A DNA stretch of 64,000 nucleotides, from the NCBI RefSeq assembly GCF_018350175.1, contig NC_058368.1, positions 14,262,001-14,326,000 of the forward strand, given 5' to 3'. Below are positions 1 through 64,000 of the stretch, piece after piece. The stretch comes from Felis catus (taxonomy: Eukaryota). A model generated the notes under the pieces. The model was not told the DNA's origin, searched no databases, and was given only the letters and a program-made list of their open reading frames with translations. Both the position numbers and the translations under genes were made by a program. How positions within the stretch are numbered: the stretch's first letter is position 1; the number at the start of each line of letters is the position of its first letter.

Positions 1-9
1 TAAAAAGAC

Positions 10-1760
10 TTATTTTTTTAGAGCAGTTTTAGGTTTACAACAGAGATCTCCCTTATATCCTCTCCCAACACACATGTGTACCCTCCCCCATAATCAAGGT
101 CATTCATCCAAATTGTACATGTTACCAAGAATGAACCTACATTGACACATCATAATCACCCAGTCCATAGTCTACCTAAGGGTTCACTCTTGGCGTTGTA
201 TATTCTGTGGCTCAGGACAAATATGTGATGACATATATCCATCATTTTAATATCATACATAGTATTAAATTTTATTTATTTATTTATTTATTTGTTTTTT
301 ACATTTATTTATTTTTGAGAGACAGAGCATGAGCAGGGGAGGGGCAGAAAGAGAGGGAGACACAGAATCAGAAGCAGGCTCCAGGCTCCAAGCTGTCAGC
401 ACAGAGCCCGACGCGGGGCTCAAACCCACAAACCGTGAGATCAAGACCTGAGCCAAAGTCAGACACTCAACCTACTAAGCCATCCAGGCACCCCCATACA
501 TAGTATTTTAACTGCCCTAAAAATTCTGTGTTCTGCCTATTCATCTGTCTTTTCCCCACCCCTGGCAACCACTAATTTTTTTTTTAATTTTATCCACAGT
601 TTTGCCTTCTCCAGAATGTCATATAGTTGAAATCATACAGTATGTAACCTTTTCAGACTGAATTCTTTTACTTAGTTACATGCAATTAAGGTTCCTCCAT
701 GTCCTTTCATGGCTTGATGGCTCATTTTCTTTTAGCACTGCATAGTATTCCATTGTCTGGATGTATTTATCCATTCACCCAGTGTATTTATCCATTCACC
801 TACTAAAGAGCATCTTGTTTGTTTCCAAGTTTTGGCAGCTGTAAATAAAGCTGCTGTAAACATCCATGTACAGGTTTTTGTGTAGGCATTGGTTTTCAGC
901 TCCTTTGGGTAAATACCAAAAGGCATGATGCTGGATGGTATGGTAAGAGTATGTTTAGTTTTACAAGAAACCACCGGAGTATCTTCAAAGTGGCTACAAC
1001 AGTTTGCATTCTCAGCACCAATATATAAGAATTGCTATTGTTCTCCCTTCTTGCCAGCATTAGGTATTGTCAGAATTCCAGATTTTGGCCAATCAAATAG
1101 GTATATAGTGGTATCTCGTTTTGATATGCATATTCCTGATGACACATGATGTGGAACATCATGTCATGTGCTTATTTTCCATTTGTACATCTTTGGTGAG
1201 GTGTCTGTTAAGGATTTGGCCCATATTTTAATAAGGTTGTTTGTTTTCTTATTATTGAGTTCTAAGAATTCTTTGTATATTTTGCATAACAGTCCTCTAT
1301 CAGATGTGTTTTTTGCAAATATTTTCTCTCAGTCTGTGGCTTATTTTTTCATTGTCTTGATAGTGTCTTTTGTAGTGCAGAAGTTTTTAATTTTAACGAA
1401 GTCCAGTTTCTGTTATGTCTTCCATGGATAGTATCTTTGATGTTGTACCTAAAAAGTCACCACCAAAAAAAATAAATAATAATAATAATAATAATAATGA
1501 TAATAAATTTTAACAAGGCACCAACAGTACCAAACATCATCTAGGTTTCGATGTCATCTTCTAGGAGTTTTATGGTTTTACATTTTACAGTTAGGTTTGT
1601 GATCCATTTTTAGCTAATTTTTTTTCAAGTGTGTTAAGATTGTAGTCTATTTGTGGGCACTTTGTTCCACTGACCTATTTGTTCTTTCACCAATGCCTTA
1701 TTGTCTTGGCTAATGTAGCTTTTCATAGTTCTATAAACTAATTTGTTCTTCTCCTTCCAA
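10..1760 (-). mobile_element. Old L1 (L1MA/L1MB-like) 3'UTR and ORF2 3' remnant, interrupted by a CanSINE
   Basis: T-rich start with gagcagttttaggtttaca; ORF 732-974(-) gives degenerate ORF2 C-terminal motifs (GIYPKELKT, TCTWMFTAALF, EWIN). Confidence 0.85.
267..494 (-). mobile_element. CanSINE (felid SINEC)
   Basis: Reverse-complement tRNA-derived head, GA tract and T tail; TSD catacatagtatt at 254-266 and 495-507. Confidence 0.95.
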
Positions 1761-1899
1761 CTTAAAAATTACTTCTTAAAGTAACTTCCCATGCCACTTA
1801 ATCACCCTCTAACTTGCAATATATAGCTCTAATCTATTGATTTTATTCATATAATGAACAGATAGCTCTTATTAGCATAGTGGGAAGCAAAGTAGAATA

Positions 1900-2424
1900 A
1901 CTCCCTCCCTCGCTTAGTTCATAGAAGTCCAATAGAAGAGACATATTACACGAACCAAATGATTATAGAAATAAAAGATGTAAAGGCAAACTTCGGCAAT
2001 TACTAGGAAAGAAAAGTACAGGGTGCTCTGAAGGAGAGAGTATATACAGCAAAGGATCTTCATTTTAGATTCAGAAGTCAGGGAAGTCTTCTTTAAAGAA
2101 GTTCTATTTGAATTAGGTACTCAAGGAATGAGCAGGGAATCATCAGTAAAGGCTGGGGTATAGAATATTCTAAAGAAAAATATTACAAAGACTCAGAATT
2201 TAGAAATAATAAAATGAACAGAAAGGAGGGTAGTATGTCTAGAACTTACTGAGCACTGGAGATAGGTGTTTGAGATAAGGCCGGATAGTAACATATGAGC
2301 TAGATGATTTAAAGTCTTATAGATCCTGTTAAAGATTCATGACTTTATCCTAAGTGGCATGAAAAGCAGTGAGAGGCTTTGAGCAAAAGAGTCACATGAT
2401 CTGATATATGTTTTAAAAGATCAG
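1900..2424 (-). mobile_element. L2 fragment
   Basis: gactttatcctaag...gagaggctttgagcaaaagagtcacatgatctgatatatgttttaaaagatc resembles the L2 antisense consensus. Confidence 0.7.
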
Positions 2425-3481
2425 TCTGTCTTTTTCTGTATGACTTATTTCACTCGGCATAACACTCTCCAGTTCCATCCACGTTGCTACAAAAGGCCAT
2501 ATTTCATTCTTTCTCATTGCCACGTAGCATTCCATTGTGTACATAAAGCACAATTTCTTTATCCATTCATCAGTTGATGGACATTTAGGCTCTTTCCATA
2601 ATTTGGCCATTGTTGAAAGTGCTGCTATGAACATTGGGGTGCAAGTGCCCCTATGCATCAGCACTCCTGTATCCCTTGGGTAAATTCCTAGCAGTGCTAT
2701 TGCTGGGTCATAGGGTAGATCTATTTTTAATTTTTTGAGGAACCTCCACACTGTTTTCCAGAGTGGCTGTACCAGTTTGCATTCCCACCAACAGTGCAAG
2801 AGGGTTCCCGTTTCTCCACATCCTCTCCAACATCTATAGTCTCCTGATTTGTTCATTTTGGCCACTCTGACTGGCGTGAGGTGATATCTGTGTGGTTTTG
2901 ATTTGTATTTCCCTGATGAGGAGTGACATTGAGCGTCATTTCATGTGTCTGTTGACCATCTGGATGTCTTCTTTGGAAAAGTGTCTATCCATGTCTTCTG
3001 CCCATTTCTTCACTGGATTATTTGTTTTTTGGGTGTGGAGTTTGGTGAGATCTTTATAGATTTTGGATACTAGCCATTTGTCCTATATACCATTTGCAAA
3101 TATCTTTTCCCATTCCGTCGGTTGCCTTTTAGTTTTGTTGATTGTTTCCTTTGCAGTGCAGAAGCCTTTTATCTTCATGAGGTCACAATAGTTCATTTTT
3201 GCTTTTAATTCCCTTGCCTTTGGAGATATGTCAAGTAAGAAATTGCTGCGGCTGAGGTCAGAGAGGTTTTTTCCTGCCTTCTCCTCCAGGCTTTTGATGG
3301 TTTCCTGTCTCACATTGAGGTCCTTCATCCATTTTGAGTTTGTTTTTGTGAATGGTGTGAGAAAGTGGTCTAGTTTCATTCTTCTGCATGTTGCTGTCCA
3401 GTTCTCCCAGCACCATTTGTTAAAGAGACTGTCTTTTTTCCATTGGATATTCTTTCCTGCTTTGTCAAAGATTAGTTGGCC
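2425..3481 (-). mobile_element. Young felid L1, ORF2 C-terminal fragment without 3'UTR or polyA
   Basis: ORFs 2413-2865 and 3083-3379(-) are near-intact ORF2 C-terminus ([37 protein letters not shown]...SEISHTEKDR). Confidence 0.95.
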
Positions 3482-4195
3482 TAGTATGACTAAAATTAAA
3501 ACAAAACAAAAACCTTACAATGTGAGACCTGGCAAAGAGGTAAGATGTAGCTGGAACCCGCATACATTGCTGATACAGGTACAAAATGGTGCATCTTCTT
3601 TGGAAGAAAGTTTGGAAAACAGTTTATTTGGTTTTTTTTTAATACAATGAGACATACAGTTACTACATGACATAACAATCCTACTCCTAAGTATTTACTC
3701 CAGGAGAAATGAAAACGTACATTCACACAAAAACTTGTACATTCGTGCAAAAAAACTTGCACATTAATGCTCAAAGCATGCCCCTAAATAGCATAAATGC
3801 TCTTCAACTAGTATATGGATAAATAACCAGTACATCCATATAATGGAATAGTACTCAGCAGTATAAAGAATAGACTATTGTTATATGCAACAGCCTAATG
3901 AATCTCAAATGTATTCTGCAAAGTGAAAGCAGCCAGACTCAAAAGAACACAAATGGTGTAATTCCATTTATGCAACAGCTGGAAAAAACAAAACCTTAGG
4001 CAAATAAAACACAGTGGTGGATTCCAAGGGTTAACAGTAGAAAGAGAATCTGACCAGAAAGGGACAACATGAGGGAGCTTTCAGGATGATGAAATTGTTC
4101 TATATCTTGATTGTGGTAGTGGTTTCATGATTCTGCCTTTGTCAAGATTCTGCCTGTACAGCAAAAAGAGTGAATTTTACTGTATATAAATTAAT
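3482..4195 (+). mobile_element. Old L1 (L1MC/ME-like) 3' fragment
   Basis: Degenerate ORF2 end and 3'UTR motifs (ctggaacccgcatacattgctg; atccatataatggaatagtactcagca; gatgaaattgttctatatcttgattgtggt). Confidence 0.8.
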
Positions 4196-4197
4196 TA

Positions 4198-4232
4198 ATT
4201 GTTTTTAAGCCTTTGGGCTAAGATCAAGTGTA
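4198..4232 (+). pseudogene. 3'-truncated U2 snRNA retrocopy (U2 nt 1-35)
   Basis: attgtttttaagcctttgggctaagatcaagtgta aligns ungapped to U2 ATCGCTTCTCGGCCTTTTGGCTAAGATCAAGTGTA (29/35); direct repeat tgtatataaattaa at 4181-4194 and 4229-4242. Confidence 0.85.
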
Positions 4233-4818
4233 TATAAATTAAGTTTTCAAAAACTAAAATAAAAAAAAAAAATCAAAGGCCCAGAGAAGTCTTTATAGAT
4301 GGCTTTTGAACTGTGAATACTAATGTTTACCTAACTATATTATACTTTTAATATAGAGAATTACAATCACATATTATTTATTCACTGTTTTAAAGTTAAA
4401 TAAATTGCAACGGAGATTATCTCAATTACTTTCATGCCAACAAGGTGTATTGGTCTGTAATCTAAAGCACATAAGTTCGATTTTCCCGTAACTAATACCT
4501 CTAAACGAATTAATTTTCACTATGTGTATTTTTTTAATTATATAGTTTTTAAATCCTAAAGTAAATGTAGTAAATATACTATTATCTAGTAAAGATTTTG
4601 AAATGTTAAGAGGGAGAAGAAAAAAGAACTTTCTTTCCAGCAATTTGCAAGTGAAGTGTCAAGATTTAAATTAGGAATGTGCTCTACACTCAGTGAATAC
4701 AGTTGTAGCAAGCTGTATCAAGTATATTGGTAGTAACTGAGTTAGACTAAACAATCTACTAATTTTGATCACTATAATAATGTGTGATATAAGAGGGGGA
4801 AAAACCTGCTTAGAAATC

Positions 4819-4823
<5 letters not shown>

Positions 4824-4858
<35 letters not shown>
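4824..4858. repeat. (TG)n microsatellite
   Basis: Perfect TG run. Confidence 0.95.
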
Positions 4859-4859
<1 letters not shown>

Positions 4860-5211
4860 TCACAACCCATATTTGTTTTATGGCAGTGAAGTTTCATAAA
4901 AAATTAGGCCACAGCTTCATAAGAGCTAGGTAAATGCACATAACAGGGTCAAATGGGAAGATGGCGTACTTATTGGATTTCAACCTGAGATCCTACACCT
5001 CCAAAACAAGAGTTCTCAGACTCACCGTATCATGATTTTAAAGTCAAAATAATAACTTAAAGTTACATAAAGAATGAGTAGGTAGTGCTGTGGAGTAATA
5101 ATTGTATGCTTTGGAAATAAATTCTGTATTTGGAATATTCTGAAAGAGTCACATTAACTTTCGCTTTCTGACTTTTTCTTCTGTTTCCCTTATTTTTAAA
5201 TATTCATATTT

Positions 5212-5395
5212 AGGAGTGCCTGGGTGGCTCAGTTGGTTGTGTCTGGCTTCGGGTCATGAGTTCGAGCCCCCCGTCGGGCTCTGTGCTGACAGCTCAGAGC
5301 CTGGAGCCTGCTTTAGATTATGTGTCTCCCTCTCTTTCTGCCCCTCCCCCTGCTCAAGTTCTCTCTAAAATGAATAAATGTTTTAAAAATTAAAA
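5212..5395 (+). mobile_element. CanSINE
   Basis: Head gagtgcctgggtggctcag; TSD taaatattcatattt at 5197-5211 and 5396-5410. Confidence 0.95.
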
Positions 5396-7207
5396 TAAAT
5401 ATTCATATTTGCATATGGGTATGAACTACAACCACTGCACTTGGATATTTATTTAATCCCAAATTAATTTGTACTGAGTCCCTTCATGGGACTTTTGGAA
5501 AATCCAATCATAATCATTAATAGGACCCTACATATACATTCCTGGATTATGCGGAGATTTTTAGTAATCTTATTAATATAAAGCCATGGGATCCTCATTT
5601 CACTCTGGGCCCCAGAGATATGCTTGATTTATGCTTGAAGGTAGGTCTATTTCTGGACAAAATGAGATATTAGGTTCTACATTAATGCAAAGAGCTGTGG
5701 CCCCCTCAGGGTACAACCATATATGTTTCTGCTATTTCATTGGGAGTAAATATACCCCCCCACTTTCAGGACCCTCTTCATACATCATCTTCTCAGTTCT
5801 GGAATAAACTCAGACCCTGGATACTTCAGTCTCTTTACACCTCAAGCCTCCATGTCCATCATTTCTTTTAGGATAGCTGAGCTACTTTTTAAAAGGAATA
5901 TATCTTATCACTGCTGAAAAGATAAGAGTAGCGTCAGATTTGCTAGATTCAAAACCCCGCTTGTTTGGGAGGGGTTGGCATAGAGTGAAGTCGAGATTTT
6001 GCTTATTTTTCTCATCCGTTTAGATTCCATAGCCCAAACCTTTCTACAGTTCTACAGTTATCCTGGGGCATCTGTTTGGTGCACAGGTTCTGTGATCATG
6101 GAACATATTTTATTTTTCATTCGGAATTTGAAACTTTGGCATTCACCTCACTGTATTCTAATTGTGGTTGCTAATTCTAACTGCTCTAATCAAAAACACA
6201 AATCTAAAATTAAGTTGAGTCATTATGACTTAATAATTAACTAGATACGATGTTGTCTAAGTTATTCTCATCATTCACTGGGTGAATGGTGGGGCCATTC
6301 TTAGAATTGAAAAATACTCAAGGAACTGGTGTAGATGGGAAGATGATTATTGAGTTTGCCTTGCCCATGGCATATTCTAGTTAATTACCCACCACAAAAT
6401 TGAAAGTAGAGCCATATGTCATTAGTTCCCTAGTTATGCATGTGATAACTTTCTCAGACATGGCCAAAGCATATTTTCTAATCCAAATTTCATTTCTCCT
6501 ATTCACCCAGTAAAGGGCATCTAGGAGACATCCTTGATTTACTTCTTTCAGCCCTCCCTCTCCCCATAAAAGACACATATACAAATTGCCCCTCAGAAGA
6601 TGTTGTCAGGAATACATTTAGGATATACACTTTCTTCTTGGAAGAAGTAGAAGAATATAGTAGATTCTTCCAAGGTTGTGTTTTACTGGGTAGGTTCATC
6701 AAGGCAAATGAGCAGAGATATTAAGAAGTAAGAAATTGTTTGAAGTGATAGATTGTGTACTTAGTCTAAGATAGTTCAGGAAGGACTGTAAAAAAAGAAA
6801 GGAGATTGATAGGCAGATAATAATGGAGTCAAGAAAACAAGAGTCAGTGAGCTGAAAGAATGGGAAGTTTTAGGATGTTTTAATTCAAAATTTCAGAACG
6901 ACGTCACTACAAGATTGACAAATTCAGAATGTGGTCCTGAAAGTGGTTGTGGGGTCAAGCTGAAGGTCATGGTAATGATGAGCTCGAGAAACTGAAAAAG
7001 ATGGAGCCTTGCATGTGGCACACATTGGATTACCCAAGACAATTCCAGTATTTGGGATGGAGAGAAAGGTTGTCAGCATCCTCTAAGTCTCCGGTAAATA
7101 GAAGGAATGGCCTGGGATGCTGATACAAGCCTCCATATGGGGAGAAGAATAGGTGGGATTGCCAGATTTAGCAAGAGCCTCAAAGGAATCTCAAAGCTCA
7201 TCTTCCC

Positions 7208-7385
7208 TATATATATATACATATATATGTACATATGTACATATATGTACACACACATATATGTACATATGTACATATATGTACACACATATATGTATAT
7301 ATATATACATATGTATATGTATTTATTATCTTCCCTAAGTATATATGTGTGTGTATGTATGTGTGTATGTGAGTGTATGTATATC
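7208..7385. repeat. Compound TA/CA/TG low-complexity repeat
   Basis: Long alternating purine-pyrimidine tract; source of the Y/I/M/H-rich ORFs. Confidence 0.9.
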
Positions 7386-9247
7386 TCCAAATGAATAGAG
7401 GTAAAAAATATACCACAGGATGGCAGAAATTTAAAAAGCCTATGAGGTCATTTTCCCTGATAGAAATCTAATGCAGATCACATAGGCAAGAGCAATGTTT
7501 TGATAGGACGAGGTGATATAAATCAATAGTGATTCTATGGGTCAGACCAAAAATGTCTATAATTTGAATATGAAGATGATCAGGCTGAAACCTTTATGAC
7601 CCACTTGATTGCCAGCCTTATTTCTGCTGCCCTTTTTCCTAAAATATATAGTTTTTTAAAAATTAGGATGACTATTTTAATAGGCCTCATAATAAGATAC
7701 TTTGTAAAATGCTTAATACATAGAATTGTATAAAACACACAAGAAAGAAAAAAATCAATAAGCAGAATATAAAATAAACATCTCACAAATATTAGACTAC
7801 TTTCTCAGCTGTGGAAGTCATTAGGTTTAAAACAAAAATTAAAGCTTTGGATCTTCACAGTAATGAAACTTCTCCTTGGTTTACTAAACAAATGGCATAA
7901 AATTTAAAAATTTTTGACCATTTGCGACAAGTGCCTGGAATTAAAGGGAGATGATCACAGTCCCAGTCGTTTATTGGGCTACTAATTAAAATATGCATTT
8001 ATGAAACCATAGGAAATATTTCTCAAGCAGTAACATCTGCTGTCTTGGCAGATGGTATTTTTGCTGGAATCATTAAAGATGGTACCTTATTAGGCTGTCG
8101 AGAAGAATCTCTGGACTCCTTTGATGTGATTATTTTTATAAACTTATATTTTAGATTAGACATTTTCAGTTAAATATCACTGTATTCCCTAAAATAATAT
8201 GCTCAACCCATTGACTTTTTGAAAATCATAGAGAGACATATAGGAATGTTTAGTAATTTGAATTCAACCAGTATTTTTCTCTATAAAGATCCTCTTTTTA
8301 TAACTGCATATCATATATATTTTTGTTGTTATAAATGAAATGAGTAAATTAGCTTACAGTGGCGTTGCTCTGTATTTGCACACTAAAGTTTTGTACATTA
8401 GACTGTCAAGTGTTTTTTGCTATTTGTGTTCACAAGGAGTTTGCTGTCTTTTGCCAATAATAAGGGTTGCTTGTTTGGTTGGAAAGTGCCATTGCCCTAG
8501 AGTGCTGTATTTTGAAGTCATCTGTCATGGATACATTGTAGAGAGAAGACTATTTATGTTTATGGCATTTTAAGTAACTGAGTTAAACCCTTTGGAATAT
8601 AGAGAAATGGCGTGTTTACTGTCATCACTGTTCACTTAATCTTGTGACCCTGACATGGTAGCATTCCCATAAATCTCCCTGTGGGTAGTTCAATAAAACA
8701 GATGAACATCAAAATGTAATGATTGTTTCAGCTTTAGGAATTAACTACGTGATGGAATAAATATGGCCCAGATAGTAGTAATGTTACAGAAGCATTTTAC
8801 TACTCCCTTTTTCTAACAAGTAACACTAGAAAATAATTATGTATTACAGTTTGTGTTCTATTTTCAGATATTTGCAGTAGCTTGTAGTCCTATCATTAAA
8901 AGAAAAAGGAAATAGATTTAAAAAATATTTGTATTATGACATTTTTTAAAGCAGTTTAAATTTTTTGGTGTATTTAAGGCTCCAAAAATAGTAAAATTGG
9001 TTTCTGCAAGGATATTTTAATATAGCTTTTTATTGTGTTTTCGTTGTATTACATCTTTGTTATTTTTTCTATATTCATTTTTAAAAAATACTTGCCATTA
9101 TATAATTTCTCAAACATAAATTTTTTACTTCAGTAGTTTTTTTTACACCACTAATTTTGTAAGCATCTATTGAGGCATTCAGGAAAAATAATTGGGGACA
9201 GTGAGGCATTCCAAAAAATAATAATAATAATTAACATGAAACACTAA

Positions 9248-9455
9248 GGGGCGCCTGGGTGGCACAGTCGGTTAAGCGTCCGACTTCAGCCAGGTCACGA
9301 TCTCGCGGTCCGTGAGTTGGAGCCCCGCGTCGGGCTCTGGGCTGATGGCTCAGAGCCTGGAGCCTGTTTCCGATTCTGCGTCTCCCTCTCTCTCTGCCCA
9401 TCCCCCGTTCATGCTCTGTCTCTCTCTGTCCCAAAAATAAAAATAAAAACGTTGA
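9248..9455 (+). mobile_element. Young felid CanSINE (SINEC_Fc-type) with no real A-tail
   Basis: CpG-rich near-consensus body; TSD tgaaacactaag at 9237-9248 and 9453-9464. Confidence 0.95.
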
Positions 9456-11289
9456 AACACTAAGATAAATCAGTGGAAGAAACTAAAAGGACGTAACACC
9501 CAGTTCTCACTATACCACATTCCAGAGGTCACGTCCACAAACTAGAAGAAAATCCAACTCATAAATGCTATTAATACTCTTACTGCTTAGATAATAGATC
9601 TATAGGATGAAATGATCTGAAAACAAGTTACTTTTGCCTCCCAATTTCCATATGTAAAAAAACTTTTGTCAGTTTAGTTTGGTATGATAAAACCTCTAAG
9701 CCTCTTTTCAAATAGGATTTTGTACTTTGGCTACTAATAATCCAATTTGCATGATAATGATAAATTCTAAACACCAAAGTGTGCTGTATAATGTAAAACC
9801 TGTGGGAGAAAGCATAGAAATTATATTTTTATACAAGTTATTATAAAAATATATATAACAGATCTATGAAAAGACCATCATAAGCATTTTCAGTAGCAAC
9901 CCAGGCAGAAAACTAAGAAAATGAAGGGCTCTGAACCCTGTCAGAAAAGAAGGCCAATTACTAATATGATACAAGACCCCAGGAAAAATAAGATTGACCT
10001 TACTAATTAAATCTTTGAGCATTAGCATCAAGTTGAAAAACAGTCTTCCATGAAGAGAAGGTTGATGTGTAATAATAAATAAATGATCAGCTACTTTACC
10101 TTAGGTAACCAAGCCCTAATAATACTTTCTTGTATTTTTAATAGCCTTTCAAAATGATAAGAGCCCTAAAAATTTGATTGTGGACAGTGTAAAGACAGAA
10201 ACTGTTTTCTGTTAAGTGGGATTCTTTTCTGTTAGCTATTAATATTCAGTAAATAGCTACCAAATTGCAATCAAGCCCTCAATAGATAAAAATACTGTTC
10301 AGAGCTAGGTAACAGGATATTACATAAGAAGGATTTTTATGTGTTTTCAGTCTTAACATAAACCTTAAAAATTAAGTATGGCTATGTTCTGGATTAAGAA
10401 AGACTTTCAAGGGCTAGGCAAAAAAAATAGTAAATATAAATTATCATATAGGCATTTTTAAAGCTTATAAACTAGATTTATCCAACTGAGTAAACGGAAT
10501 GGGTTTTTTTAGAATATTTTAAGTTACATTTTTAACCAGTAAATTAACAAACATATCAAATAGCTACAAAATACCTTAACTTCTTTAAAAGCAGTTATTA
10601 AGTATATGATAATTAAGTGATAATTAAAGTTTTCACCATTCAGTAAAATTGATGGTGCCATGATCAGAGTTAGACAAATATTGGTTCTAAGTATTAATAG
10701 TTCAAGGGCACTTAAGTGATGAGTAGATGTCATTGTAATCAGTCATTCCCTTGAGGAGCATCATGTCTGTGATACTTAGTTTAAAATAAATTTGATAAGT
10801 CAATTAAGGCTTTCTTCTCTAGTTAATCCCAACTACTTTTTATTTACCATCTTCCAGATTATTTTCAATTAAAATTCAACTTTTTTGATCTATAAAATGA
10901 TAGTCATCTCACAACCTTATGTGTGCTCCTAACTCAGACTTTGTGACTGTTCTCTGCTCTTCTAATTTGGGTATAATTCAGGACCAAGACAAATAAAATA
11001 CCTTGGATTTGTCTCTTCAATTTTCTTGAATTTCTTCAGTATCCACCCCTGTTCTGTCCCACTTGAAACCATGCCATTAAAATGATTTTTATTTTGAAAT
11101 GTCTCACCCACCTTCCTTCAACCACAAAATTACGGTAGCCTGCCAATTTGATTGACTAGCAGAATACCTTAATGATTATCCCAGGAAAATAAACAAACAC
11201 AAGAAAACCAATAAAAAAATAAAACAAAATGTTTAAAAAATAAACATTTAACTGGCCTTTGTTAAAATGCCATGTGGTCAGATCAGAAT

Positions 11290-11601
11290 TTCCAGCTGTC
11301 CACTTGATATCTTTAGCTAGGTCTCCTGTGAGGCCTTACAGTGAATAAAACAGCTGGAGTATTACCACTTTAGGTTTCGTTTCTTCCTTCTTTGTGCTTC
11401 TGTAACACTTTCTTATTTATATCCCTGCTCTATTGTGTATTTATTTTTTTCCTTTATAGCCAAAACTCTGTATTCTTCAGAAGTCTTGGCATGTGTCAGA
11501 GTGCCTGGCATATAAGAGGTGGTCTGTAAACAAATATTATTGAGTCAGTAAAGAAGTGAATGAATAAAAGAATAAATGAATGAATGAAAAGATGAATGAA
11601 T
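11290..11601 (+). mobile_element. L2 3' end
   Basis: agagtgcctggcatataag followed by (tgaa)n-like terminus. Confidence 0.7.
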
Positions 11602-11999
11602 ATGACTGGTCTCAGAGAATTCTGAAACATTATGAAGTATGCCCAAATATTAGTTATTATTGGGAAATAATAGTAATTATTATTTGGGCATATTTGCTAA
11701 CTTTTCAGAAATTATTAAGGTCAGATAAATAATTAAGTAAGAGTACATTTGGCCTCTGTCTCCAACTCTAACTTTCTGCTTTACCTTGAAATATGGAAAG
11801 AATTAATCATATTATTCAGGAAATTGAAAATATTTTAACTATAATATTTTATATATTTTGGCAAAATTCTTACTTTCAGTGTATCATTTAGTAAGCTTTG
11901 TATATAATAAAAGTAAACTAAATTGTTAAATTTAGTTTAAAATTTAAGTTGCAAAAATTAATTTTTAAGTGGTTATTAATTATATGGATAACTTTATGT

Positions 12000-12415
12000 T
12001 GGAGCTATAGACCCAGAGAGACTTGAATTCAGGATTCATCTCCAGAGCTTCAGATCTGTATAGCTTTGGCAAATTTCTTTTCTTGTTTGTTTATTTATTT
12101 TTGAGAGAGGAGACAGAGCGTGAGCTGGGGAGGGACAGAGAGGGAGACACAGAACCTGAAGCAGGCTCCAGGCTCTGAGCTGTCAGCACAGAGCCTGATG
12201 CGGGGCTTGAACCCACAAATCGTGAAATCATGACCTGAGCCAAAGTCCAACACTTAGCAGACTGAGCTACCCAGGAGCCCACTTTGGCAATTTCATAACC
12301 TCTTCAGGCTTCAATATTTTTCATATGAAAAATGTGGCATATTAACTATATCATAGAATTGTGGACCGTAAATTAGAACACAAAATTTTGTAATTTCATC
12401 AAATGCTTGTTAATG
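12000..12415 (+). mobile_element. MIR split by a CanSINE
   Basis: ctttggcaatttcataacctcttcaggcttcaatatttttcatatgaaaaatg resembles the MIR core. Confidence 0.6.
12076..12280 (-). mobile_element. CanSINE
   Basis: Reverse-complement body; TSD ctttggcaa on both sides. Confidence 0.95.
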
Positions 12416-12495
12416 AATATTTTAAATTGGTAATAATTTTAAAGCAAACCTGAATTTTAGCTTATTGGCATTTTCACTCTTTTATATATTTGAAG

Positions 12496-12700
12496 TTTTT
12501 TTTTTTTGTTTTTTGTTTTTTGTTTTTTGTTTTTTGTTTTTTGTTTTTATTCTTGAGAGGGAGAGAGAGAATCCCAAGCAGGCTCTGCACTATTAGCATG
12601 GAGCCTGACACAGGGCTCAAATTCACAGACTGTGAGATTATGACCTGAGCTGAAATCAGGAGTCAAATGCTTAAAGAACTGAGCCACCCAAGCACTCCCC
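12496..12700 (-). mobile_element. CanSINE (older) with (TTTTTG)n tail
   Basis: gagaatcccaagcaggctctgcac...gagccacccaagcactcc. Confidence 0.9.
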
Positions 12701-13045
12701 GTTTTATGTTTTTAATTTAAATATGTATAGTAATATATTTGATCATTGGAATAGTTACCAGTATATTTCAGGCCCAAAACACTTACAGAGGCTTGATATC
12801 TTTACTATTTTGATTTCTAATAATTTATCTTACAGTTTTCGTTTATACTTCTCACTATTATCTAAATGAAAACATTTATTCATTGGCATTATACTTTTAT
12901 AAATACATGGGAATATATGGATAGAATATTAAGTAGAAATAACTTTCCTGAATAAAACTGTGACAGTATTTTCCATTAGTACTGTTTTCCCAAGAGAAAC
13001 AATATCACCTATAATCCTATAAAGTCAGAAATTCTGCCTTTGGTT

Positions 13046-13279
13046 GTTTTTTTTTTTTTTTTTTAATTTTTTTTTTCAACGTTTATTTATTTTTGGGACA
13101 GAGAGAGACAGAGCCTGAACGGGGGAGGGGCAGAGAGAGAGGGAGACACAGAACCGGAAACAGGCTCCAGGCTCTGAGCCGTCAGCCCAGAGCCCGACGC
13201 GGGGCTCGAACTCACGGACCGCGAGATCGTGACCTGGCTGAAGTCGGACGCTTAACCGACTGCGCCACCCAGGCGCCCC
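13046..13279 (-). mobile_element. Young felid CanSINE
   Basis: CpG-rich body; perfect 19-bp TSD agaaattctgcctttggtt at 13027-13045 and 13282-13300. Confidence 0.97.
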
Positions 13280-15326
13280 ATAGAAATTCTGCCTTTGGTT
13301 TTAAAAGTTTTGGACAGCTTTTTAAAAATTATTGAGGTTAAAATGTGTATAGATTTGTTTTTCTTTATTTTTGAGTAATTAACTATCATTAAGCACTTTG
13401 GCATTACTTTCCTGGCCTTTCAAAAAAGTACACACACAACTTTTGATCACTTATACTAGATTATGTGTTTGTTTGCATAGTGAAATCTGATTTACAACTC
13501 ATGGCGTACATACATTTCTTTTGATTTTTGGTTAAAACCTAAAACATCTATTTTGATTCAAGAGCTTTTAATTATGCCATTTCCGGGCCACCTCCTATTC
13601 CAAAGTCATGTTCTGTGTTACGTGTTCAGTAGGTTCTTGTTAAATTTGCCAAATGAAGTTTAAGACAGTTATGCTATTTTTTTGTGGAGTGGTTTAAAAA
13701 AAGAAAACCTTAGAAAATCTTCCTCTGTTTACTCAAAATATAAGATTATGACAAGTTTCATCCTCTTGACTTAACACCTTTACATATTTCAGTCTTTACT
13801 TCCACTATAACGTAATAGAAATGTACAGCAATGTTTTCATAGAATACAAACAAGGGATACACCTTATTATATCGTTTCACAAATATCTAGCAAGGTAGCA
13901 AGTTAACTTATGTTCCCAGAAACTATACTCGAAACCATAGCATTTGGGAGGTTGAAATTTATAATAAATGATAAAACTTTGGCTTTGTAATAACAAGTTA
14001 TCATGAATATATTGTCAGAAAAATTAAGGAGTTTAGGGAAAACGTTAGGCATGTTTCCTAAATCACTTTTTTTTTTCATAGTTAACTGAATTAGTATGGC
14101 TGTTGTTTCCAGTTACTTAGTAGACAAATTGTTGTATCTTGAATATTTGAAAGGTAATATTTCTGTGTTAAATATTTTTTTACCTCACAAGTATTTATAA
14201 GAGAAAATGTCTAATGACAATGCAATTTGTCAGGAACTATTTGGGTAGTATGATCATAAACCTTTTGCTGTTGTTATTCCTTTTTTATTCTTTTTTTTTT
14301 TAACTTTTGTTTTTGGTCAAGAATAGGGAAAGAAAAATGACTCATTATTTCCATGATCTAAAGGTTTTACTGCAGCAGCTGAACAGCTCAGTTTTATTCA
14401 ATGCTACATTAACTTTTCCATTAAGGGCACTGTTGTAAAGTATGGAGCCCTTAAGTGTTATGAAGTTGCTGTCTGGTATTTGTTCATTGATATGGCTGCT
14501 GTATTTGAATGTTGGTATCATTCCAGAATGAAAGTCTTCATTACTTTTTAAGAATGTTGTTTCTTTTGTCTTCAATTTAGTTAAATTTAACTTCACTGCT
14601 ATGGATTAAATGTCTAAACATTTTTATAAATCTAATTTTTTTCCTCATTTAGAATTTCTGTCACGTAAGCTATAATATGATTATGATGTTTGTGTTATTC
14701 ACAAAATCCAGATTTGTATGTGACACATCCTACTTTAGGAAAAAGGCAAATACTGTGGTGTCACACATAGTCTTTAGTTCATCTTCTTTTCCTCTTTCTC
14801 ATTCACTCTATAAATTATCCCAGTTGTCTAGAATTGTGCAAGATCCACAGAATAGTCTCTAGGTTGAAGCAGTCTTTGGGTGACATTGAGGATGGAAGAA
14901 ATAGGATGTCCTCCCCGGAGATGGTTAGGCTGTTGAAGGGGAGAGTGGGATTTGGACTTGTAGAGCATTTAGGAAAGGGGGGGGTGGTGAAGTTGTGGAC
15001 ACAAGCGCTAGTAGAGACTGCTGAGAAGTTATTACAAGCCTGCTTAGGGTGGACAGTATGGTACCCCACTAAGAAGGCTGAGGAGCTCAAATATGGAGCA
15101 GTATGTCCAGCATTTCTTTCTAGGAGATTTTCAAGACTCCTTCATCCTGATAAGAGGATAAATTCTATGATGATGACAAGGCTGTGGCAATCAGATACCC
15201 TGTGTTTTCATGTTTATTTTAAGAGCTAAGAAAAGGGAAAAGCTGATAAGAACCAAGATTATGTTTTGAGATATTTTGTTTGTTGATGGGCTGTTTTGTA
15301 ATATTTTATGTTAACTTATCTTATCA

Positions 15327-16943
15327 GATGTTTGTCTTTCTCTGACTTATTTCACTTAGCATAATACCCTCTAGTTCCATCCACTTGTTGCAAATGGCAA
15401 GATTTCATTCTTTTTGATTGATGAGTAATATTCCATTGTATGTATGTACCACATCTTCTTTATCCATTCATCCAGTGATGGACATTTGGGCTCTTTCCAT
15501 ACTTTGGCTATTATCGATAGTGCTGCTATAAACATTGGGGTGCATGTGTCCCTTTGAAACACTCTATCCCTTGGATAAATACCTAGTAGTGCAATTGATG
15601 GGTCATAGGGTAGTTCTATGTTTAATTTTTTGAGGATCCTCCATACTGTTTTCCAGAGTGACTGCACCAGTTTGCATTCCAGTGCAGAAGGGTTCCTCTT
15701 TCCTGCATCCTCGCCAACATCTGTTGTTGCCTGAGGTGTTAATTTTAGCCATTCTGACTGATGTGAGGTGGTATCTCATTGTGATTTTGATTTGTATTTC
15801 CCTGATGATGAGTGATGTTGAGCATCTTTTCATGTGTCTGTTAGCCATCTGGAAGTCTTCATTCAAAAAGTGTCTTCTCATGTCTTTTGTCCATTTCTTC
15901 ACTGGATTATTTGTTTTTTGGAGATTGAGTTTGATAAGTTCTTTATAGATTTTGGATACTAACCCTTTATCTGATATGTCATTTGCAAATATCTTCTCTC
16001 ATCCCATCAGTTGTCTTTTAGTTTTGCTGATTGTTTCCTTTGCTGTGCAGAAGGCTTTTACCTTGATAAAGTCCCAATAGTTCATTTTTGGTTTTGTTTC
16101 CCTTTCCTCCAGAGACATGTCTAGTAAGAAGTTGCTACAGCTGAGGTCTAAGAGGTGGCTGCCTCTTTTCTCCTCTATGACTTTGATGGTTTCCTGTCTT
16201 ACATTTAAGTCTTTTATCTATTTTGAGTTATTTTTGTGTATGGTGTAAGAAAGTGGTCCAGGTTCATTCTTCTGCAGTCGCTGTCCAGTTTTCCCAACAC
16301 CATTTGCTGAAGAGACTGTCTTTTTTCCATTGGATATTCTTTCCTGCTTTGTCAAAGATTAGTTGGCCATACATTTGTAGGTTCATTTCTGGGTTTTTTC
16401 TTCTGTTCCACTGATATGTGTGTCTGTTTTTGTGCTAGTACCATACTGTCTTGATGATTACAACTTTGTAATACAGCTCAAAGTCGGGAATTGTGATGCC
16501 TGCAGCTTTGGTTTTCTTTTTCAGGATTGCTTTGGCTATTCAGGGTCTTTTCTGGTTCCACACAAATTTTAGGATTGTTTTTTTCCAACTTTGTGAAGAA
16601 TGCTGGTGTTATTTTGATAGGTATTGCATTGAATATGTAGATTTATTTGGGTAGGATTGACATTTTAACAGTATTTGTTCCTCCAATCCATGAGCATGGA
16701 ATGTTTATCCATTTTTTTGTGTCTTCCTCAATTTCTTTCATAAACTTTCTATAGTTTCCAGTGTATAGATTTTTCACCTCTTTGGTTAGGTTTATTCCTA
16801 TGTATTTTATGGATTTTGGTGCAATTGTAAATGGGATTGATTCCTTGATTTCTCTTTCTGCTGCTTTATTTTTGGTGTATAGAAATACAACCTATTACGT
16901 TGATTTTATATCCTGTGACTTTGCTGAATGCATGTATCAGTTC
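15327..16943 (-). mobile_element. Carnivore L1 ORF2, 3' segment of a 5'-inverted element
   Basis: ORFs 15371-15667 and 15603-15902(-) match the ORF2 C-terminus; continuous L1 sequence to 16943. Confidence 0.95.
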
Positions 16944-17519
16944 AAATACAGACCAGTTTCCCTGATGAACATGCATGCAACAATTCTCAACAAGATACAA
17001 GCAAACTGGATCCAACAATACATTAAAAGAATTATTCACCACAATCAAATGGGATTTATTCCTGGGATGCAGGATGGGTTCAATATCTGGAAAGCAATCA
17101 ATGTGATACATCATATTAATAAAAGGATAAGAACCATATGATCCTCTCAATAGATGCTGAGAAAGCATTTGACAAAATACAGCATCCTTTCTTGATAACA
17201 ACCCTCAAGAAAGTAGGGATAGAAGGATCATACCTCAAGATCATAAAGGCCACATATGAAAGGCCCACCACTAATATCATCCTCAATGGAGAAAAACTGA
17301 GAGCTTTCCCCCTAAGGTCAGGAACATGACAGGAATGTCCACTCTTACCACTATTATTCAATACAGTGTTGGAAGTCCTAGCCTCAGCAATCAGACCACA
17401 CACAGTAATAAAAGGCACCTAAATCGGCAAGGAGGAAGTCAAACTTCACTCTTCACAGGCGACATGATACTCAATGTGGAAAATCCAAAAGGTCCACCAA
17501 AAAAACTACTAGAACTGAT
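16944..17519 (+). mobile_element. Inverted 5' segment of the same L1 (RT domain)
   Basis: Encodes [31 protein letters not shown] and [34 protein letters not shown]. Confidence 0.95.
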
Positions 17520-18794
17520 CTATTTTCTATGGTTTTGATGGTTAATTTCACCCAATTAGAAATGTTTCCAAACTTCTACATCTGAAACACATAATCATCC
17601 ACATAGTGCTGCCTCTCATTCTATTGCCTTGTTAAAATTTACTTCTTTTAATAAATAAGCCTCTAGCTCAGATCCCAGTTGTCTTTACCTATCCATTCCA
17701 GATATTCAGCCATCGAACTGTCTTTAAATTCTTTTCTTGGCTTGGTGCTTTACCATACCATATCATCTTGGAAGCCATCTGACTCCTGCCTTTACAGTAA
17801 CTTCCCAATAAATTCTGAGACTTCCACCAGTAAGGCCCTGTCTTTAGTGGCCTCTGTCATGCTTGTCTTCCATTTATTCAACCAAAACAAATAAATAACC
17901 ATAAACATACATACAGGTACACAGACTCACGCCCCGCCAAAAACAAGAACACTGATTTGGGTCTTTTCATTGAAATCCCTTATTCTTATTCTGGTCTTTG
18001 TAAGCTTTTTACTAACCACTTTAAGAGAGTACCTGAGAAGAGAGAGTGTCATCCTATTGTAGTGTCTTTCCAAAAACCACCATAATTATTCTGATTTCAG
18101 GGTAGCTTTAAGATTAGAAGAACAAAATTAGAAGAACAAAATAATAACTTTGATAATGATACATCAGAATTTAATTGATATACCATTGAATCCTACTGTT
18201 TTGGGGAAAAAAGAAATTTAGATATACAAAGTGAGGAATGTGCTTATGTGTATATATATGTATGTGTGAATCTAAGAGTAGGCCTACACAAACTAAATTA
18301 AATCTATTTTTCTTTCATTCTACCTTGTATTTCAGAGGTCTCTGCTTCCAAAAGTTTCTCTGGCCCCATTGGCTGGCATGGCCTCTGAAAAACAAACCCC
18401 TAATAAAGTGTCTCTCCCTCATAGATAGGCCTAAATCTATCTTCCTAGTGGAAACTAAAAGGTAGAAACAGGCTCATAACTCATAAGAATGAAAGTCTGT
18501 GGTCAAACTCAAGAAAATACAACTGGTCGCTGTAAACATATTTTGGAGGTTTCCTGGTATATTTAAACTATATCATGACATTGGCTGGCCATTTTAACAT
18601 CCTCTGCTTTTTAAGTTAGCTTTGTCATTTCCCTTCATGTATTGGTAAACAATGCAAATAAAGTCAGCGTTTGGAGGGTCTTGGGTAGATTTTACTTTGT
18701 AAGTAAATCAAATTGATAGATGTGAATTTCAGATAAGCAGCAAAATAGACCATAGATTTTCACAGAGTGAAAGAAGAAGGCAAACAGAAACAGT

Positions 18795-21190
18795 GATTTT
18801 TTTTTACTTTAAAGTGTGATACATACAGAAAAGTGCATATATCATAATGAGACAGATCAATGAATTTTCAAAAACTGAAAACATCTATGCACTTATCCTA
18901 GATTAAAAAAAAAAAACAGAACATTACCAAACCTTCTAAAGTCTCTTCTAAGGCTTCTAAGCCCCACTTGTACTTCCCACCCACCTATCTACCAATAACC
19001 AGTGTCCTAAATTCTAAGATGATATATTTCTTTTGCCTACTTCTGTATTTGTATGAACAAATTACATAGTATGAGCTCTTTTGTCTGGTACTTTTTACTC
19101 AATATAACATTGGTGAGATTCGTCTATATTGTTGCTTATAGTTTTAGGTTGTTTATTCTCATTGCTATATAGTAGTTCATTTTGTGAATATACTTTTGAC
19201 TAGTATGAATAGTGTTGCGGTGAACGTTTTAATATGTATTTGTTTTTGTTTCTGTTTTTGTTATTTCTTTGATGAACAAGTAAATACATTTCTGTTAGGC
19301 ATATATCTAGGATTGGTTATTAAGGCATAGTACAGCTTATATTTAGCTTTATGGTGTAACAGTTGTCCAAAGTGCTCAGTTACTTGTTCTACATCTTCTC
19401 TAACACTTGGCATTTTCAGCCTTTTTCATTTTAGCCATTCAGTTCAAAGTTAAATATATTACATTGCTGTCTTAATCTGCATTTTCCTGATGACTAATGG
19501 AGTACCTTTTATAATGACCAGTAAAAGTTTGCCTATCCATTTATGTCAAATGTCTGTATAAGTCTTTTGTCTATTATTCTATTGGGTGTCTTTTTATTCT
19601 TACTAATTTGTAAGACTTCATTAAATAATCTGGATCTGAGGCTGGATATATGTATTGTAGATACCATCTCCCACTCTTGTGTGTTGCCTTTTGCTTTCCT
19701 ATATCTTGGTCAAATTACCCATTTTTTCTTTTATGGTTAATGATTTCTGTTTCTTGTTTAAGATATCTTTGCCTTGGAGTGCCTAGGTGGCACAGTCAGT
19801 TGAGTGTCTGACTCTTGATTTCAGCTCAGGTTATGATCCCGGGATTGTAGGATCGAGTCCCTCATCAGGCTCCGTGCTAAGCATGGAGCCTGCTTGAGAT
19901 TCTCTCTCTCTCTTCCTTAGCCCCTCCCCTCTGCTTCCACACTTTCACTCTCTCTCTCTGTCTCTCTCTCTCTGTCTAAAATAAAAAAAATTAAAATAAA
20001 ATAAAAAGATATCTTTGCCTACTCCAACATCACAGAGATATCCTCTTAGGTTTTCTTCTAAAAGTTTTATTGCTTTGCCTTTCATCTTCAGATTTGGAAA
20101 CCATCTGGAATTGTGTATGGCAAGGGGTAGAGTCAAGATTAATGTTTAACCATATGGACATTCATTTGACTCAGCACTATTTGTTGAAAAGACCATGCTT
20201 TTCCCCTCACTGTACTAAGATGTCTTTTTCTGGGTCTGTCTTGGACCTTCTGGGCTTTTCCTTCAGTACTTGTGATCACTTTGTCTATTCCTGCACCATC
20301 CCACACTGCCCTTATTACCATTGCTCTCTAAATAGGTCTTGATACCCAGAAATGCAAATCCTTCAGCTCTGTGGTTCTCACAGATTCTCGGTTACCCTTG
20401 GCCTTGACATTTCCATTGTAATTTTTTCAATCAGCTTTGCCAATTTCTGCAACAAAAAATATGTTGTAATTTTGATTAGGATTACATTGAATCTATAGAG
20501 CATGTTGGAGAGAATTGACATCTTTAAATACTGAAATATAAACCATATCATGTGTATGATATATGACTATTTACATAGGTCTTTAACTTCTCTCAGTATA
20601 ATTCCTGATTTTAGTGTGTAGGTGTTGTAAATCTCTCATAGGATTTATTCTTACGTATTTGATGTTTTTGTGTAACTTCTGCAAATGTTGTTTTAAAAAG
20701 TTAACTGTGAGCTTGAGACTGAAATATACTGTTTCCTTGCATAGACCTTTATCTAGTAGCCTTGCCAAATTCACTTAATTATATTATAATAACTTGTATA
20801 TTTTTTAGATTTCCTATCACCTGCAAATACTAATAGTTTTACTTCTTTTTTTAATCTGTATACTGTTGGGGACATTGTTTTTCTTACTTAACTCTAATGA
20901 CCAAGCCCCCTGATACAATGTTGAATTGAAATGTAATAGCACTTGTCTTGTTACTAATGGAAAGGGGAGAGTTTTAAATAATTTGCCATAATTGTGATAT
21001 TTGCCAGAACATGGTTGGTTGGTTGTTTGGTTGATAGATATTCTTTATCAGTTAAAAACAAAGTTCATTTCCCTTCCCTTTCTATTTTGGTTTGTTAAAA
21101 GATTTTATCCTGAATAAGTTTGTAATTTTGTCATATGTTTTTTATTCATCATAACAGTCATATGATTTTCCTCTTCTTCTACTGAAATAG
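18795..21190 (-). mobile_element. Old L1 (L1MB/ME-like), about 2.4 kb, containing a CanSINE
   Basis: 3' end catacagaaaagtgcatatatcataa...tcaatgaattttcaaaaactga; degenerate ORF2 (gcactatttgttgaaaagacc; ggagagaattgacatcttta). Confidence 0.8.
19775..20005 (+). mobile_element. CanSINE
   Basis: TSD aagatatctttgcct at 19760-19774 and 20006-20020. Confidence 0.95.
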
Positions 21191-23231
21191 TGATTCAGTT
21201 GGCTAGTATTATAATATTAAGTTATCAAATGGTGATTAATTGGAGTAGATAACAACTTTTCAGACTGAAAACTTCTCAAGAGTTCAAGTGCCTAACCTCT
21301 AGCAATGTGTTTGGCACATAGATTACTGTATTTGTTAACTAACGGGTAGTTTAATTAATATGTTTGGGGGGATATGCCTTCTTCCATGCAAATTAATATG
21401 TATTAAACAACCATTCTGTGATAGGACACACAGCCAGCCATTGTGCTATGCACTGTGTAGAATACAAATAAATGTAAAAATTAATGTAGAAGTTAATCTC
21501 AGCATCAAGTAGCTATAGTCTAGTTTGTGAGATCATACCGAGTCTTAGATAATTATAATGTTAATATAAAGCAATATTTAGTTATATTTAAGTGAAGCAT
21601 TGACTAGACTGTATGCTTTTAAAGAATAAGTAATAAAGACTGTATGCTTTATAAATGAATATTCAGACTTCTCAGTCCCAAGGAATAGCACAAGGCTGAA
21701 ACAGCCAGGCTCATCTCATTACATTAAATTATCCAGAATAAAGTATGAGAATGGTAGTAGTTAAAGATAAGACTGCAAAATAGAGTTCAAATTCAATCAA
21801 GGAAGATCTTGAATGCCCAGCTAAAGATTAGACCTGGTTGTGTAGGCAACTCAATTTTACAGATAAGGAAATAAGTCTTGAGAGGTCATGACCTGCCTTT
21901 GGTGATACTAAATCAGAACTGGGAGTGCATAAGGAAAAGAATGCAGTCTTCTTGATTCTTAGTGAAATTTTTCACCCAGTGCAAACAAATTTATTTGGCT
22001 AATTATTAAAATGGTATTACTTTATATTCATAAAAATAGTTCGTTTCTTGTCTTTCTGTAATTCTTTTTGTATTCTTCTATGTCTAATTATATTTAATAC
22101 CCAGTTATATAAGTAAATGGATGAGGAGCGGGGGGAAAAAAAACAATTATTCTTTAGCCATGACAGATATAATAGGCATTCATGTCATATGATACTGAAT
22201 GTTAAAATGAGGTCACAGGGCACCAGAGAAAAGGAAACAAGCAATATAGTACCTCAGGGTGATGAATGTGAGGGGAAACATCTTATATACGGCACTAGCC
22301 AGGATATTTATCATTTACTGCTGAAACTCTGATGACATGATAACAAGGTTTTCCTATAGTAGTCACGGTACCAGAATCCCATAGAATTTCTTCATGATGG
22401 CTTCTTTATCCCATTAGCTCAGTACTTTCTTAAATAAGAAGCAAATGGCCACAGGATTCCTTGGGAAGGATGAAAGTGCCACTACCTACTCCTTCTTTGG
22501 TATTATTACCTTCACTATCTTCATATTCAGAACGGATCATTTAATTCTACTCTATTTAGCATATATTTAAGTACCACAGGGTTGCCCTTTACAGTCAAAA
22601 GTACAGGAAACATAAAAGAAGAAACAAGTGCTAAGTGGATCGGGAGTTAACACTCTATTGTTATTTCTGTGTAGTATAATGCCTTTTGGGTAGTAAATTA
22701 TATATTTCAGGAAACACTAATGCACATGAAAATGGTCAATAGATAATTATGAAATAAATGAATTAATGATGAAAATAATTGAATTGTTACTACTATTCCC
22801 ACATAAGCCTGGAAGTAAGGAAGGCATGAGTCCTTTCTCATTCACTCTCCTTTTATCATAACTTTGTAATAGGTTTACATTTCCAAAAAGTGTTACAGTT
22901 ATTTATAATATTATTCACATTAATAGTAATAAAAATATCTAATTTTTGTAACATGAACCAAAAATTCTTGAGCTAAGTTGAACAAAAATGAAAATGCTTA
23001 TGGCAACAAAGAACACATCAGTTGGGTTTAGCCCCTGGTTTAGACTTTTATGGGCTATATTTCAAGTTTGAAGTTTTACTAGAAACAAATGAGTGATCAG
23101 TCTGGTATTAGCCGTGCCACCTTTATCACAGGATTCCCTCATGCCATCTGCTTTTATATAACGTGTGGACTGGCAGATACAGATTCATAATAGAGTTACT
23201 TTGCCCTCTGCCCTTAAATTCATCCTGGCGG

Positions 23232-23235
<4 letters not shown>

Positions 23236-23283
<48 letters not shown>
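23236..23283. repeat. (GA)n microsatellite
   Basis: Perfect GA run. Confidence 0.95.
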
Positions 23284-23285
<2 letters not shown>

Positions 23286-23604
23286 ATTGATATATAGTGA
23301 TCATGCATACCAATACCAATAGTACCTTAGAGATTTGCATAAATTTGAGTTTAAAAGAATTCAGTGGAAGAGAAATTAAATACAGGCTTTAGAAGAGATA
23401 AGTACAGCATTCATCAGAATTGCCCACCTAGGAAGGCTTCCTGAATCAGGGGTCCTTAAAAGGAGGGAGGTTTGATGACTGGCAGAACGTTTAAGAGCAA
23501 TCACAGTTGAAAATAGAAAAAAAAATTATTGTCTAAAGTCAGAAATTAAAATAATGTCAGTCAGGAGCAAATTATGCTTAATCAGTGTATATAAACTATA
23601 AATA

Positions 23605-23709
23605 GCTGGACCCCTGGCTGGTGTCAGACTCTTGATTTGGGCTCAAGTTGTGATCTCATGGTCATGAGATCAAGCCCCTGTCGGGCTCTGCACTGAGCCC
23701 TGCTTGGGA

Positions 23710-23762
<53 letters not shown>

Positions 23763-23814
23763 TCTGACCCTCCCCCACTCTCATTCTTATACTCTCTTTC
23801 TCAAAAAAAAATTA
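23605..23814 (+). mobile_element. CanSINE (older) with long CT tract
   Basis: gactcttgatttgggctcaagttgtgatctcatgg; flanking ataaacta repeat. Confidence 0.9.
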
Positions 23815-23964
23815 ATAAACTACAGATAACATTAGTTAAGGGGAATTAAGAAATAGAATAAAAATTCTTCTTAAAGCTCAAGTAAAAAAGTTGAGTCTGC
23901 TTCAGAACACATGGTCCACATGGTCAGGGAAATTGTCAAAGTGTGTGGTTAGAAAGATGCCTTA

Positions 23965-23992
23965 ATTTTTTTTTTAAGTTTGTTTATTTTGA

Positions 23993-24038
<46 letters not shown>

Positions 24039-24194
24039 ATGGGACTAGCAGAAAGAGAAAGAGAGAATCCCAAACAGGCTCCACACTGTCAGCACAGAGC
24101 CCAACACAAGACTCGAATTCACGAACCATGAGATCATGACCTGAGCCGAAATCAAGAGTCAGATGCTCAACCAACTGAGCCACTCAAGTGTCCC
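23965..24194 (-). mobile_element. CanSINE
   Basis: Reverse-complement body; TSD agaaag(a)atgcctt. Confidence 0.93.
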
Positions 24195-24422
24195 AGAAAG
24201 AATGCCTTTAAGTGAGCTTGCAGTCTGACTGGAAGAAGGACAGAAAGAGACCACTGAGAGCCACTGTGAGGAGCAGGTCAGGACTTGGCCAGGAGAAGTG
24301 ACTAGTCCTAGTGCAGACATTCTCCTGGCCTAGGGACAACAGTCAGTGAACGGGTTGTATTTTACATAGCTCTGTTGCTCAAAAAGACATGGGACAAGAT
24401 AGTAAAGATATAGAAGTTGGGA

Positions 24423-24647
24423 GGGGCACCTGGGTGGCTCAGTCAGTTAGGCATCTGACTTTGACTCAGGTCATGATCTCACGGTCCGTGAGTTCGAGCC
24501 CCACATCAGGCTCTGTGCTGACCTCTTGCTCAGAGCCTGGAGCCTGCTCAGATTCTGTGTCTCCTTCTTTCTCTGCCCCTCCCCCACTCAAGCTTTGTCT
24601 CACTCTGTTTCTCAAAAATAAATAAATGTAAAAAAATTTTTTTTAAA
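24423..24647 (+). mobile_element. CanSINE
   Basis: ggggcacctgggtggctcag head; TSD aagttgg. Confidence 0.93.
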
Positions 24648-27600
24648 AGTTGGAAGACAGAAAATAAAATTATTCATAAAATTGACCTTGTTGACAAGAA
24701 TAATGTTGATAAAATTTCTATCAGTATTTTAAAAGAAGAAAAGAGAAAAGAATTTCAGGAAATGGTGCATATTTGTGTGTGTATATGTTTAAACACTTTT
24801 ATAGGTTGTAGATGAATGGATATTTTCCTCCATGTTTGGGATAGTGATGAAGGAGCCAGTCAGATAAGTATTGGGCTATGCTGTAATGGGCTGGTCATAT
24901 GAGAGACCCATCTGGAAAGATAAATCGAGCAAAAGGCCCAGGTGGTTTTTAGAACTAAGATAAAGATTGAAGAGGAAAGAGATTCTAATATCCAGGCCCT
25001 GCAAATATACTGATTGGGAAGGCTTGAGTGACTAACTGACTATAAGACACCAAAGACAGGGTCAGCAAATAAAAAGAAAACCAATGAGCATAATGAGTAT
25101 CAATTTTAAATGTTGATGTTAGGCTAGTACCTTGTTAACGAATCATTTGTCATGTTCTAAAGATTATTTAATTATCCTTAACTTTTATTAACTAAGTAGA
25201 TTTTTTTTCTACCTTTAGTAGAAATTACTAAGGGGCAAATTACATCTCTTAAGCATTAGTAGAATCCTTGACATATGTAAAGGTAGTACATGTCCAAAAG
25301 TGCCTGATATATAATCAAGAGAAATAATTTAATCACACAGTAGCTTAAAGCCTATTTTTTCTCAAGGCTCTCTTAACTTATGCTTCTTTACAAACCAGAG
25401 TATGTTAGCACCTACAACCTAGAATTGTAAAATGATTTTTAAGAGAGTACATACTCATTTTCAGTTGTACCCATTATGCAAATGGACTACCTTTTCTAGA
25501 GAGGTAAGAGTGTACTATTGTGCCATTCCCAAAGTTAACTTTGAACCCACTTGAAGATGACCAAACAGAATTTGGATGAAGATTTTATCTACTTTTTCTT
25601 GTACCCTTCTCTTTCAAAAATGTACTCCCTCCACTGTTCGCTCAAATATCTTATGTTTGAAACTCTGCATTGACGATACACATTTTCTTCTTCTAGCATT
25701 ATTTTTGTTCTTCACGTAAACCTTTTTGAGTCTTAACTGTTTGAAAAATTTTAGCAAGTTCTACAGTTTTATTAGACTTGGGTAAATTGAGATTGGCTTG
25801 AGTGTATTCCATATATTGTCCACAAAGTACTTCGTTTTGATTATTTACAATGTAAATTTTAAATATTTTTTGTTTTAACTTTATAATTTCATAATACCTG
25901 ATTTTTTTTGTTTTGCTTTTCTTTTATTTTAACCATTTTACGTCTGCCTAGTTAAAGAATACAAACCATATGTTCTGGGTTTACACCTTGAGGAAATTAG
26001 TATTTTCTTTTACTTAACATGTTAGTTGGAAATGTTTTATCTGTGATATGTGCTTAATACGATAAAATACCTTTTGATATTACCTGTTTCACTTTGAATG
26101 GGTAGGGACTGAATCCATTTATCTGGCTTTGTACAACTTAACCATAATGCCATGCACATACGGAAAGGGAATCTTAATAAATTACAGTTAACATGTATGA
26201 TTTACATCACTTCCCCATCCTTTCCGTTTTCTCATAATTTTCTTTAGAGATCAGTAGTAAATGTGATAGTATTTCATGTATAAAATAATTACTTTAATGT
26301 GAAAAAATTTTAATATAAATATATTTGCTAAACATGTATAGAAAATACATAATGTTTCTAAATGTAAAACATAAATATACTTACAAAATATATAACTTGA
26401 ATGCTTTCATTTTGGAAAATTATTTAAAGGCAAAATTATCCCATAGTAGTAACTCCCTCTGCTCATGTCCTCTAGATTCTTAATATCACTTTGAAATAAA
26501 ATACTAATAATATGACAATAAATACATACACTTTGTTTGCAACGTGTATTGATTTTTACTTTTTCTACTTTGAATCTTCCAGAGCATGAAGGATGACTTT
26601 GGGCAAAATTCCTGCTTTTAAAATTAGCAGGATTTTCATCTATATAGTTTGAGTTCAGAAATATTTAAGTCCTCTGTGTCCCCTAAATATTGCTATCACC
26701 CAGTCTGAAATTCTTTTGAAATGTCTTCTGTCATTCTCTGCTGTCATTTTTAGCTATTGATTAGCAAATAAAAGCATTTTACATATTAAATAACAATTCA
26801 CTCTATAAATTTCTGTCTCTACTTAAATGCAAATATTTAGAGTAACTTAGAATAACTCCAGGACAATCTGTGAAAGTAGATCCAAATAACTGAGAAACCC
26901 AGGAGGTAATGCTGGACTAGTTAAAATTGAGAACAAAGTGAAAAGTAATAGATATTTCCTACAGCATAAAAAAGTTTAACTCAATTTCTTGATTAACTAG
27001 ACTAAACCGTTCTTGATAACAATGACTAACCAATAAGACAAGTAAACCCGTATTTCATTTGATCATTTTATTTTCTAAACCTTTGTTTAAAAATAGATTG
27101 AGCTTTCTTTATGATTGTTGATAAATGTGCCTGTACTGAGCTTATAGCAGAAGATCAATGTTTTAAAAATTGAAACAGTATAGGTTTGTATTGATTAATG
27201 TGGCTAAATCAAAACGAGAGGTTTTGTAACGGCTTTCTTAGACAGGCTACTCCCCAGTAATGGCAACCTATCAATTTTAGCTTTCTACTGATAAATCAAC
27301 TTGAAAATTGGATGTCAAATTTTTTTTCACTGAAGGAGTGATTTTTCCATGCCCTTTAACCTTTTCTGATATATTAGATTGGTTTATAAGACTAAGCTCT
27401 ATCTCACAAAAAGCAGTTGTCAAATTGACACTTGGATAGATTTTCAAATGACTATTACACCTATTTTTATCCATGTATATAAAATAAATGTATGTACAAT
27501 TATCTATGATTCACCTCTGTAACTGCAAGTATTGTTTATCTTGAGAAAAATTCAGTTGCATGTTATAAAATTGTGGATTGTTCTGGTTATGGATTTAGAA

Positions 27601-30600
27601 GTTCAAAGGTCAGAGCCTCAACTAGAAAATTAGGAAACATGCTTCCAGAAGTACTTAGGTTTTCGCTGAGTAGGGACACTGATTGTTTTTACCTTATGAA
27701 ATGATTTTTTTTCTTTTCTTTTTTTTCTCCTTCAAAAATACCAATGGGTTAATTAAAAGCAGTTCTCCAGTGTTATTATATGGTCAGTAGTAACTTGGTA
27801 TGTTTTAGTAACAAAAAACAAACACAAAACCTGACAACACTTTATTTCCAAGGAACCAGTATTGAGGACTTGAAATAACACTGAGAAAGATTTGATTAAC
27901 AGCACCGAAGAACAGGCTTAATTTGGATTTAATGGGGTAGACTTCAGTGACAGTCTACAGTGCCATACCTTCATGCCTATATAGCCGAGTTTAAGTTAGC
28001 CTGAGAAGGTATTGATTGTGAAGTTTCTGTTGTATAATTACTTTTTGCTAAGGGGGGAAAAAAAAACATGGTGTATTGATCTAGATGGGAGCATTTGAGT
28101 AGCAGTTTCCCTTGGCTAACAGTGAGTGTCATCTTTCAGCCATGATAAATTGTAACATTCTGGCTCAGCATAATTGCTTTGTGGTGAAATGAACCTCCTA
28201 TACCCTTCTCCTTTTCCCATCAAGGAGATATAGTAATCATCTTTATCTCGAAGCCATGATTTACTGAACTAATCATCCTCTTAATAGAGGAAAATCTTTC
28301 CCCCAGAGTATGTCCAGTTTTTGCTAACTGAAACAAATGCATTATGAAACAACGGAATTTTTTTTTTAATTTCAGAATCCACAAGTATGCATCTTTTTGA
28401 TCAACTGTCAATTATTCCTGACCAACCTTTTATCCATCTCTCCATTCCCAGCCTATTAAGTAGGCTTTGATCTTCCATTGAATGCAAATTTGAATGTAAA
28501 AAATGTAATTTGAATGTAAAAAAGAAATGATAGAAATTGGTGGAATCTTCTGCCCTTTATCTTGACAATAGGTGGAATCCATAAATTAAAGTTCAGGGTT
28601 TTTTTTGAAATTTACTACATTTGGCAAATATAGAACTTTACTTTATTTAGTTAAAACGTATTTTAGAAAACTTTTCTCTGGGTATAACAATTTTTTTTTT
28701 ACAATTTTAAGTATTAAGCATTTCTGTTTTTTAGATTTTTTTTCCTGTGATGCTGATCTCCATTAAAAGGCAAATAAGATGCCTTGAATGTGAAAACCAT
28801 ACATTTCTTACCAATTCTGGCAAACTGAGATAATTTGTATTAGTTGTTAGCTTTTTGTTTAATGTGTTATCAATTTTTCATTAAGCCCATGTTATATTTT
28901 GCTGAAAATAGATCGGTGAATACTTGCCAGTGCTTTAATATTGCCCCTGGGTAATGACTTTTAGTTAAGTAATGTTATTTAAAGAATATCTGGCAGTCAT
29001 TTTAGATCATTTTAAGACTGCTGTGCGGGGTTTGGATAAAGGTCATTTTCAATGATTGTGCTTAGTTAAATAAATGTGAAAGGTTTCACAAAGGGGATCT
29101 TGCTTTTCAGTGTGCTGTCATAAATTTCCTCTTAGCACATCTGGGAATACCAAGTAAAATGTAGTTGTTTCTGCCTTGAAGGCAGTATATTTTGTATTTT
29201 CCTTCTCTTTGTTTATTTTCTCCCCATAATTCTGTTTATTCCCACAACTGAGCACAAAGGTTTCATTTTATCATAAATTGTATTCACCACTTTTGACAGT
29301 TTGTGGAAACCCTTGTATGTATTTCTCCAAACGTTTAGAAAGAGTAGTTTTTTTGCTAAAAAGTCTTAAAAAGTATTACTTTTTTTTTTTTTAAACAATC
29401 CCCCTCTAATGTAACCCTGGTTCACAGTTTGCTCCCACTCTGGCCACAGCTGGCCTCTTGCTGTTCACAGCTGAAAAGTGAAATCAATGCTTGGTCTAAC
29501 AAAATGCAGATGAAAGCCATTCTGATCATATATAGTCATTTCCCGTAACTTTATCAGCCTTCAGTTACTTATGTGATCTCTGGAAATCATTGTTTATTCA
29601 AGTAAACACAGCCCCAACTTCTGTGTTGAGATGTGCTGTCTTCTAGGAAAATAATACTTCCTTAAAGCCATAAGCATTGTGAACAGCTCATCATTATAGT
29701 TTTCTAAAACAGCTATTCCTTTTGTTCCCCTGCAGGAAATATTACAAATCTAATCAAATCATTTATCACTTGAATTCTGGAAATTTAAACTCTGAGCAAA
29801 GATGTCTCTTTGTTCTTAATGTTAACACAATCTAAAATTCTGAAACAGAAAATACTAAAATACCTCAATCCAAATTAGAATTGATCTAGTATTTTCTTGA
29901 ATATTTATTTGAACAAGATTGGATGGAAAGCTGTATTGCAGCTGAATGCTTCAAAGGTCACAGAACTACAATGAGTTTGATGGAAAACAGCCTTTCTCCT
30001 TCCTATTTTAAATGGTTCCTACTTTGATTACAAGCATTTATTATAATTATCAAGAGATTAGGCTGTTGTTATAGAATCCTTGTAATGGACCCATTTAGAA
30101 GGAATATAATGGCAGTTTATTGGATTCTGCCAAAGAAAAGAGCACAGATAAAGTGGTCCTTTTTTGTAAATGGTTCAACTGCTAGCTAAGTATACTAATT
30201 TTATTATTCTATCTCAGTTCATTTGCTTCAGTAGTTTATGTGACTAAGGATATAGTTTTTTCTAACAAATAACCTGCCCTTTAGTCTTTTCTATGATTTA
30301 TTTTTTTGTAGGGCTTCTGTATATATTCGTTGTGTGTGTTTTCTGAAGGCAGAAGGTCCACAAACAAGGAGCACTCAGTACTCTGATTCATCGTCTTTGT
30401 TCTAGAATTTACATTTGTACCATTATCTTTCCTGATAAGACTTTTGCTATTATATTTTTATTTTTAAAACTTATTGGGGTATAGGATGAGTCCATTCATT
30501 TGTCACATCTAATTCATGTGTACTTATTCTTCTAGCTTAAGTGAAACGGGCCCAATGAAATAAATTCCCAGGAAGTTGACCAACGTCAGATCTATTCAGT

Positions 30601-31206
30601 GCTAATATCTTTTCTATCAAAATCATTACGTTTAGCACTCAGGTTAGATATGTGCTGGGTCTTTTGTAATTTCTCAAAAACAAAGATATGGACGTTATTA
30701 ACAGTACTCTTTCTTTTGAGACTTACTTATTTGAGGCCACACACAAGAAAATGCAAGATACAGTATTTTAAGAACTACTAAATTCAGTGAAGTGAATTTT
30801 CCTTTTTTCCCCCAGTCTAGCAACTAGTGAATCTGCAATGTTTGCTAAACTACTAGAATAAACAAATAATTAGGGAATCCATGCCCACAGAAAAAAGGAA
30901 TTAAGGCATTAAATATTACCTGTCCTGTCAGAGGGGCAGGCGGGGGCGGGGGGCGAGGGGGGGGGTTGTTGGAGGGAGTGGGTCACAGGCTGAAGTTCAG
31001 GAAGAATGGTTCTTGTGAAGCAAGGGTCTGGGGTGGGGGATGGTAATGCTATTTTAGAGATTATAAACTTCCTGAAAACCAAGATCACCTAGTAAGTACC
31101 TTGTGCTGATAGGTATCTTGGGTGTAGTGGGTCCTTAAGGATTTTTTTAGAAAGTTGTTTTTTGAATCAGAGTAGCAAAGGAAGCACCATTTTAAATCAT
31201 AGATTT

Positions 31207-31207
<1 letters not shown>

Positions 31208-31264
<57 letters not shown>
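31208..31264. repeat. (TA)n(CA)n compound microsatellite
   Basis: Directly visible. Confidence 0.95.
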
Positions 31265-31266
<2 letters not shown>

Positions 31267-33510
31267 AAGAGTGTCAAATCGTATTATCTCTACTCCTGCA
31301 TATTTTGTGGTATCAGTGTTCATACTGTTATTTTGTTGATGTTGTTGATATAAGTGCCTAATTGAGTAGGAGCAGTGATTTTATTCCTACAACTTACCTG
31401 AAGTTGTTTTTTTTTTTTTACCTGAAGTCTTAAATCACTTTTCATATACCATAAGAAAGCTTTACGTGTAATTCAAATGTTTCTAGAGATAATAGAACAC
31501 CCTTTCACAATGTGCTTTGTAAGTGTAAGGGTGTACCTAGCCTTCTTTTCTTCATAAATGAGTTTCATATATGTTGTACATATCAGGGGATGTGAAATTG
31601 CAGTTATGCCAGTTAACATAGATGTGAAGAGAGTGATATAAAAAGGAGAAACATAATTTAGAAAGGCTCTGAATAATGAGGAGAGTTAAAACATGCACAA
31701 AATCACTATGCATTCTACAGATCTACACTATGTTATTTAATTCCATATTAATTTAATACTAAGCTTTGCTTGAAATAATATAATATGTATATATATTTGA
31801 ATTGTGGAAATGTGGAACATGAAGAGATTTCAAAGGGGAAATTTCTGTTCTCATCATAATTCCTGTAAGAACTACACCTAAAACGTTCAAAAAAGTGAAA
31901 TCAGAAACTTTGCACATGTGGGTTGAAGACTATCTGTCATAGCTTGTCAGACTAGGTCATCAGGAAGTTGTTTCTTAATTCTTACTATATCTTCAAACAT
32001 GATTATGTATGTTAGTTTTGTAAATTAATTTTTATATGTGAATTTAGTTTTTCCTCAGATATCAAGCATATAATGCTGCTTTCATTAGTATGACTGTAGT
32101 CATAGTTAGTACTAGAATCTGTACACAGGAGAGATTTAAGAATGATAGCAGGTAGGAGGCATCACAAGCACACTGTTTTTCTGTGATGTTATAGGACAAA
32201 TCAAAAAAATAAACTTTTCCACAAGTGCCATTATTCATATTTTATATGCAATATGTTTTATCAGTGTTATCTAGAGGAACCTGAAGAGGCTAATAAGATT
32301 ATGATCTCATCATTTTTGAAAATGAAAGCAAAAAAAGTTTAAGCTTACCTGCTAGGATTGTAGTATGGCAACTGAGTAATATTATTGGAAAATAAAATAA
32401 TGAAATTTTGTGTTCACTTAGCATTTGTGCCAAATGTGAATACGAGTTTCACTTCTAGGATTTGTTACCGATCGAATCGTCTTGAAGCTCTGAAAACCAT
32501 AAATTTTTTCATATGTCTTTGTCATATTGGGTGACAGAACTAAATTTAAACCAATATGTGGCTATTTGTTGTTATCCCATTTAGTATAAATATTTGTGCA
32601 TTTCCTTGCAGAAATATTAATTTATTAGATTGGAGAGTAGTAACTCAAACACTACTAGGAGTGATCCATAATATAAAGCACCATACTATTTTTCTAACAT
32701 CTGAAAAATTATGGTTTGTAAAACATATTCAATCCCAAGGGTTTTAGATAAGAAGCATACTAACAATAAAAATAGCAGATCAAAGTTGCCATGAGACCTG
32801 GAGAGATCTGAAGGTAAGTAAGAAAGTCAGGTATTTAGATACATGGAATTTTCTTTACCCTACATAATTTCATAGTAAGAATGGTAATCTTGCCTAGAAC
32901 CAAAGGTATTTTGAGACACACAATTAAAAACTCAGTAGAGTCAGCAATATTCAAAAGAGATCCAAATAGGGTACATTGTGATTGTTAATGACCTTTTAGG
33001 TCACAGATGAACATTTCATTAATTGTTTCCTGATATATTGGTTGACTCTCCAGAGCTAGTACTTCTAGCTAGCTGGGACTTTGGCTAAGTCCAAATTCAG
33101 TAATTATAATCCACATTCTTTCTGAGAAGCTATTTCTTTACAACCTCCCTAAACTAGCCCTACCACTGTGACTGGTTTCAAATTGTACTTAATCAGTGTA
33201 AGTTGTCCAGTTATCCTAAAGTTGAAGGCTAGCGACTGCAACAGATGACAACCCAATGCAGTACCTTAGAGAGTTAAACTGAAGCAGTAGTAGAAGCTTC
33301 CTCTTAAAACATATTCTTTAGCACATTAAAAAAAAAAGATTTTGAAAATTCTACTGATAGCCTCCTAAACTTGAAATTGAAGACTTCCCCTGGATTTCAC
33401 TTTCATCCTATCTGAAATGACTATAAATGCAGTGCTCTAAAATTAGTAATTATATATTATATATCATAGAATAAGTAATAAATGATAGCAAGTTCATTAT
33501 CAAATTTTTC

Positions 33511-33547
33511 AAAGAACTTTTTATATTTAAGTTTATTATCTTTGAGA

Positions 33548-33583
<36 letters not shown>

Positions 33584-33786
33584 CAGAGACAGAGAGAGAG
33601 AGAGAAAGAGAGCAGGGGAGGAGCAGAGAGAGAGAAGGAGACAGAAAGAATCCCAAACATGCCCCCTGCACTGTCAGCATGGAGCCAGGAGGGGGGTGGG
33701 GGGAGCTTGAACTCATGAACCAGGAGATCGTGATCTGAGCTGAAATCAAGATTCAGACACTTAAGCGACAGAACCACCAGGCATCC
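33511..33786 (-). mobile_element. CanSINE inserted into the TSD/tail of an older SINE
   Basis: Reverse-complement body with (GAGACA)n; atcaaa(t/c)tttt repeated at 33499 and 33787. Confidence 0.9.
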
Positions 33787-33816
33787 ATCAAACTTTTTAA
33801 AAAAATATTTAATTTT

Positions 33817-33945
33817 AGGTGGATGATGGGTATTGAGGAGGGCACCTTTTGGGATGAGCACTGGGAGTTGTATGGAAACCAATTTGACAATAAACTTCAT
33901 ATATTGAAAAAATAAAAAAAACCAAAAAACAAAAATAAAGAACAA
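33817..33945 (+). mobile_element. Extremely 5'-truncated felid L1 3'UTR end with A-tail
   Basis: gatgggtattgaggagggcaccttttgggatgagcactgggagttgtatggaaaccaatttgacaataaa followed by an A-rich tail. Confidence 0.9.
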
Positions 33946-34039
33946 CTTTAAAATAAAGCTCAAAGTAAGATGAGCTCACCAAAATAATTAGCATCTAAAT
34001 TTATTATTTTAAATGCCTTTGTTAAAAAAAAATAATTTT

Positions 34040-34185
34040 GAGAGACAGAAAACACGCATGCTCAGGGGAGGGGACAGAGAGAAGAGAACTGTCAGGACAG
34101 TGCCTGACACTGGGCTCCATCCCACACCCAGAAGATCTGAAATCAAGTGTCCAAGGGTTAACTGACTGAGCCACCCAGGCGCCCC
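34040..34185 (-). mobile_element. Degenerate CanSINE body (its tail lies at about 33798-33816)
   Basis: actgactgagccacccaggcgcccc end; outer TSD ttcattatcaaa(t/c)ttt at 33493-33508 and 34186-34201. Confidence 0.85.
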
Positions 34186-35700
34186 TTCATTATCAAACTT
34201 TTAATTAAAATCCTTTGGTATGGATTTTTCTTTGAAGTTTGTTTGGTAAAAGTCAAAGCATCATTGAAACATTCATTTGTTTTCGAAAAATTTCTGGTTA
34301 TTCTATTTAGGTAATTTAAATTGAGAGGACTTTTTAAGCAGATCTTCTAAATGTAGGGAAATAGCACATCTTGCCCTTCTAAAAAGGAAAAGATTATTCA
34401 TTGAATTTGTGTATAAGTCTGTATAAAGCCAAGGAGTGGAAAATTGAATCCAAAAAAAGTTCTAATTATTTGCTATCTTGCTCCCTCTCACTGATGGATT
34501 GGTCTATCTCCACCATAACTTCAGTGGAACACTAAACAGATCTGAAATCACCGCTTTTAGGAACAGAAACTTCTATGTTTCTTTATCTTTGAAGAAAACG
34601 ATTGTCTCTTCAAGATAAAAGGCAGATGTAATTCTCCTCTTCTTTCCCTCCTTTCCTCTCTCTCTTTCCTTTTTTATACTCTTACAGTAGAGTATATTTA
34701 TGATCATTGATGAAAATTTATGTCACCATAAAGGTGTAATACTGTAAAACCTTGAGATTTTATTTAGTTATAAAGATTTTCCAAATCAAATGAAGTGATT
34801 CAATACCAGTTTACCAACAAATTCAGAGAATTAATATAAACTTATTTTTCTTGCTATAGAAGCAAGAAAGAACTCCAATTACCAAAGCTCATTGTGAAAT
34901 TGGACATTTTTTGTGCTAATTATTCTAGATACTGATATCTCCTCCACATGACATATGCATATACACACATAGAACAAAAACTCAGTTCTTGGGAGATTTG
35001 CAAATCTGTGCTAGACTCCAGGCTAGCTAGTTTAACAAATTCTCTGCCAGATAATAATCTGTGATTTCTGCTCTCACCTTTATTATTTTCTTTTTTCTAC
35101 TTGTATAGGTTTACTTTGCTCTTAGTTTTCTAGTTTTTTTTTTTTGAGATGCAAACGTAGGTATTGATGTTCTAATGTATCTTTTCTTTCTTTTCTAATG
35201 TAAGTATTTAAAGCTATAAATTTCTTTCAATGATTGCATTAGCAGGATCTCACATTCCTTTTACTTTCATAATCATCAAGTTTGAAATCTCTTCTTTATT
35301 TCTTTAATAATTTATGTTATTAAGTGTGTGGATTAATTTACAAATATTTGGGGTGTTCATAGATCTTACTATCATTCCATTGTAGTCAAAGGACATAGTC
35401 TATATAATTTGTTATTTTAAATGTAAAGGTTGCTTTATGACCATTTACATATGGCATATTTTGGTAGATATAACATGTGCATTTGGAAATAGTGTGCATT
35501 CTTTAGTCATTGAGCATAATGTTCTATAAACTTCAACTAGGTCAAAGTGGTTGATAATATGGTTCAGATGGTCTATATGTCTTTAGTGATTTTTTTTGGT
35601 CTACTCATTCTATCTACTGAAAGAGAGGTATTAAAATTTCCTGACATTATTATGGGATTATCTATTTCTCCCTTTAATTCTGTCAATTTTGCTTCACATA

Positions 35701-36161
35701 CAGGCAAACCTCATTGTATTGTGCTCTGCTTGATTGTGTTTCATAGATACTGCATTGTTTACAAATTGCAGGTTTATGGAAACCCTGAACCCGGCAAGTC
35801 CGTTGGCACCATTTTTCCAACATTTGCTCACTTTGTGCCTCTGTGTCACATTTTGGTAATTCTCACAATATTTCAAGATTTTTCATTATTATATATTTTT
35901 TGGTTATCTGTGACCAATGATTATGACTCACTCAAAGCTCAAATGATGGTTAGCATTTTTGAGCAATAATATACCTTTTAATTAAGGTATGTACATATTC
36001 TTAAGCATAATGCTATTGCACACTACATAAACTACAGTATAATGTAAACAGAATTTATATTCACTGGGAAACCAAAAAATTCATTTGACTCACTTTATTG
36101 CAATACTCACTTTACTGAAGTAATATGCAACTAAACCCACAGTGATTCTGAGGTATACCTA
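35701..36161 (+). mobile_element. Internally deleted Tigger1 (TcMar) DNA transposon
   Basis: TIRs caggcaaacctc and gaggtataccta, TA target sites at 35699-35700 and 36162-36163; both ends match recalled Tigger1 termini, joined near 35920. Confidence 0.9.
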
Positions 36162-36279
36162 TATTTTGAGGTTCTGATACTAGCTAACTATGTGTGAATA
36201 TTATGTATTCTTGACGAATTGACCCCTTTACCAAGATTAAATATCCCTCTCTACTGCAGGTAATATTCCTTGTTGTAAA

Positions 36280-36482
36280 TTTTTTTTCAGTTTTTTTTTT
36301 TTTGAGAGAGAGACAGAGAGTGTGAGCAGGGGAAGGGCAGAGAGAGAATGAGAGTCTCAAGTAGGCTCTACACTGTCAGCACAGAGCCCAATATGGGGCT
36401 TGAACTCACAAACCATGAGATCATGACCTGAGCCAAAACCAAGAGTCAGATGCTTAACCGACTGAGCCACCCAGGTGCCACC
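36280..36482 (-). mobile_element. CanSINE
   Basis: TSD ccttgtt(g/t)taaa. Confidence 0.93.
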
Positions 36483-36560
36483 CCTTGTTTTAAAGTATAC
36501 TTTGCCCAATGATAATGTAGCCACTCCAGTTTCTTATACGTATTGTTGATAGATATAGCT

Positions 36561-36599
<39 letters not shown>

Positions 36600-36620
36600 T
36601 ACAGATATAGATATAGATGA
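36561..36620. repeat. (GA)n(GACA)n(GATATA)n compound microsatellite
   Basis: Directly visible. Confidence 0.9.
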
Positions 36621-36867
36621 TATGGCTTCTTTCTATTCATTTACTTTCAACCCAGCCATGTCTTTATATTTTTGATGCATGTCTTGTACACTAGTACACT
36701 AGTTGGGTACTGCTTTTTAATCCACTTTTTTCTCTGCCCTCCAGTTGGAATAGTCTATTAATATTTAATGTAATTGTTGATATGGTTGGGTTTAGCTCTA
36801 TAGTTTTAATGGTTGTTTTTCATATGTCTCCTCTGTTTTGATTTATTCCCCTTCTCTTCTTTTGGAC

Positions 36868-37105
36868 TATTTGAATATTTTACATAATTCCATTTTAATT
36901 TATATATCATCTTTCTAGCTATACCTCTTTGCATTATATTTGTTTTAGTTTGACTGCTTTTAGCTTTTATTTGAATATTTTATTTTGAATATATATATTT
37001 TATTTGAATATTTTACATAATTCCATTTTAATTTATATATCATCTTTCTAGCTATACCTCTTTGCATTATATTTGTTTTAATTTGACTCCTTTTAGCTTT
37101 TATTT
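36868..37105. repeat. 105-bp near-tandem duplication with 28-bp spacer
   Basis: 36868-36972 versus 37001-37105, 2 mismatches. Confidence 0.95.
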
Positions 37106-37739
37106 ACCATATTCCAGAAACTGCAAATGTTATGTGATGGAGACTGGATTCTGATACATTTCTCCAAGGAGTGTCGATTCTTGTTTTAGCAGGCAGTTAA
37201 CTAGGTTAGACACAAATTGTAAACTCCATCACACGTATAGTGAGTTGTGGCTCAGATTTTTCTTCAGATTGTTTTTGTCTGTCCTACTCAAGTATGGCTC
37301 AAGATCCAGCAAGAGACTTGAATAGAATTTAAACATAGAATTTGCCATTCCCCTTCTCAGGCACTCTTTTCTGTGGTTCCCACTTTACTCTTCAGCATCC
37401 CTGTTTACCTCAACCTCCTTCCCCTTGTTTCTCTGTCCAGAAGTAGGCTTTCTATCAGAGTTTTAGTCACTTCGTACCATTGTCCTTACTGTAGCCGTCC
37501 TCAAGACAAACTCTCAAAAATGAATAACTATCCCTGTGTTGATCACTTCCTCGAGTTTTAATTCCCCTCCCAAATCATACTGCTTTTGTTTACTCTCCGT
37601 AGCTCTCAGGTTATTTCTGCTTTGCTTAGATTTTATAGTGGTTATCTTTGGAATATTCAGTTTGTTAAGAGCTTACTCCCTAAACTAGAAGCAGAACTCC
37701 AGATAGGAGTGATTTTTCATTTCTTTATTTTTCTCACCA

Positions 37740-38490
37740 CTCCTCCAGGTACTCCAGTACCTCTTCCTCTGCCTCTGTATTATATCAGCTCATTCAGTTA
37801 GCCCTGTCTGTAAAATATATCTGTACTCTGACCTCCCCTTTCCAGTGCTGTCTACCACCATTGTCTCCATCTTGACTTCTCCAATATCCTCCTAATATGC
37901 TTCTTAGCTTCCACATAACCTTAAGCCATTTTCCTCTCACACAGCAGCCAGAGTGAGATCAAGTAGAAATCAGATATTGTTACTATTCCTTTCGTAAAAC
38001 CTTCAAGATCCCAAATGATCTTGTCCCTGCCTGTTTTCATAACACATTTGATCCTGCTTTCTAAGCTTAAACCTCACTACCATGCACTTTGTTATTCAGA
38101 CATATCAAGTTCATTTCCAGTGCCTTCTCAGCTGGCTCTCTCAATTGTCTAGAACCTTTTACCATCGGGTGGCTGCTGGATTCTTTTCATCACTGAGATA
38201 CCAACTCACATGTTACTTTTCTTTTCTCATAGAGGCTTTCCCTAAACACATTGCATATAATATATCCAGTCATTTTCTGTCCCATAGCTAACCTGTGTTT
38301 TCTATGTAATTCCAATCATTATCCAAAGTGAAGTTTTGTTACTTTATTTAGATACTTATTGACTGTTTCACTACATGAGAATGTAAACTCCATGAGGGCA
38401 GAGACCTGTTCACTCTTGATCATTGTTGAATCCCTAGTTCTAGAAGTAGTGCCTATTTTAGAATAGGCACTAAGTATTTATTCACTGAAT
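37740..38490 (+). mobile_element. L2 3' portion
   Basis: cacacagcagccagagtgagatc..aaatcagat; gaatgtaaactccatgagggcagagacct..gtgcct..taggcactaagtattta. Confidence 0.8.
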
Positions 38491-38499
38491 ATTGAACCT

Positions 38500-38635
38500 G
38501 CAGGTTGGACTGGTTGGTATATGACTTCTGGAGCCTCCTTTCCATCTATGAAATATGAAGTTATTACATATTTCATAGAACCGTTGTAAGGCATAAATGA
38601 TATGTTTAGAGAATATAATGTGGTCCCTGGGAGTC
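38500..38635 (+). mobile_element. MIR fragment
   Basis: gacttctggagcctcctttccatctatgaaatatg...gttgtaaggcataaatga. Confidence 0.6.
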
Positions 38636-40272
38636 ACACACACAAAAAAAGAGAGACATCTATTTTGCTTTATTTTTTTCAGAGCAGGAAAAATGATGTA
38701 TTCTTAAAGGATTATAACACAACCCTCAGAAAGACTTTGAGGGGAAAGAACTTTAGAGTTCAGAATATTAAAGATAATCACAAAACTTTATGCAGGCCTA
38801 GAGGCTGTGTGTAATCTGGCACAATCCTTCCTTCCTTTTCTTACCATTCAATCCATAGTAACCTTTCTTTTTCTGTATTTTACCATTTCTGGTCTGAATT
38901 TCTAGTCTAGAAGTTTCCCTGGGAATATTCAAATGGAAATCAAACTATGGGATGATGAGGCAATCACAATTCTTGCTGACCCAAAATTACTTTTATCTAT
39001 TCACTCATTTATGGAACATTCCAATATAGGAAAAGAGGAAAAAAAAACGGTTAAGAAACCATTATTAGAGTTGGACACTTTTGGGATTACTCTTTTTCAG
39101 TGTGGCTGTATCTTTGGGTCAGCACCTCTCCTCTCCTTGTTCACCTGGTATATCCCTCTTTATCCTTTGAAGGCTTATTTCTACCATCATCTCTCCTTGA
39201 TCTCTCCAGTAGAGTTCGTAAGTCTCTGCTGCCTTTATTCAAGCATCAGTTCCACATTACATTGTAATTGTGTATATCTTTGTCCTCCTCATACAAAACT
39301 CTAAGCTTCTTAAGTAGAAAATACTCCTTACTAACCTTTGTTCCTTTGTTCCCAAACACAGTTACTAGAGCATAGTAATCACTCAAAACAGGCACTGTAA
39401 CGAGCACTATTTCTAAGCACCAGCTATGTAGCAGTGATCAAAACAGAAAAGGTCTTTGCCCTCTTGAGCAAGGGGGAAGTTGCATGAATGAGCTAACATA
39501 GCCACTGGCTCATAGTACATATTTTTAAAGGAGGAAACACCATATCACTGACAACATTCCAAAGTATGATCCAAGATATGTCGATGAGGGTTACTTGAGT
39601 CAACTATTACATGGTCATATGAGTTTGGGATGTTGATTTGGGATCTCGAGTTAAAGAAAATTACACAGTTTTGTTTAATGCAGACTTCCATTTATGCAAA
39701 AAACTCATCACTAGAGCCCCCCAAACATCTCAGTTAATTAGATCTTTCTATATAGGACAATATTGTAAAATATTTATTAACAGTCTCTGTCTCAAACTTG
39801 AGACAGTTATAAAAGAAAAGTTTCTTGGTATTTTGCAAAGAGTTACTGTCATCTTTAAATAATTGCTTTAGAGAGAATATGCTTTTCAGGAAGACAGAGG
39901 TCATTTATTATCAGCTAAATGGTACAACATTTTATCCTCATTATTTATATTTATATTCAAAAAAACTACTGTTAAAGATCAAATCAACTGATATGGATTG
40001 GTGAATTGTAAACTGTGTGCTGACTAGTCATATTTTTATGTTGTGTTTTCAACATATAAGCTGCTCTTATGTAAATGAAGAAATATAAAATTGAGTAATA
40101 CTGAGTAGCATCGATCCATCTGTAATTATGGGATGTGGGGATGTGGATATGTGTATAGCAAACCTTATTTCATAACATGTCCAAATTATTAAATTTACAT
40201 GAACTATTTAAATTTTGAAAATTGACTCAAAATAAATAAAAGTAAAATGTTATGCAAGAAAGTTATCCAGAT

Positions 40273-40385
40273 TTGGATACCTGTCTACTCAGTCAGTGGA
40301 GCTTGTGATTCTTGATCTTGGGATTGTGAATTTGAGCCCCATGTTGGGTGTAGAGATTATTTAAAAATAAAATCTTAGAAAAAGA
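40273..40385 (+). mobile_element. Short ancient carnivore SINE (SINEC_old-like)
   Basis: ctcagtcagtggagcttgtgattcttgatcttgggattgtgaatttgagccccatgttgggtgtagagattatttaaaaataaa; flanks aagttatcca / aacttatcta. Confidence 0.85.
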
Positions 40386-40470
40386 AAGGAAACTTATCTA
40401 AAACAAGGAGTTTAAAGCTATTCCAAAAGTGAGTAAGAAAACATTTCAATTATTCCACTTTAATAATAAA

Positions 40471-40633
40471 TGTATTTATTTATTTTTAAAGGTTTTTTTT
40501 TCACTTATTTATTTTTTAAAGACTGCACATGCACGTGGGCAGGGAAGGAACAGAGGGAGAGGGACACAGAGGAATTTGACTCTGTGCTGACAGCAGAGAG
40601 CCCAATGTGGGGCTCAAACCACCCAGGTGTCCC
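40471..40633 (-). mobile_element. Internally deleted CanSINE
   Basis: gagcccaatgtggggctcaa joins directly to accacccaggtgtccc. Confidence 0.85.
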
Positions 40634-40988
40634 ATTAATAAATTTAAATATAATTGTAATCAATGAAGCATGAATATTGAGGTGAATATTTAAATACCCT
40701 TAACTTATATAGGCACATGAATTATGCTACCCCTTAGAAAAACATTGCATACCTGAACACTAAAAATGAATTCAAAATTAAGTGTTATATTTAAATACCA
40801 GTTTGAAAATAATTTAAAAATTATTCCTCTATTGTGAATACAGTTTTTCAAAATATTATCTACATTAATGAGAATTAGATAAAATGTAATGAAAAGTTTG
40901 CCTTATGAGTACTTACCTAGTGGAGTGTTTTTGTTTTTTTTTTTTTTGTCTATTATTTTAAGACTCTCAGTGTGACAAATGAATATCA

Positions 40989-41280
40989 GGGAGGAGCACC
41001 TGGGTGGCTCATTCAGCTAGGCATCCAACTCTTGGTTTGGGCTCAGGTCAGATCTCAAGGTTAATGGGTTCAAGCCCTGTGTCAGGCTCCACATTATCAG
41101 GGCTTGGGATTCTCTCTCCCTCTCCCCCTCTCTCTCTGCCCCTCCCCAACACATGCTCTCTCTCTCTCTCTCTCTCTCTTAAAAAAAAAAATATATATAT
41201 ATATATATGTATACATATATATGTATATATATATACATATATATGTACACATATATATATGTATATATATATACATATAT
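40989..41280 (+). mobile_element. CanSINE whose tail expanded into a TA-rich microsatellite
   Basis: Body 40989-41190, TA/CA tract to 41280; TSD atatcag. Confidence 0.9.
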
Positions 41281-41310
41281 CAGATAAAATTGCTTTTAAA
41301 AATGGTTTTA

Positions 41311-41502
41311 GGGGCGCCTGAGTGGCTCAGTCAGTTGGGTATCCAACTTCGGCTTAGGTCATGATCTCATAGTTCGGGGGTTCAAGCCCCACATCAAGCT
41401 CCGTGCTCACAGCTCAGAGCCTGGAGCCTGTTTCAGATTCTATGACTTCTCTCTCTCTGCTCCTACCCCACTCATACTCTGTCTCTCAAAAATAAATAAA
41501 AA

Positions 41503-41533
<31 letters not shown>

Positions 41534-41580
41534 GCTCTGTCTCTCCACAATAAATATTTTTTTAATTTTAAAAATAAAAT
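41311..41580 (+). mobile_element. CanSINE with duplicated 3' end
   Basis: TSD aaaaatggtttta at 41298-41310 and 41581-41593; second ctctgtctctc..aataaata unit within the tail. Confidence 0.93.
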
Positions 41581-42859
41581 AAAAATGGTTTTATATTTTT
41601 AAGGATCAATATTTGTAGGAAAAAAATCAAAGTGAGGGGGGTATATGATTCGGTTGTTTTCTGAATGGACAAAATTAAGTGTCAACAAAGTTAAGAGCCT
41701 TTGTAAATAGAAAGTTAATTGTAAAACTAATAAGCATACTTTTTCAATCAGTTTTGAAAGTATATTGTCAGATAATTTTTTTTGAATGCTAACATTTTTC
41801 TTTGGTGGGCTCATAAATACCAGAAAGAATCAAATATAAATGCACCAGCTTGCATCTGATTACTGAAATAATTGTGTAGCCTGAAGCAAACTTCACGGAG
41901 GCAGACTAAATTGTCACCATGTTCTTAATTTACTATGTTATGTTTTCCTATTTGGGTTAGATATGTTACTGGCAAATCATTCCCTCCTACAAAGTGATGA
42001 TAAGCTACTAAGAAAGTGGTATTTTTAGTGCCATTATCAGAAGTTTAATAACTAATCCCATTCCACTTAATGTGCACCAGTGGAAAAGCCTAACAGACCA
42101 TATATGGATGGTTCTGTTAAAATTCTTAAGCATGTTTAGTAATTACTAGCTTTGCTCTACCTTTTAAGATTTGTCTCTGTCATAATTTGGTTTTAAAAGT
42201 TAAATCTAATTTTTATCACAAGACAACACCATGAGAGAAAAATCAAATTAACAAATATTATTATATACCTATTATTTGCAAACACTGCTCGAAATCTGTG
42301 GGGTTACAAAGCTGCGTAAAACAAATATCTCGATCTCTTGTTTATAGTCTACTGAGAGAGTCAAGGTGTACGTGCATGAGGTATTAAATGAAAAGTTGAG
42401 ATCCACCAAAATACAATAATTTGTTTAATTACCAAATTTACAAGCAAGGATATTTAGAGAGAAGAATGGCAGGTGACCAAAGTAAACATAGAAGCATAGC
42501 AAAGAATAATACACAACTAATTGCTAATTGGATAAGCATCGATATTTTAATGAGAGGAATAGCACAAGTTTGAAGGACAGTGTGAAGAGAATAGAGATTC
42601 TAAATGTGGTAGGGGTGATGAAATTGGAAAGAGGTTCACTCTGTGACCCTGCCAAGAAGGATAAAAGAATTTACTTCTGTATGTATGTCACCTCAATTAA
42701 ATGTTGCATTTAAAACTATTAGACCTTAAAAATATATATCTGAATTTCTGGAAACTTGTTGTAGTTTAATAGAAATGGAAACCTAAGCACACTTAGTGTG
42801 TTTACCAGCTGATATAATTGTTATTTATTGGTAGACTTTTAGCAAGCACTGGGTGAAGA

Positions 42860-43125
42860 ACTATTAATAACTATATAGATAAGTTAGTAACTCATATAGA
42901 GAAGAAAACTAATACTCAGACAAGTTGTCATTCACCTTAACAAGTGGCAGGGCTGGGATTTGAACCTGTTTCTATCTATTCTGCCCCCTATTGCCACCTC
43001 TTGCTTATATGTACCATGCACTGAGTTCAATGTTTCACATGCCTTCCTTATGACAGTTCTATCAAGTAAGTTTTATTTATCCTCATTTTATAAATGAAGG
43101 AACTGAAGTTTGGAGAATGTAATAG
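42860..43125 (-). mobile_element. MIR fragments
   Basis: aagtggcagggctgggatttgaacct; cctcattttataaatgaaggaactgaag. Confidence 0.7.
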
Positions 43126-43944
43126 CATCATAAACATAAATAAATAATCTTACATAATACCAGACTTGTAACCATTATATAACCAATGGGACCCCTTTTA
43201 TATTTTACAGGATTTAGAAAATATTTATTTGGCAATAACAAATACAATTTTAAAGATAATTGAAAATTATACAACTTAGTATGAGGATATTCCTCAAAGT
43301 TAAGTAAATCCTTTTCTATGTGGTTTCTTATGGTGATCAATTTCTGAAGTCTTATGGGAAGAATTTTTAATTATAATTTCTAAAATACTTAAGCCTATTC
43401 ACCACAGCAGTAATTATTAGGATGGCAGAAAATCTCCTTTCTTCAAGCACGGCAATTGCTGTCCAGAATTAGATGTTCACAAGTAATTTTACAATTTTCT
43501 CAATAAAGATTAAGGTAGTTATTTCTGTCCTAAGATTGCTTTAAGTGGAGAGTCTAGCTCTACTAGAAGAGAGAAAGAAAAGGAGTCTATAAACTCTAAA
43601 AAGCTTTGAATGCCATTGCTCCCCCTCTCCCCCCAAAAAGGCTGAGTCAGAAGAATGGTTGGTTCAAGATGAAAAAACAAAGAATGAAAATGCAATTAAA
43701 CATGTGATAATCATGTGCTCATTGAATGAAGGTCTTTTCTTCTTCTTTTTGGAAACGACTTCTCTGCTCTACTCTCCAGCTCTGCCTCCTTGTTTAATTG
43801 TTCATAATATTGGAGCCACTCCCCCCCACACACATTAATAAATTATATCAAATTGTCCCTTAAACCGTTTCACCATTAAAACCCATCCCTACCAAATATT
43901 TTATGGAGGGTCACACCTAGTGACCTCCTTAAGAAACCATCTTT

Positions 43945-44184
43945 GGGGCACCTGGGTGGCGCAGTCGGTTAAGCATCCGACTTCAGCCAGGTCACGATCT
44001 CGCGGTCCGGGAGTTCGAGCCCCGCGTCAGGCTCTGGGCTGATGGCTCAGAGCCTGGAGCCTGTTTCCGATTCTGTGTCTCCCTCTCTCTCTGCCCCTCC
44101 CCCGTTCAGGCTCTGTCTCTCTCTGTCCCAAAAATAAATAAACGTTGAAAAAAAAATTTAAAAAAAATAAAATAAAAAAAATAA
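43945..44184 (+). mobile_element. Young felid CanSINE
   Basis: Near-consensus; TSD aagaaacca(t/c)cttt at 43931-43944 and 44185-44198. Confidence 0.97.
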
Positions 44185-44723
44185 AAGAAACCACCTTTAT
44201 GGGAACTGAGACGACAGTGCTCCAGTGGGGCAGCTCTTCCTCTTTAGATGCAGATTAAGGGAAGCTCAGGAATCAACTCTACAGCCCTGTCTGGATATTC
44301 AACTCCTCATTGCATTTCTCTTCTTCTAGTTGAGACAATATACAACCATTGTAAACAAATATTTTGTGGGAATCGAGCACAATTTCCTGGGCAACACACT
44401 TAAAATAGCTGTTCTTGCGTTATGATAACATATAGGACCTGACCAAATGCTTACAGGCTTATTCTCATCTATCATTTTCACATTGAAAACTATCCCTTAA
44501 AGGCTATAAAACCACTTTATTCCTTATGATACCAAGAAACCAGGCTCTTGGGGAGTAATGGTACACCCACAAGGCAAAAGTAATCACCTAAATTTTTTTT
44601 TGTCTTCAGAAAACTGCTTTCCCTGAAGAAAAGAAAAGAAAAAGCAAATTAAAGGATCAAATAAACTATCCAATACTCTATCAGGACTTTTCTTTCTGCA
44701 GTATTAAAAATAAGTAATATATT

Positions 44724-44889
44724 GGGGCACCTGGGTGGCTCAGTTGGTTGAGTGTCCGATTTCACTCAGGTCATAATCTCATGGTCTGTGAGTTCAAGCC
44801 CCACATCGGGCTCTGTGCTGACAGCTCAGAGCCTGGAGCCTGCTTCAGATTCTGGGTCTCCCTCTCTCCCTCTGCTCCTCCCCCACTCA

Positions 44890-44942
<53 letters not shown>

Positions 44943-44970
44943 AAAAATGAATAAATGTTTAAAAAATATT
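44724..44970 (+). mobile_element. CanSINE with long (CT)n
   Basis: TSD aaataagtaatata. Confidence 0.95.
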
Positions 44971-45120
44971 AAATAAGTAATATAAACCCTTTGATGGGAT
45001 TATTTGGGAACAGAATAAAGATTTTTTTCTTGAATGGTTTGTTCACCGCTTTATCAAATAGGCATGCATCTACCTTCAAACTTGCAATATAACATATCCT
45101 CCTTTAAAATTACCAGATCA

Positions 45121-45340
45121 GGGGCACCTGGGTGGCTCAGTCAGTTAAGCATCTTTCGGCTCAGGTCATGATCTTGCAGTTCATAAATTCAAACCCCACG
45201 TTGGGCTCTGTACTGACCACTCAGAGTCTGGAGCTTGCTTTGGATTCTGTGTCTCCCTCTCTCTCTATCCCTCTCCTTCTCGTGCTCTGTCTCTCAAAAA
45301 TAAACAAACATTAAAAATGTTTTTTAATAAAAAAATAAAA
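45121..45340 (+). mobile_element. CanSINE
   Basis: TSD taaaattaccagat. Confidence 0.95.
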
Positions 45341-46983
45341 TAAAATTACCAGATAACATTAACATGGCTTTTCAAAGTTCACTGTGAGTTCACTTTTTTT
45401 ATATAATGTAGTTTATGCTGAAAGGTTTTACTTTTCATGTTATGATGATATTATTATATGTAAACCCAATGATACTACTTTTTCCTCTTTCTGATAAAGT
45501 AAATTAGGATCAAAAGTAAGGAGAAGTACAAAGGGTTGTCACTTCAGTAAACAGTACAGGAAAAAAAGAAGACGAAGAAGCTACAAATGGGATGGGTCAT
45601 CTAAGAGAGCCACAGCATAAGCAAAAAGTTAGATGGGAACTCGGGTAAAAAATAAGAAACCCACACAGGAAACAGATTTTAGGCAAAAATGTTTCTTTTC
45701 TACCCACTTTCTTTTTCATGTCTTAGCTGTTTGATTAGATTGCTAATAAAAATATTCTCATTGTTAAGTATAGCTTGTACAGTCTAACGTACACTTTAGT
45801 AATTCTCATTATTTTTTCACCAGAACTTTCATTAAAGTTAATTGGGAACCTTGCTTAATTCACATACATTCATCAATCACTGTCTCCCTCTTCTGTGAAT
45901 CCAAAATGTTTCAGAGATTCTCAAGACTCATCTTTCATTGTAACTACTCCCCACTGATATGCATGGGAACAAACGATATAGCCAGAGGTTGGAATGCATC
46001 CCCAATGGTGTATTTGGCATCCTTGTTATGGGATCCTGTCTCTCCTTCCAGGTTCAGTAATCACGTGGAGAGGGAGCAAACTAGTCTGGCTGAAAAAGAA
46101 TGGGCTCAAAACAGGGATTTGGCTTTCTGAACTTTGACTTTGCAGTGTCAGAATGTGAAGTGCACTTTTCAGAGACAGGAAGGGTGCATTTTTCAGGAGC
46201 ATCACCAATTAATTTGTAATTTAAATGACCATATATAATATACAACCTGAGGTTAGAGAAGATGGAAGCATGTTAGAGAGAGAAGACTTTGGAAGAAGTG
46301 CTCAGTAATTCATAGGAAAAAGAGAACAGTAAAAATGGCTTAAGATATATGTCGAATGTACGTGCAGATATATAATTTGGAGAAGAGGGCTTGCACACAT
46401 ACAGACATGCACTTACAGCATTGAGGTGATATATATCACTAGGAATTGACTAAACAGCCCACAAGGATGTTAAATAAAAGGCCAACGATTTTTCTTAGGG
46501 AGGAGAACGAAGGATGCCAATAAATGTAGACTTCTTTTTGCCAACATGTTTTATAATTATGTTTCATTAGCATACTCCCACCTGTGTACTTGTACATTCA
46601 CTTAAGCAGCCAGTTGGTTTCCCTGTTTTTATTATTATATCTCATCTCTTTCCTTCCTAACACTTAAAAAAATTAACTATAGGTTTATTTGCTTATTTGC
46701 ATTATGAGATAGATTGAAAGGTGCGTAAAGGCAGGAATCATGTTAGTCTATTCATCTGCGCACACCTAGTACTTTAGCCTGTGGCCCGGGTCATAGTAGG
46801 TGTCCGCTAAATATTTGCTGACTATATGATGAGCATACACAATAAGCACACAGCATTCTGTGTATTTCATGGTTATTATTGTTCATTCACAACAATTAGT
46901 TCTGCTTATAGAGAAGCAGGAAACAGCTGTGCTGGTGCTTTCAGTGTAATAGCCTCAAGATAGTCTGTTTCCTCAGTTGCTTT

Positions 46984-47228
46984 CATTTATTTATTTATTT
47001 ATTTATTTATTTATGTTTATTTTTGAGAGAAAGAGAGGGAGGGAGGGAGGGAGAGAGAGCACGAGCAGGGGAGGGGCAGAGAGACAGAGAAGGAGACAGA
47101 ATCCAAAGCAGGCTCCAGGTTCTAAGCTGTCAGCACAGAGCCCAACTCGGGGCTCAGACTCACAAACTGCAAGATCATGATCTGAGCTGAAGTCAGATGC
47201 TTAACTGACTGAACCACCCAGATGCCCC

Positions 47229-47288
<60 letters not shown>

Positions 47289-47436
47289 TTTTTTTGAGAG
47301 AGAGAGAGAGGGAGGCAAAGAATCTGAAGCAGGCTCCAGGCTGCACAGAGCCCAACATGGGGCTCAAACTCACCAACTGAGATCGTGACCTGAGCCGAAG
47401 CTGGATGCTTAACCAGCTGAGCCACCCAGGTTCCCC
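46984..47436 (-). mobile_element. Two CanSINEs separated by (TG)n, inside one TSD pair
   Basis: SINE 46984-47228, TG repeat to about 47286, SINE 47288-47436; TSD ttcctcagttgcttt at 46969-46983 and 47437-47451. Confidence 0.93.
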
Positions 47437-47464
47437 TTCCTCAGTTGCTTTGTTTACAGTTTGA

Positions 47465-47720
47465 GGCAGGGGAGCATGAGTTAGGGAGTCAGCCATCCTG
47501 GGGGTGGGTTCTTTTTCTGTCACCTCCTGGTTGCTTCATGGTGGGCACATATTTAACTGTGCCTCCATTTCCTCATTTGTAAAATGGGTTAATAACAGTA
47601 CTTATCTCAAACGGAATATACCAAAGAGTGAAGAGTTTTACATATACATTGCTTAGAAAAGTGTCTGGAACACAATAGGCTCACAGTAAAGGTTGGACCT
47701 TGAAAAAGTATTATTATTCT
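47465..47720 (+). mobile_element. MIR
   Basis: gtgcctccatttcctcatttgtaaaatggg..aataacagtacttatctca..gcttagaaaagtgtctggaacacaataggctca. Confidence 0.8.
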
Positions 47721-47724
47721 AGGA

Positions 47725-48050
47725 ATTTACTCAATTGGGTTAGATTATATGACAGTGACGTATGACCTTCAGTTCAACCCAAGAGAAGTTTATTTCTCAC
47801 TTGCGCTGCATGCCCACCACGGGTCTGCAGGGAAGCTCATTTCCTTGAGGTCACTCAGGGATGCAAAACGATGGAAATTCCATATCAATGCATATTTTCT
47901 TGATTACTACCGTGGAGGGAAGGAAAAGTGGCAGATTGTTCATTGGCCCTCAAAACTTTTGTCTGGCAATGACTCACCTTTGCTCACGTTTTAAGTCACG
48001 TAGATGTGCTTTATTTCGAAATGGTTGGAGAAGTATAATCTCCAGTCTGC
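47725..48050. mobile_element. MLT1-like (MaLR) LTR remnant
   Basis: aagtttatttctcacttgcgctgcatgcccacc..gtcactcaggga resembles old MLT1 LTRs. Confidence 0.55.
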
Positions 48051-48938
48051 CAGTTAATTTTAGTGTTTTTCTTTGATCTTGGTTAGATTAAAAGTCATGC
48101 ACAGAAGTCCTGACCCTAGTAATTACCACCAATTCTTTAATAAAGTAGAAATTCAGATTCTCACTGTATTTGATGTGTATAGTTAGCAAAATATTCCTTT
48201 GTTCTTTTTGCTCTTATCTCTGTTCCATCGGGTAATTTTTGTTACCAAATACTGAGTAACCAATTAACAGTACAGTCATGCTTTTTCAGGTAAATTCAGT
48301 TTTCTCCCTAGCTTATGAAGGTGATCCATTCCTGGGAGGGCAGGAAGGAACTGTAGTATATTCTCATGAGCCTAAAATAGAATTATTAAAAATTTTGTGG
48401 AGAAAAACTATGATTTCCTGAACTCTATTTATGCTAAAATAATACCAAATCTCATTTAATGAACACCATTACATTCATAGTAACATTAATATCATAATAC
48501 AGCCTAACTGGTGATCTTCTCTTGATTAATTACTGGCTGTTTACCTACTCCTTTCCAGCACTTATGCGGCTTACAAAACCACACTCATGAACAAAACATA
48601 CATATGGTACTCTATGTTTCTATACTCAGTCCTAAGAGGTAAAAACAGAATTACAGGACTAAAATAAATAAACAAATGGAAATAATACATACGATATCAC
48701 TTTCACCCTCCTAGCTGACAAATGAGAGGTATCAAGCATGACATTATCAATGCTAAAAACTCACAAGTCCAAACAGAACTTCAGCTCAGCATGACCCCCC
48801 TGTACCACTTTGGTGATGCTTGTACAGCATCACATGCACATGTTCACCTGGACACCTGCTCTGCAACTGCAGGGAGACTAAATCAGCCCTCCTTCATGAA
48901 AGATGTGTTTGTAAACCTAACTCAGGACATTAAATGAA

Positions 48939-49099
48939 TATTTTTGTTTATGGTATAGGAGAGTGGTCCAGATTCATTATACTGGAATTTGAAATGGAAG
49001 GAGTGATAGAGGAACAATTTAAAGACTCTGCGGTCTTGTATATTGATGAATTTCAGTGGTAAAACAGCGAAGAACATGCTAAGTGAGAATAAAAGGAAA
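48939..49099 (+). repeat. 161-bp dispersed copy of 50608-50768, flanked by an 18-bp direct repeat
   Basis: Ungapped, 5 mismatches; aaacctaact(c/t)aggacat at 48913-48930 and 49097-49114. Confidence 0.95.
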
Positions 49100-49298
49100 C
49101 CTAACTTAGGACATGGAAAATATACTTATCTAACGAAGTGTATCACACAGTACAATTTTTCATCCTGCTTACAAATTATTAATAACAGTCATTTCTGGAG
49201 TTCTTCTTAAAAACTTAGTGCAGTGGTCTCTTGTTTTTCTGGAGTGGCTCACAGGTTGTAGAAGAATATGGCAAAGTATAGTACATACACTGAAATTT

Positions 49299-50646
49299 TA
49301 TTTTTTTTTAGTTTCAATTTTTATAGAAGCATAGTTGGTATACGTGTTACATTAGTTTTGGGTGTACAACATGGAGATGCAAAAAGTCTGTACACTATGC
49401 TGTGCTCACCACAAGTGTCACTACCATCTGTCGTAAAACTCTACTACAATACCGTTAACTATATTCCCCAGGCTGTACCTTTTATCCCCATAACTTATTC
49501 ATTTCATAACTGGAAGCCTATATTTCCCACTCCCCTTCACTCATTTTGCCCCCATCCCCCTCCCCTCTGACAACCACCAGTTTATTCTCTGTATTTATGG
49601 GTCTCTTTTTGCTTTTTTGTTTGCTTGCTTATTTGTGTTTTAGATTCCACGTATAAATAAAATCACATGGCATTTGTCTTTCTCTGTTTGACTTATTTCA
49701 CCTAACATAATGCCATTTCGGTCCACGTTGTCACAAATGGCAAGCTCTCCTTTTTATACCTGAGTAATATTCTGTTATACATATATAATATATAAAGAAT
49801 ACATTCTGTATGATATATATTATATCCTCTTTGTCCATTCATCTGTCACTGGACACTTGGGTTGCTTCCTTATCTTGGCTATTGTAAACGCTGCAATAAA
49901 CAGAGGGGTGCATATATTTTTTGAAACACTGTTTTCATTTTCTTTGGGTGAATACCCAGTAGTGAAATTACTGGGTCATATGGTATTTCTAATTTTTAAT
50001 GTTTTGAGGAAATTCCATACTGTTTTCCATAGTGGCTGCACCAGTTAACATTCCCACTGACAGCGCATGAGGCTTCCTTTTCCTCATTCCTCACATTGTC
50101 ACCAACACCTGCTATTTCCTTTCTTTTTGATTGCAGCCATTCTGACAGGTGTAAGGCGATCTCGTTGTGGTCTTGACATGCACTTCCCTGATGGTTAGCA
50201 ATGTTGGGCGTCTTTACATTTGTGTTGGCAATCTGTATGTCTACTTTGGAAAAATGTTCAGTTCCTCTGCTTATTTTTTAATCATGTTATTTGTTTTATT
50301 GGTGTTCTGTTGTAGAAGTTCTTTATATATTTTGGTCAATATACCCTTTCTTGGATGTATCATTTGCAAATATCTTCTTCCATTCAGTAGGTTGCCTATT
50401 CGTTTTGTTAGTGGTTTCCTCTGCTATGCAAAAACCTTTTATTTTGGTGTAATCCTAATTATTTTTGTTTTTCTTTCCCTTGCCAGAGGAGACATAATGA
50501 AAAAAAAATGTTGCTAGGCAGCTGTCAGAGAACTTACTGCTTAAGTTTTCTTCTATAGTTTTTATGGTTTGAGGTCTCACATTTAGACCTTTAATCCAGT
50601 TTGAGTTTATTGTTGTTTATGGTATAGGAGAGTGGTCCAGATTCAC
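49299..50646 (-). mobile_element. 5'-truncated carnivore L1 with 3'UTR and T-tail
   Basis: T-tail, 3'UTR and ORF2 end present; degenerate TSD tacactgaaattt (49286-49298) / tatactggaattt (50647-50659). Confidence 0.9.
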
Positions 50647-50886
50647 TATACTGGAATTTGAAATGGAAGGAGCGATAGAGGAACGATTTAAAGACTCTGT
50701 GGTCTTGTATATTGATGAATTTCAGTGGTAAAACAGCGAAGAACATGCTAAGTGAGAATAAAAGGAAAGGAGTATATTTATCCATTTATTATATATGTTT
50801 TGCTATCAGAAAATATCTTCAGCACCAAGAATATTACTAACAAGGGATAAGTGCTCAGTAAATATCCTTTTGAATGAAAACATTGA

Positions 50887-50918
50887 AGAAGGAAGGAAGG
50901 AAGGAAGGAAGGAAGGAA

Positions 50919-50988
<70 letters not shown>

Positions 50989-50990
50989 AA
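50887..50990. repeat. (GAAG)n(GAAA)n tetranucleotide microsatellite
   Basis: About 100-bp pure purine tract. Confidence 0.95.
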
Positions 50991-51391
50991 TAGGAGTTCA
51001 TAAAAAAAAACAGAGTGATGACCTAAGTTGGTAACCTGTCACAGATGCCAGATATAATGGTGCTAGAATATAGGACTTTTGGAGGCATAACATTCCGCCA
51101 ACAAAAGGACCTCTAATGATTCTTGACTTGCTGGTAAATAGTATCAGAAAAAATGGGGACACAAGGAGAGAATAATTTATATACTCTTTAGCAATATTTC
51201 TAAGCATTTGGATCAGAAACAGTTTTGAAAAAATTCTTTTAAAATTGTGGACCTCTTTTCCCAAAATACATATGTACATATCCCTCAAAATTTTGCATGC
51301 CATTTCAGGAGCTTTGTGGATGCATAAAAGTCATCCATGGCTTAGTGATGAGTAAAGTACCACATATTTCTTTATAAAAATGAGAACACTA

Positions 51392-51609
51392 GGGGCGCCT
51401 GGGTGGCTCAGTCGGTTGCGTGTCCGACTTCGGCTCAGGTCATGATCTCACAGTTCGTGGGTTCGAGCCCCACGTCAGGCTCTGTGCTGACAGCTCGGAG
51501 CCTGGAGTCTGCTTCAGATTCTGTATCTCCCTCTCTCTTTGCCCCTCCCTGCTCGTGCTCTCTGTCTCTCTCTCTCTCTCGAAATAAATAAACATTTAAA
51601 AAAATTTTT
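51392..51609 (+). mobile_element. CanSINE
   Basis: TSD aatg(a/g)gaacactag. Confidence 0.95.
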
Positions 51610-54010
51610 AATGGGAACACTAGATATAAGTCATGTAGGAAAGCAGATTTCAAAATTTTCAAGAAAAAAAGTACAAGTCCCATGAAGAGAAGTTCAGCAA
51701 TAAAAACCTTTCAGTATTTGTAAGAAGTTTTAAAAACATAACTATGAAAATACAGTAGCAAAAATGCCAGCAAAAAAAGAAACTATTGTGAGTGAAAAAC
51801 ACATACCAAAGAAACAAAAAGGAAGAAGAGGAACACAGGTGCAGAGGAACAACACAAAACTATGAGATAAATGTGAGACAGACCAAAACCCAGAGAGGAG
51901 GTGTAGTTGACAAAACTAACGTTAAGTCCTCCATCAGTTTCCATAGTGACAGGGAACTGGCTTCTTCCCCTGCTTTGACCTAACAATCCACTGTTGGTAC
52001 AAAATACTGCTTTAGCTTTCCTACAGAGAATAGTTTGCCCATTTACTCAGCCTCTTCTGAGCATCTAGTTCCCCCTGTGCCTGGTCTTTGTCCTCTTTTC
52101 TACCCTCTGCCTCCCACCTCCACCCTCCAGGAACATGGTTTCTTCCAGATTATATAAGGCCAGGGCCATATGGGTGCTTTTTCTAGCCTCTTGCTGTATG
52201 AGTCTTCTTGGACCGGTGTAATTTGCACATTTTCGGGGACCTAGGGTTCAGGGTTTTCAGACTCATCAGACAGGAACATCTATAAAATAAACCGGTGTAT
52301 TTCTTGCTAGTGTTAACCATCTCTCAGCAAGTAATTACATTTTACGGGAAAAATAAATAAAATGAGGAAAAAGTCCCCTTTTCTACTAGGGTTGGAGAAG
52401 GGAAGGGAAAAAAGCACAGAGTGGTGAATAAGGTAGAAACTCCTTCCTCCACACTACAGTGGATTTGGAACAAGAAGAGGAAGATACTACTGGCACCCTT
52501 TCAAGTTCAAAGGCACAGTCTAGGTAAATGATACCCACTGGACTAGCCTGTTGTTGGAGACCAACAGTATCTTTAGAAGATGATCCAAAGAAAGCACAAG
52601 TCTCCAATTCCTATTGTTATTTCATCTATACTCAGTGCCAGCACTATCTTTAAACTAAAAAGAGTAAAATAAGTAGGGTCTAAAAGGAACAGACAGTTGT
52701 TTAGAAGAGTTTATGTCTGTTCAAATATTGAAAACCCCAAGTATGATTCAAGACTGACTCTCAGTACTGTAAAATAATTTCTATATAGATAATGGGAAAA
52801 ATACCATAAGAACAAATCAGAAAAAAATATTCAAATTTTCCCAGTTTCCCCCGTCAAAAAAAATAAGAAGATGGATTTTAGATTTTTGAAACTACAGTTA
52901 AATAGTTTTCATTGTTACTTGTACTTAAATTTTTATATGAATCAAGAAGTGTATTATTGACTTGTTTAATTAACGTAAGGATATTTTTTAGTCTAAAATG
53001 GTAAAGGAGAAACGTAATTTAAAATGGAACAAAACAGAAAATGCATTTGAAATGAACAGGAAATTAGATTTCGAGATTAACAATGGTGATTTTTTTAAGT
53101 AGATATGACAGAATACAGTCTTTCACAATTTAAACTCGTTTGTGATATTAGAAGGAAGAATGACTTTCCATTGAGATGTAGCTTTTACTCTGTCATTTAT
53201 TCTTTGAACTTGGTTAACAGGTGTTAGGCGCTTATATGTCTCTCCAGTAGAGAAGGAAATAACTGTCAGTCAAAACTGGGCATTAGTTTCCTGTGTGTCC
53301 TTTCCCTCCACAGAGAAAAGTGGTGCATTCTTTATTATTTGCTCCCAGTACCATCCTGGACCTCGCTTGTTCTATATGCAGTATTCTCTACCACAGGTGC
53401 CCATAAAAATAGCGGGTTGCTGGAGCATTGGTACGTGCTATACTTCCCCAACTGAAATAGATATTAACCCTAGGAATAAGGATCCAAGATTCTTCTTTAT
53501 GTAGAGCTGTTTAGGGAACACAGATAGTGAAGGAAAAGTTTGTTTTTCATCATGAAGAGTAAGTAAATATAAAGGAGGTATAGGGTATTGAGTTAATTTG
53601 TATAACTACATTATATTAGGAGATATGTTTGTGAGTATTAGGAAATTTTACATACATAATGAAGTCTCGGTATAGTGCAGACATTTTTAAAATTGAACTT
53701 TATTTTGAGATAATTGTAGATTCACATTCAGGTTAAGAACTAAGACAGATCTCATGTCCTTTTTATCCAGTTTCTGCCAACGGTAACATCTTGCAGAACT
53801 ACAGTATAATATTACAACCAGAATACTGATACAGTCAAGATACAGAACATTTCCATTTTCACAAGGGTCCCTCATGTTGCTCTTTTATGGCAACACCCTC
53901 CCTCCTCCTGACTCTCCACACTGGTCTGTTCTCCAGTTGTATAATTTTGTCATTTCAAGAATGTTGTGTAAATGGAATGATATGATACTGTATGTAACCT
54001 TTGTAGATAG

Positions 54011-54235
54011 TTTTTTTTTTAATTTTTTTCAACGTTTTTTATTTATTTTTGGGACAGAGAGAGACAGAGCATGAATGGGGGAGGGGCAGAGAGAGAGGGA
54101 GACACAGAATTGGAAGCAGGCTCCAGGCTCCGAGCCATCAGCCCAGAGCCTGATGCGGGGCTCGAACTCACGGACCGTGAGATCGTGACCTGGCTGAAGT
54201 CGGACGCTTAACCGACTGCGCCACCCAGGCGCCCC
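54011..54235 (-). mobile_element. Young felid CanSINE
   Basis: TSD tgtagatag plus T-run at 54002 and 54236. Confidence 0.97.
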
Positions 54236-57200
54236 TGTAGATAGTTTTTTTCAATCAGCATAATTCCATGAGGATTCATCCAGGTTGTTGTATGTATCAA
54301 TAGTTTGTCTTACTTTACTGCTGAGTAGTATTCCATGGTATGGATGTGACAGAGTTGTTGAACCATTTTTACCTATTGAAGGACAACTGGGTTGTTTTCA
54401 TTTTGGGGGTAATACAAATAAAGCTTTTATAAACATTTGTGTACATGTTTTCCTGTGAACATAAGTCTTCATTTCTCTAGGATAAATGCCCACGAATACA
54501 ATGCTGGATCAAATGATAACTGCATGTTTAATTTTTAAGAAAACTGTTTTCTCTAGTGACTGTTCTGTTTTACATTCTTGCCAGCAAATGAATGAGTGGT
54601 CCAGTTTCTCCATATTTTTACCAGCAGTTTCTGTCGTCACTTTGTTTTATTCTAGCAATTCTTATAGGTATATAATAATATCTCACGGGGTTTTAATTGG
54701 TCTGTCCCTAATGGATAGTGATATTGAATATTTTTTCATGTGTGTATTTGCCATCTGGTTGTCCTCTTCAGTGAAATGTCTCTTCATGCCTTCTGACCAT
54801 GATCTAATTGTATAGTTTGCTTTATTTTACTGTTAGGTTTTGGTAATTTTTCATATATTCTAGATTTTACTTCTTTATCAGATATGTGTTTGGCAAGTAT
54901 CTTCACCCACTCTTTTCATCCTTTTGACAGGTTCTTTTGTAGAGCAAATGTTTTTTTTTTTTTTTAATTTCTGTATAATCCAGTTTATCAATTTTTCCTT
55001 CCCAGGCTTATGCTTTTGGTGTCAAATCTACAAACTCCTTACCTAGCCAATTACAAAGATTCTCTCCTTTTTTTCCCTAATTTATTTTATAGTTTTACAA
55101 TTATTTAAGTTTTTGACCCATTTTGAGTCAGGTTTCTTAAAGATATGAGATTTAGGTCAGGGGTTTTTGTCTCTTGTTTTTTGCGGTTTATTTTTGGGAG
55201 GGAGGTTTGTTTTTTTGTGTTTTTTGTTTTTGTTTTTGTTTTTTTTTTTTTCATTTTTGCCTCTGTATGTTCAATTGCTCCAGCAATTCAGTGGAAAGAT
55301 ATCTTTCCTCCGTTGAATTAATTTTCTACCTTTGTCAAAATCAGTTGGGCATCTTTGCGTAGGTTTATTTATTGGTTCTCTATTCTGTTTGTCTAATCTA
55401 TAGGTCTATTCCTTGTCAGTATCACATAGTCTTTAACTATTTAATGTCTTGAAGTCAAATAGACTGGTTCCTCCCCCTTTAACCTTCTGTTATATAAGTT
55501 TTAGAACAATCTTTTTTAAATCTACTAAAACTCTTGCTGGAATTCTTAAAGGAATTATATTAAGCCTGTGTATCAATTTAGGGAGAATTGATACATTTAC
55601 TATATTGAGTTTTCCAATCCATGAACATGGTATGGCTTTCCATTTTATTTAGGTATTATATTTCTTTCATCGTTACTGTGTAGTTTTCATTACACAAGTC
55701 CTGTACATGTTTTGTTACATTTGTAACTCTCTTTTTTTGTTAATTTAAATTGTGTTTTTATTTCAGTGTTCATGTGTTCATTGCTAGCATATAGAGATAC
55801 AATTGATATTTTTATGTTTATTCTGTGACCTTGTTAAACCCAGGCATTACTTTCAGGGGTTTTGATAGATGTTGTTTGATTTTCTACATAGAAAATAATG
55901 TTTTATGCAAACAGAGACAGTTTATTTCTCTCTTTCCTATTCTGTATTCTTTTTTGCCTTTTTTGTTTGATTGCATTGGCTACAAATTCTAGTACTTTGT
56001 TGAATAAGAGGAGTGGGAGCAGATATTTTGTATTTTTCCCAGTTTTAGGGGAAAATCATTCATTCCTTCTTCTTTTAGTATAATTTAGCTATAGGATTTT
56101 TGTAGATGCTTTTATCAAGCTGAAGAAATTGTCCTTTAGTCCTGTTTTTCTGAAAATTTCTTTCCTCATGGATGCATGTTGAATTTTATCAAATTCTTTT
56201 CTATATTGACTGATCATGTGATTTTTCTTCAGCCATTAATTTGGTGGATTATATTAATTAATTTTGAAACATTGAGCCAAACCAGCATTCCTGGAATAAA
56301 CTTCAATTGTCATCATGTATAATTTTTATTATATATTGTGTAATTCTATTTGCTTGTATTTTATTTAGGATTTTTTGTCTGTATACATAAGCGATGTTGG
56401 TCTGTAGTATTCTTCTTTGTACTGTCTTTAGTTTTTATTTTGGTATTATACTAGCTATAATATTCGTTGAGAAAAGTTTCCTTCCCTATTTTCTAGGTGA
56501 AATCATGTATAACCAGGATCAGTTTTCTTTAAATGTTTGATAGAATTTTCCAGTAAAACCATGTAGGCCTGGAGATTCTTTTGGGGGAGTTTTTAAGTAA
56601 TGTCTTAAATCTCCTTAATAGTTAATGATCTATTCATATTATCTATTTCATATTGAGTGAGTTATGGTAGTTTGTACTGTTTAAGAAATTTGCCCATTTT
56701 GTTAAAGCTGTCAAATTTATGTGTGTAGAGTATTTTACAGCATTTACTGATTATGCTCTTGATGGCCTCAGGGTCTGTAACAATATATGCTGTTTCATTG
56801 CGGGTATTGGTAATCTTTCTCTTCTTTCTTTTTTCTTTGTCAGTTTTACTGCTATTAAGACTCAGCTGTTTGTTGTATTGATTTTCTTTGTTGTTTTTCT
56901 GTTTTGAATTTCATTGATTCTTACTTTTATCTTTACTATTTCCTTCTGCTTGCTTTGCTCTTATTTTTCTATTCTTAATGTTGGAATTTAGGGTATTGAT
57001 TTGAGATATTTCATCTTTTCTAATGTATGTATTTGCACTATAAATTTTCCTATCATTGCTGTTTTAGTGGGGTCCCACAAAGTTTGATAGTTTTATTGTA
57101 ATTTTTATTCAATTCATTGTATTTTTTGTTTTCCCTTGAGAATTTTTTTTTTGACCCATAGGTTATTTAGAAGTGTGTTGTTATAGTTTCCAAGTGTCTG

Positions 57201-57483
57201 AGGATTTTTTTTTCTGTTGCCTTTCTGTTATTGATTTCTGTCTTTATTCCTTTTTTGTAGAAGAGTACACTATAGGATTTCAGTTTTCTAAATTTGTTGG
57301 ATGTGTGCTGTGGCCCAGCATATGGTCTGTCTTGAACAATGTGTATTCCTCTGTTGTTGTTGCATGTTCTAAAAATGTTGGCTGATGGTGGTATTGTGTT
57401 CTTCTGTATCTTTGCTGATCTTCTAACTAGGTGTTCTATCAATTGCTGAAAAGAAGGGTGTATATACACACAATATAGCTCTT

Positions 57484-57696
57484 GGGGCGCCTGGGTGGCG
57501 CAGTCGGTTAAGCGTCCGACTTCAGCCAGGTCACGATCTCGCGGTCCGTGAGTTCAAGCCCCGCGTCAGGCTCTGGGCTGATGGCTCAGAGCCTGGAGCC
57601 TGTTTCCGATTCTGTGTCTCCCTCTCTCTCTGCCCCTCCCCCCGTTCATGCTCTGTCTCTCTCTGTCCCAAAAATAAATAAACGTTGAAAAAATAT
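57484..57696 (+). mobile_element. Young felid CanSINE
   Basis: TSD atatagctct at 57473-57482 and 57697-57706. Confidence 0.97.
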
Positions 57697-60379
57697 ATAT
57701 AGCTCTGTATTTGTCATCTACTGTCAGTTTATCAGTTTTTGCTTGACATATTTTGCTCCTCTATTGTTTGGTGCATACACATTTGGGATTGGTATCTAAT
57801 TGGTAGATTGGCCTTTGTGTCATTAGATAAGGTCCTCCTTTATCTCTAGTAATTTTATTTTTTCTAGAGTATATGTTAATATAGGCACTCCTGCTTTCCT
57901 TTGATTAGTGTTTGAATGATAGATCTTTTTTATTCTTTATTTTCCACTTGCCTTTATTATAATATTTGAAGTTGATTTCTTGCAGACAGCATTCTTTTTA
58001 AAGCATTATTACTTATTGTTTGTTTATTCTCCTTGTTTTCCATTGCTGTGTTTTGGTTTTCATGTCTTCCTGTGGGTTACTTGAACATTTCTTGGAATTC
58101 CATATTGATTTATCCATCATGTTTTTGAGTATATCTCTTTGTATAGATTTTTTAGTGGTTGTTTTAAGTATGACATTATGTATATGTATTTTATCAGAGT
58201 CTGCTGTGTTTTACCAGTCCAAATGAAGTACAGAATCTTTATTTCCTTTACATCCCTTTACCCTCCCCTACTTATAATCTCTTTGTCTTAAATATTACCT
58301 CTACACACACTTAGAACCACATTGGACAGTGTTAAAATTTTTACTAATATGATAAATTATAATTTAAAACACATAAATAAATACTCATATTTTGCTTATT
58401 ATGTTCCTTCTTCCTTCCTGGTATTCCAATGTTCCTTTTACTGCTTCCCTTGTGTTCATAAGACTGGTTATAGCCACTTTTTAGACTGGCTTTGATGGCA
58501 ACAAATACTTTCTTTTCCTTCATCTGAAAAATCTTAATTTTTCATTCCTGGGTAGTATTTTCACTGGTTATAGGAATCTGAGTTGACAGTTCTTTTTTTT
58601 TTCCAGTACATAAAATATATTTGGCCATTTCTTCTGGCCACCGTAGCTTTTGATATAAAATATGCTGTCATTCTAATTGTTTTATACCTGTAGGTGAGAT
58701 GTCATTTTTCTCTGGCTGCTTTGTAGATTTTGCTTTGTCCTTTGTTTCAGAAGTTTAATCATGATTTGCCTTGGCATAAATTTCTTCAGATGTATGGAGT
58801 TCAGTCAGCTTCTTAAATCTGTACATTATGCTTTTTTTTGCCAAATTTGAGAAATATTCAGCCATTATTTTTTCAGGGACTATTTCAGCCCTGCTCTCTT
58901 TCCTCTCTCCTTTCCAGAATTCCCATGACCCAAATATTTTGGATGTTATAATTCATAGATCCCTGAGGCTTTGTTCCCTTTTTTTTTTCAGTCCATTTTC
59001 TCTGTTATTCAGATTGGGTAATATCTATTATTCTGTCTGCCATTTAACTAAATCTTTCTTCTGTCCTTTCCATTGTGCTGTTAAGCCCATTCACTGAGCT
59101 TTTTATTTTGGTCATTTATTTGTCAGTTCTAAAATTTCTTTGTTACTTTTTATATCTTCTAATTTTTTGCTGAGTGAGACTTTTTGTTTCTTTCCTGAGG
59201 CTTTCTATTTTTTTTTATTTGTTTCAAGCATGTTCATAATTGCTCGGTGAAGCATTTTTTAAAAATCATACATGGTTTAAAATCCTTGTCAGAAAATTCT
59301 AACATCCCTGTCATCTCAGTATTAGCATCTATTGGTGACATTTTACATTCTGTTTGAAATCTTCCAAGTTCTTGATGTGACATGTAACTTTAGATTGAAA
59401 GATGATATTTTCTTATTATTCTTTGAGATATATTGTATCCTATTTAAACCTTTTGTTTTAGTTGACCCTCTCTGACATTCCTCCATTAGGAGAAATGGGG
59501 AAGCACTGCATCTTTCCTGCCAGGTGGAGGTAGAACTCCAGATTCCCCACCTGGATTCTACTGACGTCTAGAGCGTGAGGGAGGAGGCAGTGTTTCATTA
59601 CTACTTGGCAGGGGCGGGAGTTCTAGCTAGTTAGGCTAGTGTGGGTAGCCTTATTGGTGTTGATCAGAGGTGAAAGTCCTGAGTCTCTACTAGGCGTTCT
59701 CTGATACTACCCGAGTGAGGAGGGAGAAGAACATCTCATTACTGTTTGGCAGGGGGGGAAATCCAGGCCCTCCACATGGTTTCCGCTGACTTCTTGAGGG
59801 TGGTGTTCAGAGATGCAAGGCCTGGTTCCCTGTTGTCCTTCTCTGATACACCCCTGACTGAGGATGTTAGAGACTCAATCTCTTGATTGAGATTACGTCT
59901 TGATTAGTAGACTTCCCACTTACTTTCTGGTGTGGGTAGAGTGGGGCTACTGTTTTTCTGTGGTGTTGAGCTAGAGTGCAATAGTTGTCTAAAAGTTTTC
60001 TCTTTTGCTGGGTTGCACCTTTCTTTGTTCTTTGGCTGGAGAAACCAAGCTTTTGTTGGGGACTTTTTTTTTGGTCTGTACCCATGGGTCTAATCTAGGT
60101 TGCTAGCCTCTTTGCCTTGAGGTCTAGGATATGTGAGGCAAAAAGACAACCCTGGCAACTCTACTAAATTTATTCTTTGGCCCTGGGGTCATTAGTCAGT
60201 CTGCCTTCTGCTTTCCAACTTTCAGAGTCTTGTTACATTTGTTTTACATATAGTGTCCAAATTTTTTCAGTCATACTTAATAGGAGGAATAGAGAAAAAT
60301 AGGTCTATAGTTGGTAATTTGAGATAATATTAGATCTGTCTCTCCTGGGGAATTCAAAATTTGATTTTAACATGCTCTA

Positions 60380-60585
60380 TTTTTTAATTTTTATTTTATT
60401 TTGGGAGAGACAGAAAGAGCTTTTGGGGGTAAGAGACAGAGAGAGAGGGAGAAAATCCCAAGAAGGCTCCATGCTGTCAGCACAGAGTCCAATACGATGT
60501 GGGGCTGCATGTCAGGAACCATGAGATCATGACCCAAGCCAAAATCAGGAGTGGGACCCTTAACTGACTAAGCCAACCACACCCC
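60380..60585 (-). mobile_element. Older CanSINE
   Basis: Diverged body; flanks attttaacatgctct / attttgacacactct. Confidence 0.88.
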
Positions 60586-62109
60586 AATTTTGACACACTC
60601 TTAAGGAAAATCTGTATAGCAAGTTTTTAGCAGGGTCTTCCTTAAACCGCTACGATTAGTCTGTATTTGTAAGGATAGATACTGTCCTATTTTAAATTCA
60701 CAGAGGTACCTGTAACCATTATTCTTTGGCAATCTTATTTTGAATGAAAAATAAAGTTTTAATAATTATGATGTGTAGAAAAACAAGTGTATTCAAATAT
60801 ACTTCAAATGCTTATAATTTTAATATTCTCTTTATATATCCCTTACCTTGTTATATTCTATAACAATTAAGTTGTGGAAAACAAAATTGGATAGCCGGCC
60901 GCAAAATCCAAAAAGTTTTTCAAAAGTGTATTACTATTCTCAATGACTACATGTCTATAGGTTTTCAAGGTGAAGAATTGGCATAATAAATTCATTGACT
61001 ATTCAAAAACGTAGTATGTCCTAGATATTGTACTAGAGATATAATGATGAGCAAAACATATACAGTTCCTGCTTTAATAAAATGCGGTATTCTTTTACAA
61101 TAAAATAGCAAAATAAAAATGAAATCAAATCTTCTATGAAAGCATTTTATGTGTTTTTATGAATAGTGCTGTTCAAGAACATTAGAATATTATCTCTTGA
61201 GTATATTACTCCAAATACTAGAGAGAGAGAAAAACAGACTTCTCAGACAGTGGCTTTTATCACCAATGGTTATTGAAATTGAATTGAAAACAAAAATTAT
61301 ATTGTGAAACATTCCATTGATATACAATGAACAGATTTCAGTAGTTTCTGAAATATCTCATGGATTTTTAATATTAGTTTAGAGCATAACATGGTTTAGA
61401 CAGTGTTACCCAGTGAAGGCCGTAATTGTTAATGGTTTATATTAGCTGAAAGCAGTAAAATCATCCAAGGACTCTGTTAGTGTTAGAATAATAATTTACC
61501 AAGACAATTACCACATACTGGAATTTTTTGCAGCTCTAATTCAGTATTATTAATAATGGATAAAATTGCACTTTTCTCAGGTTGCTGTGGGCAGCAGGGA
61601 ATTATTTCAATGAATATTTCAGCACATTATTTTAATCATTGTTCCACCAAATCCAAGCAGGCAATATTTTATGGTTCTTAATTCAGTCTACTAAGAAACC
61701 ATGGTCATTAAATTGCAAACTATTTGTAGTGAGGTCTATCCTGTGATTTACAAGCCTTGTTAAAGACAGTGTAAAAGAAGGAAAACTGTGCCATTAATAC
61801 TTGTAATTTGATGCTGCATTTGTTACTGAACTCCCCATGATTAATGTTTTCAGTAGAAAGAAGAACATTGTAGAGAAAACAGAGCTGAGTATTACAATGC
61901 TTAAAATATGAGAATGTTACTCTTTCAAGTTTTGGTCATTTGGACAGGAAATACGTATGTAAACACAATCGTAAAACATAAATATCTCAAAAATCATCTT
62001 AATTTTCCATTGAGACTAAAGAAATAAAGCCTTAATGTTATGTAAAAAAATATATTTCCAGTTATGCATTGTTGTTAATAGTGCCTACTGTTTATTTCCT
62101 CATTCCTAG

Positions 62110-62234
62110 CCAATTGCATGATTTCTGGCGTTTGGATTACTGGGAAGATGATCTTCGTCGAAGGAGACGATTTGTTCGTAATGCGTTTGGCTCCACTCAT
62201 GCTGAAGCACTGCTCAAAGCTGCAGTAGAATATG
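62110..62234 (+). CDS. NBEA: Internal coding exon of neurobeachin (125 nt; phase-2 start, phase-1 end)
   Basis: Translates (S)[41 protein letters not shown](G). This matches my recollection of NBEA; the paralog LRBA reads ..[30 protein letters not shown]. Polypyrimidine tract and acceptor tttatttcctcattcctag end at 62109; donor gtcagt at 62235-62240. Confidence 0.95.
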
Positions 62235-62336
62235 GTCAGTACCAATACCTCTTACACAGCACTTCCCTGGATACGATGGGACTCTTTGTGGTCGAAAATT
62301 CTTTTTTTTTCACTAGCATTTAAAATTCAGCATGTC

Positions 62337-62566
62337 GGGGTACCTGGGTGGCTCAGTTGGTTGAGTGGCCGACTCTTGTTTAAGGCTCAGGTCATGATCT
62401 CAAGGCTCATGGGTTTGAGCCCCACATCGGGCTCTGCACTGACGGTGTGGAGCCTGCTTGGGATTCTCTCTCTCCCTCTCTCTCTGCCCCTTCCCTGGTC
62501 ATTCTCTCTCTCTCAAAACAAATAAACTTAAAAATAAATAAATAAGTAAGTAAGTAAATAAATAAA
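62337..62566 (+). mobile_element. CanSINE about 100 nt downstream of the exon
   Basis: TSD taaaattcagcatgtcg at 62321-62337 and 62567-62583. Confidence 0.95.
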
Positions 62567-62712
62567 TAAAATTCAGCATGTCGTAAGTCAAAAATACTAT
62601 GTTCTGCTTTATCCTTCAGTGTCATGTAGGTGACACTTACTCAACCCAATATTTCACCCACTTGATATATTTTAGACCCTTAAACTTCTTTTTAATAGAT
62701 TAAAAGACTCTA

Positions 62713-62905
62713 GGGGCATCTGGGTGGTTCAGTCGGTCGAGCACCTGACTTCAGCTCAGCTCATGATCTCACAGTTCGTGAGTTCGAGCCCCATGTCAGG
62801 CTAGCTGCTGCCACCGCGGAGCCTGCTTCAGATCCTCTGCCCCTCTTCTCTACCCCTACCCTGCTGGCGCCCTCGCTCTCAAAACTGAATAAACATTAAA
62901 AAAAA
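62713..62905 (+). mobile_element. CanSINE
   Basis: TSD aaaagactcta. Confidence 0.93.
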
Positions 62906-63064
62906 AAAGACTCTATACGAAGGATTATTACTCAACATCAATCTTACACAGCCTGAAACAAGAGTAAAATCAGTTTCTTTATCAGTTTCAAAGTCTTTCA
63001 AAATTTTGGTGACCAAGATACAAGGTGGCAAAACACACGATTGTAACTGTGTACTCAGACTTAT

Positions 63065-63195
63065 ATATTTTTATGTACAATTTGTGTATGTGTACATACA
63101 CTCATATATGCTATATAAATATACATATATGCATGATATATATATACACATATGTATACTGTTTGTATATATATACATGCACATATTTGTGTATT
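63065..63195. repeat. TA/CA-rich low-complexity tract
   Basis: Directly visible. Confidence 0.7.
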
Positions 63196-64000
63196 TAACA
63201 GAAACAAATGTCTTATTAATAATCTCATCATATGACATTCTCAATTTTTTTACTGTTTTATTCTCTTCAGTCTAAAACAAAACAAAAAAATAAATACTGC
63301 TACAATAGGTGAATTGAAATTACCAGTCCTCCAATGGGTTGCAAATAAAGTTTAAAAAAAAACCATCTCACATTAAATGTATCATCAACTATTACACTAC
63401 AGTAGAACTGTACCGTAATTTTTCCATTAAAAAATCTATATTAAATAGAAAATATCAAAATATTTTTATAATTTAATAAAAAATGCTACTATTTTAGTTT
63501 GCTGTCTACCAAGAAATATAAATAGGACTATTTTGTACCATTTTTAAGTGCTCCAACAAATTGAAGTGTAATTGATCAACTCAGAATTGAATAAACTATA
63601 TACACTCAGAAAATACCATTAATGAACCCCTATCTATATATTTTTGTTATTAACCACTTTTGTTCTTACAATTACTTGTGTTTTTATTATGATAATTTTC
63701 ATTTACTTGAGTATAATAAGTGAGCCATCTGTTTTAAAATTTACCATAGTTTATAACATTTAATACTATTCATGTTCTTGATGGATTAGACAGAGAAAAT
63801 ACTTAATCCTGATAAAAATAAAATGTGCAAAGCTTTTAAAACTTGTTGTACAGGTAGTCCAGGAATTGATATAACTTAGTAAGACTCAAACATATTAAAT
63901 AAATAGATGAGGATTTCATATTAAAGTATTATGCCTAAGATAAAAGTTTCAACATAACTTTATACAATAAAAGTAACTATAGGAAAGAACATGCTAGAAA

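Follow-up and report, generated by a model that had tools for sequence, protein, structure and literature searches.

How did a 161-bp piece of an intron come to stand a second time upstream of its native place, between two copies of a short target sequence, and was it copied from DNA or from RNA? The initial annotation of this locus favored reverse transcription by L1 of pre-mRNA from the host gene and gave DNA copying at a staggered break as its alternative. We found that the alternative is the better account, because the event matches the class of repair-mediated duplications (RDs) in size, distance and junction type. That is, the event was probably a single repair-mediated duplication from a nearby DNA template, and reverse transcription of the pre-mRNA is a minority reading. 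The probabilities expressed here for the competing readings are our judgement and were not computed. "The window" is the whole stretch of DNA that was analysed.

We realigned the two copies. Positions 48939-49099 match 50608-50768 without a gap at an offset of 1669, with 5 mismatches in 161 positions (upstream/downstream copy: 48943/50612, 48977/50646, 49004/50673, 49016/50685 and 49031/50700), and the match ends sharply on both sides. Four CpG sites are present in one copy or the other, and three of the five mismatches fall in them. The gap between acceptor and donor is 1,508 bp. An 18-mer brackets the upstream copy, with one mismatch between its two occurrences. The parts, in order, are:

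48913..48930, + strand: left copy of the target duplication, 15-18 bp (18 including AAA), with one mismatch relative to the right copy.
48931..48938, + strand: 8-nt filler without an identifiable template.
48939..49099, + strand: inserted (acceptor) copy, 161 bp, made up of 39 bp of an L1 5' end, that L1's 13-bp target site duplication (TSD) and 109 bp of unique flank.
49097..49114, + strand: right copy of the target duplication, whose first three nucleotides, AAA, are microhomology with the end of the donor.
50608..50768, + strand: donor segment in its native position across the L1 5' junction.

The AAA at 49097-49099 is common to the end of the inserted copy and the right target duplication, and the length of the TSD is therefore given as 15 to 18 bp. 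The copy pair, the bracketing repeat, the filler, the shared AAA and the lack of poly(A) had all been annotated before, and each was recovered on realignment; the one refinement is the range of the TSD. The bracketing repeat is unlikely to be chance: when 161-bp placements were drawn at random in the window, 1 of 600 was flanked by an 18-bp repeat with at most one mismatch, and 2 of 600 by a repeat of 15 bp or more. The exact 8-mer of the filler occurs 12 times in the window (both strands), so no template can be assigned to it. There is no poly(A) tail at the junctions of the inserted copy.

A genome search speaks against a multi-copy repeat. The unique 121 bp (50650-50770) have two matches in the 2.43-Gb assembly, in a search that skips very common words. 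The multi-copy portion is the first ~46 bp only, which is the L1 part (38 of the 40 matches scored, out of 169 candidates).

The site lies within an intron of about 64 kb that is flanked in family searches by DUF1088 exons on the + strand. On the + strand, the match to positions 39-94 of the DUF1088 model stops shortly ahead of the window, and the model continues in the next exon:

62108..62245 (ends approximate), + strand: next NBEA exon, DUF1088 model positions 95-140, which fixes the direction of transcription.

DUF4704 exons are found upstream of the site and BEACH exons downstream, all on the + strand. We assign the gene to NBEA because one BEACH exon matches neurobeachin (PDB 1MI1, E 1.4e-33) better than LRBA (E 7.7e-31). 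By these exon matches, the host gene is NBEA, transcribed on the + strand, with the inserted copy in sense orientation, in agreement with the initial annotation. The nearest exon found is 13 kb from the inserted copy. The exon scans also showed a short GC-rich patch (about 65%) at 30920-31042 amid the AT-rich intron.

The direction of copying can be read from the L1 between the two copies:

49286..49298, no strand given: left-hand TSD (13 bp) of the older L1, with two mismatches relative to the right-hand one.
49299..50646 (ends approximate), - strand: an old L1 truncated on its 5' side (ORF2 end plus 3' UTR), antisense to NBEA; it matches ORF2p and is ~70% identical to each of two further L1 copies in the window.
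50647..50659, no strand given: right-hand TSD of that older L1, which was copied along into the insertion.

Two minus-strand frames of this L1 match human ORF2p at residues 957-995 and 1177-1222, with E values between about 1e-6 and 2e-5. Between the further L1 3' fragments, at 2424-3481 and 15330-16368, identity is 83%, and either one compared with the L1 at 49299-50646 gives ~70%. In the downstream copy, the L1 5' end and the L1's TSD stand in native continuity, and this copy is therefore the donor. The upstream copy is the acceptor, because there an orphan 39 bp of L1 stands inside a separate TSD. Read from this arrangement, the duplication is younger than the neighboring L1, and the donor and the order of events are as the earlier reading had them. 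At both mismatches within the L1 part, the inserted copy retains the base of the two other L1 copies, and two CpG decays are private to the inserted copy. Changes have thus accumulated in both copies, which argues against an assembly artefact.

The two copies differ by 3.1% (95% interval 1.0-7.1%). Felid substitution rates are perhaps lower than the rate used here, in which case the event is older. At 2.2e-9 per year, the rate given by Pace et al. 2009 (PMC2671141), the event is about 7 million years old (2-16). The inserted copy has since decayed like neutral intron. It shows no sign of function and is a deep-intron repair scar.

The structure would be explained by a short series of steps. 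The event would start from a staggered break in the germ line at 48913-48930, or from a stalled fork that switched template and returned 15-18 bp early. One 3' end may have paired through 3 nt (TTT on AAA, 50766-50768) with DNA that lies 1.7-1.85 kb downstream in the same chromatid or its sister, and about 160 nt would have been copied from that DNA before release. The released end would have been joined to the other end of the break with the 8-nt filler, and fill-in would have doubled the target.

The event belongs to an already described kind of repair scar, with a target duplication that is longer than usual. Pace et al. 2009 reported 824 human RDs with a mean of 162 bp and one donor within 5 kb; donor distance peaks near 1.2 kb, and 753 of 1,136 duplicons are less than 3 kb away (PMC2671141). 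Among the 39 proximal RDs inspected there, poly(A) was absent in all 39 and a TSD was present in six; junctions had microhomology, filler or a deletion, and the combination of microhomology, TSD and filler is a listed class (2/39). Carnivores have RDs as well, with 192 reported in dog (PMC2671141). The event in NBEA resembles these in having one donor less than 5 kb away, a length of ~160 bp, one junction with microhomology and the other with filler, no poly(A), and the TSD of a minority of RDs. In the terms by which RDs are defined, the insertion is at least 50 bp long (161 bp plus the 8-nt filler), has one other genomic copy (the two matches of the unique 121 bp), has its donor at a distance between 50 bp and 5 kb (the gap of 1,508 bp), has no added poly(A)/(T) of 5 bp or more, and has 3-nt microhomology and 8-nt filler at its junctions.

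There are also differences. The acceptor lies in unique sequence, and those of Pace et al. lie inside a transposon, which was their search handle; the host is a felid, and theirs were primates or dog (PMC2671141). The TSD is 15-18 bp, and the six TSD-bearing proximal RDs in their Table S1 have TSDs of 4, 5, 6, 9, 10 and 13 bp (PMC2671141). That the TSD here exceeds all six in their inspected proximal set counts against a DNA template. The same is true of the side of the microhomology and the template strand, both of which are as one would expect of target-primed reverse transcription of the NBEA transcript.

Nearby "doublets" attributed to Thomas et al. 2004 are reportedly short, local, non-tandem duplications on the same strand with about 1 kb spacing. 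They are said to be identical pairs of under 100 bp, and the present event is longer.

We compared the target with local sites of L1 endonuclease. There are 58 SINE heads in 264 kb (the window and stretches L005-L024), 30 of which have a detectable TSD. These 30 sites can serve as a local model for L1 endonuclease sites in the cat genome. Their TSDs are 11-21 bp long and the sites have a TT/AAAA-like consensus. A TSD of 15-18 bp fits an L1 cut, since it is within this range and 17 of the 30 are between 15 and 18 bp; TSDs made by ORF2p are reported at 12-18 bp (PMC11702581). The T/AAA core is present in 19 of 30 SINE sites and is expected in about 6% of random 3-nt microhomologies. The target itself, GT/AAACC, scores below 30 of 30 local SINE sites, and 6.6% of positions score equally well; the scoring matrix derives from the very 30 sites that were ranked and so favors them, and the target has had time to mutate. 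G at -2 is found in 2 of 30 SINE sites and C at +4 in 0 of 30, and the C is present in both copies of the TSD. The bottom strand reads GTTT/AC, compared with 5'-TTTT/A-3' for class 1 templated sequence insertion polymorphisms (TSIPs).

Long target duplications need not be made by L1, as another locus in the cat genome indicates (L025:1738-2141; G000:C1, about 9.28 Mb). There, two inverted local copies (200 bp at 97.5% and 143 bp at 93%, with donors on either side) lie inside a 33-bp target duplication (88% identical) that is GC-rich and has no TT/AAAA site. Taken together, the evidence is mixed, and whether L1 endonuclease made the break in NBEA is about an even call, tilting if anything slightly toward no. 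A cut by L1 would not imply an RNA template, since ORF2p is stated to be able to use DNA templates (PMC11702581).

The reading that survives best next to DNA copying is that ORF2p cut the target, that internal priming on nascent NBEA pre-mRNA took place at the AAA 1.85 kb downstream, and that ~160 nt were reverse-transcribed and resolved like a 5'-truncated, tailless insertion. We consider this unlikely. In the top strand, whose sense is that of the NBEA transcript, the AAA at 50766-50768 pairs with the bottom-strand 3' TTT, and this geometry fits an RNA or a DNA template. Sense polarity favors RNA by a factor of two, being a one-in-two coincidence with a DNA template. The L1-typical length of the TSD, on which the initial annotation relied together with sense polarity, also holds, and the T/AAA core is present. 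The A-rich 3' end that it added as a third argument gives just 3 nt of pairing, and the cut site is a poor one for L1 endonuclease next to the 30 SINE sites. Primer and donor pair at 3 of the last 4 bases and 1 of the next 6 (4/10), which is poor pairing under the snap-velcro rule (PMC4014453). The copy itself has no splice junction, no tail and no RNA edit, only its sense polarity. Between an AATAAA at 49088-49093 and the last base of the insertion there are 6 nt, not 10-30, and hexamers of this type number 141 on the + strand of the window.

Tailless copies of RNA do exist. Noll et al. 2015 list 2,402 human retropseudogenes that were internally primed and have no tail (PMC5322556), and sheet 2 of Table S1 of Pace et al. 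has insertions without a tail whose donors are distant and whose TSDs are 10-17 bp long (PMC2671141). In addition, duplication rate tracks L1 activity according to Pace et al. (PMC2671141). The event in NBEA is like the tailless retropseudogenes in having a TSD (8-35 nt in theirs), no tail, and an A-rich 3' end in common with the target. In contrast, those derive from abundant, dispersed source RNAs, with a TT/WAAAAWW target consensus and longer pairing (PMC5322556), whereas here the donor is local, the pairing is 3 nt, and the target is GT/AAACCTA, with a C at +4 that none of the 30 SINE sites has. Class 1 TSIPs (Onozawa and Aplan 2016) are also templated non-L1 insertions, with a TSD of at least 5 bp (15-18 bp here), but they carry a tail of 10-40 A that follows a poly(A) signal by 10-30 nt, and their donor is distant (PMC5110952); all of this is absent here.

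Other observations also weigh against an RNA template. Distance and size are central to the DNA-repair class, and the RNA of a 64-kb intron would give no reason for that distance. Five of the six TSD-bearing proximal RDs in Table S1 of Pace et al. are outside RefSeq genes (PMC2671141). Locally templated segments in L1 insertions are of a similar kind, in that a nearby genomic piece of <250 bp is captured, and they are ascribed to DNA-templated synthesis or end processing (10.1101/2024.08.27.596794, PMC11702581). Those segments accompany insertion of an L1 or mRNA and mostly come from within 15 bp; in NBEA neither a new L1 nor a tail is present, and the donor lies 1.5 kb off.

A fraction of 295/824 is roughly the genomic share of introns. 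It is also the fraction of RD acceptors that are intronic (PMC2671141), and the class thus has no evident need for transcription.

It is conceivable, although improbable in our judgement, that a subset of the local duplications with 12-20 bp TSDs now filed as DNA repair consists of cis retrocopies that L1 made from nascent intronic RNA of the host gene, primed without poly(A), and that the NBEA locus is one of these. If so, there would be a transcription-dependent route to local duplication. Should TSD-bearing local copies prove to be polarized to the transcribed strand, it would mean that L1 copies nascent germ-line pre-mRNA into its own gene; a single locus cannot show this. Look-ups of terms in the main text of Pace et al. 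(PMC2671141) found no transcriptional-strand test of RDs, and none is evident from titles or abstract starts among the searchable papers that use the phrase "repair-mediated duplication". By title or abstract start, no paper shows tailless copying by L1 of local germ-line pre-mRNA, in a search that most of the subscription literature lies outside. No matching event was seen in passages of PMC13174262, PMC12481690, PMC10191854 and PMC10415145.

A history in two steps is another candidate. A 1.85-kb tandem duplication of 48913-50768 (junction AAA) would have been followed by a deletion of ~1.5 kb in the first copy, leaving 18 bp at the start of that copy and 161 bp at its end, and the apparent TSD would be a remnant. 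These steps yield the present sequence exactly, NBEA is rich in tandem duplications (three loci in the 264 kb), and the divergence of the 18-mers (1/18) and of the copies (5/161) is compatible with a single age. Still, we regard this history as very unlikely: it needs two events, the end of the deletion would have to fall within ~20 bp of the start of the duplication (a coincidence of roughly 1-2%, by our estimate), and the left 18-mer is not continued by further similarity to the right flank.

The least credible account, one that we all but dismiss, is an artefact of assembly or a dispersed repeat taken for a local copy: the case does rest on assembled sequence, but the copies have five differences with changes on both sides (the inserted copy has the base of other L1 copies at both mismatches inside the L1 part, and two CpG decays of its own), the unique part has two genomic matches, and there is no N in the 64,000-nt window.

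Two candidates were rejected. L1 3' transduction, which would bring along sequence from beyond the 3' end of a source L1 together with poly(A), does not apply: what was copied lies across the truncated 5' end of an L1 on the minus strand, runs in the opposite sense to it and has no poly(A). A dispersed repeat was set aside on the two matches of the unique 121 bp, with multi-copy sequence limited to the ~46 bp of L1.

We scanned 264 kb of NBEA for other local copies. The scan took in the window and 20 stretches of 10 kb, each scanned alone, and pairs that cross a border are missed. It gave 120 local pairs. A filter (at least 40 bp, at least 80% identity, and at least one copy less than 60% covered by dispersed repeats) left five rows: four that are tandem or near-tandem, and the event described here. 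There were no further non-tandem local copies in the 264 kb after the filter, and hence no events to orient for sense bias. One event per 264 kb of NBEA is in line with the density of RDs given by Pace et al., 0.2-0.6 per Mb of transposon DNA (PMC2671141). The locus has more weight as a seed for a class-level test of strand polarity than it has alone, and the inserted copy could serve as a presence/absence marker in felids.

The scan also turned up duplications of another form. A near-tandem duplication at 36868-37105 (105 bp, 98% identical, offset 133) has a 28-bp spacer that looks as if assembled from short pieces of the start of the unit (TGAATATTTTATTTTGAATAT...), a pattern that slippage or repeated re-priming would leave. 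An upstream NBEA intron holds three tandem copies of a ~140-bp unit (L019:8272-8679; 88-94%), as well as a tandem pair that is perfect over about 75 bp (L019:1246-1395).
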